The translations under genes were made by a program, and so were the position numbers. From NCBI RefSeq assembly GCF_964204645.1, contig NC_134034.1, positions 2,852,072 to 2,916,071 of the forward strand: DNA of 64,000 nt, in the 5' to 3' direction. Numbering within the stretch: the stretch's first letter is position 1; every line of letters starts with the position of its first letter. The DNA is from Tubulanus polymorphus (lineage: Eukaryota > Animalia > Nemertea). This document shows, piece by piece, positions 1-64,000 of the stretch. The notes beneath the pieces were generated by a model that was given only the letters and a program-made list of their open reading frames with translations, made no database searches and was not told where the DNA came from.

Positions 1-125
1 GATATCTATTTTGGAATATCGATCACTCTAGTGAAACTAAAGGTTGACGTCACTTAAGACCCTATTAATTCGTATTGATCATTTTAGTGTGTTATGAATA
101 TTAATGATTAGATGTATATAAGCGT

Positions 126-495
126 TTTTAATTTGACTCGGGATTCAGTTCCACAGTTGTGTAGGTTTAATCTGACTCTGGATCCAGTTCCACAGTTGTG
201 TGGGTTTAATTTGACTGTGGATCCAGTTCCATGGCTGTGTGGGGAAAAATTTGACTCAGAATATAGTTATTTCCACAGTTGTGTGGGTTTATATTGACTC
301 TGATTTCAGTTCCACAGTTGCGTGGGTTTAATTTGTTTCTGAATCCAGTTCCACAGTTGTGTGGGTTTAATTTGACTGAACCCAGTTCCACAGTTGTGTG
401 GGTTTAATTCGTTTCTGGATCCAGTTCCACAGTTGTGTAGGTTTAATTTTGATTCAGAATGCAGTTCGACAGTTGTGTGGGTTTCTAATCTGTAG
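126..495 (+). repeat. 39-bp satellite A (GGATCCAGTTCCACAGTTGTGTGGGTTTAATTTGACTGT)
   Basis: Tandem units visible directly. Confidence 0.9.
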
Positions 496-1366
496 ATCCT
501 GTTTATCAATGAAATGTCTCGGTATTGGTAGGCCTAGTGTCAGTTGGCATTGTATCCTGGTTTCGGCTAGAGATACTCTGAATGATTGTGACCCCTTGAA
601 TTAGTCAGTAACCTGTCTGTGGTTTAGTTGATATAAGTTGGTATAAAAAGCCATTTGGGGAAATGAAAATATCTAAACATTGGAAAGAATGTGAAAATTA
701 TTCGTTTTATAAAAATTAGCTGGATCCATACCTGGTATTGTTGTTCCTGACAATATTTAGTCGAAATATCGAATTTATAAATATACGAGTTCAAGGAAAC
801 ATTTCTGACTCTTTTTATTTGTAGTGTGTGATATCATTAAGCTAACACAGCTGGGGCCAAAAATCCTACTTATCTTAAACTAGGACATATTCAATGCAGT
901 CTAAATGTCCATATCTTATGTATCTTGATTTGTTCAATAACAGTGAGCTAATCCCACCCCTAATATTCAGATAAGGTGTTAGGTGGGCCACCTCCCTGTT
1001 TTGACGGACCTTTGCTGGTGGTAAATCGAACACTAATACCTGACACACTCCTGTGGTGGCTTTAGTCAATTAACACCTGTCAGTAATTAACACTTTTGGA
1101 CACCTGCTATATGCAGGGTATATAGTTGAGACCGGGTCCATGTGATCACTCAAATATTTTCGGCCGTGCCGGATCGGGCCCGGTTTTTAACTACAGATTC
1201 TCTAAAGAACAAAAATGGGTGGGCGAAGAAATAAAAAAGTTTCGAACAGGCGTTTCAGAATGGCGGGGAGTAGAAAAATAATCAGAAATCAATTATGTTT
1301 TTATTATTCGAGTGAAAAGGTGTGCGAAAATTGTGATAAATTTGATTCCAATAATGGGAGAAATTT

Positions 1367-1772
1367 CAGGGTCCCTACGACTCCTTGATTACTCAAAAAC
1401 TCCTTCTAAATAACAGAAAATGCTTTAAAGCAGCTTGAAACTCTTTGAATTCGAGCAAAATGCCAAAAACTCCTTCAATTATGAGGATTAGGCAATTAGA
1501 GATTTTTGTCTGGATTGTAGACTACGCCTAAATCGGTACAGTTGAGACCTGGATTTTTTTTCTACCCAATTGGGCGGTTACTGAATTAGAAACTAAATTT
1601 AGGTAACGTAAAGGATCAAGATTTGCTTACGGAACCACTGAATTTTGCGGTTTACCGAGATAAACAGTACCGATTTAGGAGGAGTCTATAGTAAGTAGGA
1701 TATGAAATTTGAAATTTAGCGAATCCTCGAAAACTCCTCAAATCAAGGAATGACCGATCGGTCGGCACTCCG
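1367..1772. mobile_element. CAGGG-ended TIR MITE, family G, copy 1
   Basis: Starts CAGGGTCCCTAC; the family right end is GTAGGGACCCTG (seen at 16251-16262). Internally homologous to 15817-16217 and 10480-11340. Confidence 0.6.
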
Positions 1773-1847
1773 ATTGAAGAAAATTAACTTTTCACAAATC
1801 GCTTCATCGAAAGGCGTGGACATATACAAAAAAGAAAAAATTATTGA

Positions 1848-2055
1848 GGCTAAAAAAAATTGATACCTTGTTTCTCCGCTCTGCTGAGCTTAAATGTTGA
1901 CCCGGCCGGCCGCCTATCTACCTTATACATTACTTTTTTTTAAATCGTGATTTAAATATCCCATATCCTAGAAATGAACTGTTTATAAATTTTATCATAT
2001 TTTACAAAAATGACCCGGCCGCTGCGGAGAAACAAGGTATCATTTTTGTTTAGCC
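1848..2055. mobile_element. MITE with ~33-bp TIRs (GGCTAAAAAAAATTGATACCTTGTTTCTCCGC), PIF/Harbinger-like
   Basis: Inverted termini with TGA/TAA flanks; a reverse-oriented fragment lies at ~13177-13241. Confidence 0.6.
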
Positions 2056-2318
2056 TAATCTTTTTTTTCGGAATTCCGGATCCCGAGTAATTTAGAAAAA
2101 GGGCCCGAAAAGCGCATGTTCGTTACGCCGGGGCTCTACACGTCGCGGTGGTAACCTCACTCGCCCCCGTACCGCTCCTTTCAGCCAGACGTATCCATTT
2201 AATCACCGATACCCGGATCCAATCTTTAGGGCGTGGACACGAACGACAATTTATAGTATGCGCTATTCGTAAACGACTGTATTTTCATTTGTTTTTCCGG
2301 TTTTTTTCTATTTCGCAG

Positions 2319-2366
2319 GTTGTAATTTCAGCGACGTCTGCAAAGAATCGGAAGTTTGTATCGATG
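2319..2366 (+). CDS. PTPRN2: PTPRN2-like exon (48 bp, phase 1-1): (G)CNFSDVCKESEVCID(D)
   Basis: Polypyrimidine tract + tttcgcAG acceptor and G|gtaagt donor. Three Cys spaced as in the IA-2 N-terminal Cys cluster; joins in frame to 13784. Confidence 0.85.
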
Positions 2367-5300
2367 GTAAGTTTGTGTGCGAACGTCGCGTTAACCCTTT
2401 CAACACGGGGGTCCCTCCCTACTAGTTGACCTTAGTTATGTGGGGGTTAATTTGACTGTGAATCCAGTTCCACAGTTGTGTTGGTTTAATTTGACTGTGA
2501 ATCCAGTTCCACAGTTGTGTGGGTTTAATTTGACTGTGAATCCAGTTCCACAGTTGTGTTGGTTTAATTTGACTGTGAACCAGTTCCACAGTTGTGCGGG
2601 TTTAATTTGTCTCTGGATCCAGTTCCACAGTTGTGTGGGTTTAATTTGTCTCTGGATCCAGTTCCACAGTTGTGTGGGTTACTTTAATTCAGAACCCAGT
2701 TCCACAGCTTTGTCCAAAACTGGGCCCTGGATCTAATGATATAAGGTTCTATGTAAATTGCCTTTGATGATATTTTTTTCATTGAAAGTTTGTTATTTTA
2801 TTCTGTCAGAAACAGTTATTTATTATGGTATTTATGTGATATTAGACTCATATTATTCAGACCACTCAATTATCAAAACAACATTTTCTGCTATTTATAT
2901 CAATTCAGTTCATTACTTATGGACGCAATACATAACAGTGATGGAGTCTCTGTTGAATCGACTCCTTACAGTTCAACAGTTGTGTGGGGTCAATATGACT
3001 ATGGATCCAGTTCCACAGTTGTGTGGGTTTAATTTGACTGTGGATCCAGTTCCACAGTTGTGTGAGTTTAATTTGACTGTGGATCCAGTTTCAGTTGTGT
3101 GGGTTTGAAATGGCTGTGGATCAAGTTCCACAGTTGTGTGGGTTTAATTTGACTGTGGATCAAGTTCCACAGTTGTGTGGGTTTAATTTGACTGTGGATC
3201 CAGTTCCACAGTTGTGTGAGTTTAATTTGACTGTGGATCCAGTTTCAGTTGTGTGGGTTTGAAATGGCTGTGGATCAAGTTCCACAGTTGTGTGGGTATA
3301 ATTCGACTCTGGATCCAGTTCCACAATTGTGTGGGTTTAATTTGATTGTGGATCCAATTCCACAGTAGTGTGGGTTTAATTTGACTGTGGATCAAGTTCC
3401 ACAGTTGTGTGGGTTTAATATGACTGTGGATCCAATTCCACAATTCCTTGCGCTCGATACGTAAGCTGCCATTTCTAGGCTGAATTTCATTTCTAAACGA
3501 TATCGCACGAATGCAATTTAGGAAATCAAACAAAAACCGTCGATTTCCGATTGACGTCGAATATACGTGACGTCCGCGTGACCTTGAAGCGAGCCGCTTG
3601 ATAATATTTTCCGCGATCGATCGAAAAAAATCCGTCGTCGTCGTTGTCGTCGTCGAGTGGTAGAAAAATGAATCGACGGGATTCTTTCGCGATGCGATCA
3701 TCCGATTCGCGATTGCGTAGGCGGACGATAAACGCGTTACCGGTTCGAATTCGACGCGCCTCAGTACGGCAACTCCATCACACACACACACCGCACCGCC
3801 ATGTTACCACGGAAACCGCGCGGATGTCGCTCGCCGAAGATTTTCTGAACATTTTGATTACCGCACGATTTTAAATTGCGATTTATCTCGCAATTAACGA
3901 GTAATGGTAACGACGTGGGTTGTTGTGCCTTGCGACGACAATACCTGAATCTGATTATCATTCGCCAATTGCGGTGAACTTACAGAATCGGCACTGATTG
4001 TCTGGAACAGTCTCTATGAAAAGTTTACTGACCCCTGATTGTCTGGGACAGTCTCTGAAAATGGTTTACTATCCCCTGATTGTCTGGGACAGTCTCTGAA
4101 AATGGTTTACTGTCCCCTGATTGTCTGGGACAGTCTCTGAAAATGGTTTACTGTCCCCTGATTGTCTGGGACAGTCTCTGTTAATGGTTTACTGACCCCT
4201 GATTGTCTGGGACAGTCTCTATGAAAAGTTTATTGACCCCTGATTGTCTGGAACAGTCTCTGAAAATGGTTTACTGTCCCCTGATTGTCAGGAACAGTCT
4301 CTGAAAATGGTTTACTGTCCCCTGATTATCTGGAACAGTCTCTGAAAATGGTTTCATGTCCCCTGATTGTCTGGAACAGTCTCTATGAAAAGTTTACTGA
4401 CCCCTGATTGTCGAGAACAGTCTCTGAAAATGGTTTACCGTCCACTAATTGTCTGGGACAGTCCGTTTTAAAAGGTCGTCTGATTGTCCGGGACAGTCTG
4501 TTGTAAATGGTCGTCTGATTGTCTGGGACAGTCTGTGGTAAATGGTCCTCTGATTGTCTGGGACAGTCTGTTGTAAATGGTCCTATGATTGTCTGGGACA
4601 GTCTGTTGTAAATGGTCGTCTGATTGTCTGGGACAGTCTGTTGTAAATGGTCGTCTGATTGTCTGGGACAGTCTGTTGTAAATGGTCCTATGATTGTCTG
4701 GGACAGTCTGTTGTAAATGGTCGTCTGATTGTCAGTAACAATCTCGCTGATCGTGTTGACTCAGTTGTCAGCGGTTGTTGTTGCTTATCTAAAATGAAGA
4801 TGTGATCGTTGTATAAACAGCAATGTTTAATGCATATATTAGTGGATGATGATGATAATGATAATGATGATAATGTCTGTGTTAGATGTTTCTCAATTAT
4901 CTATGATTGATTCGATGATATGTCTGTGATGAGGAGGTTTTAGCTGTTATCCCCTCGAGTCACGGCTCTGTGGATGAACATTTTACATCGGTGCGTCGAG
5001 CACCGATGTGCCGGCACGATCTTCACCCGACCACCGGCAGTCGCTGCATTTTATTTATGTCCTGTTTGCATGGACAGTTTCGTCCTGTTTGCCTGGATAT
5101 TTTTTTTCCTGTTTGCATGGACATTTTTGTCCTGTTTACGTGGACCTTTCTGCCCTGTTAACGTGGACATTTCTGTCCTGTTTACATGGACATTTTTCTC
5201 ATGCTTGCTTGGACAATTTTGTCTGGTATGAGTGGACATTTCTGTCCTGTTAACGTGGACATTTATGTCCTGTTTACGTGGACAGTTATGTCCTGTTTAC

Positions 5301-8300
5301 GTGGACATTTTTTTCATGCTTGCTTGGACAATTTTGTCTGGTATGAGTGGACATTTTTGTCCTGTTTACGTGGACCTTTCTGCCCTGTTAACGTGGACAT
5401 TTCTGTCCTGTTTACATGGACATTTTTCTCATGCTTGCTTGGACAATTTTGTCTGGTATGAGTGGACATTTCTGTCCTGTTAACGTGGACATTTATGTCC
5501 TGTTTACGTGGACAGTTATGTCCTGTTTACGTGGACATTTTTTTCATGCTTGCTTGGACAATTTTGTCTGGTATGAGTGGACATTTTTGTCGTGTTTACG
5601 TGGACCTTTCTGCCCTGTTAACGTGGACATTTCTGTCGTGTTTACGTGGACAGTTATGTCCCGTTTACGTGGACATTTTTGTCCCGTTTGCATTGAAATT
5701 TCTGTCTTGTATGAGTGGACATTTTTGTCCCGGCTTGCGTGGACATTTATGTCCCGTTTACGTGGATATTTTTCTGTTATGTATCTCAGCACTTTTCTCC
5801 TGTCCATTTGCGTTGATTTTTTCGTCCTGATCTCGACAAAAACGAAAAATATGAAATTTCCCTTTTAGAGTTATATTTCGAATGAAATTCGTTCGTCGCT
5901 TTCTGATATTTAAGATAAATTTCAGCGCGCTGAACCGTTAACGAGGCTTCGTCAGATTCGATTAGCGAAACTGTGCTTTTATCCGAAATTGAATTTCAAA
6001 TCGACTGACGCATTTTGATTTTATTCTCTTTGATGACGTTCGTCGCGATTGTAATTGTTCGTGTTATTTTTGCCGTGTTTTTCGCGGCGTTTCAGACGTT
6101 GATTTACGGATATCAATCTGCAGCTCGCAACCGGCTCCCCTTTAGACATTACTACAGGGTGAAGTGTGGGTAGTTGTTAAAATGTCTGGTGTTTATAGTT
6201 CATTTTCTATTACAAAGGTGAAGCACTGAACACATGTGAAGTGTGGACGATCAGTTTTTGAAAGTGTGCTGATAAAATGTCTAATATCTGGTGTTGGTAG
6301 TTCATTTTCAATTAGAAATGTTTCAGTTGAAGCACTGAACACATGTGAAGTGTGGACGATCAGTTTTTGAAAGTGTGCTGATAAAATGTCTAATATCTGG
6401 TGTTTGTAGTTCATTTTCAATTAGAAATGTCTCTGATGAAGCACTGAACACATGTGAAGTGTGGACGATCAGTTTTTGAAAGTGTGCTGATAAAATGTCT
6501 AATATCTGCTGTTTGTAGTTCATTTTCAATCAAAAATGTCTCAGGTGAAGCACTGAACACATGTGAAGTGTGGACGATCAGTTTTTGAAAGTGTGCTGAT
6601 AAAATGTCTAATTTCTGGTGTTTGTAGTTCATTTTCAATTAGAAATGTCTCTGATGAAGCACTGAACACATGTGAAGTGTGGACGATCAGTTTTTGAAAG
6701 TGTGCTGATAAAATGTCTAATATCTGCTGTTTGTAGTTCATTTTCAATCAAAAATGTCTCAGGTGAAGTACTGAACACGTGTGAAGTGTGGACGATCAGT
6801 TTTTGAAAGTGTGCTGATAAAATGTCTAATATCTGCTGTTTGTAGTTCATTTTCAATCAAAAATGTCTCAGGTGAAGCACTGAACACATGTGAAGTGTGG
6901 ACGATCAGTTTTTGAAAGTGTGCTGATAAAATGTCTAATTTCTGGTGTTTGTAGTTCATTTTCAATTAGAAATGTCTCTGATGAAGCAGTGAACACATAT
7001 GAAGTGTGGACGATCAGTTTTTGAAAGTGTGCTGATAAAATGTCTAATGTCTGGTGTCTGTAGTTCATTTTCAATCAAAAATGTCTCAGGTGAAGCACTG
7101 AACACATGTGAAGTGTGGAAGATCAGTTTTTGAAAGTGTGCTGATAAAATGTCTAATGTCTGGTGTTTCTAGTTCATTTTCAATTAAAAATGTCTCAGGT
7201 GAAGCACTGAACACATGTGAAGTGTGGACGATCAGTTTTTGAAAGTGTGCTGATAAAATGTCTAATATCTGCTGTTTGTAGTTCATTTTCAATCAAAAAT
7301 GTCTCAGGTGAAGTACTGAACACGTGTGAAGTGTGGACGATCAGTTTTTGAAAGTGTGCTGATAAAATGTCTAATATCTGCTGTTTGTAGTTCATTTTCA
7401 ATCAAAAATGTCTCAGGTGAAGTACTGAACACGTGTGAAGTGTGGACGATCAGTTTTTGAAAGTGTGCTGATAAAATGTCTAATATCTGCTGTTTGTAGT
7501 TCATTTTCAATCAAAAATGTCTCAGGTGAAGCACTGAACACATGTGAAGTGTGGACGATCAGTTTTTGAAAGTGTGCTGATAAAATGTCTAATGTCTGGT
7601 GTTTGTAGTTCATTTTCAATTAGAAATGTCTCTGATGAAGCAGTGAACACATATGAAGTGTGGACGATCAGTTTTTGAAAGTGTGCTGATAAAATGTCTA
7701 ATGTCTGGTGTCTGTAGTTCATTTTCAATCAAAAATGTCTCAGGTGAAGCACTGAACACATGTGAAGTGTGGACGATCAGTTTTTGAAAGTGTGCTGATA
7801 AAATGTCTAATGTCTGGTGTTTCTAGTTCATTTTCAATTAAAAATGTCTCAGGTGAAGCACTGAACACATGTGAAGTGTGGACGATCAGTTTTTGAAGTG
7901 CGCCGACTAAATGTCAACTTTTCCATGTATATATATATATCCGAGGTGAACCGGTTCCGGGCTGCAGATTTTGGGCGCGCGCATTTTCTAGTTTTATCGC
8001 ATCGATTCCCGAACGTAAAAGCCGTATAGCGTTGTACGTGTATGTGACAGTTTTACGAAACGAGTCGCGCGGAATTAACGGCGTCTGCAACTGAGATCGG
8101 AGAAACTGCGTTGAATACTGAATGGGTGTGTGTGTGTTTGTGCGCACTCAGTGTTGTTGTTATTATTATTGTCCCTCTACTCCTCCTCCTCCTTGTCCTC
8201 CTCGTCATCCTGCTGCTGCTGATGCTGCTGCCGCTGCTGCTGCTGTGAAATTAATGGTCGCGTAGTTTGCTCGATGAATAATAAATTTCGTCGGCATCGG

Positions 8301-9395
8301 TGATAAACGTGCGGGAAATTGGAAATAAATCATTCATCAGAAACGGACGTTACTCTCAGTACAACTGTGTGTTTGTATTACACACCTGTACATTGACTGT
8401 CCAGTGGCTGACTTTTAAACCGGTTTTCACCTGAACGCTTTGGGGCTGGTTTTATAAACCATTTTTCAATTTACCTCTGCATGGGCTGGTTTTATAGACT
8501 AGTTTTAACTTGAAGCCTGCATGGGCTGGTTTTATAGACTAGTTTTAACTTGAACCCTGCAGGGGCTGGTTTTATAGACTAGTTTTAACTTGAACCCTGC
8601 AGGGGCTGGTTTTATAGACCAGTTTTAACTTGAACCCTGCAGGGGCTGGTTTTATAGACCAGTTTTAACTTGAACCCTGCAGGGGCTGGTTTTATAGACC
8701 AGTTTTAACTTGAACCCTGCAGGGGCTACTTTTATAGACCAGTTTTAACTTGAACCCTGCAGGGGCTGGTTTTATAGACCAGTTTTAACTTGAACCCTGC
8801 AGGGGTTGGTTTTATAGACCAGTTTTAACTTGAACCCTTGCAGGGGCTGGTTTTGTAGACCAGTTTTAACTCGAATCCGGCAGGGGTTAGTTTTATAGAC
8901 CAGTTTTAACTTGAAGCCTGCAGGGCTAGTTTTTGGTCGAGCCAAACAAGCACGGGCCCGTTTGGCACCCATGCAAACAGGCGTTCGGGGTCAAACTTAG
9001 CACCGTCCAAAAGTGCTCGTGTGACGGACAGTAGAAACATGGCCACTTGTCACACAACACAATACAATGCAATACAATTACGTTTGAATGCATAATTAAT
9101 GGCTTCATCTAATTACGATGTTAGCCGTTAAACTATTTACCCCCACGCGCTCCTCCGGCGGCTATGACATGTTATTACGCGTTAAACATTTCGCGTGCTC
9201 CACTTTTCGTTGATGAGTGGAAAACAATTTGTGCCAATTGCTCTTCGGGCGAAAAGAATAACAAGTAGGTCAGTTATTCTCGAGGCGCATCAATTATGAA
9301 CGGTGCGTAAAGCAGACGGATGATTCTGTAGTGTTTGTTGTAGCGATCACCAGGTGGCGCTTATCGGCGGGATTGATTTTAATAATAATTAATAT

Positions 9396-9442
<47 letters not shown>

Positions 9443-12400
9443 CTTTATTTAGATTGAAATTATAACATACTATAACACTCAGTTTTATTGATACATAATT
9501 AGATAGATTTATAAACATGTTACAGAAGTTATAATATCGATCGAAGGGGCCCGAGAAGCAAAATTCTTGTAAAAAGGGTCACCTGCTACAATCACACAAT
9601 CACATACACACTGTTACAATCACACAATCACATTCATCCAGAAGACAAATCAGTAATATATTTTATCTTTTGATTGTGTTTTATTTTTATCAAATTCCGC
9701 GAAAATACTTAGATTTGAATAACTTAAGGAACTTCCGCGTATTAAAAGATCTTTATATTCAAAACTTGTTAAATGTATATAAACTGGTCTATAAAACCAG
9801 CCCCTACCGGGTTAACCTTTAAACAGACTAACTATTTACTAGAAGTTATATAAATTTATGCGTAATTGGCATTCGGTCCCTGTCTCTGGTGGATTGCTTC
9901 CAGAATATCTGAACCGTGGCATTTGGAGCCGTACATTTGTCTAATGGGATGGCTCCTGCTTCCAGAATATCCAAGCAGCGGCTTTCACCGGATTTCACCG
10001 GAGCCACCCGTCGAAGTATAGGATGGCTCCGCTGAAATCGGCGCTTCAGATCCTGTTCTCTATTTCGGCGAAATCGCGATGCGGCGTGAAAGGGTTAACG
10101 CGGCGATCCGTCCGTCTGCTCGTATCATATCACTACGCCGCCTACTCGCGACCTAACCACGCATTCGGTTCTCCTCTCGCGTGAATATAACGCCGGCGGT
10201 GACGAACTTCTCGGAGAGCGTTTACCTTGTGCGAGTGAAATCGAAGACAGTGATCTATAGATTACCATGACAACTTGTGACGATGATGAATGCATACTGT
10301 TTAAGTGTTTCATTCGTGTTGGGGGTATGAAGTCAATCTGCTGCCTGTGCAGTGTTTGCTGGAGTTATGTAACAATAGACTTCAATATCTGAATGGATGA
10401 ATATAATCAACGTTTATCGAACCCCTTTGAAATATTGAGATCCATTTAAAGGAAAATTGATCCGATATGTAACGTGTATGAACTCCTAGTAGAAAATGTG
10501 GTGCTTGAAATTGCTTCAATTGGAGCTAAACGCCTGAAACTCCTTTCAAATTTTGAGAAATAAGAGATTTTTATTTAGTTTGGAGTTGTACAGTACATAA
10601 TCGGCGCAATTGGGATTTGTTTTTACCCAATTAGGCCGATACTGATTAGAGAATTAGGTAGAGTACATGATAAAGATTTGTTCTCAAAACCACTGCATTA
10701 ACCCGTTCAGTGCTTCTACACCGCAGTGCGGTGTAAAAGTCAGTGATAGATTTTGCTAGTACACCGCACTGCGGTGTATTGATGTAATTAGTAATTAGTA
10801 ATTATCTCTCTTGAAAAATGGCAGCACGTGTCAAACAAAGTGAAATACTAGTAACTAACGATACACCGCACCGCAGTGTAGACGCATTATAGTAGTATTC
10901 CCGTTATTCAACACACTAGGGTGGTATTTTTTAGAATTTTCAAATTATTTGTAGCACTATAGGGTAATGATTAGTCAGCACTGAAAGGGTTAATGGTTTA
11001 CCGAGATGAGCAGTACCGATTTCCGAGGAGTCTACTGTAGATTGAGATTGAAAGTGATTTCAGAGGAGTCTACTGTAGATTGAGATTGAAAGTGATTTCA
11101 GAGGAGTCTACTGTAGATTGAGATTGAAAGTGATTTCAGAGGAGTCTACCGTAGATTGAGATTGAAAGTGATTTCAGAGGAGTCTACCGTAGATTGAGAT
11201 TGAAAGTGATTTCAGAGGAGTTTACTGTAGATTGAGATCGAATGTGACGCAGACGCTTCCTCGAAATTTGAACTGCTCTTAAAAACTCCTTGAAAACGCC
11301 TTATTATCATCCACGAATGACTGATCCATGCTGGGACCGCGAATTTACTTAGATCTGCCCTCGCAGCCCGTCGGTATATCATCGGTAGTAAGGGTCCACT
11401 CAGATACGCTCTATAAGCATTATCAACTGTCGAAAACACACGACCAATTTCCATTAGCGCCGATTCAGTCAGCCACTGGGCGTCTTTCATAGTTCGAGAT
11501 TAATCTCGGCGAGGGAACGCTGTACGGAAAAACAGTGCAATGAGTAATCAGCGCACGAAGAATTCCACGAACAGGACGCGTAAAGAATGCATTTCGAAAA
11601 GCCAGCTAGAAGTAATTTCAGACAAATCAAAATGACAGACGGACAGACTTTAAAACAGACTGACTTTTAACCCTTTCAGTGCTGACTTGTGTACCCTATA
11701 GTGCTGGAGATAATTATAAATTTTGAATAATTCCACCCTAGTGTGTTGAACAACAGGGATATCGCCATAGTGCGTCTACACCGCGGCGCGGTGTATCGTT
11801 AGTTACTGATATTCACTATGTTTGACAGGTGTTGCCATCTTTAAATAGAGACAAAAAGTAATTACCAATTACATCAATACACCACAGTGCGGTGTACTAG
11901 CAAAATCCATCACTGATTTATACACCGCACTGTGGTGTAGACGCACTGAAAGGGTTAAGCAGACGAACATTTAAACTTAAACTTAAGAATTTGAGCGGAC
12001 CCAAGAAAAAAGATCTACAATCCTTTCAGTGCTGACTAATCAGTACCCTATAGCGCTGGAGATAATTTTGAAAAATTCCACCCTAGTGTGTTGAATAACG
12101 GGAATACCACTATAGTGCGTCTACACGGCGGTGCGGTGTATCGTTAGTTACTAATATTTCACTATGCAAAATCCATCACCGATTCATACACCGCACTGCG
12201 ATGTAGACGCACTGAAAGGGTTAAGCGGATGCATTTTCAAGAAAACATATTCCGTAGCTGACCGACTTCGTAGCTGACAGATATTTAAGCTGACAAACTT
12301 GAGAGGATTTTAAGCAACACTTAAGAATAAAAGATCTCTAAGCAGTCGAACTTTTTGAACAGATGTATTTTCATCAGTGTTTCGATTACCGCGAGCACCT

Positions 12401-14085
12401 GGGTATCGGGTTCTTTTCGGCGTCTATTTCCCTACGCGAGAGTCATTCAACGTTTCTTTCGGTAAATTGTCATTTCACGTAAAAAAAAAACAAACTGGCG
12501 AACTTAGTAGTTTTCACTTAACGTTCGTTCGTCGTCGGGCTCGTGCGCGAACATCCGTTGCCGTGGAGATGGTATACGCGAGTGAATGACGATGGCCTCC
12601 GGGGGCGACGGCGAGTGAGCTGATACGTAAACGCTACTCACCGATCGAACTATCCGCTTGTAATGATCGGGGCGGAAATAAAACGATACCTCGTTTTATC
12701 CTAATCGGCCGGGTCGCTTTGTAAATTGCAATAAAATCTTTAATCAGTTGATTTCTATAATTGCCGGGTCTGTTATTGTTAGCTTGATCATGATTTCTAA
12801 AAACGTAATGCCTAGCGCACATCGACACTGCGATTGGAGACAACTAGTTGCAAGGCAGTTTTCGGCGCATGAGAGCAACTGGCTGGATACAATCAGTTGC
12901 TCGAATGTGTCGATGTGAGCGAGCTTACGATCGATAAGCGTCGATCTATCTCCAGTTCCAGCCAGTTGCCCATGTTCTACTTTTGAGCAACTGGTTGTAC
13001 TCAATCGCAGTCATATCCGTCGACGTGCGCGCTCTGGATCTCGACGATCGACACGCGCCGTGCAGTTGCTTCAACTGACCGGTTGTAACTAGATTTCGAT
13101 GTGCGCGGGGTAATCGTTCGGTAGCGACTAGTTGTCTCCAATCGCAGTGTCGATGTGCGCTAGGCTTAATGTACCGGGTAGATAGGCGGCTGGGTCAACT
13201 TTTTAGCTCGGCACAAATGAAAAACAAGGTATCAATTTTTTCAGGGTGATACGGCTTAGATAGACTGTTTCAGTCTCTCCGTGTAGCCCCATTATCCTGT
13301 TACATTTGTCTTCGTCCGATCTTACTTATTATATCGTTCAATAATGTAACATCGTAATGAAAATAAATTTCAATTTCGCCTTATTTCTTTCCAAATACCT
13401 CGGATGATGGTTTTTTGTTGCGGCCACATTTCCAGGAGAGGAGGGAAGGACGATCGATTTGAAAAAAAAGCTTTACCCACCCCATCGGACAAATTATCTC
13501 GGGATAACTTCGAAAACGGATTTTTAACGGCCACATTTCGAGCAGAGGAGGGAACAGGGAAGAAAATTTGGAAAAAAGCTATTTTTGACTATTCCATAGC
13601 ATAAAATATCTCTGGGTAGTAGGGAATTTTTTTAAAGAGAAAATTGAAAGTTTGACCTTTGACCCCCTCAAACTATAGGTGGCGCTGTAGTATAGCAGAC
13701 GTTCTGCGTTGGGTTAAAAATGATGAGAATTGGATGAAAATGTATGATTAATATTAATAATCTCGTTTGGTCTCTTTTTGCAGATGATCTATTCGGCAAT
13801 TGTCAGGATAAATACCGCGAGAAGGACTACTTCGCGTACTCGCTGAAACTCGAAACGCTGCAGCTACTCGAAACCGACCTGCAACGGTTGATCGACGCCG
13901 GCTACGACTGGACGAACCTGTACACGCAGTGCGTCGTCAGCAACATCCTGCTGTCGAGTCGGCTCGCGCACGAGCCCGACCGGCGATTCTGCGACTCGCG
14001 CGCGCCCGTGCCCGACTGGATGCGCCGTCTGCAACGCGAAAACGAAGCCGAAGAGAAGCTGCAGAAAGAGGTCGAAGACGAAGAA

Positions 14086-14121
<36 letters not shown>

Positions 14122-17100
14122 AAGGATGTCGCCGGCGCCGGCGGCGAGGATGCGATGACCGCGTTGCAGAAATTCATCGCCGATTACGAGTCGGATTTCA
14201 AAGACGTCGGCGACTCGAACGCGGACAAGCGTCTGTCCGACGGGAAATTCGTCGACGTTCACAAATACGTGAAGGCGACGCGTAAGAAGTCGTCGAGCGG
14301 GAGTTCCGACTGGGTTTACCCTCGTCCGCCGCCGTCACGACGCGCGTACGAGTCGAAGAGCAGACGCGTTTTCAACGATGACCTTGACGACGACGTCGAG
14401 CAGACGCGGCCGACCGAATCCGATTACGAGTGGTTGACGTCGCGTTACGACCTGCGCAAGTATCTGAAACAGTTGGACCTGAAAGAATTGGAGGTTCTGC
14501 ACAAGTATCTGACGGCGATGAAAGGCGTGTTGATCTCGCCGAGTAAGGGTCTGTTCGAATCGGCGGCGACCACCTCGTCCAACAACAACAACAACGACGA
14601 CGGCGATTATTACAACGCGACGCCCGATGATTATTTCGAATCGGGGATTCCAACCTCCTCCGCCGCCGAGAAATTACCGTTCATCAACGAAGTGATGCCC
14701 GACTCGGAATCGGCGCCGCGGCCCTCCTGGCAGCCGGAATACGACTTGCCGCCGACCGCGAGGATCGTTCCGACGGAGTTCGACGAGGATTTCGGTGAGT
14801 TGTTGGTTTTTCTTCGGGGGCGGTTTTCTTTTCGAGGTTTTGTGATCAGAGGGGTCAGTTTTTTCGAAAGTTGGTTCACCTCTTATCTAATTGGTTCGCA
14901 CTAGTGAACCCTTTCCCCTTTCAGTGCATGTGCACTGCTGATCGGGTTGGCGGATTAGTCGATATATTCTGCTCTATTAGACCCTACGCTTCCCTCTAGT
15001 ACGATTTTCAATAGATAGATGGCGAATTGGAGTTAAGATTCGCGCTATTGTAGGCCCTACAGTAGGCCCTACTACGATGAATTCCTGATAGATAATATCG
15101 AATTCCGCGAAGATTTGGACCTATGCTGATTCTAGGCTGCTTAAGTAGGCCCTATTCTTATATCAAGGACAACATAAACCCAATAGGTGGCGAACTAGTC
15201 AATACTTTGTTATCTAATAGATAGTATAGTATCTTTGCCATGTCTATAATGAATTCCTGATAGATATCCGATTAGCGAAGATTTGGACCTATGCTGATTC
15301 TAGGCTGCTTAAGTAGGCCCTATTCTTATATCTAGGACAACTTATACCCAATAGATGGCGAACTAGTCAATACTTCAGTATCTTCAATAAACTGTCGCTA
15401 GTGGGCTATTTTCTACGTAGATTCAGGCTATACGTGGTCAGGGTGTAAGAGGGGGAGGGAGGAGGGAGTTAGGGGGTCGTTGTAAATCGAAATCAGTAAT
15501 TAATTTCATCCACTATGATCTCGATGACCGGAACTAAGCTTGAGCGATGCCAATAAGACGTGGACACTGGAAGGCGGCTCGCGCAACTATTTAATAACAT
15601 CCCTCTTCCGACCGCGAGTACAGAAATATGCGGCAACGGTTCGATTTAAATTGCGATTGCCCGAAGGGAACGCGCCGGGAGGGGGGCGTCTAATTACTCG
15701 CTGAGTTGATTGCATTATGAAACGTCTTTGTCTTACGTCGTCTTGAAATATTGCAATATGACGAACACGATTACTAAACAATGCCTCGAGGCCTCGGGAT
15801 TTGAAATCAGTCCACTACGGGACCCTTCGACTCCTCGAATTCGTAATAACTCTTTCTAAATGGAAAATCCTTTAAAGGTGCTCAAAACTCCTTTGATTTT
15901 AGCAAAATGCTTGAGACTCCTCCAGAACTCCTTCAATTTTGAGAAATAGGCAATTAGATACTTTAGTTGTACATTAGACTACGCCTTAATCTATTAAGTT
16001 GGAACCAGGAATTCTTTACCCTAATAGTTTTGGTAATTTTAGTAGTGTATAGGATAGATATTTGATTACAATACCACTGAATTAATGGTTTACTTGGAAA
16101 CACAGTACCGATTTAGGAGTCGACAGTAATAAGGATATGAAAGTGATGTAGACAAAATTTGAAATTTCTCCTTTAAAACTCCTTATATCCATGAATGACT
16201 GATCCATAGGGACCCTGTTAAAACCTCTTATATCCATGAATGACTGATCTGTAGGGACCCTGTTAAAACCCCTTATATCCAGGAATGACTGACCTTTAGG
16301 GACCCTGTTTAAACTCCTTATATCCAGGAATGGCTGATTTGTAGGGACCCTGTTAAATTTCCTTATATCCAGGAATGGCTGATTTGTAGGGACCCAGTCA
16401 GAGAGGTCAGTTTTTTCAAAAGTTAGTTCACCTCTTATTTTCGCACTAGTGAACCCTTTCAGTGCATGTACACTGCAGTGCAGTGTATAAATCGGTGATG
16501 GACTGTGCTAGCAGACCACATTGCGGTGCATTGATGTAATTAGTTATTTGGTATTTTCTCTATTGAAAGATGGCATCACCTGTCAAACATAGTGAAATGT
16601 TAGGAACTAACGATACACCGCACCTCAGCGTAGATGCACTATAGTGATATAGCAGTTTCATACTTGTTGTGCACTGAGGTGGAATTTTTCATAGATTTCA
16701 AATTATCTCCGAACGCTTGAATAGTGCATCTACACCACAGTGCGGTGTATTGTCAGTCACTTATATCTCGCTGTGTTTAACAGGTGCTGCCATCTTTCAA
16801 TAGAGATAAAACCTTATAACTAATTACGCGATGCGGTGTACTAGCAAATCCCGTCACTGATTTACACGCGGCACTGCGCCCCATATATACACCCCAGTGC
16901 AGTGTAGAAGCACTGAGAGGAAGCGTTTCGGTTTAGTTGCTGTTTAGTTAGTTTTTCCGTTTGTATTCATTTTTTGTTTTTTGTTTCGTTTGTTTATTTA
17001 GATTCCGATTACGATTTGAGTAAAAGCGACGTTTTGCCGATCGACCAGATTTACGATGAAGAAAAATTCGGAAACGGTACGTAGGCGCTATTTAAGATCA

Positions 17101-20100
17101 CTTGGAGTAGAGATTTTTTTGGGGGGGGGAACGGAAGAGCGACATGACAAAATAGAATTTAGAAAAAGAATCTCCTTTACAGGCATTTTAAAACGGGAGG
17201 ATATAGGGTAAACGAAGATATGAAATTTATTTTTTATTATTCAAATATTTTAAAGAAATACGGGGACTGCAGTGAAAATCGAAAAAAAAGAGTAATTGTC
17301 TTAGTGAATATTTTTAGGGGAAAACGGATAAGATTGGCGCATGGGGAACGGGGTGGCGTGTCATTCTGGCAGCATCTTTTGACCCACTTCATAAGTTACC
17401 GATAACATTTCGCCCTTTGTTTTGCAGACATGGTCATTTTCAGGTTTATTTTCGACCAAATTTTGCCCCTGTTAATCTGAAAATTGCCAAGAATTTTCAG
17501 CAGGGTCTTACGGAAGTCTGGACCTTTCGATGGCCACTCGTCCCCTTATCAGCAGCGGGTCATTACTCAAATCAAGGAGGTTTAGGCTTGAGTCGCGAGC
17601 AAGTTCAAGTTTCCAGTTCAAATTCATTTCACGCAATGCATATGACAGGCTGTGTATACAAAGATTGATGATTTGGAGCATTATTGCCATATTCCAACTG
17701 TATCGGCATATTCCAACTGTATCGGCATATTCCAACTGTATCGGCATATTCCAACTGTATCGGCATATTCCAACTATATCGGCATATTCCAACTGTATCG
17801 GCATATTTCAACTGTATCGGCATATTCCAACTGTATCGGCATATTTCAACTGTATCGGCATATTTCAACTGTCGCGATGAAAACATCATTACATTACTAA
17901 TTAGTCAATTGATGAACAGTAGCATCTTTTGGCGTATAGGAACGGTTATCGGGTTATCGCGATGATTTCTTACACAGACGACGAATGTTTCCGTTAATTT
18001 TACACCAGCTGTGTCTGATAGTGCTGGTATAGGGGCTAGTCTGATAGTGCTGGTACAGGGGCTTGTCTGACACAGCTGGTACAGGGGCTAGTCTGATAGT
18101 GCTGATACAGGGGCTAGTCTGATAGTGCTGGTATAGGGGCTAGTCTGACAGCTGGTAGAGTTACCAGTCTGACAGAGCTGGTATAGGGGCTAGTCTGATA
18201 GTGCTGGTATTGGGGCTAGTCTGATAGTGCTGGTATAGGGGCTAGTCTGACAGCTGGTAGAGTTACCAGTCTGACAGAGCTGGTATAGGGGCTAGTCTGA
18301 TAGTGCTGGTACAGGGGCTAGTCTGACACAGCTGGTACAGGGGCTAGTCTAATAGTGCTGATACAGGGGCTAGTCTGATAGTGCTGATACAGGGGCTAGT
18401 CTGATAGTGCTGGTATAGGGGCTAGTCTGACAGCTGGTAGAGTTACCAGTCTGACAGAGCTGGTATAGGGGCTAGTCTGAGACTGCTGGTATAGGGGCTA
18501 GTCTGATACTGCTGGTGTAGGGGCTAGTCTGACACAGCTGGTAGAGTTACCAGTCTGACACAGCTGGTATAGGGGCTAGTCTGACACTGCTGGTATAGGG
18601 GCTAGTCTGAGACTGCTGGTATAGGGGCTAGTCTGATACTGCTGGTAGAGGGGCTAGTCTGACAGCTGGTAGAGTTACCAGTCTGAGACCGCTGGTATAG
18701 GGGCTAGTCTGATACTGCTGGTAGAGGGGCTAGTCTGACAGTGCTGGTATAGGGGCTAGTCTGACACTGCTGGTAGAGGGGCTAGTCTGACAGCTGGTAG
18801 AGTTACCAGTCTGAGACCGCTGGTATAGGGGCTAGTCTGATACTGCTGGTAGAGGGGCTAGTCTGACAGCTGGTAGAGTTACCAGTCTGACACAGCTGGT
18901 ATAGGGGCTAGTCTGATACTGCTGGTAGAGGGGCTAGTCTGACAGCTGGTAGAGTTACCAGTCTGAGACCGCTGGTATAGGGGCTAGTTTGAGACCGCTG
19001 GTATAGGGGCTAGTCTGATGTAGATGCACCAACAAGTGAATTCTCTAAAGCCAATCATAACCTGGAGGACAGTGTGTATATCTCTTGTAGACGGTGTGGC
19101 TGCCATCCGTAATAGGCTAATCCTATTTCCCCAACTCGGTTCCGATAATTGAGTACGGTTGGTTTTTTTGTAAGTTGATTGCGTCTCCGACGTTCTCGGT
19201 GAATGTACGCGTGTATGCATTCGTATCGACGTGATGATCCTGCCCGTCGACGAATTGGAGTCGACTCCCAATGACTTCTGACTTCATCAGTCGGTCACGA
19301 CGATCGATAGGACGCTGAAGAGCGCTGCGGTTAAGAGTTTAGCCCTTTCGATGGGCAACTCATGACCCGAACCTCTAGGGCCGGTTTTATAGACCGGTAT
19401 AACCTTTAGCCGGGGGGCTAATTCAATTCATTATCAATTGAGTTAACCTCCGGGTTAAAGGTTATACCAGTCTATAAAACAGGGCCCTGACTTGTGTGGT
19501 CATTATTACGTAGTCCAGACTTGTGTCACAAATTAAATCAAAAGACCAGTGAAGATTTGCTTGAGATTCAAAATGAGCTAAGCCAGTATCACTGGGCCGA
19601 TAAGCTTAGCCCAATCTATAATATTGAGTCCTTTTTTTAGAACTGGACCTTATTGGGCTTAGTCCGGTTTTATCATAAGTCTTTACTAGATAATTGGACC
19701 ATAATTGGCTTAGCCCGGTTTTATTGTAAGTCTTTACCATAGAGTTGGACCATAATGGGCTTAGCCCGGTCTTATTGTAAGGCTTTACCATAGAGTTGGA
19801 CTATAATGGGCTTAGCCCGGTCTTATTGTAAATCTTTACCGTAGAACTGGACCATACTGGGCTTAGCCCGGTCTTATTGTAAATCTTGATTGGATAAACT
19901 GAACCATGATAGGCTTATAATAGTGCTATAATTAGTTCTTTACGTGCAGGCATAACATATGAAACCACGGTAACGACGAGGAGTGGCACCGTTTACATCG
20001 TAGTTGACCTTTTGTCCGCGGCGTCTCGAAAAACATCTATCAAACTTAGCGGAAACCTGTATAATAAGATACGGCAACTGTGGAACTGTGGCCATAGTCA

Positions 20101-23100
20101 AATTAAACCCACACAACTGTGGAACTGGGTCCGGAGACAAATTCAACCCGCACAACTGTGGAACTGGATTCATAGTCAAATTAAACCCACACAACTGTGG
20201 AACTGGATTCAGAGACAAATTAAACCCACACAACTGTGGAACTGGATTTTCAGAGACAAATTAAACCCACACAACTGTGGAACTGGATTTTCAGAGACAA
20301 ATTAAACCCACACGACTGTGGAACTGGATTCAGAGTCAGATTAAACCCACACAATAATGCAACTGGATTCAGAGACAAATTAATCCCACACAACTGTGGA
20401 ACTGGATTCAGAGTCAAATTAAACCCACACCGCAATGCAACTGGATTCAGAGACAAATTAATCCCACACAACTGTGGAACTGGATTCAGAGACAAATTAA
20501 ACCCACACCGCAATGCAACTGGATTCAGAGACAAATTAATCCCACACAACTGTGGAACTGGATTCAGAGACAAATTAAACTCACACAACTGTGGAACTGG
20601 ATCCAGAGACAAATTAAACCCACACGACTGTGGAACTGGATTCAGAGTCAAATTAAACCCACACAATAATGCAACTGGATTCAGAGACAAATTAAACCCA
20701 CACAACTGTGGAACTGGATTCAGAGACAAATTAAACCCACACAATAATGCAACTGGATTCAGAGACAAATTAATCCCACACAACTGTGGAACTGGATTCA
20801 GAGACAAATTAAACTCACACAACTGTGGAACTGGATCCAGAGACAAATTAAACCCACACGACTGTGGAACTGGATTCAGAGTCAAATTAAACCCACACAA
20901 TAATGCAACTGGATTCAGAGACAAATTAAACCCACACAACTGTGGAACTGGATTCAGAGACAAATTAAACCCACACAATAATGCAACTGGATTCAGAGAC
21001 AAATTAATCCCACACAACTGTGGAACTGGATTCAGAGACAAATTAAACTCACAACTGTGGAACTGGATTCAGAGACAAATTAAACCCACACCGCAATGCA
21101 ACTGGATTCAGAGACAAATTAAACCCACACAACTGTGGAACTGGATCCAGAGACAAATTAAACCCACACCGCAATGCAACTGGATTCAGAGACAAATTAA
21201 TCCCACACAACTGTGGAACTGGATTCAGAGACAAATTTAACCCACACCGCAATGCAACTGGATTCAGAGACAAATTAATCCCACACAACTGTGGAACTGG
21301 ATTCAGAGACAAATTAAACTCGCACAACTGTGGAACTGGATCCAGAGACAAATTAAACCCACACGACTGTGGAACTGGATTCAGAGACAAATTAAACCCA
21401 CACAACTGTGGAACTTGATTCAGAGTTAAATTAAACCCACACAACTGGAACTGGATTCAGAGTTAAATTAAACCCACACAACTGTGGCCACTGGATTCAG
21501 ACTCAAATTAAACCCACACAACTGTGCAACTGGATTCAGAGACAAATTAAACCCACACAACTGTGCAACTGGATTCAGAGTCAAATTAAACCCACACAAT
21601 AATGCAACTGGATTCAGAGACAAATTAAACCGGCACAATATTATTCAAATTGATTCAGTAGAACAGCTCACAGATTTCTCAGTATACCAGCTGCAGCTAT
21701 TCTGATGATCCGGTGTTCACATCCTATTCATATTTAATCGCAATGATTCGTATATTTCCATGGTTACCATACATTTCTTAACTGACCGGCATACGGCTTA
21801 GTAATAACATCTTGAAATTATAATCGGGATCCAGTTACACTGTGTAATTTGCTTCCACAACAAGCTGTCAACCATCCCTGATTGTCAGGAACAGTCTCTG
21901 AAAATGGTTTACTGTTCCCTGATTGTCAGGAACAGTCTCTGAAAATGGTTTACTGTTCCCTGATTGTCAGGAACAGTCTCTGAAAATGGTTTACTGTCCC
22001 CTGATTGTCAGGAACTGTCTCTGAAAATGGTTTACTGTTCCCTGATTGTCAGGAACAGTCTTTGAAAATGGTTTACTGTTACCTGATTGTCAGGAACAGT
22101 CTCTGAAAATGGTTTACTGTTCCCTGATTGTCAGGAACAGTCTCTGAAAATGGTTTACTGTCCCCTGATTGTCAGGAACTGTCTCTGAAAATGGTTTACT
22201 GTGCCCTGATTGTCAGGAACAGTCTCTGAAAATGGTTTACTGTTACCTGATTGTCAGGAACAGTCTCTGGAAATGGTTTACTGTCCCCTGATTGTCAGGA
22301 ACTGTCTCTGAAAATGGTTTACTGTTCCCTGATTGTCAGGAACAGTCTTTGAAAATGGTTTACTGTTACCTGATTGTCAGGAACAGTCTCTGAAAATGGT
22401 TTACTGTCCCCTGATTGTCAGGAACTGTCTCTGAAAATGGTTTACTGTTCCCTGATTGTCAGGAACAGTCTCTGAAAATGGTTTACTGTCCCCTGATTGT
22501 CAGGAACAGTCTCTGAAAATGGTTTACTGTTCCCTGATTGTCAGGAACAGTCTCTGAAAATGGTTAACTGTCCCCTGATTGTCAGGAACAGTCTCTGGAA
22601 ATGGTTTACTGTTCCCTGATTGTCAGGAACAGTCACTAAAAATGGTTTACTGTTCCCTGATTGTCAGGAACAGTCTTTGAAAATGGTTTACTGTTCCCTG
22701 ATTGTCAGGAACAGTCTCTGAAAATGGTTTACTATCCCCTGATTATCAGGAACAGTCTCAGACCGTGATTTTGTACCATCCCCAATAGTCACAAACAGTC
22801 GCTGAAATAATTCAACAACCACATTTGACATAGTTTCAATGAAAGATTTGTGTTGCACTTAAGATTACACGATGCCCGTCTTTGAAGTTTTATTTCGAGC
22901 ATCCTTTCTTCCACCTCTTCCCAGCTGCTATTGTTGCAGGCATTTGTCTTTCATCGGTTCTCGGAATCATGTTAGAATGTCTGCATGTAGTTCATGTTCC
23001 TAATGACTCCACTGGTTCAGTAAGGAACCCGTTAACCCTTTCTATCAAATGTTAGAATTGAGCACGGAGTGACTACTAGTGACATCTGGTGGATCTTCTC

Positions 23101-24723
23101 TTGCCACAAGTGGAATCCTCTTTAGCTGTAGAGGTTGATGTCCTACTGCACACTAGCGACACCTGGTGCATCTTCACTTGCCACGAGGAATCCTCCATTG
23201 CCAGGTAGTTGATGTCTTATTGCATACTAGCGACATCTGGAGGATCCTCACTTGCCACAAGTAGAATCCACTATTGCCACAGTAGTTGATATCCTACTGC
23301 ACACTAGCGACACCTGGAGGATCCTCACTTGCCACAAGAGGAATCCTCACTTGCCACAAGTGGAATCCACTTTTTCCACTGTAGTCGATATCCTACTGCA
23401 CGCTAGCGACACCTGGTGGATACTCACTTGCCACAAGAGGAATCCACTTTTTCAACAGTAGTCGATATCCTACTGCACGCCAGCGACACCTGGTGGATCC
23501 TCACTTACCGCAGGTGGAATCCTCATTTACGACGGCAGCTTTCGCGTAAGGCGATTACGATTATACATCGACATCAATCTGTATTAATATTAATATCGAT
23601 ACGACAGCGGTACACGGCTCTCTAAATATCATCACTGATCGAGGCGTCAATTCCCGTTCGGAGGACGACGGTAAATGTCACGCGTCGATGATGATGAGGA
23701 CAGAACGGTGTCATCTTCGTCTTCATCTAATCTTAACAAACGTGGCGTATTTTGTGGTTTCGATTTAGAATCGACTTCGAGGCTCGACGTTCGAAATGTG
23801 AATGATATTTGACTGTTAATCGCGATTAAATGAAAATGAACTAATTTCGACTAACTATATACAGTTTAACCCTTTAGCACTCAGAAATTTCACTTTGTAG
23901 CATCTTTTACTCCTCAGAATATTCGAGAGAAATTCCACATTTATCAGATACAGAATCAGCTCATTTCCTGCTTATTTTTGTGCATTACAACTTGTGTTAT
24001 TTTGTAGTAAACGCACTATGCTTTCATTTGATATAAGATTTGATGATGTTTGGCCACCAAAACCGTGTCCTTTAGGTCGCCCGAGATTCATCCAACCTTA
24101 CTTGGATTTGAAGTTAGTTGAGCTCTCGGAACTGTCGTGTTCATACTCCAAATACTCGAGACTTTCAAACAGGTAGATATTGATTTCTGTACGGAATTCT
24201 GACGTCTTCGATGTCTAGTTTATCGTAAGCAAATAAGTTTGAATCCTATCGGAAATTTTAGTAATATAGGCAGGGTGGATGTGGGCAGGTCGGATGTGCG
24301 TAGCTTGAGGAGTAATAAGCAGAGTGGATGCAGGTTGCTTGAGTGAGTAATAGGCAGGGTGGATGTGAGTGGCTTGAGGAGTAATAGGTATGGTGGATGT
24401 GAGTGGACTGAGTGCTAATGGGTCAAATCGGTGAAAATTAAAGTTATCGAAAAAGAACCAATTTTGATTCATAAAATCGCTTAACTCTAACTCTCACAGC
24501 ACTGTTTAGGTCTCGTCAGGACTATAGTTAATTCAGGGTTCATGAATGTCCCCGCGATAGATTACGGATCATGCGGAGATGTGTTAGGTAAGAAGGTGCA
24601 CTTTAACCTTTCTCCGCTGTACGGCTGCTGTTATTCGTTTCAATTCTTTGTTGCCGCTCTGCTGTGTACACGGTAGATAAAATCGGTACGAACCGATTGT
24701 GTGAGGGGAATGACGTCTATCCA

Positions 24724-24785
<62 letters not shown>

Positions 24786-27700
24786 TTCTACTCTCCTCAA
24801 TTAAAACTGTCGATCAATATATCGCTACTGAGCGTAGGAGGACGTGTGACGCGCAGATGTCGTTAACCCTTACAGCGCCGGCGTCGCGATGAATTTCCCG
24901 CGAACGAGCGTCGCTGAGCAGCAGCGGTCTAATTCTGCCGTTGGGTCTAACTCATCGGGGAACGCTTCCTCATGGCTGGGTAAAGTTGGGCTTAGACTTC
25001 ACACTGGTGGATGACCAACTTAATATCGTAGCCAATCTACAAACTTAGAACTAGTCTAAGCTCGTTTTGATTAACAATCAACGTAAACCCAATTTTAACT
25101 TATCCTAGTTCCATAGTGCGTCTAACAACTTAAGACATAAGACATAAGACAATCTTTTGGACATAAGTGTTGTCTATACTGTAACTGAAGCTTCTGTCAG
25201 GTTCAAATCTCTGCTGATGAAGGATGTGTCTACTAGGGCAAGGGTTTGTACTGTGACAGAGTCTCACGATGTCATCAGGTTCGAATCTCTGCTGAGGGAG
25301 GATGTGTCTACTAGGGCAGGGATTTGTACTGTGACAGAGTCTCATGATGTCATCAGGTTCAAATCCCTGCTAAGGGAGGATGTGTCTACTAAGACAGGGG
25401 TTTGTACTGTGACAGAGTCTCACGATGTCATCAGGTTCGAATCTCTGCTGAGGGAGGATGTGTCTACTAGGGCAGGGATTTGTACTGTGATAGAGTCTCA
25501 TGATGTCATAAGGTTCAAATCCCTGCTGAGGGAGGATGTGTCTACTAGGACAGGGGTTTGTACTGTGTCAGAGTCTCATGATGTCATCAGGTTCAAATCT
25601 CTGCTGAGGGAGGATGTGTCTACTAGGACAGGGGTTTGTACTGTGTCAGAGTCTCATGATGTCATCAGGTTCAAATCCCTGCTGAGGGAGGATGTGTCTA
25701 CTAGGACAGGGGTTCGTACTGTGATAGAGTCTCATGATGTCATCAGGTTCAAATCTCTGCTGAGGGAGGATGTGTCTACTAGGACAGGGGTTTGTACTGT
25801 GATAGAGTCTCGTGATGTCATCAGGTTCAAATCCCTGTGAGGGAGGATGTGTCTACTAGGGGCAGAGGTTTGTACTGTGATAGAGTCTCGTGATGTCATC
25901 AGGTTTAAATCCCTGCTGAGGGAGGATGTGTCTACTAGGACAGGGGTTCGTACTGTGATAGAGTCTCGTGATGTCATCAGGTTTAAATCCCTGCTGAGGG
26001 AGGATGTGTCTACTAGGTTAGGGGTTCGTACTGTGATAGAGTCTCGTGATGTCATCAGGTTCAAATCTCTGCTGAGGGAGGATGTGTCTACTAGGACAGG
26101 GGTTTGTACTGTGTCAGAGTCTCATGATGTCATCAGGTTCAAATCCCTGCTGAGGGAGGATGTGTCTACTAGGACAGGGGTTTGTACTGTGACAGAGTAT
26201 CATGATGTCATCAGGTTCAAATCCCTGCTGAGGAAGGATGTGCCTACTAGGACAGGGGTTTGTACTGTGTCAGAGTCTCATGATGTCATCAGGTTCAAAT
26301 CCCTGCTGAGGGAGGATGTGTCTACTAGGACAGGGGTTTGTACTGTGACAGAGTCTCATGATGTCATCAGGTTCAAATCCCTGCTGATGAAGGATGTGTC
26401 TACTAGGGGCAGGGGTTTGTACTGTGACGGAGTCTTGCGATGTCATCAGGTTCAAATCCCTGCTGAGGGAGGATGTGTCTACTAGGGCAGGGGTTTGTAC
26501 TGTAACAGAGTCTCACGATGTCATCAGGTTCAAATCCCTGCTGAGGGAGGATGTGTCTACTAGGACAGGGGTTTATATACTGTGACAGAGTCTCATGATG
26601 TCATCAGGTTCAAATCCCTGCTGAGGGAGGATGTGTCTACTAGGACAGGGGTTTGTACAGTGACAGTCATCATGTCTTTAGGTTTGCCCTGGCAAAGTAG
26701 GAATGTAGCCAGTCTCGCGATGTCATCAGGTTTGAATCCCTCCGAGGGAAAAACCTGACCGAGTCTAAAGTCACCGAGTTCAAATCTGTGCAGCTGAGGG
26801 AGGATGTTGGATGGGTAAAACTCAACCATCTCGCTGAACCGGTAAACCAGAGGAGATGAGATAATCCTTTGCGGTAAGACTGCTACTGATAAGTCCTACT
26901 GATGACGTTGGATTGGTTGCGAAAGTTTGTGGACTTCGATTATAGCGAGCGATATCGTAGGATTAAGGAAATGATATTTATGGCAGACGGAGTGTGCAGA
27001 CGCACGTTGAGTGTGTTCAGGTAATGAAGGGTTTGACAGCTGCTAAGATAACAGGCTTATACAATCAATCTGTAACACGGAACCACCCACACAACACATA
27101 CGTTATACACTATGAAGTGTGGACGATCACTTTTGAAAGTGAGCTGATAAAATGTCTAATATCTGGTGTTTGTAGTTCATTTTCAATTAGAAATGTCTCA
27201 GGTGAAGCACTGTACACATGTGAAGTGTGGATGATCAGTTTTTGAAAGTGTGCTGATAAAATGTCTGATGTCTGGTGTTTGTAGTTCATTTTCAATTAGA
27301 AATGTCTCAGGTGAAGCACTGAACACAAGTGAAGTGTGGACGATCAGTTTTTGAGAAAGTGTGCTGATAAAATGTTGAATGTCTGGTGTTTGTAGTTCAT
27401 TTCCGATCAAAAATGTCTCAGTTGAAGCACTGAACACAAGTGAAGTGTGGACGATCAGTTTCTGAAAGTAGGCTGATCAAGTATCCAATGTCTTGTGTTT
27501 GTAGTTCATTTTCGATTAAAAATGGAAAATCTAGAAATTATCGAGTTTATATTTAGCCGTCGCATTCGTGGCATTCTTTACGCGGCACAAATTATCGCGC
27601 GAATCTCGAAATGAATCTAAATGAATCTAAACGGCCGTAGTTCGTGCCGGTTGTTTATCGCCTATAATGAATAGGAAAATGGCTCTTCCGGCGGCTGGTG

Positions 27701-30700
27701 AGTATTTCTCTTAGCGTCGTTGTTGGCGTCATCGTCACGTCGTTAACTTTCCCCCGGCGGTATCGACGGCGTCGAATGCCAGCTTTTAGATGAATATAAC
27801 CCGCGTCGTCCCGAACCCCGACGATGTATCTCTTGTCGGCCGTTCCTCGATTAGTACCTCCTCGCTCTTCTGCGGTATAGCGGTATAAAGCCTTTAAGTG
27901 TTTTCAGTTTGGTGAGAGGGTGAAGCACTGACTTTGCCGCATGGGTTCAACTTTTCCTCCTTCCAAATGACATTTTTAGATCAAGTGGATCTATTTTGAA
28001 TATAAGTTCCAGTACTGCCCCAAAAATAACTCAAATCACTTACAAAAAGTCAATTTTGACTACGCTGGCCCTCTCTATGGGATCGGTATAAAGTATTTTC
28101 AGTTTGGTGAGAGGGTGAAGCACTGACCTTGCCGCATGGGTTCAACTTTTCCTCCTTCCAAATGACATTTTTAGATCGAGTGGATTTATTTTGAATATAA
28201 GTTCCAATACTGCCCCAAAAATAACTCAAATCACTTACAAAAAGTCAATTTTGACTACGCTGGCCCTCTCTACGGGATCGGTAAAAAGTGTTTTCAGTTT
28301 GGTGAATAGGTAAAGCATCCCTTTCACTGACCTTTCCGCTTGGGTTTAACTTTTCCTCCTTCCAAATGACATTTAAGATCGAGCGGATGGATTCGTTTTG
28401 AATATAAGTTTTAAATCTCCCCCAAAACTATCTAGAACCACTTACAAAGCGTTAATTTTGACAACGCTGCCCCGAAAATATCTCATAATGCTTGCGTAAG
28501 ATTAGTTTTGAGATTAAGCTTCGATGCTGCCGCAAGAATATCTCAATCTGCTTAGAAATGGTTGGATTTGACGGTACTGCCCCAAAAATATCTCAACAAA
28601 CCTCTTACGTAGGGATACTGCCTAGAAAGGGTTTATTTTGAACTGAAGCTTCAATACTGATTATCTAGTATCTCGAGCTGCGTACAAAGTATCCCTCCAT
28701 CTGTCCGACCGAGTCTTATTTCAATCGGCCCGTTTTCTTTTTCGCGAAAAAAATTGTAATGTAAATTTTTGTAACGCTTTTTTTCTCTTCGAAAATATCT
28801 CTCGCGCAGACGCCGACGGAGAAGAGGAGGAAACGATGGCCGAACTGCGGAAAACGATGACTCCCGAAGACGCGAAACTCCTCAGCGACCTTCTCAACGG
28901 TAAGTTTTCAAAGTAAAATAGTAATTATAACATTTAGCTCTTCGAAACCTAAGCCTTGGACACCGTACTCGTCAGACCCCGAGCTCTGTGCTAAAAATCG
29001 GGCGCATATTTCAAACTCGAATTCCGCCGTATTATCATTATCAACCTTCCAGTGCATATGCACTGCAGTGCGGTGTATATATCGGTGATGGACTTTACTA
29101 GTACACCGCATCATAGTGTATTGATGATGTTAATGGCAATTATTTTTTATCCCTATTGAAAGATGGCAGCACGTGTCAAATAAAGTGAAGTATTAGTAAC
29201 TAATGATACATCGCATTTCGGTGTAGCTACACTGAGGCGGTATGCCCATTATGCGTACACCACAATGCGATGGAATTTGTAGAAATTTTCAAATTATCTC
29301 CAGCACTTTCGGGTATTAATTAGTCACCACTGAAAGGGTTAAGTAGTGTATCGTTGCTATACGGGTGGCTAGCCGGTGGGTGCGTGCGTGTGTGCTGGAG
29401 TAGCATGTATCGTTGCTATAGGGGTGGCTAGCCGGTGGAGTAGCGTGTATCGTTGCTATAGGGGTATCTAGCCGGTGGGTGCGTGCTGGAGTAGCGTGTA
29501 TCGTTGCTATACAGGTATCTAGCCGGTGGGTGCGTGCTGGAGTAGCGTGTATCGTTGCTATACAGGTATCTAACCCGTGGGTGCGTGCTGGAGTAGCGTG
29601 TATCGTTGCTATACAGGTATCTAGCCGGTGGGTGCGTGCTGGAGTAGCGTGTATCGTTGCTATATGGATATCTAACCCGTGGGTGCGTGCGTGTTGGAGT
29701 AGCGTGTATCGTTGCTATACAGGTATCTAGCCGGTGGGTGCGTGCTGGAGTAGCGTGTATCGTTGCTATACAGGTATCAAGCCCGTAGGCGAGTGCGTGC
29801 TCCAGTAGCGTATCGTTGCTATACGGGTATCTATTCCCTTCGTGACATTTACCGCTTCGTTGCCCGCGCGCGCCAATAGAAAAATCGATTTTCCCGAAAA
29901 TGTCAGCAACGAAATTACGGTCAGCGATAAAAAAAACTGCTGCCGTTCGCTATATACCCTCGGTATTGATCGGGATCGAGTAAACAATTCCTCTTATCTA
30001 AACACGACGTCTCTTCTTCGACGCGTGTCGTACTTCGACCTTTGTCGTTTGTCTCGACGATATCGGATCGTCCGAGGCATCTTTACGTTTCGGACGGCGA
30101 GATAAACCGAATTCCAAATTTTTGGCCGATCCCTTTCTGAAGTGGATGGCTCCGAGAATATCTGAACGGTTCTTTATTTTAGCTATTTATTTCTCTAGTG
30201 GATGGCTCCAAGATCAAGATGATTTATATCATAATTTTCGATGCCATTTTATCTCTAGAGGATGTCGCCGAGAATATTCAAATTACGTTTTTATGCGAGA
30301 TTTTCCATCCTCTACTGGGTGGCCCTAGAAATAACCGAATTCAATTTTAAGTAGCTTTCCCTTTCTCCTGTGGGTGGGAAACTATATAAATCGGTTTTAC
30401 CGCAATATTTCACGACTTAAATTTCAGGTAAAGTCAAATTGAACGAACTATCCGACGACAATATCGAAAAAATGACGCAATACGTTATGACCCTGTTGGA
30501 CGATTCGGAGACACCCGCTTTTGGCGAGAAAGAAGGTGGAAAAATTGCGGCGAAAGATGAAACGAATGATGATGATGATGATGAAAACGTAGATGAATCG
30601 GCTATGGTCGACAATGGCGACCGCCTGAAAGGTATATAGTCCGTTTCGAAGAATATGTGGAGTTTTTCTGGCGTAAGCCGCATAGCTTAGAATCTAGATG

Positions 30701-32641
30701 CGCAAGCTGCATTACATCCTCCCCTCGGCGGGGATTCGAACCTGATGGCAGCGCTACACTCAGCCACGGCACGAAACCCTGCCACACTAGACCGGGTGCG
30801 TAGCTACATGCGCAGTTTTGTCGCACGATAACTTGGGGCACCAATCAGATTGCTCGTTGTATGGTCGCCGAGGCAAATTTCACAGAATATAACTGGAAAA
30901 ACCCGAGCTAGAGTGAAACGGGATTTCTGATTGGCTAATAATGGCATCGCCTATGCTGCACACGTGCGGGCCAGTGCGGCAGGGTTTCATAGCAACTTTT
31001 AACCAACCGACCTGAAATTGTGTTTTGAAAAATAGAATATGCAAAAATGTGTAAAATCCTTGAGATGGTAGGCAAACCTTTGATTTAATGCGCTTTTCTT
31101 AAAGTACGCATATTTATCTATCTTGACTTGGGGCCAATAGATTTCCATCTCAAAATTAAAAGTAAAAGAATTGGAATGGAAAGTCTTGTACACTAATCCG
31201 TTCGTAGTCTTTTTAATCCTCTTAAATCAGGTTTGCCTAATCGGGTTTGCCTAATTGGAAATGTGTTTTATTTAGACCGTGTTCTTGTAGTAGTGAATAT
31301 GGATTCAGTTCCACAGTTGAGCTCATTTCAACTCACTTTAATTCAAAAGAGTTTCGACTATAACTCACATGAGCATTAAGAGTTAAAGTCTTACACTTAT
31401 TACTGTTGAGTTTAAATTCTACTCTTGGGGAGTTGAATATTACGAAATGAACTCATTCTTAACTAAAGAGTTTAGCGAGTTGGATATTTGAAAATGAACT
31501 CTTTATAGCTCGCGAGTTCAGAAACTCGGATGAGTTCAGATTCTACTCTATGAGAGTGTTCAATCATGAACACGTTCCAACTCGGAGCATTAACTCCGAA
31601 CGTATTGAAAACGAACTCATTTGAACGCGCAAGTGTGGAATCGGGTCTCGGGTCGAGATGCATGAAAACTTGAATTATCCTAGTAAAAAAAAAGTAGCAA
31701 CCAACAGCATCTTAACCGAAACATTTAAGTTTACCTTGTGGAACAGGAGGACAGTGTTGAAAAGTTTGATGTATGTAGTTTGTTACCCCTATCCACAAAC
31801 CCCATCCCTCCGTCCAACGTGTAACATGTTTGCTTGGCCTTCACCCGGTTTTATGGACTTACCTACGACCTGATTAATCTTGTGGTCGGATGATTCCAAT
31901 TTAGGGAGTCCGAATCTAACTCGGAACTGTGGAAGTTCACGGTCTCAATATCTTTTTTTTCAAATATTTGAATCCGATAGTCAAATTTCAATACAAAACA
32001 GTAGATAATTCGACTCCAAAATTCATTCCAATTACGAATCTATAGTCAAAAACTAAGAAATGTTGAACGGACTCTCGTCATTGGGGACTACTGTTTAGAA
32101 GTGGGTCTAAGTCTATGAACCCGGGCTCTAAACCCATATCGGATATCACACCTATCCTAACCAACCACGGGTGGTTTCAGAGTCGTGGCTTAAGTCCAAA
32201 AGTGGACTTGAATCTTAAGACTGGTCTTAAGTTGTTAGATTGGCTATAGAACTAAGTTGGTCTAAGACCAGTCCTAGCCGTGACTGTGCAACCAGCTGCA
32301 AATGTTATGAAACTCTTGTCCAGCCGTATGTGGACTTTTTATGTCACCAATAGTTTAATTCTTAAAACGTGAAAACATCAGTTCTAAATTTATCTCTCAG
32401 CCTCTTTGTTTGCGTTACGATTGATGCTCGCGCTACAACCACTCCCTGATAATTTGGTTTTTCCTACTTTCACGAGTCTTGAAAACTGAACGTGTATTTC
32501 ATATGAAACATTGTCCACTGATTTCATGACTCTCGGGTGTGGTCCGATGCTTTTTCGGAGTCGACTTCGGAGTCATTATCACCGACAGTTTCGCTGTTCA
32601 CGCCCCATTTACATAGTCACACTTGATAATTTGCAGTACTT

Positions 32642-32685
<44 letters not shown>

Positions 32686-35600
32686 GCACTTCAACGGCGT
32701 AACCATGGCGATAACTGCCGTTTCGAATATTCGAAATTTGCACTTTGAAATCGCCAGTGGTCAGAAATTGTTCTTGGAGTGAAAATTATCAAGAACGGCA
32801 AATCAGGCTGCGATTGAATAGCTCGGAGAATCACAATTGCGGTTGAATTCTTTTCTTAGAATTTTTGGGCCATTTTCAAAATCTTCCAGACCGTTGTTTC
32901 GGCTTCTCCTGAGGTTTTTTTCGTGTCAACACTTTAATCGAAGAAGAAAATTATGTTATTTTCATCGAAAACGAGACATTTGAAAAATTGAAATGATATT
33001 TTTAGATTCCGACGTTAACGACAACCGAGAAATGTTAAACGCTCAGGCCTTGAATCGGCCGAACAATGAACAATCAATCTTCTCAGTCGAAGTGAAAAAA
33101 GGTATGAAGAAAAAACCTTATTCGAAAAAAAGTTGGTTTTATCTCCGGGGGTGGGGGAGTCCTTGGGGGGCCTGTACATCCCGGGATCCAGTTTCACAAA
33201 GCTAGAATAATTCAACTGCTGTTAAAACTCATCATCATGATTTTACTGAATCGTTGAAGTCATCGAGAATGAGAAGGTTGTCATTAGTAACTAATCGTAA
33301 TTTTACTGAGTCATTGAAGTCTTGTTCAATCATAATTTTACTGAATTGTTGAACTCATTGTAAACGAGAAGGCCTCGTTGGCAACTGATCATAATTTTAC
33401 TGAATGAAAGAAGTCCACGGGGAATGAGGAGGTCATGATTTACCATAGCTTTCATGTGAATGATGGAAAGGTCTTGCTGGGTGTTTTGTGAAACTGTGGT
33501 CTCAGGGTTGATGTGACGATGATATGACATAGTTTTACAAACCCTAATTACTGTTGTGCAAGTATGTATCATGTGTCTTGTAACCACCGCCCCCCCTCCC
33601 TCCCGCACTCTGATTGTTGTGTTTGATTACTATTCAGGAAATAAGTTATTTCCCACCTATAACTCTGTGACGTATGTTTGCAAGATATAGAATGTCAATG
33701 AGTGCTCTGCGATCTACTGTGGTAATTGAAGTTACCATTTATGGCAACTGAGGATCCATCAGGATGACGCCACCTGAGGTGACTGTAGAGTATTAAACTC
33801 GTGGCAATTGGTGATCCACCAGATGGCACTAGTGTACAGTAGGACATCAACTACTGTGGCAATGGAGGATTCCACTCGTGGCGAGTGATGATCCACCAGA
33901 TGGCACTAGTGTACAGTGGGACATCAACTACTGTGGCAATGGAGGATTCCACTCGTGGCGAGTGATGATCCACCAGATGGCACTAGTGTACAGTAGGACA
34001 TCAACTACTGTGGCAATGGAGGATTCCACTCGTGGTGAGTGACAATCCACCAGATGTCGCTAGTGTGCAGTAGGACATCAACTACTGTGGCAATGGAGGA
34101 TTCCGCTTGTGGCGAGTGACGATCCACCAGGTGGCACTAGTATGCAGTAGGACATCAACTACTGCAGATTCTAGCATCATTTTCTAAGAATCTCGTCATG
34201 ATTCTTTTTCAGCAGCAGCTCCCGGAGTCGTCGCCCAGCCCCGGCACGATGACATCGTAGCGCCCTTACCCGCTGCGTTGTCGGAAGATGATAACGAGCA
34301 AAAATCCGGGCATTACGATTTGGTCTTAACAGATCGCGCTTACATCAAAGTCGACAAACCGTAAGTTAGAGAAATTTTTCTATTTTTCGACGGTTGATCA
34401 GATTATCAAAAGCTGTTTTGATTCGGCCGTTTAATCAGTTCGTATCGATGTGAATATTCTTCACACCGAGTTCATCGTAGATGATTAAAATCAGTTGCGT
34501 TTTAAACGCGAGAAAGTAACTGCGGTATGATCGGTTCAATATGAATCATAGCCACGTGAAGAAACCATGTTTCGTTGCGTCAAACTATGCGCGTTTGAAA
34601 TATCTGACTTCTATATTTTGCGTCTTCGTATTTTCAGGTTCAAAGACACGCAAGACGCCGAGGAACTGTTGGCCATCGTCGAATCCAAACTCGGTTTAAA
34701 GCCGGGCTCGTTCTCAAATGTGCAGTACGTATTAGTACGACAACCACACGATAACCACACTCAAACGTGGTGAACGGATAAAAAGATAAAACCCACTATC
34801 TACAGATTAAAAGACACCTGACGATGATCTCTAGGGTGAGATCGAAACGTCGTGTTTATTATATATTTTAGATTGTTCGATTGAATAAATTCTTGATATT
34901 AAATTGTTTTAATCTGTAGATAGTGGGTTTTTATCTTTTTGTGCAGTACGTATGTATGTAACTACGATCAATAGTTTGATGTCGAACTGGATCAACGGGA
35001 GTAGTTTTACAATCGACTTCAGAATCGAGATATAGTGTGACGTGCGTAGATAGGATATATACGTGTAGGAGGTGAGAGACAGAGGTCTCAAAACTTCGTG
35101 ATAAATCTGCGTCGTCTTTGTTAAAAGATGAACACCTAGGTTTCTAGTACGATAACCACACTCAAACGTGGCGGACGGATAAAAAGATTACAACCCACTA
35201 TCTACAGATTAAACGAATTTAGAATCAAGAATTTATTTATTCGAACAATCTAAAATAAATAATAAACACGACGTTTCGATCTCACCCTAGATCACTCGAT
35301 CTGACACCTGACGATGATCTCTAGGGTGAGATCGAAACTTTGTGTTTATCATATATTTTAGATTGTTCGATTGAATAAATTCTTGATTTTAAATTTTTTT
35401 AATCTGTAGATAGTGGGTTTTAATCTTTTTGTGCAGTACGTATGTTTCTTTGAAGCTTGATTGACCTTCAGGCAGAGCCAGAATTTTTTATGTGGAGGTG
35501 CTCTGCTGCAGGCCCCTACTTAGAACGTACCCACGCCCCCGCTTATTGAAGAATATCTGCCCGGATGCCCGCCTAAAGAAAATTTGAGCGGCAATTTCGA

Positions 35601-38600
35601 AAGATTCATTCATTGGTAACACTGTCATAAGTTTTCATTCAAAATATGCGCACGCTTCTAAAGTTAGTCGATTCGAGGCAAAATTGTAGGAAAATGAGGC
35701 AAAATCTTCACCTCAAATAAGATACAAATTGTGTAATTGCTTTTCTTTGCATCTTATTTGCGAAAAGTTTTTTCTCCCAGGACCCGACATTCACGTGCAT
35801 GGGCACTTTACGGAAAGTTCAACAACTTTCATGGAAATCGTTTCTCGAGAATCGTTTCAATTCGAGAATAATTTCGGTCGAAATATTTTGATCCCTTCGG
35901 AAAATGCGAACCCTGTAATGCGCACCAGACCTTCACCGCGAACATCGGCATATTTCAAAGCGCTATCAAGGATGTTTCATTGAAATATCAATAAACGGTA
36001 AAAACCATTGACATGAAATATGAATGCAATCATATTAAAAACTGCGCAAACTATCGTAAAACGTCTCGTACCTGGTTTAATGGATTCGGATGATTGAAAA
36101 TGTACTCGCTTCAAGTCTAGAACTAAGTCTAGTTCAACCGGTAACGAGGAACTAGTTCTGATTGTTTGTTAGCTTGATTTTACTAAAAATGAAAAAACTT
36201 CGTTAAAAATGGGCCAACTTTTCCTTCCGAAGCGATGCTTAATAATTGACCACTGACTGACTACGAACTGATTTCGATTCTGTGCATTGCGAGTTGGGTC
36301 TCGGGTTTATTAAGATTTGAAAATGGACCGTAATCCGATGATGATGATGATGATATCTAAAGAGATAGTTAGAAACGTTGTGTCCTCCAATTTTTTTCTT
36401 TTTGGTTTTTGACAAATTTTTTCCTTTTTCTTTTTGGTTTTTTGACAAATTTTTTCCTTTTACTTTTTGGTTTTTTGACAAATTTTTTCCTTTTTCTTTT
36501 TGGTTTTTTGACAAAATTTTTCCATTTTCTTTTTGGTTTTTGACAAATTTTTTCCATCTAAATTTTCACGAGCCGATTTTAATCGAACGTTCACTTTTAA
36601 TCGCGAGCTGCCGGAAATGTAAATACAGTAAACGGATGCGTAAGTCGGATCGACAAAAAAAGTCGGATAATAATCGCTTATATACGAGATGAATATGAAT
36701 GCCGATCGTCCCGATTTTTGCGTCTCTTTCTCGAAGAGGAAATTGATAATCCGAATTCGTCGTGCATTTGTTTTGCACCAAAATAAAAAGAAATCACTCT
36801 TAGAAAGTCGGAGGGCTATTTTCGTGCTATCGCTGTGCGAATATGGCCCCCGTCGCGTCCCCTGTCCCCCGACTTGAAATCGACGTTTTCATGTCAACAG
36901 TCGTTATTTTTTAGTTGCGGTTAACGTTTTAGACTAGAAAAAAACGAACGCGAAATATTTGCCGCGTTTTTGAAATCGATTCTTCCGTAGGTGTAGATTT
37001 AATTTCACATCCGTTGATTAATTACGAAAATCCGACTCGTTGCGAGTCGCAGGATTTTTTCATTCGTCCCGAAAGATCCGTCTGGCGTAAGGTTTACGTC
37101 GTCTGCCGTGAAACTGGCGCGATGGAATACCGATGACAAAATTGCGTATTCCGACGCTCGGGGGAAAAATTCTAATTCCAACTCGAGTTTCGTTTCATTC
37201 GATTGATTCAAGCCACGCGTTGATTTCCCGTCGATACGACGCGCTCCGACAAAAACACCGGTTACGCCTGCCATCTGGTGGTAGAATCTCGAATTAGATG
37301 ATGAATATGAGCTGGTTTAGTTTTCGATTTCGTCGCAAGATGGCAGCCTTGTTAGTCGGTTCCTTACGTTGTTGGGAGAACCGAGAGATTCGTCGAAGGA
37401 TGCGGTTTGATTATGAAGCGATGGTAGGGAGGTCAGAGAAGCCTCTTTCGAAACGAGAACAGAGGTCAGAGAGGTCGGGAAATACCTCTCAGTCAGATTG
37501 CTCAATTGATTATCTGAATTATTGATATCTAGGAATATGAACATTTATTCTATGAAGATTGCTTCAATTCTTTAAAGAAATTTTTTCTCTGCCATATCCT
37601 TGGATCCAGTTCCACAGTTCAATTTCACTATGAATTCAGTTCCTCAGTTGTGTGGGTTCAATTTGACTCTGGATTCAGTTGCACAGTTGTGTGGGTGGTT
37701 TTAATTTGACTCTGAATCCAGTTCCACAATTGTGTGGGTTTATTCTGACCCTGAGTTCAATTCACAAGTTGCGTGGGTTGAATTCTAGTGTGGATCTAGT
37801 GCCACAGTTGTACGGTTTAATTTGACTTTGGATCCAGTTCCACAGTTGTGTGGGTTTGATTTGACTTTGGATCCAGTTCCACAGTTGTGTGGGTTTGATT
37901 TGACTTTGGATCCAGTTCCACAGTTGTGTGGATTTATATTGACTCTGATTCCAGTTCCAGTTATGCGGGTTTAATTTGACTGTGGATCCAGTTCCACAGT
38001 TGTGTGGGTTTGATTTGACTGTGGATACAGTTCCATAGTTGAGTCTGATTTGACAGGATCTAGTCCGTACCCGCAGTTCGACAATTTTGAAACGAAAATC
38101 AATTTCGACTCAACCCAACAGCGTAGCCGACCCCTAGCACGTATACAAAATACTGACAGCTTTAAATCAGCCCTCCCCCTTCCCTCCCCCCGCTCTAGTC
38201 GGGCTCGCAACCCGGCAATCTCCGCAACACGGGACTACCCATCAAACAGTAACTAAACAGGGTACAGACGGACGACAGAACTCCGCGACGCAGGGTACGT
38301 CACACCTACAATTCGAACCGCGCATTAGTAACCACGGCAACGTAATTATCGCGTCGTCGACGAAATCGTCGGGGTCGCCATGGAAACCGAATCAGAGATG
38401 ACAAGAACTTGACGGAGGAAATTATATCCGCGCGAACGCTCGACCTCGGCTGATTGGCAGGAGCTGCTGCGATTATTAATAACACTAGCGGTGCAGGTTC
38501 ACCGGTACAGTTACACGTATAGATCAGGTGATCTCTGAATTGATAATTATCAATGAAAATTTGTGCCAAACACCGAGAGACAGAGACGGAGAGAAAGTGT

Positions 38601-40044
38601 AGCGCAGATGATTTTATACCCTTTTTCAAGGCTTGTTTGATAGCATTTTGGTTGGGTAGAAGGGCATTAGTGCTATGGCAGGTGAGGATTCCCCTCGTGG
38701 CAAGTGAGGATCCACCAGGTGTCGCTAGTGTGCAGTAGGACATCAACTACTGCGGCAATAGAGGATTCTACTTGTGGCAAGTGAGGATCCACCATGTGTC
38801 GCTAGTGTGCAGTAGGACATCAACTACTGCGGCAATAGAGGATTCCACTTGTGGCAAGTGAGGATCCATGCGAAGCCCCCTCGCCCCCCTGTCGTTCTTG
38901 TGTACGAAGTAACCGCGACCAAAAAAATCTCATTACGATATGACCTCGACCTACTTGATATCGTCGAGGTCGTTTTTATGACACGTAATTTCCGGCTCCG
39001 TTCTCGCGTCGCTCACCGACTAATTCGTCTTTTTCGTTGGCAATTTTTTTTTCAATTATAGAAATTAATTCGACGCTTTGATGTTGTTATTTTTGTCGCG
39101 GTGACTCTCTCTCTCTCTCGGTGCACGCGATATGAGCCGAAGCTTTTTTTGACGCTTTGACATTTTCGGTTCGTTTTTCCGCCCTTGCCATTTCTTTCCA
39201 TTTGCCCTTTGCACGAACGCGATGTCAACATATTACTCGCGTATTTATAGAATTTGCGAAATTCGTATTCGTATTTCATCCTTGCCGCGTTCTCGGTTGA
39301 TAGTAAACTTTTCCGAGAATACGTTATTCTGGATGCGCGTGAATCCGGTGACTGCGGTTTCGCAATTTCTGGTTAGGTTTAAAAACTTGAACTTCAGTTG
39401 AATCAGGTTGATTTGAAGTGTTTTAACTCTCAAGATTTGATGTGATGATAATGATCGTTGATCTGGTCTCTTAGAGACGTTTCCGTCATAAGACAAGGTA
39501 GTCTGATAAAAATTGTGGATTTTGGCTCAGTCAAATGACTCCGCCATCAGCATATAATTATGGATAGACTCCTAGACTATGCAGTCAAATTACTCCGCTG
39601 TCATTAAATAATTATGGAAAGACTCCTAGACTTTGCGGTCAAATGACTCCGCGGTCAACTTATAATTATGGAAAGGCTCCAAGAATTTTCAGTCAAATGA
39701 TAATTTATAATTGTGTATTGTGGACCTTTCAGTCATAATGACTCCAGATTCAGCTAATGATTGAAGGTTAGGGCTCCTAGACTTGTCAGTCAAATGACTC
39801 CAGCTAACAACCGTCTGTAGCTCCGATTTAAAATTACAAACTACATTTTTCCGAAAGCCTTCATCATCAAGCCTGTAATCATTCGAAATTCACATAGTGT
39901 TAACATATCCTTTTTGAAATATCTTCCAAACTCTTTTTCAATTTCTCATGACTTTCATTTTCAGATGGAAAAAGGATATGATAAGTTTCCGCGTGAACTC
40001 GGACGTAGCCGGAGCCAACGCCGACGCGATCTCCAAACAAATAA
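2319..40044 (+). CDS. PTPRN2: Partial multi-exon gene: receptor-type tyrosine-protein phosphatase N/N2 (IA-2/phogrin)-like. Exons 2319-2366, 13784-14794, 17002-17076, 28810-28899, 30428-30631, 33006-33101, 34213-34360, 34638-34724, 39965-40044
   Basis: All nine exons have AG/GT boundaries, matching phases (1-1 x6, 1-2, 2-2, 2-1) and join into one open frame. The N-terminus GCNFSDVCKESEVCIDDDLFGNCQ...YSL...LQRLIDAGYDWTNLYTQ resembles the RESP18-homology domain of IA-2/phogrin (GC...C...C..DG.FG.C...Y.Y...LQ.L...G..W...YTQ). The C-terminal RAYIKVDKP-FKDTQDAEELLAIVESKLGLKPGSFSNVQ-WKKDMISFRV resembles the IA-2 SEA-like ectodomain. PTPRN versus PTPRN2 cannot be resolved; invertebrates typically have one co-orthologue. 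Confidence 0.9.
2438..3444 (+). repeat. Satellite A, two arrays (2438-2709, 2977-3444)
   Basis: Tandem 39-bp units. Confidence 0.9.
3993..4740 (+). repeat. 41-bp satellite B switching to a 35-bp variant
   Basis: CCCTGATTGTCTGGGACAGTCTCTGAAAATGGTTTACTGTC, then CTGATTGTCTGGGACAGTCTGTTGTAAATGGTCGT. Confidence 0.9.
5056..5810 (+). repeat. 23-bp minisatellite C (TGTCCTGTTTACGTGGACATTTT) with 115/230-bp higher-order structure
   Basis: Identical blocks offset by 230 bp (e.g. 5186/5416); TGTCC...GGACA hairpin in each unit. Confidence 0.9.
6158..7900 (+). repeat. 109-bp satellite D, ~16 units
   Basis: GTGAAGCACTGAACACATGTGAAGTGTGGACGATCAGTTTTTGAAAG...; a variant unit recurs at a 654-bp (6x) offset. 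Confidence 0.95.
8408..8930 (+). repeat. 40-bp satellite E (GGGCTGGTTTTATAGACCAGTTTTAACTTGAACCCTGCAG)
   Basis: ~13 tandem units; degenerate relatives at 59095-59400. Confidence 0.9.
9398..9590 (-). mobile_element. Possible LINE/SINE 3' tail ending in (ATT)n on the minus strand
   Basis: (AAT)n run abutting TCTTTATT (AATAAAGA on minus), plus a stem-loop-like segment at 9545-9585. Confidence 0.3.
10480..11340. mobile_element. Family G MITE copy 2, interrupted by a piggyBac-like MITE and containing a 38-bp tandem expansion (11024-11240)
   Basis: Shares ccactg-a-ttaatggtttac...agtaccgattt..ggagtc...gaatgactgatcc..gggacc with the other copies; the left boundary is approximate. Confidence 0.6.
10702..10989. 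mobile_element. piggyBac-like MITE (family F), TTAA TSD
   Basis: TTAA-CCCGTTCAGTGC ... GCACTGAAAGGG-TTAA, with internal palindromes TACACCGCA(G/C)TGCGGTGTA. An empty-site paralogue exists at 16075-16093. Confidence 0.8.
11671..11954. mobile_element. piggyBac-like MITE (family F), opposite orientation
   Basis: TTAA-CCCTTTCAGTGC ... GCACTGAAAGGG-TTAA. Confidence 0.8.
12021..12220. mobile_element. Family F MITE with internal deletion
   Basis: CCTTTCAGTGC ... GCACTGAAAGGG-TTAA; homologous to 11671-11954. Confidence 0.7.
12809..13166. mobile_element. PIF/Harbinger-like MITE, ~39-bp near-perfect TIRs, TAA TSD
   Basis: TAA-tGCCTAGCGCACATCGACACTGCGATTGGAGACAACTAGT ... ACTAGTTGTCTCCAATCGCAGTGTCGATGTGCGCTAGGCt-TAA. 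Confidence 0.8.
13784..14794 (+). CDS. PTPRN2: PTPRN2-like large exon (1011 bp, phase 1-1): RESP18-like domain plus acidic pro-region with poly-Asp
   Basis: ctttttgcAG acceptor and G|gtgagt donor. GC3-rich coding-like codon usage. DDLFGNCQ...GYDWTNLYTQ motif. Lies inside ORF 13744..14904. Confidence 0.92.
15077..15376 (+). repeat. ~170-bp local tandem duplication
   Basis: gaagatttggacctatgctgattctaggctgcttaagtaggccctattcttatatc occurs twice. Confidence 0.8.
15817..16397. mobile_element. Family G MITE copy 3; its right terminus is amplified as five 45-bp units (16173-16397)
   Basis: TIR ends TAGGGACCCTG/G at 16217, 16262, 16307, 16352 and 16397. Confidence 0.65.
16454..16920. mobile_element. 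Two family F partial copies in inverted arrangement (fold-back)
   Basis: Forward copy at 16454-16710 followed by a reverse copy at ~16721-16920. Confidence 0.6.
17002..17076 (+). CDS. PTPRN2: PTPRN2-like exon (75 bp, phase 1-1): DSDYDLSKSDVLPIDQIYDEEKFGN
   Basis: Long T-rich tract + tttAG, G|gtacgt donor, open and phase-compatible, acidic like its neighbours. Confidence 0.75.
17687..17872 (+). repeat. 19-bp minisatellite (CCAACTGTATCGGCATATT)
   Basis: ~10 tandem units. Confidence 0.9.
18012..19018 (+). repeat. 24-26-bp minisatellite (GCTGGTATAGGGGCTAGTCTGATAGT) with an interspersed CTGGTAGAGTTACCAG variant
   Basis: ~39 tandem units. Confidence 0.9.
19377..19488. mobile_element. ~110-bp fold-back MITE (GGGCCGGTTTTATAGACC termini); second copy at 58786-58903
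   Basis: The left ~40 bp is the reverse complement of the right ~40 bp. The central aattcatt(a/t)tc(a/g)attgagtt is shared with the 58.8-kb copy. Confidence 0.7.
19640..19890 (+). repeat. 51-bp minisatellite with a GGGCTTAGCCC near-palindrome
   Basis: ~5 units. Confidence 0.8.
20075..21640 (-). repeat. Satellite A, ~40 units, with a 234-bp higher-order repeat
   Basis: The variant AAACTCAC recurs at 20581, 20815 and 21049. Confidence 0.95.
21876..22760 (+). repeat. Satellite B, ~21 units
   Basis: Tandem 41-bp units. Confidence 0.95.
23074..23524 (+). repeat. 77-bp satellite H
   Basis: cactagcgacacctggtggatcctcacttgccacaagtggaatcc... units. Confidence 0.85.
23870..24422. mobile_element. Second piggyBac-like MITE family
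   Basis: TTAA-CCCTTTAGCACTCAG ... CTGAGTGCTAATGGG-TCAA, with an internal degenerate repeat at 24268-24405. Confidence 0.6.
24728..24783 (+). repeat. (CT)n microsatellite
   Basis: Direct observation. Confidence 0.95.
25168..26668 (+). repeat. 78-bp satellite L, ~19 units, each with a B-box-like GGTTC(A/G)AATC(C/T)C
   Basis: Tandem units; the unit aligns end-to-end with the minus-strand monomer at 30714-30793. Confidence 0.92.
27111..27522 (+). repeat. Satellite D
   Basis: ~4 units. Confidence 0.9.
27881..28470 (+). repeat. 195-bp tandem triplication
   Basis: TTTTCAGTTTGGTGA recurs with the C at 27905, 28100 and 28295. Confidence 0.85.
28810..28899 (+). CDS. PTPRN2: PTPRN2-like exon (90 bp, phase 1-1): DADGEEEETMAELRKTMTPEDAKLLSDLLN
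   Basis: ctctcgcgcAG acceptor, G|gtaagt donor, open, coding-like. Confidence 0.8.
29045..29338. mobile_element. Family F MITE, diverged
   Basis: TCAA-CCTTCCAGTGC ... CCACTGAAAGGG-TTAA. Confidence 0.7.
29344..29832 (+). repeat. 51-bp minisatellite (GTAGCGTGTATCGTTGCTATACAGGTATCTAGCCGGTGGGTGCGTGCTGGA)
   Basis: ~10 units, starting right after the TTAA of the 29045-29338 MITE. Confidence 0.9.
30428..30631 (+). CDS. PTPRN2: PTPRN2-like exon (204 bp, phase 1-1): GKVKLNELSDDNIEK...DNGDRLK
   Basis: atttcAG acceptor, G|gtatat donor (weaker), overlaps ORF 30439..30639, acidic. Confidence 0.78.
30714..30793 (-). mobile_element. tRNA-related (SINE-head-like) monomer with A-box and B-box; source of the 78-bp satellite
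   Basis: Minus strand reads ggtctagtgtggcagggtttcgtgccgTGGCTGAGTGtagcgctgccatcaGGTTCGAATCCCcgccgaggggaggatgt. Ends resemble tRNA-Ser with the central arms missing. Confidence 0.55.
30771..30990. mobile_element. MITE-like element with ~22-bp imperfect TIRs, adjoining the tRNA-like monomer
   Basis: ACGAAACCCTGCCACACTAGACC ... GGCCAGTGCGGCAGGGTTTCAT. Confidence 0.45.
31301..31647. mobile_element. Degenerate MITE whose terminus equals the core of the 39-bp satellite
   Basis: GGATTCAGTTCCACAGTTG ... CAAGTGTGGAATCGGGTC, with internal AACTC/GAGTT motifs. Confidence 0.4.
32169..32296. mobile_element. Small MITE; its interior is tandemly expanded at 40305-40490
   Basis: GGTGGTTTCAGAGTCGTGGCTT ... 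TAGCCGTGACTGTGCAACCAGC; interior actggtcttaagttgttagattggctatagaac. Confidence 0.5.
33006..33101 (+). CDS. PTPRN2: PTPRN2-like exon (96 bp, phase 1-1): DSDVNDNREMLNAQ...SVEVKK, ending in a dibasic KK
   Basis: atttttAG acceptor and G|gtatga donor. The KK lies just before the mature ectodomain, as in IA-2 family pro-protein processing. Confidence 0.78.
33745..34166 (-). repeat. 77-bp satellite H with CCACCAG(A/G)TGGCAC motifs
   Basis: Exact 77-bp period (33816, 33893, 33970, 34047, 34124). Confidence 0.9.
34213..34360 (+). CDS. PTPRN2: PTPRN2-like exon (148 bp, phase 1-2): AAAPGVVAQP...LTDRAYIKVDK(P)
   Basis: ttctttttcAG(CAG)(CAG) acceptor and CC|gtaagt donor. RAYIKVDKP matches the start of the SEA-like domain (YGYIVTD-type strand). 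Confidence 0.85.
34638..34724 (+). CDS. PTPRN2: PTPRN2-like exon (87 bp, phase 2-2): FKDTQDAEELLAIVESKLGLKPGSFSNV(Q)
   Basis: attttcAG acceptor and CA|gtacgt donor. Helix plus GSF motif of the IA-2 ectodomain. Confidence 0.88.
34733..34939 (+). mobile_element. Non-autonomous Penelope-like/pLTR-derived element with hammerhead, flanked by a 14-bp direct repeat
   Basis: TGTGCAGTACGTAT at 34719-34732 and 34940-34953. Inverted arms AAAAAGATAAAACCCACTATCTACAGATTAAAA / TTTTAATCTGTAGATAGTGGGTTTTTATCTTTTT. AATAAA at 34884. Confidence 0.6.
34812..34857 (+). ncRNA. Minimal type-I hammerhead ribozyme motif (Penelope-like element type)
   Basis: AGACAC-CTGACGA-T-GATCTC-tagggt-GAGATC-GAAA-CG-TC-GTGTTT. 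Stem I is AGACAC/GTGTTT, the core is CUGANGA and GAAA, stem II is a perfect 6 bp, palindromic ACGT replaces stem III, and the GUC cleavage triplet ends at 34851. Confidence 0.75.
35145..35443. mobile_element. Fuller fold-back copy of the same element (~110-bp inverted arms)
   Basis: The left arm (~35180-35290) is the reverse complement of the right arm (~35321-35430). It starts with the same TAGTACGATAACCACACTCAAACGTGG leader, ends with TGTGCAGTACGTAT, and has GTTTC on both flanks. Confidence 0.65.
35303..35347 (+). ncRNA. Second, degenerate copy of the minimal hammerhead motif
   Basis: Same core and stem II 490 bp downstream, but GAAACGTC has become GAAACTTT (palindrome lost). Confidence 0.55.
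36400..36560 (+). repeat. 33-bp T-rich minisatellite
   Basis: tttttggttttttgacaaattttttcc x5. Confidence 0.85.
37268..37281 (-). promoter_or_regulatory. Solitary CTCF-consensus motif
   Basis: Minus strand CCACCAGATGGCAG matches CCASYAGRKGGCRS exactly; motif match only. Confidence 0.35.
37601..38067 (+). repeat. Satellite A
   Basis: Tandem 39-bp units, diverged. Confidence 0.9.
38328..38387. promoter_or_regulatory. Pair of RFX X-box palindromes in a CpG-rich intronic island (candidate enhancer)
   Basis: GTAACCACGGCAAC (38328-38341) and GTCGCCATGGAAAC (38374-38387) fit the X-box consensus GTNRCC(N0-3)RGYAAC. Confidence 0.45.
38677..38868 (-). repeat. Satellite H
   Basis: ~2.5 units. Confidence 0.85.
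39528..39810 (+). repeat. Degenerate ~54-bp repeat (cagtcaaatgactcc...ataattatgga)
   Basis: ~5 diverged units. Confidence 0.65.
39965..40044 (+). CDS. PTPRN2: PTPRN2-like exon (80 bp, phase 2-1): WKKDMISFRVNSDVAGANADAISKQI
   Basis: ctttcattttcAG acceptor and A|gtgagt donor. ISFRV corresponds to the LTFRI/VTFKV strand of the IA-2 ectodomain. Confidence 0.85.
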
Positions 40045-40687
40045 GTGAGTTTTTCATTTTTTTTTCTCCCTGAAACTATTTTTCAAGCATTTCTTTGTTG
40101 TCAAAACATGTCGAAATACTCCTCCGCGTGATAGACGACTGAGCTCCTGATTTGCATAAATTTGAATGTAGACTTAGAAAGTGCTGCCATCTGCATGTGT
40201 TTTCTGACATTAAAATTTTGCCATGTAGCAAGCAGCCAAAGCCTTCGAAATGAGTAAATGTTCTCACGGCTAAAACTGGTCATGAAAAATGAATGCAAAA
40301 ATTTGCTTAGACTGGTCTTAAGTTGTTAAATTGGTTATAGAACCAAAATGGCTTAGAATGGTCTTAAGTTGTTGGATAGGTTGTAGAACTGAAATAAGCT
40401 TAAACTGGTCTTAAGTTGTTAGATTGGTCATAGAACCAAAGCGGGCTTAGACTTATCTCAAGTTGTAAGATTGGCGACAAAATCGAACTGGGCTAGTTTT
40501 ATACCTAAACTTTCTGTGATAAAACGGGCCGAGTTCGATTCGTTAAATGGTCATTTCCTACCCGTACGTGGAAACCGGCGGTTTATAAAAGGTGACACCC
40601 GACGTCCGACCGAGCTAATAAAGAGCAACGATGAAGATAGTCTTATTACTACAACCAATTATTAGTCATAACATATACATTTCTACG

Positions 40688-40782
40688 ATGCATGGTTCAT
40701 CACGAATGAACTGACCCCGATGCATGGTTCATCACGAATGAACTGACCCCGATGCATGGTTCATCACGAATGAACTGACCCC
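40688..40782 (+). repeat. 32-bp x3 repeat with a GTTCAT/ATGAAC hairpin
   Basis: gatgcatggttcatcacgaatgaactgacccc x3. Confidence 0.9.
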
Positions 40783-40974
40783 CCTGTAAGAGTATTAGTG
40801 GAACTACAGTTCAAACACAGCCCATCCTTGAAAGACACATTACATGAATTCTCAATTACTTGAAAGTCGTAAGGCCACGAACAATTAGATCTCTTGGTCG
40901 TAATGACTCGGGCGGCTCGAGGAGCGATAACCCTAATCGAAAACATAACGTACAATATCCCCGTTTACGCAATC

Positions 40975-41365
40975 GATGATGTCATAGGGGGATTTATGGA
41001 GGCAGCCATTTTTTTCAGGAAATGTCTAGTAGATAATCTGACGATGTCATAGGGGGAGTTTTAGACGCAGCAATCTTTTCAGAAAGTGTCTAATCTGATG
41101 ACGTCATAAGGGGATTAAGTAAGCAGCCATCTTCCCAGGAAGTTTCTAGTAGTTAATCTGATGATGTCATAGGGAGATTTATGGAGGCAGCCATCTTTTC
41201 AGGAAATGTCTAGTAGATAATCTGACGATGTCATAGGGGGAGTTTTAGACGCAGCAATCTTTTCAGAAAGTGTCTAATCTGATGACGTCATAAGGGGATT
41301 TACGGAGGCAGCCATCTTCCCAGGAAGTTTCTAGTAGTTAATCTGATGATGTCATTGGGGGATGC
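40975..41365 (-). repeat. Satellite O (ATGACATCATCA...), reverse orientation
   Basis: gatgatgtcataggggg...ggaggcagccatc units; reverse complement of the 55-56.5 kb family. Confidence 0.8.
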
Positions 41366-41839
41366 ATGGACAGGCAGCAGCGTCGATGACGTATGATGAT
41401 TCTATATTGAAATGTTGTCGGTATATAGTAATTACATTACTGTGTCCATTCTGCGTCGGTTCGACGTTTATTGCGTGATACGATGAACACGCACTCGCCG
41501 ACCGTGTTCGGCAGTCGTGTCGTTTTGATTAGGCATTTGACAGGCGTCATTCGTTCGTTTGTTGGATGTCGCGCCGTGCAGCTCGTCGTACCAAGCAGAC
41601 GGCTAATTCGTTATCGCTCTCACGCATATGCCTCGTCGCTGCCATAACTAGCCAACAGTGCCGCGTAGTTGATATTATTATTATTATTTTTATTATTTCA
41701 TGTTATTATTATTCTTATTGTTATTATTATTATTCCTATTTATTTCATCACGCGATACTTTATGCAGAGCTGCCAACTGTTCCAGATTTTTTGTCACTAT
41801 CTTATGATGAGATGTAATGATTAGATTGGTTTGATGCTT

Positions 41840-42052
41840 ACAGAAATAAGAAATATATTTACTGAGGGTCTTACTGTTGATTATTGATTAATTTGAACAG
41901 AAATATGAAAGATGTCACCGAGCGTCTTACTGTTGATTACTGATTAATTTGAACAGAAATATGAAAGATGTTACAGATGGTCTTACTGTTGATAACTGAT
42001 TAATTTGAACAGAAATATGGAAGATGTTACCGAGGGTCTTACTGTTGATTAC
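41840..42052 (+). repeat. 56-bp x4 minisatellite
   Basis: gtcttactgttgatta(c)tgattaatttgaacagaaatatg. Confidence 0.85.
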
Positions 42053-43218
42053 CGCAGTGCATGAGTTCAGTGCAAGAACTTGCTGTACGTTAATTCTTTA
42101 GGGTGGAATTTTGACTGAACACCTGGAAATGGGTTCAGGTACTCCTTTTGACTAGGGACTGGATTTAGAGACAGTTTCGCGGATTTCACTGTGATGGATG
42201 ACCGTAGCATCAAATTTCAACTCCCTTTTTTATGGACCGGCTAAACATTAATCTTGGGCGCTGATTTCATAGACCTAAAAACCGGTTTATGAAAGCCCTT
42301 ACTAAGCGCGAGACTGATTTGAATCATCTACGATGAACTCGGTCTGAAGAATATTCACATCGATACAAACTGTGAACAAACAGTGACGACTTTCTAACGC
42401 TCTTAGTTTCATCTCTAAAACTCTATCTGATCTCATATAGATAGACTCGGCCTTTGACGAAGGTCCTTCAAAAAGACCTTTGATGTCGACGACGCTTTGA
42501 GTTTGAATATCTACCCCACGTGCGCGGGGGGGGGCTTTTCTTATTTCCCCAGTTGCGACGAAAGCCGCATTTCCGAATAAAACCGCGCTCCGTGGGCACG
42601 TCTAATAAGCCGATGTCTTCGACGCGGTTCGAAGTGTTTCGTAACGTTTTTTTTTTTCTTAACCCTCGCTCGCCGGCTGAAAAACGAGCCGCGATGAAAG
42701 ACGGGCCGCGCTCTCGGTCGTCGCGGTAAGCCGACGCCGCGACTTCGATATATCGCATTAAAACCGATTGCCATATGGTTGAGAAGGCTCCTGCCTCCGC
42801 GTCGAGAGAGCCTTCGGCGCTTTTTTTCTGCTCTCTCCGCCGCGAAAACTTTAAAAGCTTTCGTATCGCGCGGCGTAGCGTATTGTCGTCGAAGGAAATT
42901 AATTACGGGTCTTTGAAGCCGCGGGTGTTTCGTGTGTGTTTTTCGTCGTATTGTCGTCGGCGCGTTGTTGTGTCGTGTGGCTTTTGAAATTTAAACGCGC
43001 TCGAGGCCCCGCGTAGCTTTATTTAGATTATTTAAATGTCGTTTCAAATCACTTCAAGGCGGCCGCGTGCGTACGCGCGCTTCCCGTATCGTGCGCTATG
43101 CGCGTCGTACGTGTATGTATGTCCGATGTATGTGCGGTGAGCGCGAGTATGTTCGGGAACGCGTTCCGAGGAGCTGCGACTAACTTACGGTACTATCCAT
43201 GAAAAAAATTAATGGAAA

Positions 43219-43651
43219 TACTAGCGACACCTGGTGAATCCTCACTTGCCACAAGTGGAATCCTTAATTGACACAGTAGTTTGTCTGACTGCACACTAGT
43301 GACACCTGGTGGATCCTCACTTGCCACTAGTGGAATCCTCTATTGCCGCAGTAGTTGATGTCCACTAGCGACACCAGTTGAATCCTCACTTGCCACAAGT
43401 GGAATCCTCCATCGCCGCAGCAGTTTGTCTTACTGCACACTAGCGACACCTGGTGAATCCTCACTTGCCGCAAGTGGAATCCTCTATTGCCGCAGTAGTT
43501 GATGTCGTACTGCACACTAGAGGCACCTGGTGGATAATCACTTGCCACTAGTGGAATCCTCTATTGCTGCAGTAGATGATGTCCTACTGCACACTAGAGG
43601 CACCTTGTGGATCCTCACATGCCACAAGTGGAATCCTCTATTGCTGCAGTA
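43219..43651 (+). repeat. Satellite H
   Basis: ~6 units. Confidence 0.85.
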
Positions 43652-44047
43652 GCATTGTCATTGAAGTGTATAAACAGAGGGCTGGTTTTAAAATGGTATT
43701 TTCTTCACCGCTTTTGCTTTAAATTCGAACGTGTCTTATGCAAATTACATCCTATAAACGAAGCATGCGAACTGAAATTGACCTTGATTTCCGTTGACAA
43801 TAACCACGATTTCGCGAGTCGGGTTACATTCCAATTCGAATTATCGCGACGATTTAAATCCGCCCATTTCTGGTCGGTTGAAATTGCCACAATCATAATT
43901 TTCATTTCCGCGGCGTCGCAATTATACAGAAACGACTTCTCATTAGATCACATCGACAGTTTGTACATGTAAAAAAAAAAATGTCCGATTCGTTTTCAAG
44001 ATTGTGATATAAGTTATTGCCATTTAGAGAGTGTGAATTTGAAATGG

Positions 44048-44466
44048 TTTCAGAGACTGTCACTGACAACCAGGGGACAGAAAACCATTTTCAGAGACTG
44101 TTACTGACAATCAGGGGACAGAAAACCATTTTCAGAGACTGTTACTGACAATCAGGGGACAGTAAACCATTTTCAGAGACTGTCCCAGCAATCAGGGGAC
44201 ATGAAACCATTTTCAGAGACTGTTCCTGATAATCAGGGGACAGTCATCCATTTTCAGAGACTGTTCCTGATAATCAGGGCACAGTAAACCATTTTCAGAG
44301 ACTGTTCCAGACAATCAGGGGACAGTAAACCATTTTCAGAGACTGTTCCTGACAATCAGGGGACAGTAAACCATTTTCAGAGACTGTTCCTGACAATCAG
44401 GGGACATGAAACCATTTTCAGAGACTGTTACTGACAATCAGGGGACAGTAAACCATTTTCAGAGAC
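44048..44466 (-). repeat. Satellite B
   Basis: Reverse-complement units. Confidence 0.9.
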
Positions 44467-44752
44467 AATTTTGATGATCATAATCTTTTTGATAAAAAAA
44501 ACCCATGAAAATTAAATGCGAAATCCATTTTTGCTGAGGCTTAAAAGATAAAACCTTCCTTGATGTTTGAGAACGACTTTATTAATTAAAACTTGATTTC
44601 GAAATCCGATCAAAAGAGAAGAAAGAAAAACTGAGTAAAAACCAGCGTGCGAAGAGTGGCTGATCACATGACTCATGCTTCTCTTACACACCATATTGTG
44701 CTGCCTGAATTATTTTTCTGTTTTATGACAAAAAATTCTCCATTTGACGCCG

Positions 44753-45160
44753 AACCCAGTTCCACAGTTGTGTAGGTCTAATTTCATGCTGAACCCAGTT
44801 CCACAGTTGTGTAGGTCTAATTTCATGCTGAACCCAGTTCCACAGTTGCGTAGGTATAATTTTACTGGATCCAGTTCCACAGTTGTGTGGGTTTAATTTG
44901 TCTCTGGGCCCAATTCCACAGTTGTGTGGGTTTAATTTGAATCTGAACCCAATTCCACAGTTATGTGGGTTAAATTTGACTCTGGACCCAGTTCCACAGT
45001 TGTGTGGGTTTCCACTCTAGATTTCCACAGTTGCGTGGGTTTAATTTGACTCTGGACCCAGTTCCACAGTTGTGTGGGTTTAATTTGATTCAGAATCCAG
45101 TTCCACAGTTGTGTGGGTTTAATTTGACTCTGGACCCAGTTCCACAGTTGTGTGAGTTGA
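44753..45160 (+). repeat. Satellite A
   Basis: Tandem 39-bp units. Confidence 0.9.
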
Positions 45161-45330
45161 ATTCAACAATGGGGATGATATACGATCAATACAGAAATAC
45201 TTCGTCTAACAATCTCACTTAACGACCTTTTTGATTTCATGTACGGGAATCATCCCGAGGTCGTTTTCTAAGTAAATACCGCTGCAATAGAATGAAAACT
45301 TTTTCAGTTTTTTTGCCCTTCCGACAACAG

Positions 45331-45660
45331 TGAGAGAGAGAGAGAGAGGGAGAGAGGGAGGGAGAGAGGGAGAGAGAGTGGGAGAGATGGAGAGAGGGAG
45401 GGAGGGGGAGGGAGGGAAGGGAGGGAGAAGTAGGGAGAGGGAGGGAGAGAGGGAGGGAGAGGGAGGGAGAGAGGGAGGGAGAGAGGGAGGGAGAGAGCGT
45501 GGGAGAGGGAGAGAGGGAGGGAGAGAGAGAGGGAGAGAGGGAGGGAGAGAGGGAGAGAGAGGGAGAGAGAGAGGGAGAGAGAGTGGGAGAGAGAGAGGGA
45601 GAGAGAGAGGGAGAGAGAGAGGGAGAGAAGAGAGAAGAGAGAGAGAGAAGACAGAGAGCG
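45331..45660 (+). repeat. Polypurine (GA/GGGA) tract
   Basis: Direct observation. Confidence 0.95.
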
Positions 45661-46047
45661 AATGAGAGAGCGACAAGAACCTGGAATCATAGCTCAATCA
45701 TCCTGTTCGCAAAATCCTCGTCAATCGGCTTTATTCCTCCAATCGGAATTGTTGAGTAAACGGACACGCCGGCAACTGTACAAACACGCTTTACAAGATT
45801 CGCAGGCGTTCAATCTCGGAGCGTGATCAGCTGAACAACATTACCCGCACCAGAAATAACAGTTTGCTTTTTTTTTCTGGTTGAGACCCGGCGTGCGCTA
45901 ATTTTCTTTTTTCGATATTTGGTTCCCGCTCTTCCCGATAGATGGCATTACTGTGTTTAGGGACTTGTTACGTCGGGTGATGTCACCAGATGGAATTTCT
46001 GAGAAAGAGTAAAATTTTTTAACTGTTAAAAGCCACTGAAGCAAATG

Positions 46048-46268
46048 AGGACATCAGCTACTGCGGCTACAGCGGATTCTACTTGTGGCAAGTGTGGGTC
46101 CCCCAGGTGTCGCTAGTGAGCAGTGGGACATCAACTACTGCGGCAATAGAGGATTCCACTTGTGGCAAGTGAAGATCCCCCAGGTGTCGCTAGTGTGCAA
46201 TAGGACATCAACTACTGCAGCAATAGAGGATTCCACTTGTGGCAAGTGAGGATCCACCAGGTGTCGCT
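46048..46268 (-). repeat. Satellite H (partly duplicated at 50126-50311)
   Basis: ~3 units. Confidence 0.85.
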
Positions 46269-46672
46269 TATAGCCAAGTAAACCAATGAAAGCTCTGTTG
46301 GGCGACAATCGTCCTGAGCCACCGACAACAGTCAGTATCAGTATCCATGGTGACCGGATCTAATGGTCTTCATAATCGAGAGATTCTCGTCTTTGCGCAG
46401 AAAAATGAAAAAGATTTTTTTAAAGAATTTTTTTGCTCGGCAAATACTTTCGATATTCAAAAACTTTCCTCAGATTCTATTTACGGAGTTCAGCTTTCCG
46501 GGAATGTACGTGTCGATTTGCTCGTTTAAGGAGCATCGAGATGATAAGGAAAAAGGAGATTTTTTATTGGCGTTTATGCGAAAACATCTTTGATCAGTTG
46601 TCGTTTATGCAGGTTTCATTCTGCAGCAGCAGGAATCTGCAGATTTTAACTGGCATTCATTATATTAATGTG

Positions 46673-47108
46673 CGAAGTGTGAAATGTCTCATGTCTGGTG
46701 TTTGTAGTTCATTTTCTATTAAAAATGTCTCAGGTGAAGCACTGAACACATGTGAAGTGTGGACGATCAGTTTTTGAAAGTGTGCTGATAAAATGTCTAA
46801 TATCTGGTGTTTGTAGTTCATTTTCAATTAAAAATGTCTCAGATGAAGCACTGAACACATGTGAAGTGTGGACGATCAGTTTTTGAAAGTGTGCTGATAA
46901 AATGTCTCATGTCTGGTGTTTGTAGTTCATTTTTCAATTAGAAATGTCTCGGGTGAAGTAATGAACACATGTGAAGTGTGGACGATCAGTTTTTGAAAGT
47001 GCGCTGATAAAATGTCTAATATCTGGTGTTTGTAGTTCATTTTCTACTAAAAATGTCTCAGGTGAAGTGAAGCACTGAACACATGTGAAGTGTGGACGAT
47101 CAGTTTTT
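46673..47108 (+). repeat. Satellite D (duplicated at 50716-51151)
   Basis: ~4 units. Confidence 0.9.
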
Positions 47109-47763
47109 TCGCACTTGCGACTCGTTTCTAGACTAATCGTGTCGAAGTCAAGTGCTGCCTGTACGAGTGGCGCACACGCAAAATTAGATTAACCGGTAGC
47201 TTTTAAACTATTAGCGAAGTCTTAATGACTCTTAACGTCTTTAGCGCTGTCGACTGTTTTATGATCAGGCGCCGAATATGTCGTTCTGATTTGAAATAGA
47301 ATTTTGATGAGTTCAAGCGTTTGAAAAATCTTTTGATTTCTGGCTCGGTATAGTGGGTGGTTAGATCGCCGCCAGTACCGAAAGGGTTAACTCTGATAAC
47401 TGTGGTCGATACCAGTCCGGACCAGTCGTAAATTTTTTTACGACGACACGGACCAATTTTCGCTCAAATTCAGCCGTATAATGAACTAATTACGATATTC
47501 TCGATCGAGAATCTCGCGTATTGCGCATTTCTGCCATTATCGCCTTGTAGCTTCTGGAGACCAGGTTCTCTCGTGTAAATAGATGCCGCATATTGTTTTT
47601 CTCGGTGCGGCGTGTGGCAGCGTTGTGCGCTTGTTTGCTGACCTTTTAAAGAAACTTGTCGCGAAAACCCCGGAAATCATTGTGTTCTGTGATCGGTGAT
47701 TGTGTCACACGAGCCACTTTCTTCTGTATACAAAAACACCACAGTTATTAACCCTTTCTTAAT

Positions 47764-48122
<359 letters not shown>

Positions 48123-48377
48123 AGCCTATCAAATAATTTGCTTTACTTTCCGGGTGATTTATCATTGTTGTGTCGCCATGACGCCCGCTCGCAATCGGGA
48201 TCAGAGCGCCACGTCTGCGCGTGCACGGCTTTTAGTATCGCCATGGGAACCGATATCGCCGAAATATAGCCCTGCGCGGAGAGAATTCCGAAATAACCAC
48301 CGGGGAACCGTCGCCTTTCTGTACCGGCAATCTTATGCGGTTATCATCAGAGGCATCTGTTTTGATTCGACCATGTT

Positions 48378-48497
48378 TTAAAGGTGAAACTATAAGAGTC
48401 GTCAAGGTTCGGTCACAGTTAGCATCGATGTGAATATTCTTCAGACCGAGTTCATCGTAGATGATTAAAATCAGTTGCGTTTATAACACGAGAAAGT
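48378..48497. repeat. Dispersed repeat starting TTAAAGGTGAAACT (other copies at 34445-34517, 42315-42420 reversed, 52423-52542, 60853-60910)
   Basis: Shared atcgatgtgaatattcttca(c/g)accgagttcatcgtagatgatt core. Confidence 0.6.
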
Positions 48498-49992
48498 CAC
48501 GCAGTATCTTGGAGCCATCCCTGGTCTTGTCCATGGCCCGGAGATTGTACGAGATGACCAAATCGTGGAGCCAACCTTTTTCTAGTGAGCGGCTTCAAGA
48601 ACCTCCCCGGAGCTGTCCTTTCTCTAGTCGAGTAAGGGAAGTGGCTACAAGAATCTACAAGTATAGTGGAGCTGTCCATTTATCTACTGGGTGGCTCCAA
48701 GAACGCGCAAACCATGAAGCCATCCATTTCTCTAGTGGATGGCTCCGTCCAGACATGGTTTTGGCGTATTTTCCGAATGTCAAACGTTGAAGCTTTGATT
48801 GCGTGAAATTTCGATGAAAAAAAAATTTCTTTTTCATTATATCGCCCTCTTCATCGGCGTCGACGACGGCTTCAGATTTTTCTCGCGTCGACCGTTTGAT
48901 CGGCTTTTGCTTTCGTGAGGCTTAAAGGCGATTTTCGACCAGCGACGTTTTCAAAGCGCGCGTCATAGACAAGAAAGTATCGGCGGAAAGGGTCGCGACG
49001 CTCTCGACTTCAAACACAATTCGAAAAGCCGTCCGCCCGAGGCGTCACGTCGCGCCGAGCTTCAGATCGCGAATTACGAAGCGGAGACCTCGAATGTAAC
49101 CCCCTCCCTCGTCCGACGAACGACATCGAACGCCGATGCCTCTGATGGCGGTTTGAAAAAATTGTTCGAAGAAAAAAAATTCGCCGTAGACTTCTGAGTG
49201 AAATTATGTCCAATGAGCAGGGTCGTTTAAAGCAGCAGCTCCTCTCCGTCTCTCCTCTCCTCCTTTCTTTCCTCCTCTCTACCTGTTTCCTCATTCACCT
49301 CCATCCCCGTACCCTCTCTTCCACTCTCACTCCACTCCTGTCAGCCTCTCCCATACTTTCCTCCCATTCTTGGCCTTACTATCCCCTTTCCCTCCTGTCT
49401 CCTGCCCTCTCCCTCTTCTCTCCCCCTCCATTCACTCTCCTCCCCTCTTTCCCCTCCCTTCTCCTGCCCTCACTCTCTTCCCTCTCCCTCCCCTCCTACT
49501 CTCCCTATCCCTTCCCTCCTGTCTTCTGCTTTTCCCCCCTCTCCTTTCCTGCTCTCCCATCTCTCCCCTCCCACTCCCCTCTCCTGTTCGCTCCCTTCCC
49601 TTCTGCTCTCTCCCCTGCTCTCCCTCCCTATCCCCTCCCCTCCCGGCTCCTGCTTTTTCCACCTCCCCCTCCTGTTCCCCTCTTGCTCCCCCTCCCTTCT
49701 CCTGCTCTCTTCATCTCTCTCCCCGTATCTTCATCTGCGGGTAAGACAGCGACGGAGACTGTAATTAATAGAAAAAGCTTTTGTTCGCCGCCGCCGCAAA
49801 ATAATAATTACACGGCTAATTTGACATGAAATAAGGGCTGGTCGTATCCATCGGGTTCAATCAACGATTACCGCGCAGCAGACGACACTCGCTCGCCGCA
49901 GTCGGCATCGTACGTAGTTCTTTTCATCGCTTAATAACCGGCGTATCATCATCATCGTAGTAAACCGAACGTGGCTACATAAAAAATCTCGA

Positions 49993-50030
<38 letters not shown>

Positions 50031-51978
50031 CATCTTTTCTATCATCGTCGTCGTCATCCGATCGGATGAGAGCAGTGAGTTTCATCTTTACATCCGACGT
50101 CGACGCGTAATTCGAGATGAATCGGTTGTGGCAAGTGTGGGTCCCCCAGGTGTCGCTAGTGAGCAGTGGGACATCAACTACTGCGGCAATAGAGGATTCC
50201 ACTTGTGGCAAGTGAAGATCCCCCAGGTGTCGCTAGTGTGCAATAGGACATCAACTACTGCAGCAATAGAGGATTCCACTTGTGGCAAGTGAGGATCCAC
50301 CAGGTGTCGCTTATAGCCAAGTAAACCAATGAAAGCTCTGTTGGGCGACAATCGTCCTGAGCCACCGACAACAGTCAGTATCAGTATCCATGGTGACCGG
50401 ATCTAATGGTCTTCATAATCGAGAGATTCTCGTCTTTGCGCAGAAAAATGAAAAAGATTTTTTTAAAGAATTTTTTTGCTCGGCAAATACTTTCGATATT
50501 CAAAAACTTTCCTCAGATTCTATTTACGGAGTTCAGCTTTCCGGGAATGTACGTGTCGATTTGCTCGTTTAAGGAGCATCGAGATGATAAGGAAAAAGGA
50601 GATTTTTTATTGGCGTTTATGCGAAAACATCTTTGATCAGTTGTCGTTTATGCAGGTTTCATTCTGCAGCAGCAGGAATCTGCAGATTTTAACTGGCATT
50701 CATTATATTAATGTGCGAAGTGTGAAATGTCTCATGTCTGGTGTTTGTAGTTCATTTTCTATTAAAAATGTCTCAGGTGAAGCACTGAACACATGTGAAG
50801 TGTGGACGATCAGTTTTTGAAAGTGTGCTGATAAAATGTCTAATATCTGGTGTTTGTAGTTCATTTTCAATTAAAAATGTCTCAGATGAAGCACTGAACA
50901 CATGTGAAGTGTGGACGATCAGTTTTTGAAAGTGTGCTGATAAAATGTCTCATGTCTGGTGTTTGTAGTTCATTTTTCAATTAGAAATGTCTCGGGTGAA
51001 GTAATGAACACATGTGAAGTGTGGACGATCAGTTTTTGAAAGTGCGCTGATAAAATGTCTAATATCTGGTGTTTGTAGTTCATTTTCTACTAAAAATGTC
51101 TCAGGTGAAGTGAAGCACTGAACACATGTGAAGTGTGGACGATCAGTTTTTTCGCACTTGCGACTCGTTTCTAGACTAATCGTGTCGAAGTCAAGTGCTG
51201 CCTGTACGAGTGGCGCACACGCAAAATTAGATTAACCGGTAGCTTTTAAACTATTAGCGAAGTCTTAATGACTCTTAACGTCTTTAGCGCTGTCGACTGT
51301 TTTATGATCAGGCGCCGAATATGTCGTTCTGATTTGAAATAGAATTTTGATGAGTTCAAGCGTTTGAAAAATCTTTTGATTTCTGGCTCGGTATAGTGGG
51401 TGGTTAGATCGCCGCCAGTACCGAAAGGGTTAACTCTGATAACTGTGGTCGATACCAGTCCGGACCAGTCGTAAATTTTTTTACGACGACACGGACCAAT
51501 TTTCGCTCAAATTCAGCCGTATAATGAACTAATTACGATATTCTCGATCGAGAATCTCGCGTATTGCGCATTTCTGCCATTATCGCCTTGTAGCTTCTGG
51601 AGACCAGGTTCTCTCGTGTAAATAGATGCCGCATATTGTTTTTCTCGGTGCGGCGTGTGGCAGCGTTGTGCGCTTGTTTGCTGACCTTTTAAAGAAACTT
51701 GTCGCGAAAACCCCGGAAATCATTGTGTTCTGTGATCGGTGATTGTGTCACACGAGCCACTTTCTTCTGTATACAAAAACACCACAGTTATTAACCCTTT
51801 CTTAATCTCTCCCTCTCCCTCTCCCTCTCCCTCTCCCTCTCCCTCTCCCTCTCCCTCTCCCTCTCCCTCTCCCTCTCCCTCTCCCTCTCCCTCTCCCTCT
51901 CCCTCTCCCTATCACTTTTCTGGATCAAAGAGCAAGAAGTTTATACCTGGAACCATCCATATATATATATATATATAT

Positions 51979-52167
<189 letters not shown>

Positions 52168-54037
52168 AGCCTATCAAATAATTTGCTTTACTTTCCGGGT
52201 GATTTATCATTGTTGTGTCGCCATGACGCCCGCTCGCAATCGGGATCAGAGCGCCACGTCTGCGCGTGCACGGCTTTTAGTATCGCCATGGGAACCGATA
52301 TCGCCGAAATATAGCCCTGCGCGGAGAGAATTCCGAAATAACCACCGGGGAACCGTCGCCTTTCTGTACCGGCAATCTTATGCGGTTATCATCAGAGGCA
52401 TCTGTTTTGATTCGACCATGTTTTAAAGGTGAAACTATAAGAGTCGTCAAGGTTCGGTCACAGTTAGCATCGATGTGAATATTCTTCAGACCGAGTTCAT
52501 CGTAGATGATTAAAATCAGTTGCGTTTATAACACGAGAAAGTCACGCAGTATCTTGGAGCCATCCCTGGTCTTGTCCATGGCCCGGAGATTGTACGAGAT
52601 GACCAAATCGTGGAGCCAACCTTTTTCTAGTGAGCGGCTTCAAGAACCTCCCCGGAGCTGTCCTTTCTCTAGTCGAGTAAGGGAAGTGGCTACAAGAATC
52701 TACAAGTATAGTGGAGCTGTCCATTTATCTACTGGGTGGCTCCAAGAACGCGCAAACCATGAAGCCATCCATTTCTCTAGTGGATGGCTCCGTCCAGACA
52801 TGGTTTTGGCGTATTTTCCGAATGTCAAACGTTGAAGCTTTGATTGCGTGAAATTTCGATGAAAAAAAAATTTCTTTTTCATTATATCGCCCTCTTCATC
52901 GGCGTCGACGACGGCTTCAGATTTTTCTCGCGTCGACCGTTTGATCGGCTTTTGCTTTCGTGAGGCTTAAAGGCGATTTTCGACCAGCGACGTTTTCAAA
53001 GCGCGCGTCATAGACAAGAAAGTATCGGCGGAAAGGGTCGCGACGCTCTCGACTTCAAACACAATTCGAAAAGCCGTCCGCCCGAGGCGTCACGTCGCGC
53101 CGAGCTTCAGATCGCGAATTACGAAGCGGAGACCTCGAATGTAACCCCCTCCCTCGTCCGACGAACGACATCGAACGCCGATGCCTCTGATGGCGGTTTG
53201 AAAAAATTGTTCGAAGAAAAAAAATTCGCCGTAGACTTCTGAGTGAAATTATGTCCAATGAGCAGGGTCGTTTAAAGCAGCAGCTCCTCTCCGTCTCTCC
53301 TCTCCTCCTTTCTTTCCTCCTCTCTACCTGTTTCCTCATTCACCTCCATCCCCGTACCCTCTCTTCCACTCTCACTCCACTCCTGTCAGCCTCTCCCATA
53401 CTTTCCTCCCATTCTTGGCCTTACTATCCCCTTTCCCTCCTGTCTCCTGCCCTCTCCCTCTTCTCTCCCCCTCCATTCACTCTCCTCCCCTCTTTCCCCT
53501 CCCTTCTCCTGCCCTCACTCTCTTCCCTCTCCCTCCCCTCCTACTCTCCCTATCCCTTCCCTCCTGTCTTCTGCTTTTCCCCCCTCTCCTTTCCTGCTCT
53601 CCCATCTCTCCCCTCCCACTCCCCTCTCCTGTTCGCTCCCTTCCCTTCTGCTCTCTCCCCTGCTCTCCCTCCCTATCCCCTCCCCTCCCGGCTCCTGCTT
53701 TTTCCACCTCCCCCTCCTGTTCCCCTCTTGCTCCCCCTCCCTTCTCCTGCTCTCTTCATCTCTCTCCCCGTATCTTCATCTGCGGGTAAGACAGCGACGG
53801 AGACTGTAATTAATAGAAAAAGCTTTTGTTCGCCGCCGCCGCAAAATAATAATTACACGGCTAATTTGACATGAAATAAGGGCTGGTCGTATCCATCGGG
53901 TTCAATCAACGATTACCGCGCAGCAGACGACACTCGCTCGCCGCAGTCGGCATCGTACGTAGTTCTTTTCATCGCTTAATAACCGGCGTATCATCATCAT
54001 CGTAGTAAACCGAACGTGGCTACATAAAAAATCTCGA

Positions 54038-54072
<35 letters not shown>

Positions 54073-54312
54073 CATCTTTTCTATCATCGTCGTCGTCATC
54101 CGATCGGATGAGAGCAGTGAGTTTCATCTTTACATCCGACGTCGACGCGTAATTCGAGATGAATCGGTTGCTATGGTTACGGAAGGTGGGAGAGTGACTC
54201 AGCTAGTCGAGATATCAGAACCAGGGTCTTCTTCTTATTCTTTGTTTTTTAGTTCGATAGCGCGGCGAAAAACTCTCTATTCTTCCCTCTCACCTATCCT
54301 CCTTCGACTAAC

Positions 54313-54852
<540 letters not shown>

Positions 54853-55055
54853 TGCTCTCATGGGTCATGTTTTATTTGAGGATGAATTAAAATCTTTTCT
54901 CGCAAGGACTTCCAATTTTAAAATTGGGGGGGGGGAAATGTGAACCAACCATAGCGCAATGGAATCTCCTATACATGAGTCAGATTCAACGTTATCATGG
55001 CATGAAAATACATTCGCTAGAAAGAAGATGTCTGCCTCCGTAAGTGCCGAATAAT

Positions 55056-56525
55056 TTCATCAAATTACCTACTAGTGATTTGATCTGCCAACCTTTCAAA
55101 AAAGAGGTATATGCCTCTGTACATCCAACTATGACATCATCAAATTACCTACTAGTGATTTGATCTGTTAACCTTTCAAAAAGAGGTATATGCCTCTGTA
55201 TATACAACTATGACATCATCAAATTACCTACTAGTGATTTGATCTGTAGACACTTCAAAAAATATGGCTGCCTCCATAAATCCGCCTATGACATCATCAA
55301 ATCCCCTACTAGCGATTTTATCTACTGACCATTCCTGAGAACTAAGTGACCCCCATGAATCACCCTGTGACATCGTCAAATTACTCGCTAAAGACACTTC
55401 CCGTTTTTTACCGCAAGATGTCCACTTCCGTCAATCCCCGTATGACATCATCAAATTACCTACTAGGGATTTGATCTGCCAACCTTTCAAAAAAGCGGTA
55501 TATGCCTCTGTACATCCAACTATGACATCATCAAATTACCTACTAGTGATTTGATCTGTAGACACTTCAAAAAATATGGCTGCCTCCATAAATCCGCCTA
55601 TGACATCATCAAATCCCGTACTAGCGATTTTATCTACTGACCGGTCCTGAGAACTAAGTGACCCCCATGAATCTCCCTGTGACATCGTCAAATTACTCGC
55701 TAAAGACACTTCCCGTTTTTTACCGCAAGATGTCCACTTCCGTCAATCCCCGTATGACATCATCAAATTACCTACTAGTGATTTGATCTGCCAACCTTTT
55801 AAAATAGAGGTATATGCCTCTGTACATCCAACTATGACATCATCAAATTACCTACTAGTGATTTGATCTATAGACACTTCAAAAAGAGGTATATGCCTCT
55901 GTATATACAACTATGACATCATCAAATTACCTACTAGTGATTTGATCTATAGACACTTCAAAAAGAGGTATATGCCTCTGTATATACAACTATGACATCA
56001 TCAAATTACCTACTAGTGATTTGATCTATAGACACTTCAAAAAATATGGCTGCCTCCATAAATCCGCCTATGACATCATCAAATCCCCTACTAGCGATTT
56101 TATCCACTGACCGTTCCTGAGAACTAAGTGACCCCCATGAATCTCCCTGTGACATCGTCAAATTACTCGCTAAAGACACTTCCCGTTTTTACCGCAAGAT
56201 GTCCACTTCCGTCAATCCCCGTATGACATCATCAAATTGATCTACAGACCCGCCTGGAAAAGATATCTGCCTCTATAAATCCCCCTATGATATCATCGAC
56301 TTATCTATACTATACTGATTTGATCTATAGACGCGTCTAGAAAAGATGGCTGCCTCCATAAATCCACCTATGACATCATCCTACTAGTGATTTTATCTAT
56401 AGGCATTTCTAGAAAAGATAGCTATCCACCTATGACATCATCAAATAACCTACTAGTGATTTTATCTATAGACCGTTCCTGAGAACTAAGTGACCCCCAT
56501 AAATCTCCCTGTGACATCAACAAAT
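55056..56525 (+). repeat. Satellite O, ~76-80-bp units with higher-order blocks
   Basis: TATGACATCATCAAATTACCTACTAGTGATTTGATCT recurs ~19 times. Confidence 0.9.
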
Positions 56526-56900
56526 TGTCTACCGCTCGAATTTAACTTTTCGAAACGTAAAGAAACAAGTTTGTTGGTCGACTGATTTAACGGAGAATGA
56601 GAGATCGTTAGGTTGGAATTAACAAGACAATTCTCGCAGGTCTCTGATAGTGATTCATTTCAATCAATGAATCGTCGTGACTGAATCGGCGTTTTGATTC
56701 GCGCGTTGTTTTCGTCGATCCGTCATCGTTATCGTCGCCATGGCGACGCTGCTGACCCGTAACCGTCGGTTGATAACATTGTTGTATTGCGCGGCGGAAT
56801 TGGTTTTTAAGCGTTTTCCGATTGCGAAGGCGAAGGTCGAAGTCGAGGTCATCGCGGAGGTCGTTAGTCGGAGATCGGGCGCGATTGAATAATTCGGTTA

Positions 56901-57346
56901 TCAAATTAAACCCACACAACTGTGGAACTGGATTCAGAGTCAAATTAAACCCACACAACTGTGGAACTGGATCCAGAGTCAAATTACTCGCACAACTGTG
57001 GAACTGGATCCAGAGTCGAATTGTACCCACACAACTGTGGAACTGGGTCCAGAGTCAAATTAAACCCACACAACTGTGGAACTGGGTTCAGTCAAATTAA
57101 ACCCACACAACTGTGGAACTGGATCCAGAGTCAAATTAAACCCACACAACTGTGGAACTGGGTTCAGTCAAATTAAACCCACACAACTGTGGAACTGGAT
57201 CCAGAGTCAAATTAAACCCACACAACTGTGGAACTGGGTTCAGTCAAATTAAACCCACACAACTGTGGAACTGGATCCAGAGTCAAATTAAACCCACACA
57301 ACTGTGGAACTGGAACCGGAGTTGAATTATACCCACGCAACTGTGG
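56901..57346 (-). repeat. Satellite A
   Basis: Tandem 37/39-bp units. Confidence 0.9.
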
Positions 57347-57716
57347 TAAGTGTGGAATAAGGGTGGGGCGTGGACTGACAGCGTGGTATAGCAGTGTGGA
57401 ATTATACAGTGCGGAATTACGATGTGGAATGTGGATTGATCGATATTTTTTCCAGATCTGTCCGGTCGTGTATCCTGTCGGGAGGATATCATCGGCTCAG
57501 GATCCCGGATACGCTCAAAGCCGATATCCTCCAGAAATCAATTTTCATTTACCTGCCGTCGATTGTGAGTCGTGATTCCTTCGCTGATTCGTCGATTCTT
57601 TTTCCTTCTATTTTTGCCGTGAATGTGTCGTGCGATGTGTCATCAACTGATCATGTGACGTGTTACGGAATGTCATCTGCTGGAATTGAACAATTATTGT
57701 ATTACTCATAGTCGCA

Positions 57717-58128
57717 TCTGTGGGGCTCCCAGGTAATCACTGGGGCTCCCAGCTAATCACTGGGGCTCCCAGCTAATCTGTGGGGCTCCCAGCTCATCAC
57801 TGGGGCTCCCAGGTAATCACTGGGGCCCCCAGCTAATCTGTGGGGCTCCCAGGTAATCACTGGGGCTCTCAGCTAAGCACTGGGGCTCCCAGCTCATCTG
57901 TGGGGCTCCCAGCTCATCACTGGGGCTCCCTGCTCATCTGTAGGGCTCCCAGCTAATCACTGGGGCTCCCAGCTAATCTGTGGGGCTCCCAGGTAATCAC
58001 TGGGGCTCCCAGCTAGTCTATGGGCTCCCAGCTAGTCTATAGGGCTCCCAGCTAGTCTATGGGGCTCCCAACTAGTCTATGGGGCTCCCAGCTCATCAAT
58101 GGGGCTCTCAGCTCATGTGTGGGGCTAC
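57717..58128 (+). repeat. 20-bp minisatellite (TGGGGCTCCCAGCTAATCAC)
   Basis: ~20 units, followed by a ~28-bp C/T-rich repeat to 58300. Confidence 0.9.
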
Positions 58129-58529
58129 CATCTCTAACGCTGCCCCTCTCCGATCTCTAACGCTCCCCCTCTCTTCGATCTCTCTAATGCTCCCCCTCTC
58201 TCTTTGATCTCTCTAACGCCCCCCTCTCTCTCTCTGATCTCTCTAACGCTCCCCCTCTCTCTCTGATCTCTCTAACGCTCCCACTCACTCCCCGATCTCT
58301 CACTCTCTCCGTCTCGCTACCTGTCTCAAGGCATTGGTCATTATTCGTTGCGCAGTGATGGACACGCTTGTATAATTAGTAATTCCCGCCGTTGTCCGGA
58401 AGTGTTTGTCCTGACACCGTCGTGTCGGTCGTAATTAGTACCACCGGCGAGCGCTGGATACGCCCTGCCTGAAATTAGACGGGTTAATCAGATCCATTGG
58501 GGGTTTACACATTTAACAAGCAATCATGT

Positions 58530-58660
<131 letters not shown>

Positions 58661-59576
58661 CCGTGTGCGTATGTGTATACATGCGTACTTTCTTCGCGTC
58701 GGAAGACTCGCGATGAAAATTCTGGACCTGCCCATATATAAGGCCGTGTATCAAAGTTACTTATTCCAGGAACGCGTCTTCAACCCGGGTCCGGCTTCGT
58801 ATAGACTAGCATTAACTTTAACCCGGGGGCTAACTTGACGATTCATTTTCGATTGAGTTGATATCCGGGGGGTTAAAGATAATACCGGTCTTTAAAACCG
58901 GGCTTCCGCGCTCATCTGCGGAGCTCCTACATAATCTGTGGGGCCCTAAACTCAGTTGCTGGGCTCTTAATTCATTTGTGGGGCTCCTAAATTTAGTTGG
59001 CCCAGGTATCAAAGTTATCCCTAGCGATAAATCCTTGAACTGGCCCTGTTATGGAGAGTGTTCTCAAAGCTATCCTTTACGATTAATCCTTAACCTGGGC
59101 CCGATTTTATAGACTCTGGTTATCCATGGGAATAAATCGTCAACCTGTGTCCAGAGTCTTAAAGTTATCCCTATAGGGATAAATCCTTAACCTGGAGCCA
59201 GTTTTATAGGCGGGGCATTATAGTTATCCAGGGGTAAATTCTTAATCGATGTTTTATAAACCTAGTATCAGAATTATCCTTAACCGGGGCCCGGTTTTAT
59301 AGTGCGGGTATCAAAGTTACCCCTTTGGGTTAAAAACTCGACCTAGACCTGCTTTTATATCTATCGGGTAAAAAAGTTATTCCTCGGGTATAGGGTTACG
59401 TAAACTAGTAATCGCCGTGGCTAGTTATCTCGAGAATATATCTGCCTACGACCTCCCCTTTTCGAAAAATCACGACCTTCCCGTTTAGCCGAGTGGCGCG
59501 CTAGAGTTCCGATTGTCATTTTGTCTCGAGATTGAAACGGTAAAAATCCAGTTGTTGCGATCTTCTTACCACGTAT

Positions 59577-60272
59577 CGCTACCGTCTTAAAACGTTTGGT
59601 GGACGTAGCTTCCAATCTGTTGCTGCAACTCTGTGGAACTCTCTCGAACGCAAATATACGGAATATAACTGAAATCAACACTTTCAAACAGAGAGTAAAG
59701 CTAAGCATACATCGACAAAGCGACTGGAGACAACTAGTTGCTAGTCAGCGAGTACCCCGCGCACATCGAAAATTTAGTAAAAACCAGCAACTGCGTGGCT
59801 CATGCCGGTCGCTAGGTCCATAGCGCACACATCGACAGCAACTGAGATGTGGTTTAGCAAATATTCTTGAGGGCATCACAAGTCACGTGACAAATAGCTT
59901 TGTTTTAGTCAGTTACAACCATGTGTTGTTGATTATGGAGCGCTCACATCGACGGATATGAGAGCGACTGAGTACAACTAGTTGCTCAAAAGTAGAACAT
60001 GAGCAACTGGGTGGAACTGGAGATAGATGGACGCTAACCAGTCGTAAGCTCGCTCACATCGACAAATTCGAGCAACTGATTGTATCCAGCCAGTTGCTCT
60101 CATGCGCCGAAAACTGCCTGGCAACTAGTTGTCTCCAATCGCAGTGTCGATGTGCGCTAGGCTTAAAACATTTGCTTTTCCGCAAAGCCTATGCTCGGTG
60201 AATTCAGCACCACTACCTTACAAAGCGCTGGTGAACATTATTATTAGTGAAACAGGCGCTATATAAATGTGA

Positions 60273-60313
<41 letters not shown>
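59577..60313 (+). mobile_element. 3' remnant of an L2-group LINE (ORF2 C-terminus, 3' tail, (ATT)n)
   Basis: With the MITE removed and one frameshift it reads RYRLKTFGGRSFQSVAATLWNSL/NANIRNITEINTFKQRVKHLLFRKAY*, followed by AAAGCGCT...GGCGCTATATAAAT and (ATT)n. This is typical of L2-group ORF2 C-termini and tails. Confidence 0.7.
59699..60163. mobile_element. Same Harbinger-like MITE family, opposite orientation, TAA TSD, inserted in a LINE remnant
   Basis: TAA-AGCTAAGCATACATCGAC ... GTCGATGTGCGCTAGGCT-TAA. The internal sequence is the reverse complement of 12810-13005. Confidence 0.8.
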
Positions 60314-60315
<2 letters not shown>

Positions 60316-60924
60316 AAAAGCTTCTACGTTGATGACCTGTACGAAAACAAAGGGAATAAAATAAGCGGGGAAAAAAAAAATTAGCGCGATCATCTCCACT
60401 TGATGGGTGTCGTTAACGAAAGAAAAAATGAATCGAAAGCTTTTTGTCGGCGTTTATCGACGATTGGTTTCAACCTTTCGTTTTTCTAAGGTTCATTTAC
60501 GGACAAAGCAATCTTTTATGTCGCAGAAAGTGATTGCCGCAACCCACGTGCGTACGTACCCTCGAAAACAAAACACGAAAAACGAGAGTTTATTTACCCG
60601 CGTCGAATGCGTTTGTAAGATCAAGAATCAGATACTCGTTTTAGCTAATTCGCTGGTCGTCTTTATATCGCGTGATTAAGATTATTTATATTTTTCTGCT
60701 GATCGCCGCTATTAGCAAATCTACTCGGCGTAGGACTGATTTTTTTATGGCGTTCGTTGCGCTGTTGAGGCGGCGGTAGGTTTGAAGAAAGTTTCGCGGT
60801 ATCGTTGGTTCGATTTTCTGGTTCAGAATCTATCGTGTGACGGAAGCCTGTTTTAAGGGTGAAACTTTAAGCTCGGTCACGGTTTGTACTCGATGTGAAT
60901 ATTCTTCGAAGCTATCGTTCACCA

Positions 60925-61355
60925 GTGGGTCATCTCCAAGAACGCCTATGGTGCTCAGAGCCATGTAAGTGGGTGGTTCCGAGAATGCCTGAATCATTGT
61001 ATTCCAAATGCGTATTTGTCTATATTGGGTGGCTCGAGGAATACCGAAATCATAATGGATGGCTCCAAGAATACCGAAATCACAGTATTCAGGGTGCATC
61101 CCTTTATCTGGTCGGTGGTTCCAAAAATATCCAAATATGGTATTCAGAGCACATGCGTCTGTCTAGTGGGTGGCTCCAAAAATATTCAAATCATGTTATT
61201 CCTGGGTGGCTCCAAGAATATCCAAATATGGTGTTCGAAGCACACGGGTATGTCTAGTGGGTGGCTCCAAAAATATCCAAATCATGGTATTCAGGGTGTA
61301 TCCCTTTATCTAATGGGTGGCTCCAAAAATATCCAAATCATGGTAATCAGAGCGC
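60925..61355 (+). repeat. Degenerate repeat Q (GGGTGGCTCCAAGAATATCCAAATCATGG); relatives at 9880-10030, 30130-30380, 48500-48760, 52545-52805, 63710-63945
   Basis: Recurrent core motif. Confidence 0.7.
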
Positions 61356-61652
61356 ATGCCCATAGTACGCACTCAGAGACCTTTTGTTTTTGTCGACGGA
61401 TAAGAGCAAACAGCTTTTCCCCGTAAATGGTTATCGCACGTAGAAACCTTATTACGTTTCTGGAAACTCGTTTTTGTTTCTTTAATCTAAAAAAATTGCT
61501 TTCCCGCTCGTCGGCGTAATGTCACCTTCGATAAAGTACATCGTCGATCGCAAATCTTGACGAGGGCAAAAATGAATCGCAATCGGGCGGCAGTTTCACG
61601 TCGTGGACGTTTCTATTTGTAATTCGATGACTGCAGTTTAATCGCTCTCTCC

Positions 61653-61683
<31 letters not shown>

Positions 61684-62129
61684 ATAAGAGAGAGAGAGAG
61701 TAATTTGTGGCGTTGAATAATTTAACGAACTGAATGCGTTACACGAGCTGCTCTAGTCATGCGTCACACGAATTATCGGGATAGATCATCTCCGCGTCTA
61801 ACTACAAGACTCAGGGTTTCCGGCGCTCCTTCCAAGTCCTTCCTAGTCCTTCTTTTGGAAAAAGTTTGCGCAAACATCATCTTTGTCGTTCATTTCGATG
61901 AAAGAGTCATGCCTAATTTGATTTTTATGTATTTTTCATGCGCAATTTGACTGTTGAAGTATTTGATGAGTAAGGCCTGCTTATTCACTTGTCATTAAGA
62001 TTGAATATTTAGGAAAGTGCTATGGAATTACCCTGGATTATTTGGCTGGTCTACGTGACTAGTATTTCGGCAAAAATGCTTCTTTATGGGCCCTCACTTT
62101 ACTGGTATGTACTTCTTTCCGAGTAAAAG

Positions 62130-62575
62130 AGGATAAGAGAGGAAAATGAGTAAGGAAAGAAGTGAGAGGTAGGGGAGAAGGATGAGTGAGGGAGGAGAGA
62201 GGAAGGAACGGGCAGGGACATCAGATTGAGGATGAGAAAGGATAAGAGAGGAAAGTGAAGGAGAAAAGGGGAGGAGAGGTGAGGGGATAAGGAAGAGGGA
62301 GGGAGGAAAGAGGGATTGAAGAGGAAGGAGCGGACAGGGACAAAAAAGTGAGGATGAGAAAGGATAAGAGAGGAAAGTGAAGGAGAAAGGAAAGGAGAAG
62401 AGAGAGGAGAAGGAAGAGGGAGGGAGGAAAGAGGGATTGAAGAGGAAGGAGCAGACAGAGACAAAAGAGTGAGGATGAGAAAGGATAAGAGAGGAAAGTG
62501 AAGAAGAAAAGGAAAGAAGAGTGAGAAGAAAGGATCGGGTAGGGTAAAGGAAAGAGGGAGGGAGGAGAGGTAAAG
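62130..62575 (+). repeat. Purine-rich degenerate ~120-bp repeat
   Basis: gaggatgagaaaggataagagaggaaagtgaag x3. Confidence 0.8.
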
Positions 62576-63064
62576 AGTTTTCGAAAAAGTTCGCAAAAAT
62601 ACTACCGGCTGAATTTAGAAAAAAAAAGAATTGTTCCGTACGCGAATGAGTCTTCGTCGCGATAGGCGAGAATAATCACGGATGGGGAGGGTAAAAATTG
62701 TGTCGCATTCATCACTGCTGCCGCCGCCAAAAAAAAAAAAACCGTTCGCCCCGAACAAAAACGGTATCTCTCCGAGAAATAGGCGAATAATTGGCTAAAT
62801 TATCCCCATCAACCGAACGCGAAGACGATCGCGAACTGCTGCCGGCTGTTAGTGAAAACCTTGGTTTGATCACGCGCCGCGCCACTCCCCGGTCCGTCTC
62901 GAATTAGCGTTGTTAAACAACTGTTCGTTTCGGTTCGGCGGAAAAAAATAAAAGTTGTCGTCGTCGTCGTCGTCAGCGGCGTCAGCGGCATCAGCGTACC
63001 CGGAAAAAAATAAACACAATCCTCGGAAAATAGCGCATTGATCGTCGAGCAGATTGCAGATGAC

Positions 63065-63650
63065 GTGAAGTGTGGACGATCAGTTATTGAAAGTGTGCTG
63101 ATAGTTGTCTAATGTCTGGTGTTTCTAGTTCATTTTCGATTAGAAATGTCTCAGGTGAAGCTATAAACACATGTGAAGTGTGGACAATCAGTTTCTGAGA
63201 AAGTGTGCTGACAAAATGTTGAATATCTGGTGTTTGTAGTTCATTTTCAATTAAAAATGTCTCAGGTGAAGCACTGAACACATGTGAAGTGTGGACGGTC
63301 AGTTTTTGAAAGTGTGCTCATAAAATGTCTAATATCTGGTGTTTGTAGTTCATTTTCAATTAAAAATGTCTCAGGTGAAGCACTGAACACAAGTGAAGTG
63401 TGGACGATCAGTTTTTGAAAGTGTGCTGATAAAATGTCTAATGTCTGGTGTTTGTAGTTCATTTTCAATTAAAAATGTCTCAGGTGAAGCACTGAACACA
63501 TGTGAAGTGTGGACGATCAGTTTTTGAAAGTGTGCTGATAAAATGTCTAATGTCTGGTGTTTGTAGTTCATTTTCAATTAAAAATATCTCAGGTGAAGCA
63601 CTGAACACATGGGAAGTGAAGACGATCAGTTTTTGAAAGTCTGCTGATTT
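63065..63650 (+). repeat. Satellite D
   Basis: ~5 units. Confidence 0.9.
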
Positions 63651-64000
63651 TACATTCATATCCGTTGATTGAAGTGAATTGCACGAATCAATGTTTTCCT
63701 ATAGTTGAAAGGATCGGCTTTGAGAATATTCAAATCATCAAAGTTCGCCGGGATATCAAAGGGGATGCTACAGGCTTGAACATCCAAATCGAGTTGAAGA
63801 TGATTTCATGGATAGAGAAATATATGAAAACTCCGGGCAATTCGGGACCTTTCTTTCTCTTAGAGGGTGACTCCGACGATATCAAAATCACAATATTCGT
63901 AGCCATTCCATTCTCTATAGTGGGTGGCTCCGAGAATATCAAACCGACGTAATGTACCGCCGAAACTAAACGTACTTTTTCAGACGGCTTCGTGCGGACT

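Follow-up and report, generated by a model that had tools for sequence, protein, structure and literature searches.

The window analysed here, a 64,000-nucleotide stretch of Tubulanus polymorphus DNA, contains a presumed host exon of 87 nt at 34638..34724 on the plus strand. On the evidence of the sequence and the list of open reading frames, it has an open frame, is preceded by an acceptor ending in ttttcag, and ends at a splice donor (CA/GTACGT) at 34724/34725. The preliminary description had assigned this exon to PTPRN2 (IA-2), which is a putative identity. The exon (29 codons), searched alone, had no match in Pfam, and the Receptor_IA-2 (PF11548) and RESP18 (PF14948) profiles had no match in the genome when it was searched exon by exon. 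PTP-domain exons are located on the same strand at C10:2948622-2952714 (+), 32-37 kb past the end of the window.

The donor is followed by a non-coding insertion of ~210 bp with the organization of a Penelope-like element (PLE), consisting of two head-to-head arms (insertion 1, about 34733-34939). By alignment, its PLE tail occupies 34733..34779 on the minus strand, where TAGT is joined to the tail and 11 nt are duplicated internally, and corresponds to the RNA 3' end on that strand. The tail-bearing arm (34780..34813, minus strand) is 5' truncated to the terminal ~34 nt of the unit. Head-to-head with it lies a full-length, tail-less second arm (34814..34939, plus strand), which carries a hammerhead ribozyme (HHR) motif at its 5' end and stops at the proximal start site of reverse transcription (RT). 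Insertion 1 is bracketed by a 14-nt target-site duplication, TGTGCAGTACGTAT, whose first copy (34719..34732) spans the final 6 exon nucleotides together with the splice donor, so that the donor of the presumed exon was duplicated (second copy, 34940..34955).

A second insertion lies directly downstream. The stretch 34956..35148 (plus strand) is identical, except for one 1-nt gap in the pairwise alignment, to the flank of another family copy, L002, located at C10:2206340, 680 kb upstream on the same chromosome. Next come the tail (35149-35180) and tail-bearing arm of insertion 2 (35149..35291, minus strand), in which the minus-strand HHR has lost its CUGANGA box at the apex. The second arm (35299..35429, plus strand) is a mosaic of L002-like and copy-1-like sequence, and its HHR has GUC/ACGU changed to UUU/ACUU. 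The third copy of the target-site duplication (35430..35445) provides a third donor, after which the original intron resumes. Three identical copies start at 34719, 34940, and 35430, with splice donors at 34724/5, 34945/6, and 35435/6, and the donor copy lying upstream retains the native exon context.

The hammerhead motif and its significance

The minimal type-I HHR motif of insertion 1 is located at 34812-34857 on the plus strand, ~87 nt into the presumed intron, where a sense orientation is plausible. The sequence reads exactly as first described: AGACAC (34812-17), the CTGACGA box (34818-24), an extra T (34825; U, between A9 and G10.1), stem II formed by GATCTC (34826-31) and GAGATC (34838-43) around the loop TAGGGT, GAAA (34844-47) followed by CG and then TC, the GUC triplet (34849-51), and GTGTTT (34852-57). 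The predicted cut lies between 34851 and 34852, and an ACGU palindrome (34847-34850) replaces helix III. The AGACAC taken as one side of stem I is present, but the match is partly fortuitous, as its AG derives from the junction with the truncated inverted arm; the HHR of the element family begins with CACCUGACG. The AATAAA reported at 34884 is also present (34884-89) and is simply part of the AT-rich family sequence.

Minimal HHRs of metazoan PLEs were described by Cervera & De la Pena 2014 (PMC4209133). The stretch 34818-34851 contains CUGANGA (C3-A9), GAA (G12-A14), the A15.1-U16.1 pair, and the NUH triplet. In addition, the additional nucleotide that separates position 9 from 10.1, the G10.1-C11.1 pair (G34826 with C34843), and the palindromic 15.2/16.2 of that description were all found. 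At the level of sequence, it is thus confirmed that 34812-34857 (+) has every feature of a metazoan PLE minimal HHR, and its classification as a minimal type-I hammerhead of Penelope type, in which the ACGU palindrome stands in for helix III, was supported.

In a single window, a loose core pattern by itself gave 1 match against 0.58 expected, with at least one match in 41 of 100 shuffles, which is not significant. The full motif occurs far more often than chance would produce. The 31-nt HHR core had 456 exact genome matches and the control pattern 0, and the generic pattern CTGANGA-N14-24-CGAAACGT had 3751 genome matches compared with 10 for the control. A covariance model was trained on the HHRs of this genome from six families, excluding the motif's own family. 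The model matched 34809-34860 (+) with 40.9 bits (E = 3.2e-9) and the second copy at 35299-35350 with 33.9 bits, and it found nothing else in the window.

In a 91-nt scan, Rfam Hammerhead_1 (RF00163) aligned end to end at exactly 34812-34857 with 11.9 bits, compared with a gathering score of 34; relative to this model, the motif lacks the 4-nt loop III and has a long stem II. Across the whole window, no match attained the gathering score of any Rfam model. A 4-kb Rfam scan by E-value yielded no hammerhead, only spurious microRNA-hairpin matches on the palindromic second copy.

Further evidence was obtained from the comparison of 8 HHR families of the genome, in which the columns of the catalytic boxes were invariant. 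Across helices I and II, 82% of cells paired, compared with 28-46% in slid controls. Both sides changed in 10 of 12 pairs, the observed covariation score was reached by 0 of 500 shuffles, and RNAalifold recovered both stems I and II. Within the motif's own family, conservation was barely higher in the HHR than in the rest of the unit (major-allele frequency of 0.90 vs 0.87), as expected of neutrally decaying copies, and covariation between families was therefore used.

Copies and architecture of the element family

The preliminary description had suggested a ribozyme-bearing retroelement family, and a short family of this kind is borne out by the counts. At least 1485 candidates were obtained at first look, and the 268-Mb assembly contains at least 748 tails (tail pattern; control, 0) in addition to the exact HHR cores given above. 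The copied unit is ~165 nt long, with the HHR at its extreme 5' end, ~89 nt closing in a GTGGG box, and an optional 36-nt tail that holds a small stem-loop. Full copies are ~250-nt near-perfect palindromes.

The classification of architecture covers tail-bearing copies, in a sample of 60 that were anchored on the tail. The commonest class, with 17 of the 60, combined a truncated tail arm with a full second arm, as in insertion 1. Sixteen copies were solo, 7 had both arms full, 7 had a full tail arm and a 5'-truncated second arm, 4 had both arms truncated, and 9 were of other types. Among dimer copies with examined ends, the target-site duplications mostly measured 11-18 nt, the tail was found at one end only, and the second arm stopped at the proximal site. 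The one-end tail, the inverted 5'-truncated copy, the 5' truncation, and the variable target-site duplication are those of PLE insertions. Arms were more similar within a copy than between copies (96.6% vs 92.7% identity), and 6 of 35 copies had identical arms. The family contains subfamilies with diagnostic changes, e.g., a 4-nt indel.

The 5' ends of the arms were sharply set at the HHR start in 55 of 95 arms. Among the same 95 arms, none began exactly at the HHR cut site, and the nearest started one base before it. A pile-up at the cut site was considered as a mark of in vivo cleavage and was rejected, as a single near arm of the 95 remained after realignment. No shared sequence was found upstream of the HHR in solo copies, and thus no longer element is hidden there. 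Snap-back synthesis also occurs, with short apex palindromes in some solo units, which counts against both-strand priming.

Relation to autonomous Penelope-like elements and known systems

The genome contains many open RT + GIY-YIG frames of 817-841 aa. In its autonomous PLEs, the module of HHR, GTGGG box, and tail has the same geometry as in the short family, and one PLE family checked at two insertion ends had both tail-bearing and tail-less 3' ends. Insertion 1, with its ~210 bp, holds no RT/GIY-YIG reading frame, and when the element was compared by BLAST with 22 PLE-candidate loci surrounding GIY-YIG matches, no extended similarity appeared. The link to a parent, which the preliminary description had proposed to seek in a linked RT/GIY-YIG frame, was drawn instead from the geometry of the module and a tail-to-start-codon pattern. 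At 3 places, C2:14491383 (+), C6:8725053 (+), and C75:12222 (-), the tail of the short family continues into ATTATGTTACCCACGGA, a sequence similar to the beginning of the reading frames of PLE A and B; at one of these junctions, an exact HHR lies 136 nt upstream. These junctions make it probable that an autonomous parent exists, a PLE that shares the tail and, at one place, the HHR of the short family. On that view, the short copies may be leader-only or extremely short products of this parent, and the earlier proposal of a non-autonomous family is qualified in this respect: the family exists, but it may not form an independent lineage.

As in the metazoan PLE HHRs of PMC4209133, the motif has CUGANGA and GAAA boxes, a long helix II (6 bp), a short helix I, and the palindromic 15.2/16.2 in lieu of helix III, and such motifs occur by the thousands per genome, mostly singly or as opposite-strand pairs 100-700 bp apart. 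Unlike those HHRs, the present ones form a new sequence family in another host, with opposite-strand cores 13 nt to ~110 nt apart. As described by Craig et al. 2021 (PMC8557442), EN+ PLE insertions combine a pLTR with an inverted copy that is 5' truncated and carry a tail of 30-40 bp at one end. The one-end tail (36 nt here), the inverted 5'-truncated partner, and the variable target-site duplications are shared with the present family. In contrast to published EN+ PLE insertions, only the ~130-165-nt leader module from HHR to tail is present, with no reading frame.

As reported by Frangieh et al. 2024 (PMC11167929) for an anole PLE, RT in vitro begins at two internal sites on either side of the tail, at 85-92 nt from the HHR cut. 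The corresponding distance from the HHR cut to the proximal end is ~89 nt here, and an uncleaved RNA as the template is a further likeness to the EN+ PLE of that study. Both target strands were extended in vitro, with no strand difference seen (PMC11167929), whereas the tail-anchored sample here was strictly asymmetric, with the tail on one arm only.

Two kinds of short ribozyme-bearing elements are also comparable. Animal non-LTR retrozymes (Cervera & De la Pena 2020, PMC7229834; Li et al. 2026, preprint) are likewise short and non-coding with a type-I HHR. They too seem to have come from PLE pLTRs and to rely on PLE enzymes. Unlike retrozymes, whose head-to-tail tandems yield circRNAs, the present units are dispersed, solo or head-to-head, and flanked by target-site duplications. 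The SINE-like Sm-alpha elements of Schistosoma (Ferbeyre 1998, as cited in PMC4209133) are similar in being high-copy, short, non-coding retroposons with an HHR. In Sm-alpha the HHR is canonical, its helix III is short and its loops contact each other, and no head-to-head or tail architecture is known from these elements. The present family differs in its minimal HHR without helix III and in its head-to-head arms with a tail.

Origin of the insertions and consequences for the host intron

Considering all the above, we regard it as very probable that the motif is the HHR of a Penelope-like retrotransposon within a very short PLE-type insertion and not a free-standing cellular ribozyme. In the proposed mechanism, the PLE reverse transcriptase/GIY-YIG endonuclease would cut the target with a putative stagger of 11-18 nt, and cDNA would be primed from both target strands on the HHR-unit RNA. 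The arm started at the distal site would carry the tail, the arm from the proximal site would be tail-less, and the two cDNAs would join head-to-head. For insertion 1, the tail arm would have halted after ~34 nt and the other arm would have been completed, leaving a single intact plus-strand HHR. We infer both-strand priming from the DNA architecture and one in vitro study of a lizard PLE; transcription, cleavage, and the RNA 5' end are predicted. A further, less likely possibility is that the hundreds of solo and head-to-head HHR-tail units are leader-only retrocopies: the PLE enzyme would initiate at its two internal sites, close to the 5' end of the PLE mRNA, with both nicked target strands serving as primers. 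The HHR would serve the element as a conserved part of the PLE 5' leader/pLTR module, whereas in the host pre-mRNA it would be a passenger, probably cleaving little if at all.

Instead of by-products of a parent PLE mRNA, the short copies could possibly represent a separate SINE-like lineage, non-autonomous and with transcribed masters of its own, using PLE enzymes in trans, although we consider this doubtful. The excess of short copies over tail-to-reading-frame junctions (~750 to 3) would fit such a lineage, as would the subfamilies with diagnostic changes such as the 4-nt indel and the sharp arm 5' ends at the HHR start. However, a PLE mRNA that starts at the HHR, in a PLE lineage that itself evolves, would equally well give a sharp 5' end and subfamilies. 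Insertion 2 includes ~192 nt of the L002 flank, as though read-through from a short copy had been copied anew, but its mosaic second arm fits DNA-level recombination better than retrotransposition.

It is improbable that the sense-strand HHR is active in the host pre-mRNA and lowers or regulates expression of a receptor phosphatase gene by cutting the intron co-transcriptionally. The core and the cleavage triplet are intact, on the strand of the presumed exon and shortly past its donor. With most of the antisense arm of insertion 1 absent, no long hairpin traps the HHR, and stems I and II form in predicted folds of the element and of the intron context. However, without helix III the HHR needs a partner, and the sole same-strand one, 490 nt away, has ACUU for ACGU. 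Predicted monomer and consensus folds prefer an inactive rod in which GANG is paired with CGUH, and a 111-nt pairing is possible between the HHR arm of insertion 1 and the antisense arm of insertion 2. Published minimal PLE HHRs showed no monomer cleavage and weak dimer cleavage (PMC4209133), and the anole PLE HHR was cut only with PLE protein added (PMC11167929). Moreover, insertion 1 is young, one of hundreds, and without sign of host selection.

The same 490-nt spacing of two same-strand HHR motifs might recall a retrozyme, whose transcripts self-cleave at two sites and circularize into small circRNAs, and animal retrozymes have been proposed to derive from PLE pLTRs (bioRxiv 10.64898/2026.07.22.740005). 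This origin is very unlikely, as none of the 60 tail-anchored copies was a head-to-tail tandem, the second motif is damaged in helix III and the cleavage context, and the spacing reflects two separate events and not a repeat unit. A MITE, or fold-back DNA transposon, whose termini are inverted repeats and which contains a hammerhead-like sequence by chance, as the near-perfect palindromes of full copies and the microRNA-hairpin character of the weak Rfam matches to insertion 2 could suggest, is hardly credible and was rejected, being contradicted by duplications varying from about 11 to 18 nt where a MITE has a fixed length, a 36-nt non-palindromic tail confined to one end, independently varying arm lengths with common solo arms, and a module shared with RT/GIY-YIG elements.

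For the host gene, the insertions are of little consequence: sited at an exon-intron border, they triplicated the donor and brought into the intron a ribozyme motif that is weak, together with a long inverted repeat. A PLE hammerhead insertion is a known kind of element, and the sequence family itself is new. The family also makes plain why, in genomes of this sort, annotation with Rfam overlooks hammerhead motifs by the thousands. Each insertion records the RT start (tail or none), the length of each cDNA, and the mode of joining. If the leader-only origin is true, these copies would document in nature, and in large number, a mechanism known to date from in vitro work on one lizard element only, with the added rule that the tail is copied on one arm only. 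This clean, high-copy family could be used to test the internal-initiation, both-strand model of PLE retrotransposition in vivo.

The hammerhead motif and its covariation

The motif at 34812-34857 of the plus strand reads AGACAC, CTGACGA, an extra T, GATCTC and GAGATC around TAGGGT, GAAA, CG, TC and GTGTTT, with the GUC triplet at 34849-51 and a predicted cut at 34851/34852. Direct reading of the sequence gave the same letters as the preliminary description, and the identification made there of a hammerhead ribozyme motif (HHR) was borne out by core counts, covariation, and an independent covariance model.

Counts were made over the 268-Mb assembly (77 contigs). A loose core pattern, with 0.58 matches expected per window, was not significant alone. 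The 31-nt core matched the genome 456 times, compared with 0 for the reversed control, and a generic minimal-hammerhead pattern matched 3751 times, compared with 10 for the control. The Rfam type-I model aligned end to end at exactly 34812-34857; owing to the absence of loop III, its score was 11.9 bits, below the gathering score of 34. Six further hammerhead families of the genome, to the exclusion of the family under study, were used to build a covariance model. When the 64-kb window was scanned with this model, 34809-34860 scored 40.9 bits (E = 3e-9) and a second copy at 35299-35350 scored 33.9 bits, with no third match within the 64 kb.

Across eight HHR families of this genome, CUGANGA, the extra U, G10.1-C11.1, and GAAACGU are invariant, while the stems vary. 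When the hammerhead structure was imposed on these families, 82% of cells were paired, versus 28-46% with slid partners. Changes on both sides were found in 10 of the 12 pairs, and the observed covariation was reached by none of 500 shuffles. Unconstrained RNAalifold recovered stems I and II and also a conserved alternative in which GANG pairs with CGUH. This pairing is possible in all eight families (columns 12-15 with 40-43 of their alignment, corresponding to 34820-34823 with 34848-34851). The resulting continuous rod hides the catalytic core and is predicted to be the monomer's minimum-energy fold. Such a rod would lock the monomer inactive, and it may be the inactive conformer behind the dependence of minimal HHRs on a dimer or a protein.

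As reported previously, the minimal HHRs of metazoan Penelope-like elements (PLEs) show an extra nucleotide after A9, G10.1-C11.1, a long helix II, a short helix I, and a palindromic 15.2/16.2 (Cervera and De la Pena, PMC4209133). All five features are present at 34812-34857. The HHR is a real motif; the family that carries it is new, and the kind of element is known. Penelope-type hammerheads, of which the assembly has thousands, and PLE frames, of which it has many that are open, were reported to be absent from mammals (PMC4209133); accordingly, the window (C10:2852072-2916071) is not considered human DNA.

A family of short inverted insertions

The suggestion that the motif marks an element family in this genome was substantiated by genome-wide counts, as the HHR lies in a repeat for which a first look gave at least 1485 candidates, together with the 456 exact cores and 748 matches of a 24-nt tail word (0 in the control). 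The unit was defined from an alignment of 24 copies together with 60 further copies anchored on this tail word. It starts 5' at the hammerhead (CACCTGACG...) and reaches a GTGGG box about 89 nt downstream of the cut. There it ends, or else it continues for another 36 nt through a tail that includes a small stem-loop. A copy consists of a single (solo) unit or of two units (arms) placed head-to-head. Among the 60 tail-anchored copies, 17 had a 5'-truncated tail arm and a full second arm, and 16 were solo units. Both arms were full in seven, a full tail arm was joined to a 5'-truncated second arm in another seven, both arms were truncated in four, and nine were of other forms. No copy among the 60 was classed as a head-to-tail tandem, so the family does not fit the published definition of a retrozyme. 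A fold-back DNA transposon was also rejected.

Where the ends of dimer copies were examined, the second arm stops at the proximal site without a tail, and flanking duplications, mostly of 11-18 nt, surround the whole insertion. The arms were 96.6% identical within a copy versus 92.7% between copies (identical in 6 of 35 copies), and subfamily-specific changes occurred in both arms of the 24-copy alignment; therefore, one template served both arms at insertion. Of 95 arms, 55 start within 7 nt of the hammerhead start, none starts exactly at the cut site, and one starts a single base before it, which argues that the templates were uncleaved RNAs with a defined 5' end. In some solo units (L065, L070, L101, and L104), the apex is a 10-16-nt palindrome of the unit's own 5' end (for example, CATCGTCAGGTG beside CACCTGACGATG). 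These look as if the cDNA had snapped back at the RNA 5' end, a second route to inverted sequence.

PLE insertions are highly 5' truncated, frequently have an inverted copy, itself 5' truncated, at the 5' end, and carry a tail of 30-40 bp at one end only (Craig et al., PMC8557442). For an anole PLE in vitro, reverse transcription started from two internal sites that flank the tail and lie 85-92 nt beyond the hammerhead cut; both target strands were cleaved and extended, uncleaved RNA was used, and the hammerhead cut only when the PLE protein was present (Frangieh et al., PMC11167929). The family fits all of these insertion and priming points. Compared with those PLEs, its insertions consist of the leader module only, and one-tail asymmetry is strict in the tail-anchored sample. 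Head-to-head HHR pairs with 13-110 nt between cores are also common in at least four other HHR families (for example, C1:1110973/1111019, C1:6117000/6117060, and C1:12556557/12556595 on another contig). Thus, the PLEs of this genome seem generally prone to producing short inverted leader-only insertions.

Many open frames in the genome, 817-841 aa long, also have GIY-YIG matches, and both RVT_1 and GIY-YIG were shown in one of them. These frames recur at intervals of about 2.86 kb, in tandem or inverted, and are accompanied by hammerheads of the same architecture. Their 3' module comprises a hammerhead, 70-105 nt, a GTGGGATT box, the proximal end, and a 36-37-nt tail with an ACAC...GTGT stem-loop. 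One such family, PLE B, has one tail-bearing and one tail-less insertion end. An inverted GIY-YIG pair with open frames of 295 and 175 aa and hammerheads of the PLE A family lies about 9-10 kb before the window start (C10:2842334-2843279). No extended similarity between the HHR family and the sampled GIY-YIG elements was found by BLAST. In PLE A and PLE B, the tail joins the start of the reading frame via ATCATGCTACCCACGG and ATCATGCTTCCCACGG. The family's tail continues straight into ATTATGTTACCCACGGA at three places in the genome, one of which has an exact hammerhead 136 nt upstream. From these junctions and the upstream hammerhead, an autonomous parent PLE probably exists.

Two insertions in a presumed intron

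Insertion 1 (about 34733-34939), which carries the HHR, belongs to the commonest of the sampled classes. TAGT and a tail in which 11 nt are internally duplicated come first, followed by 34 nt of the tail arm and a full second arm with the intact hammerhead. Insertion 2 (35149-35429) is a full palindrome, whose plus-strand hammerhead has UUU in place of GUC and whose minus-strand hammerhead is without the CUGANGA box. The 14-mer target-site duplication TGTGCAGTACGTAT is present in three copies: those at 34719-34732 and 34940-34953 flank insertion 1, and that at 35430-35443 follows insertion 2. Either the same target site was struck twice or an insertion with its duplication was partly duplicated.

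The roughly 192 nt between the insertions (34956-35148) match, except for one 1-nt indel, positions 1308-1500 of locus L002, which flank a different family copy 680 kb upstream on this chromosome. The second arm of insertion 2 combines L002-like with insertion-1-like sequence in a mosaic. These likenesses could reflect a read-through (3'-transduction) retrocopy, DNA-level recombination, a template switch, or gene conversion.

Possible effects in the host transcript

An 87-nt segment resembling an exon (34638-34724) has an open frame; its final 6 nt and its donor, CA|GTACGT, fall within TGTGCAGTACGTAT, the copies of which also place two decoy donors 221 and 711 nt inside the intron. The exon alone had no Pfam match, and the Receptor_IA-2 and RESP18 profiles, searched exon by exon, had no match in the genome. 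Exons encoding a phosphatase domain were located 32-37 kb past the window end, on the same strand.

The hammerhead strand is that of the presumed exon. With most of the antisense arm of insertion 1 missing, stems I and II are predicted to form. The HHR has no helix III, its only same-strand neighbor has lost the palindrome, and among published minimal hammerheads, monomers do not cleave and dimers do so weakly (PMC4209133). Cleavage of the pre-mRNA is therefore possible but decidedly unlikely, and the suggestion that the host RNA is cut is unsupported. The native context of the upstream donor is intact from -6 to +8, and so everything 3' of it should be removable by normal splicing. Over 111 nt, the hammerhead-bearing arm of insertion 1 (34830-34940) shows 92% complementarity to insertion 2's antisense arm (35181-35291); therefore, the intron transcript could form long double-stranded RNA. 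This predicted duplex might be acted on by editing or small-RNA pathways.
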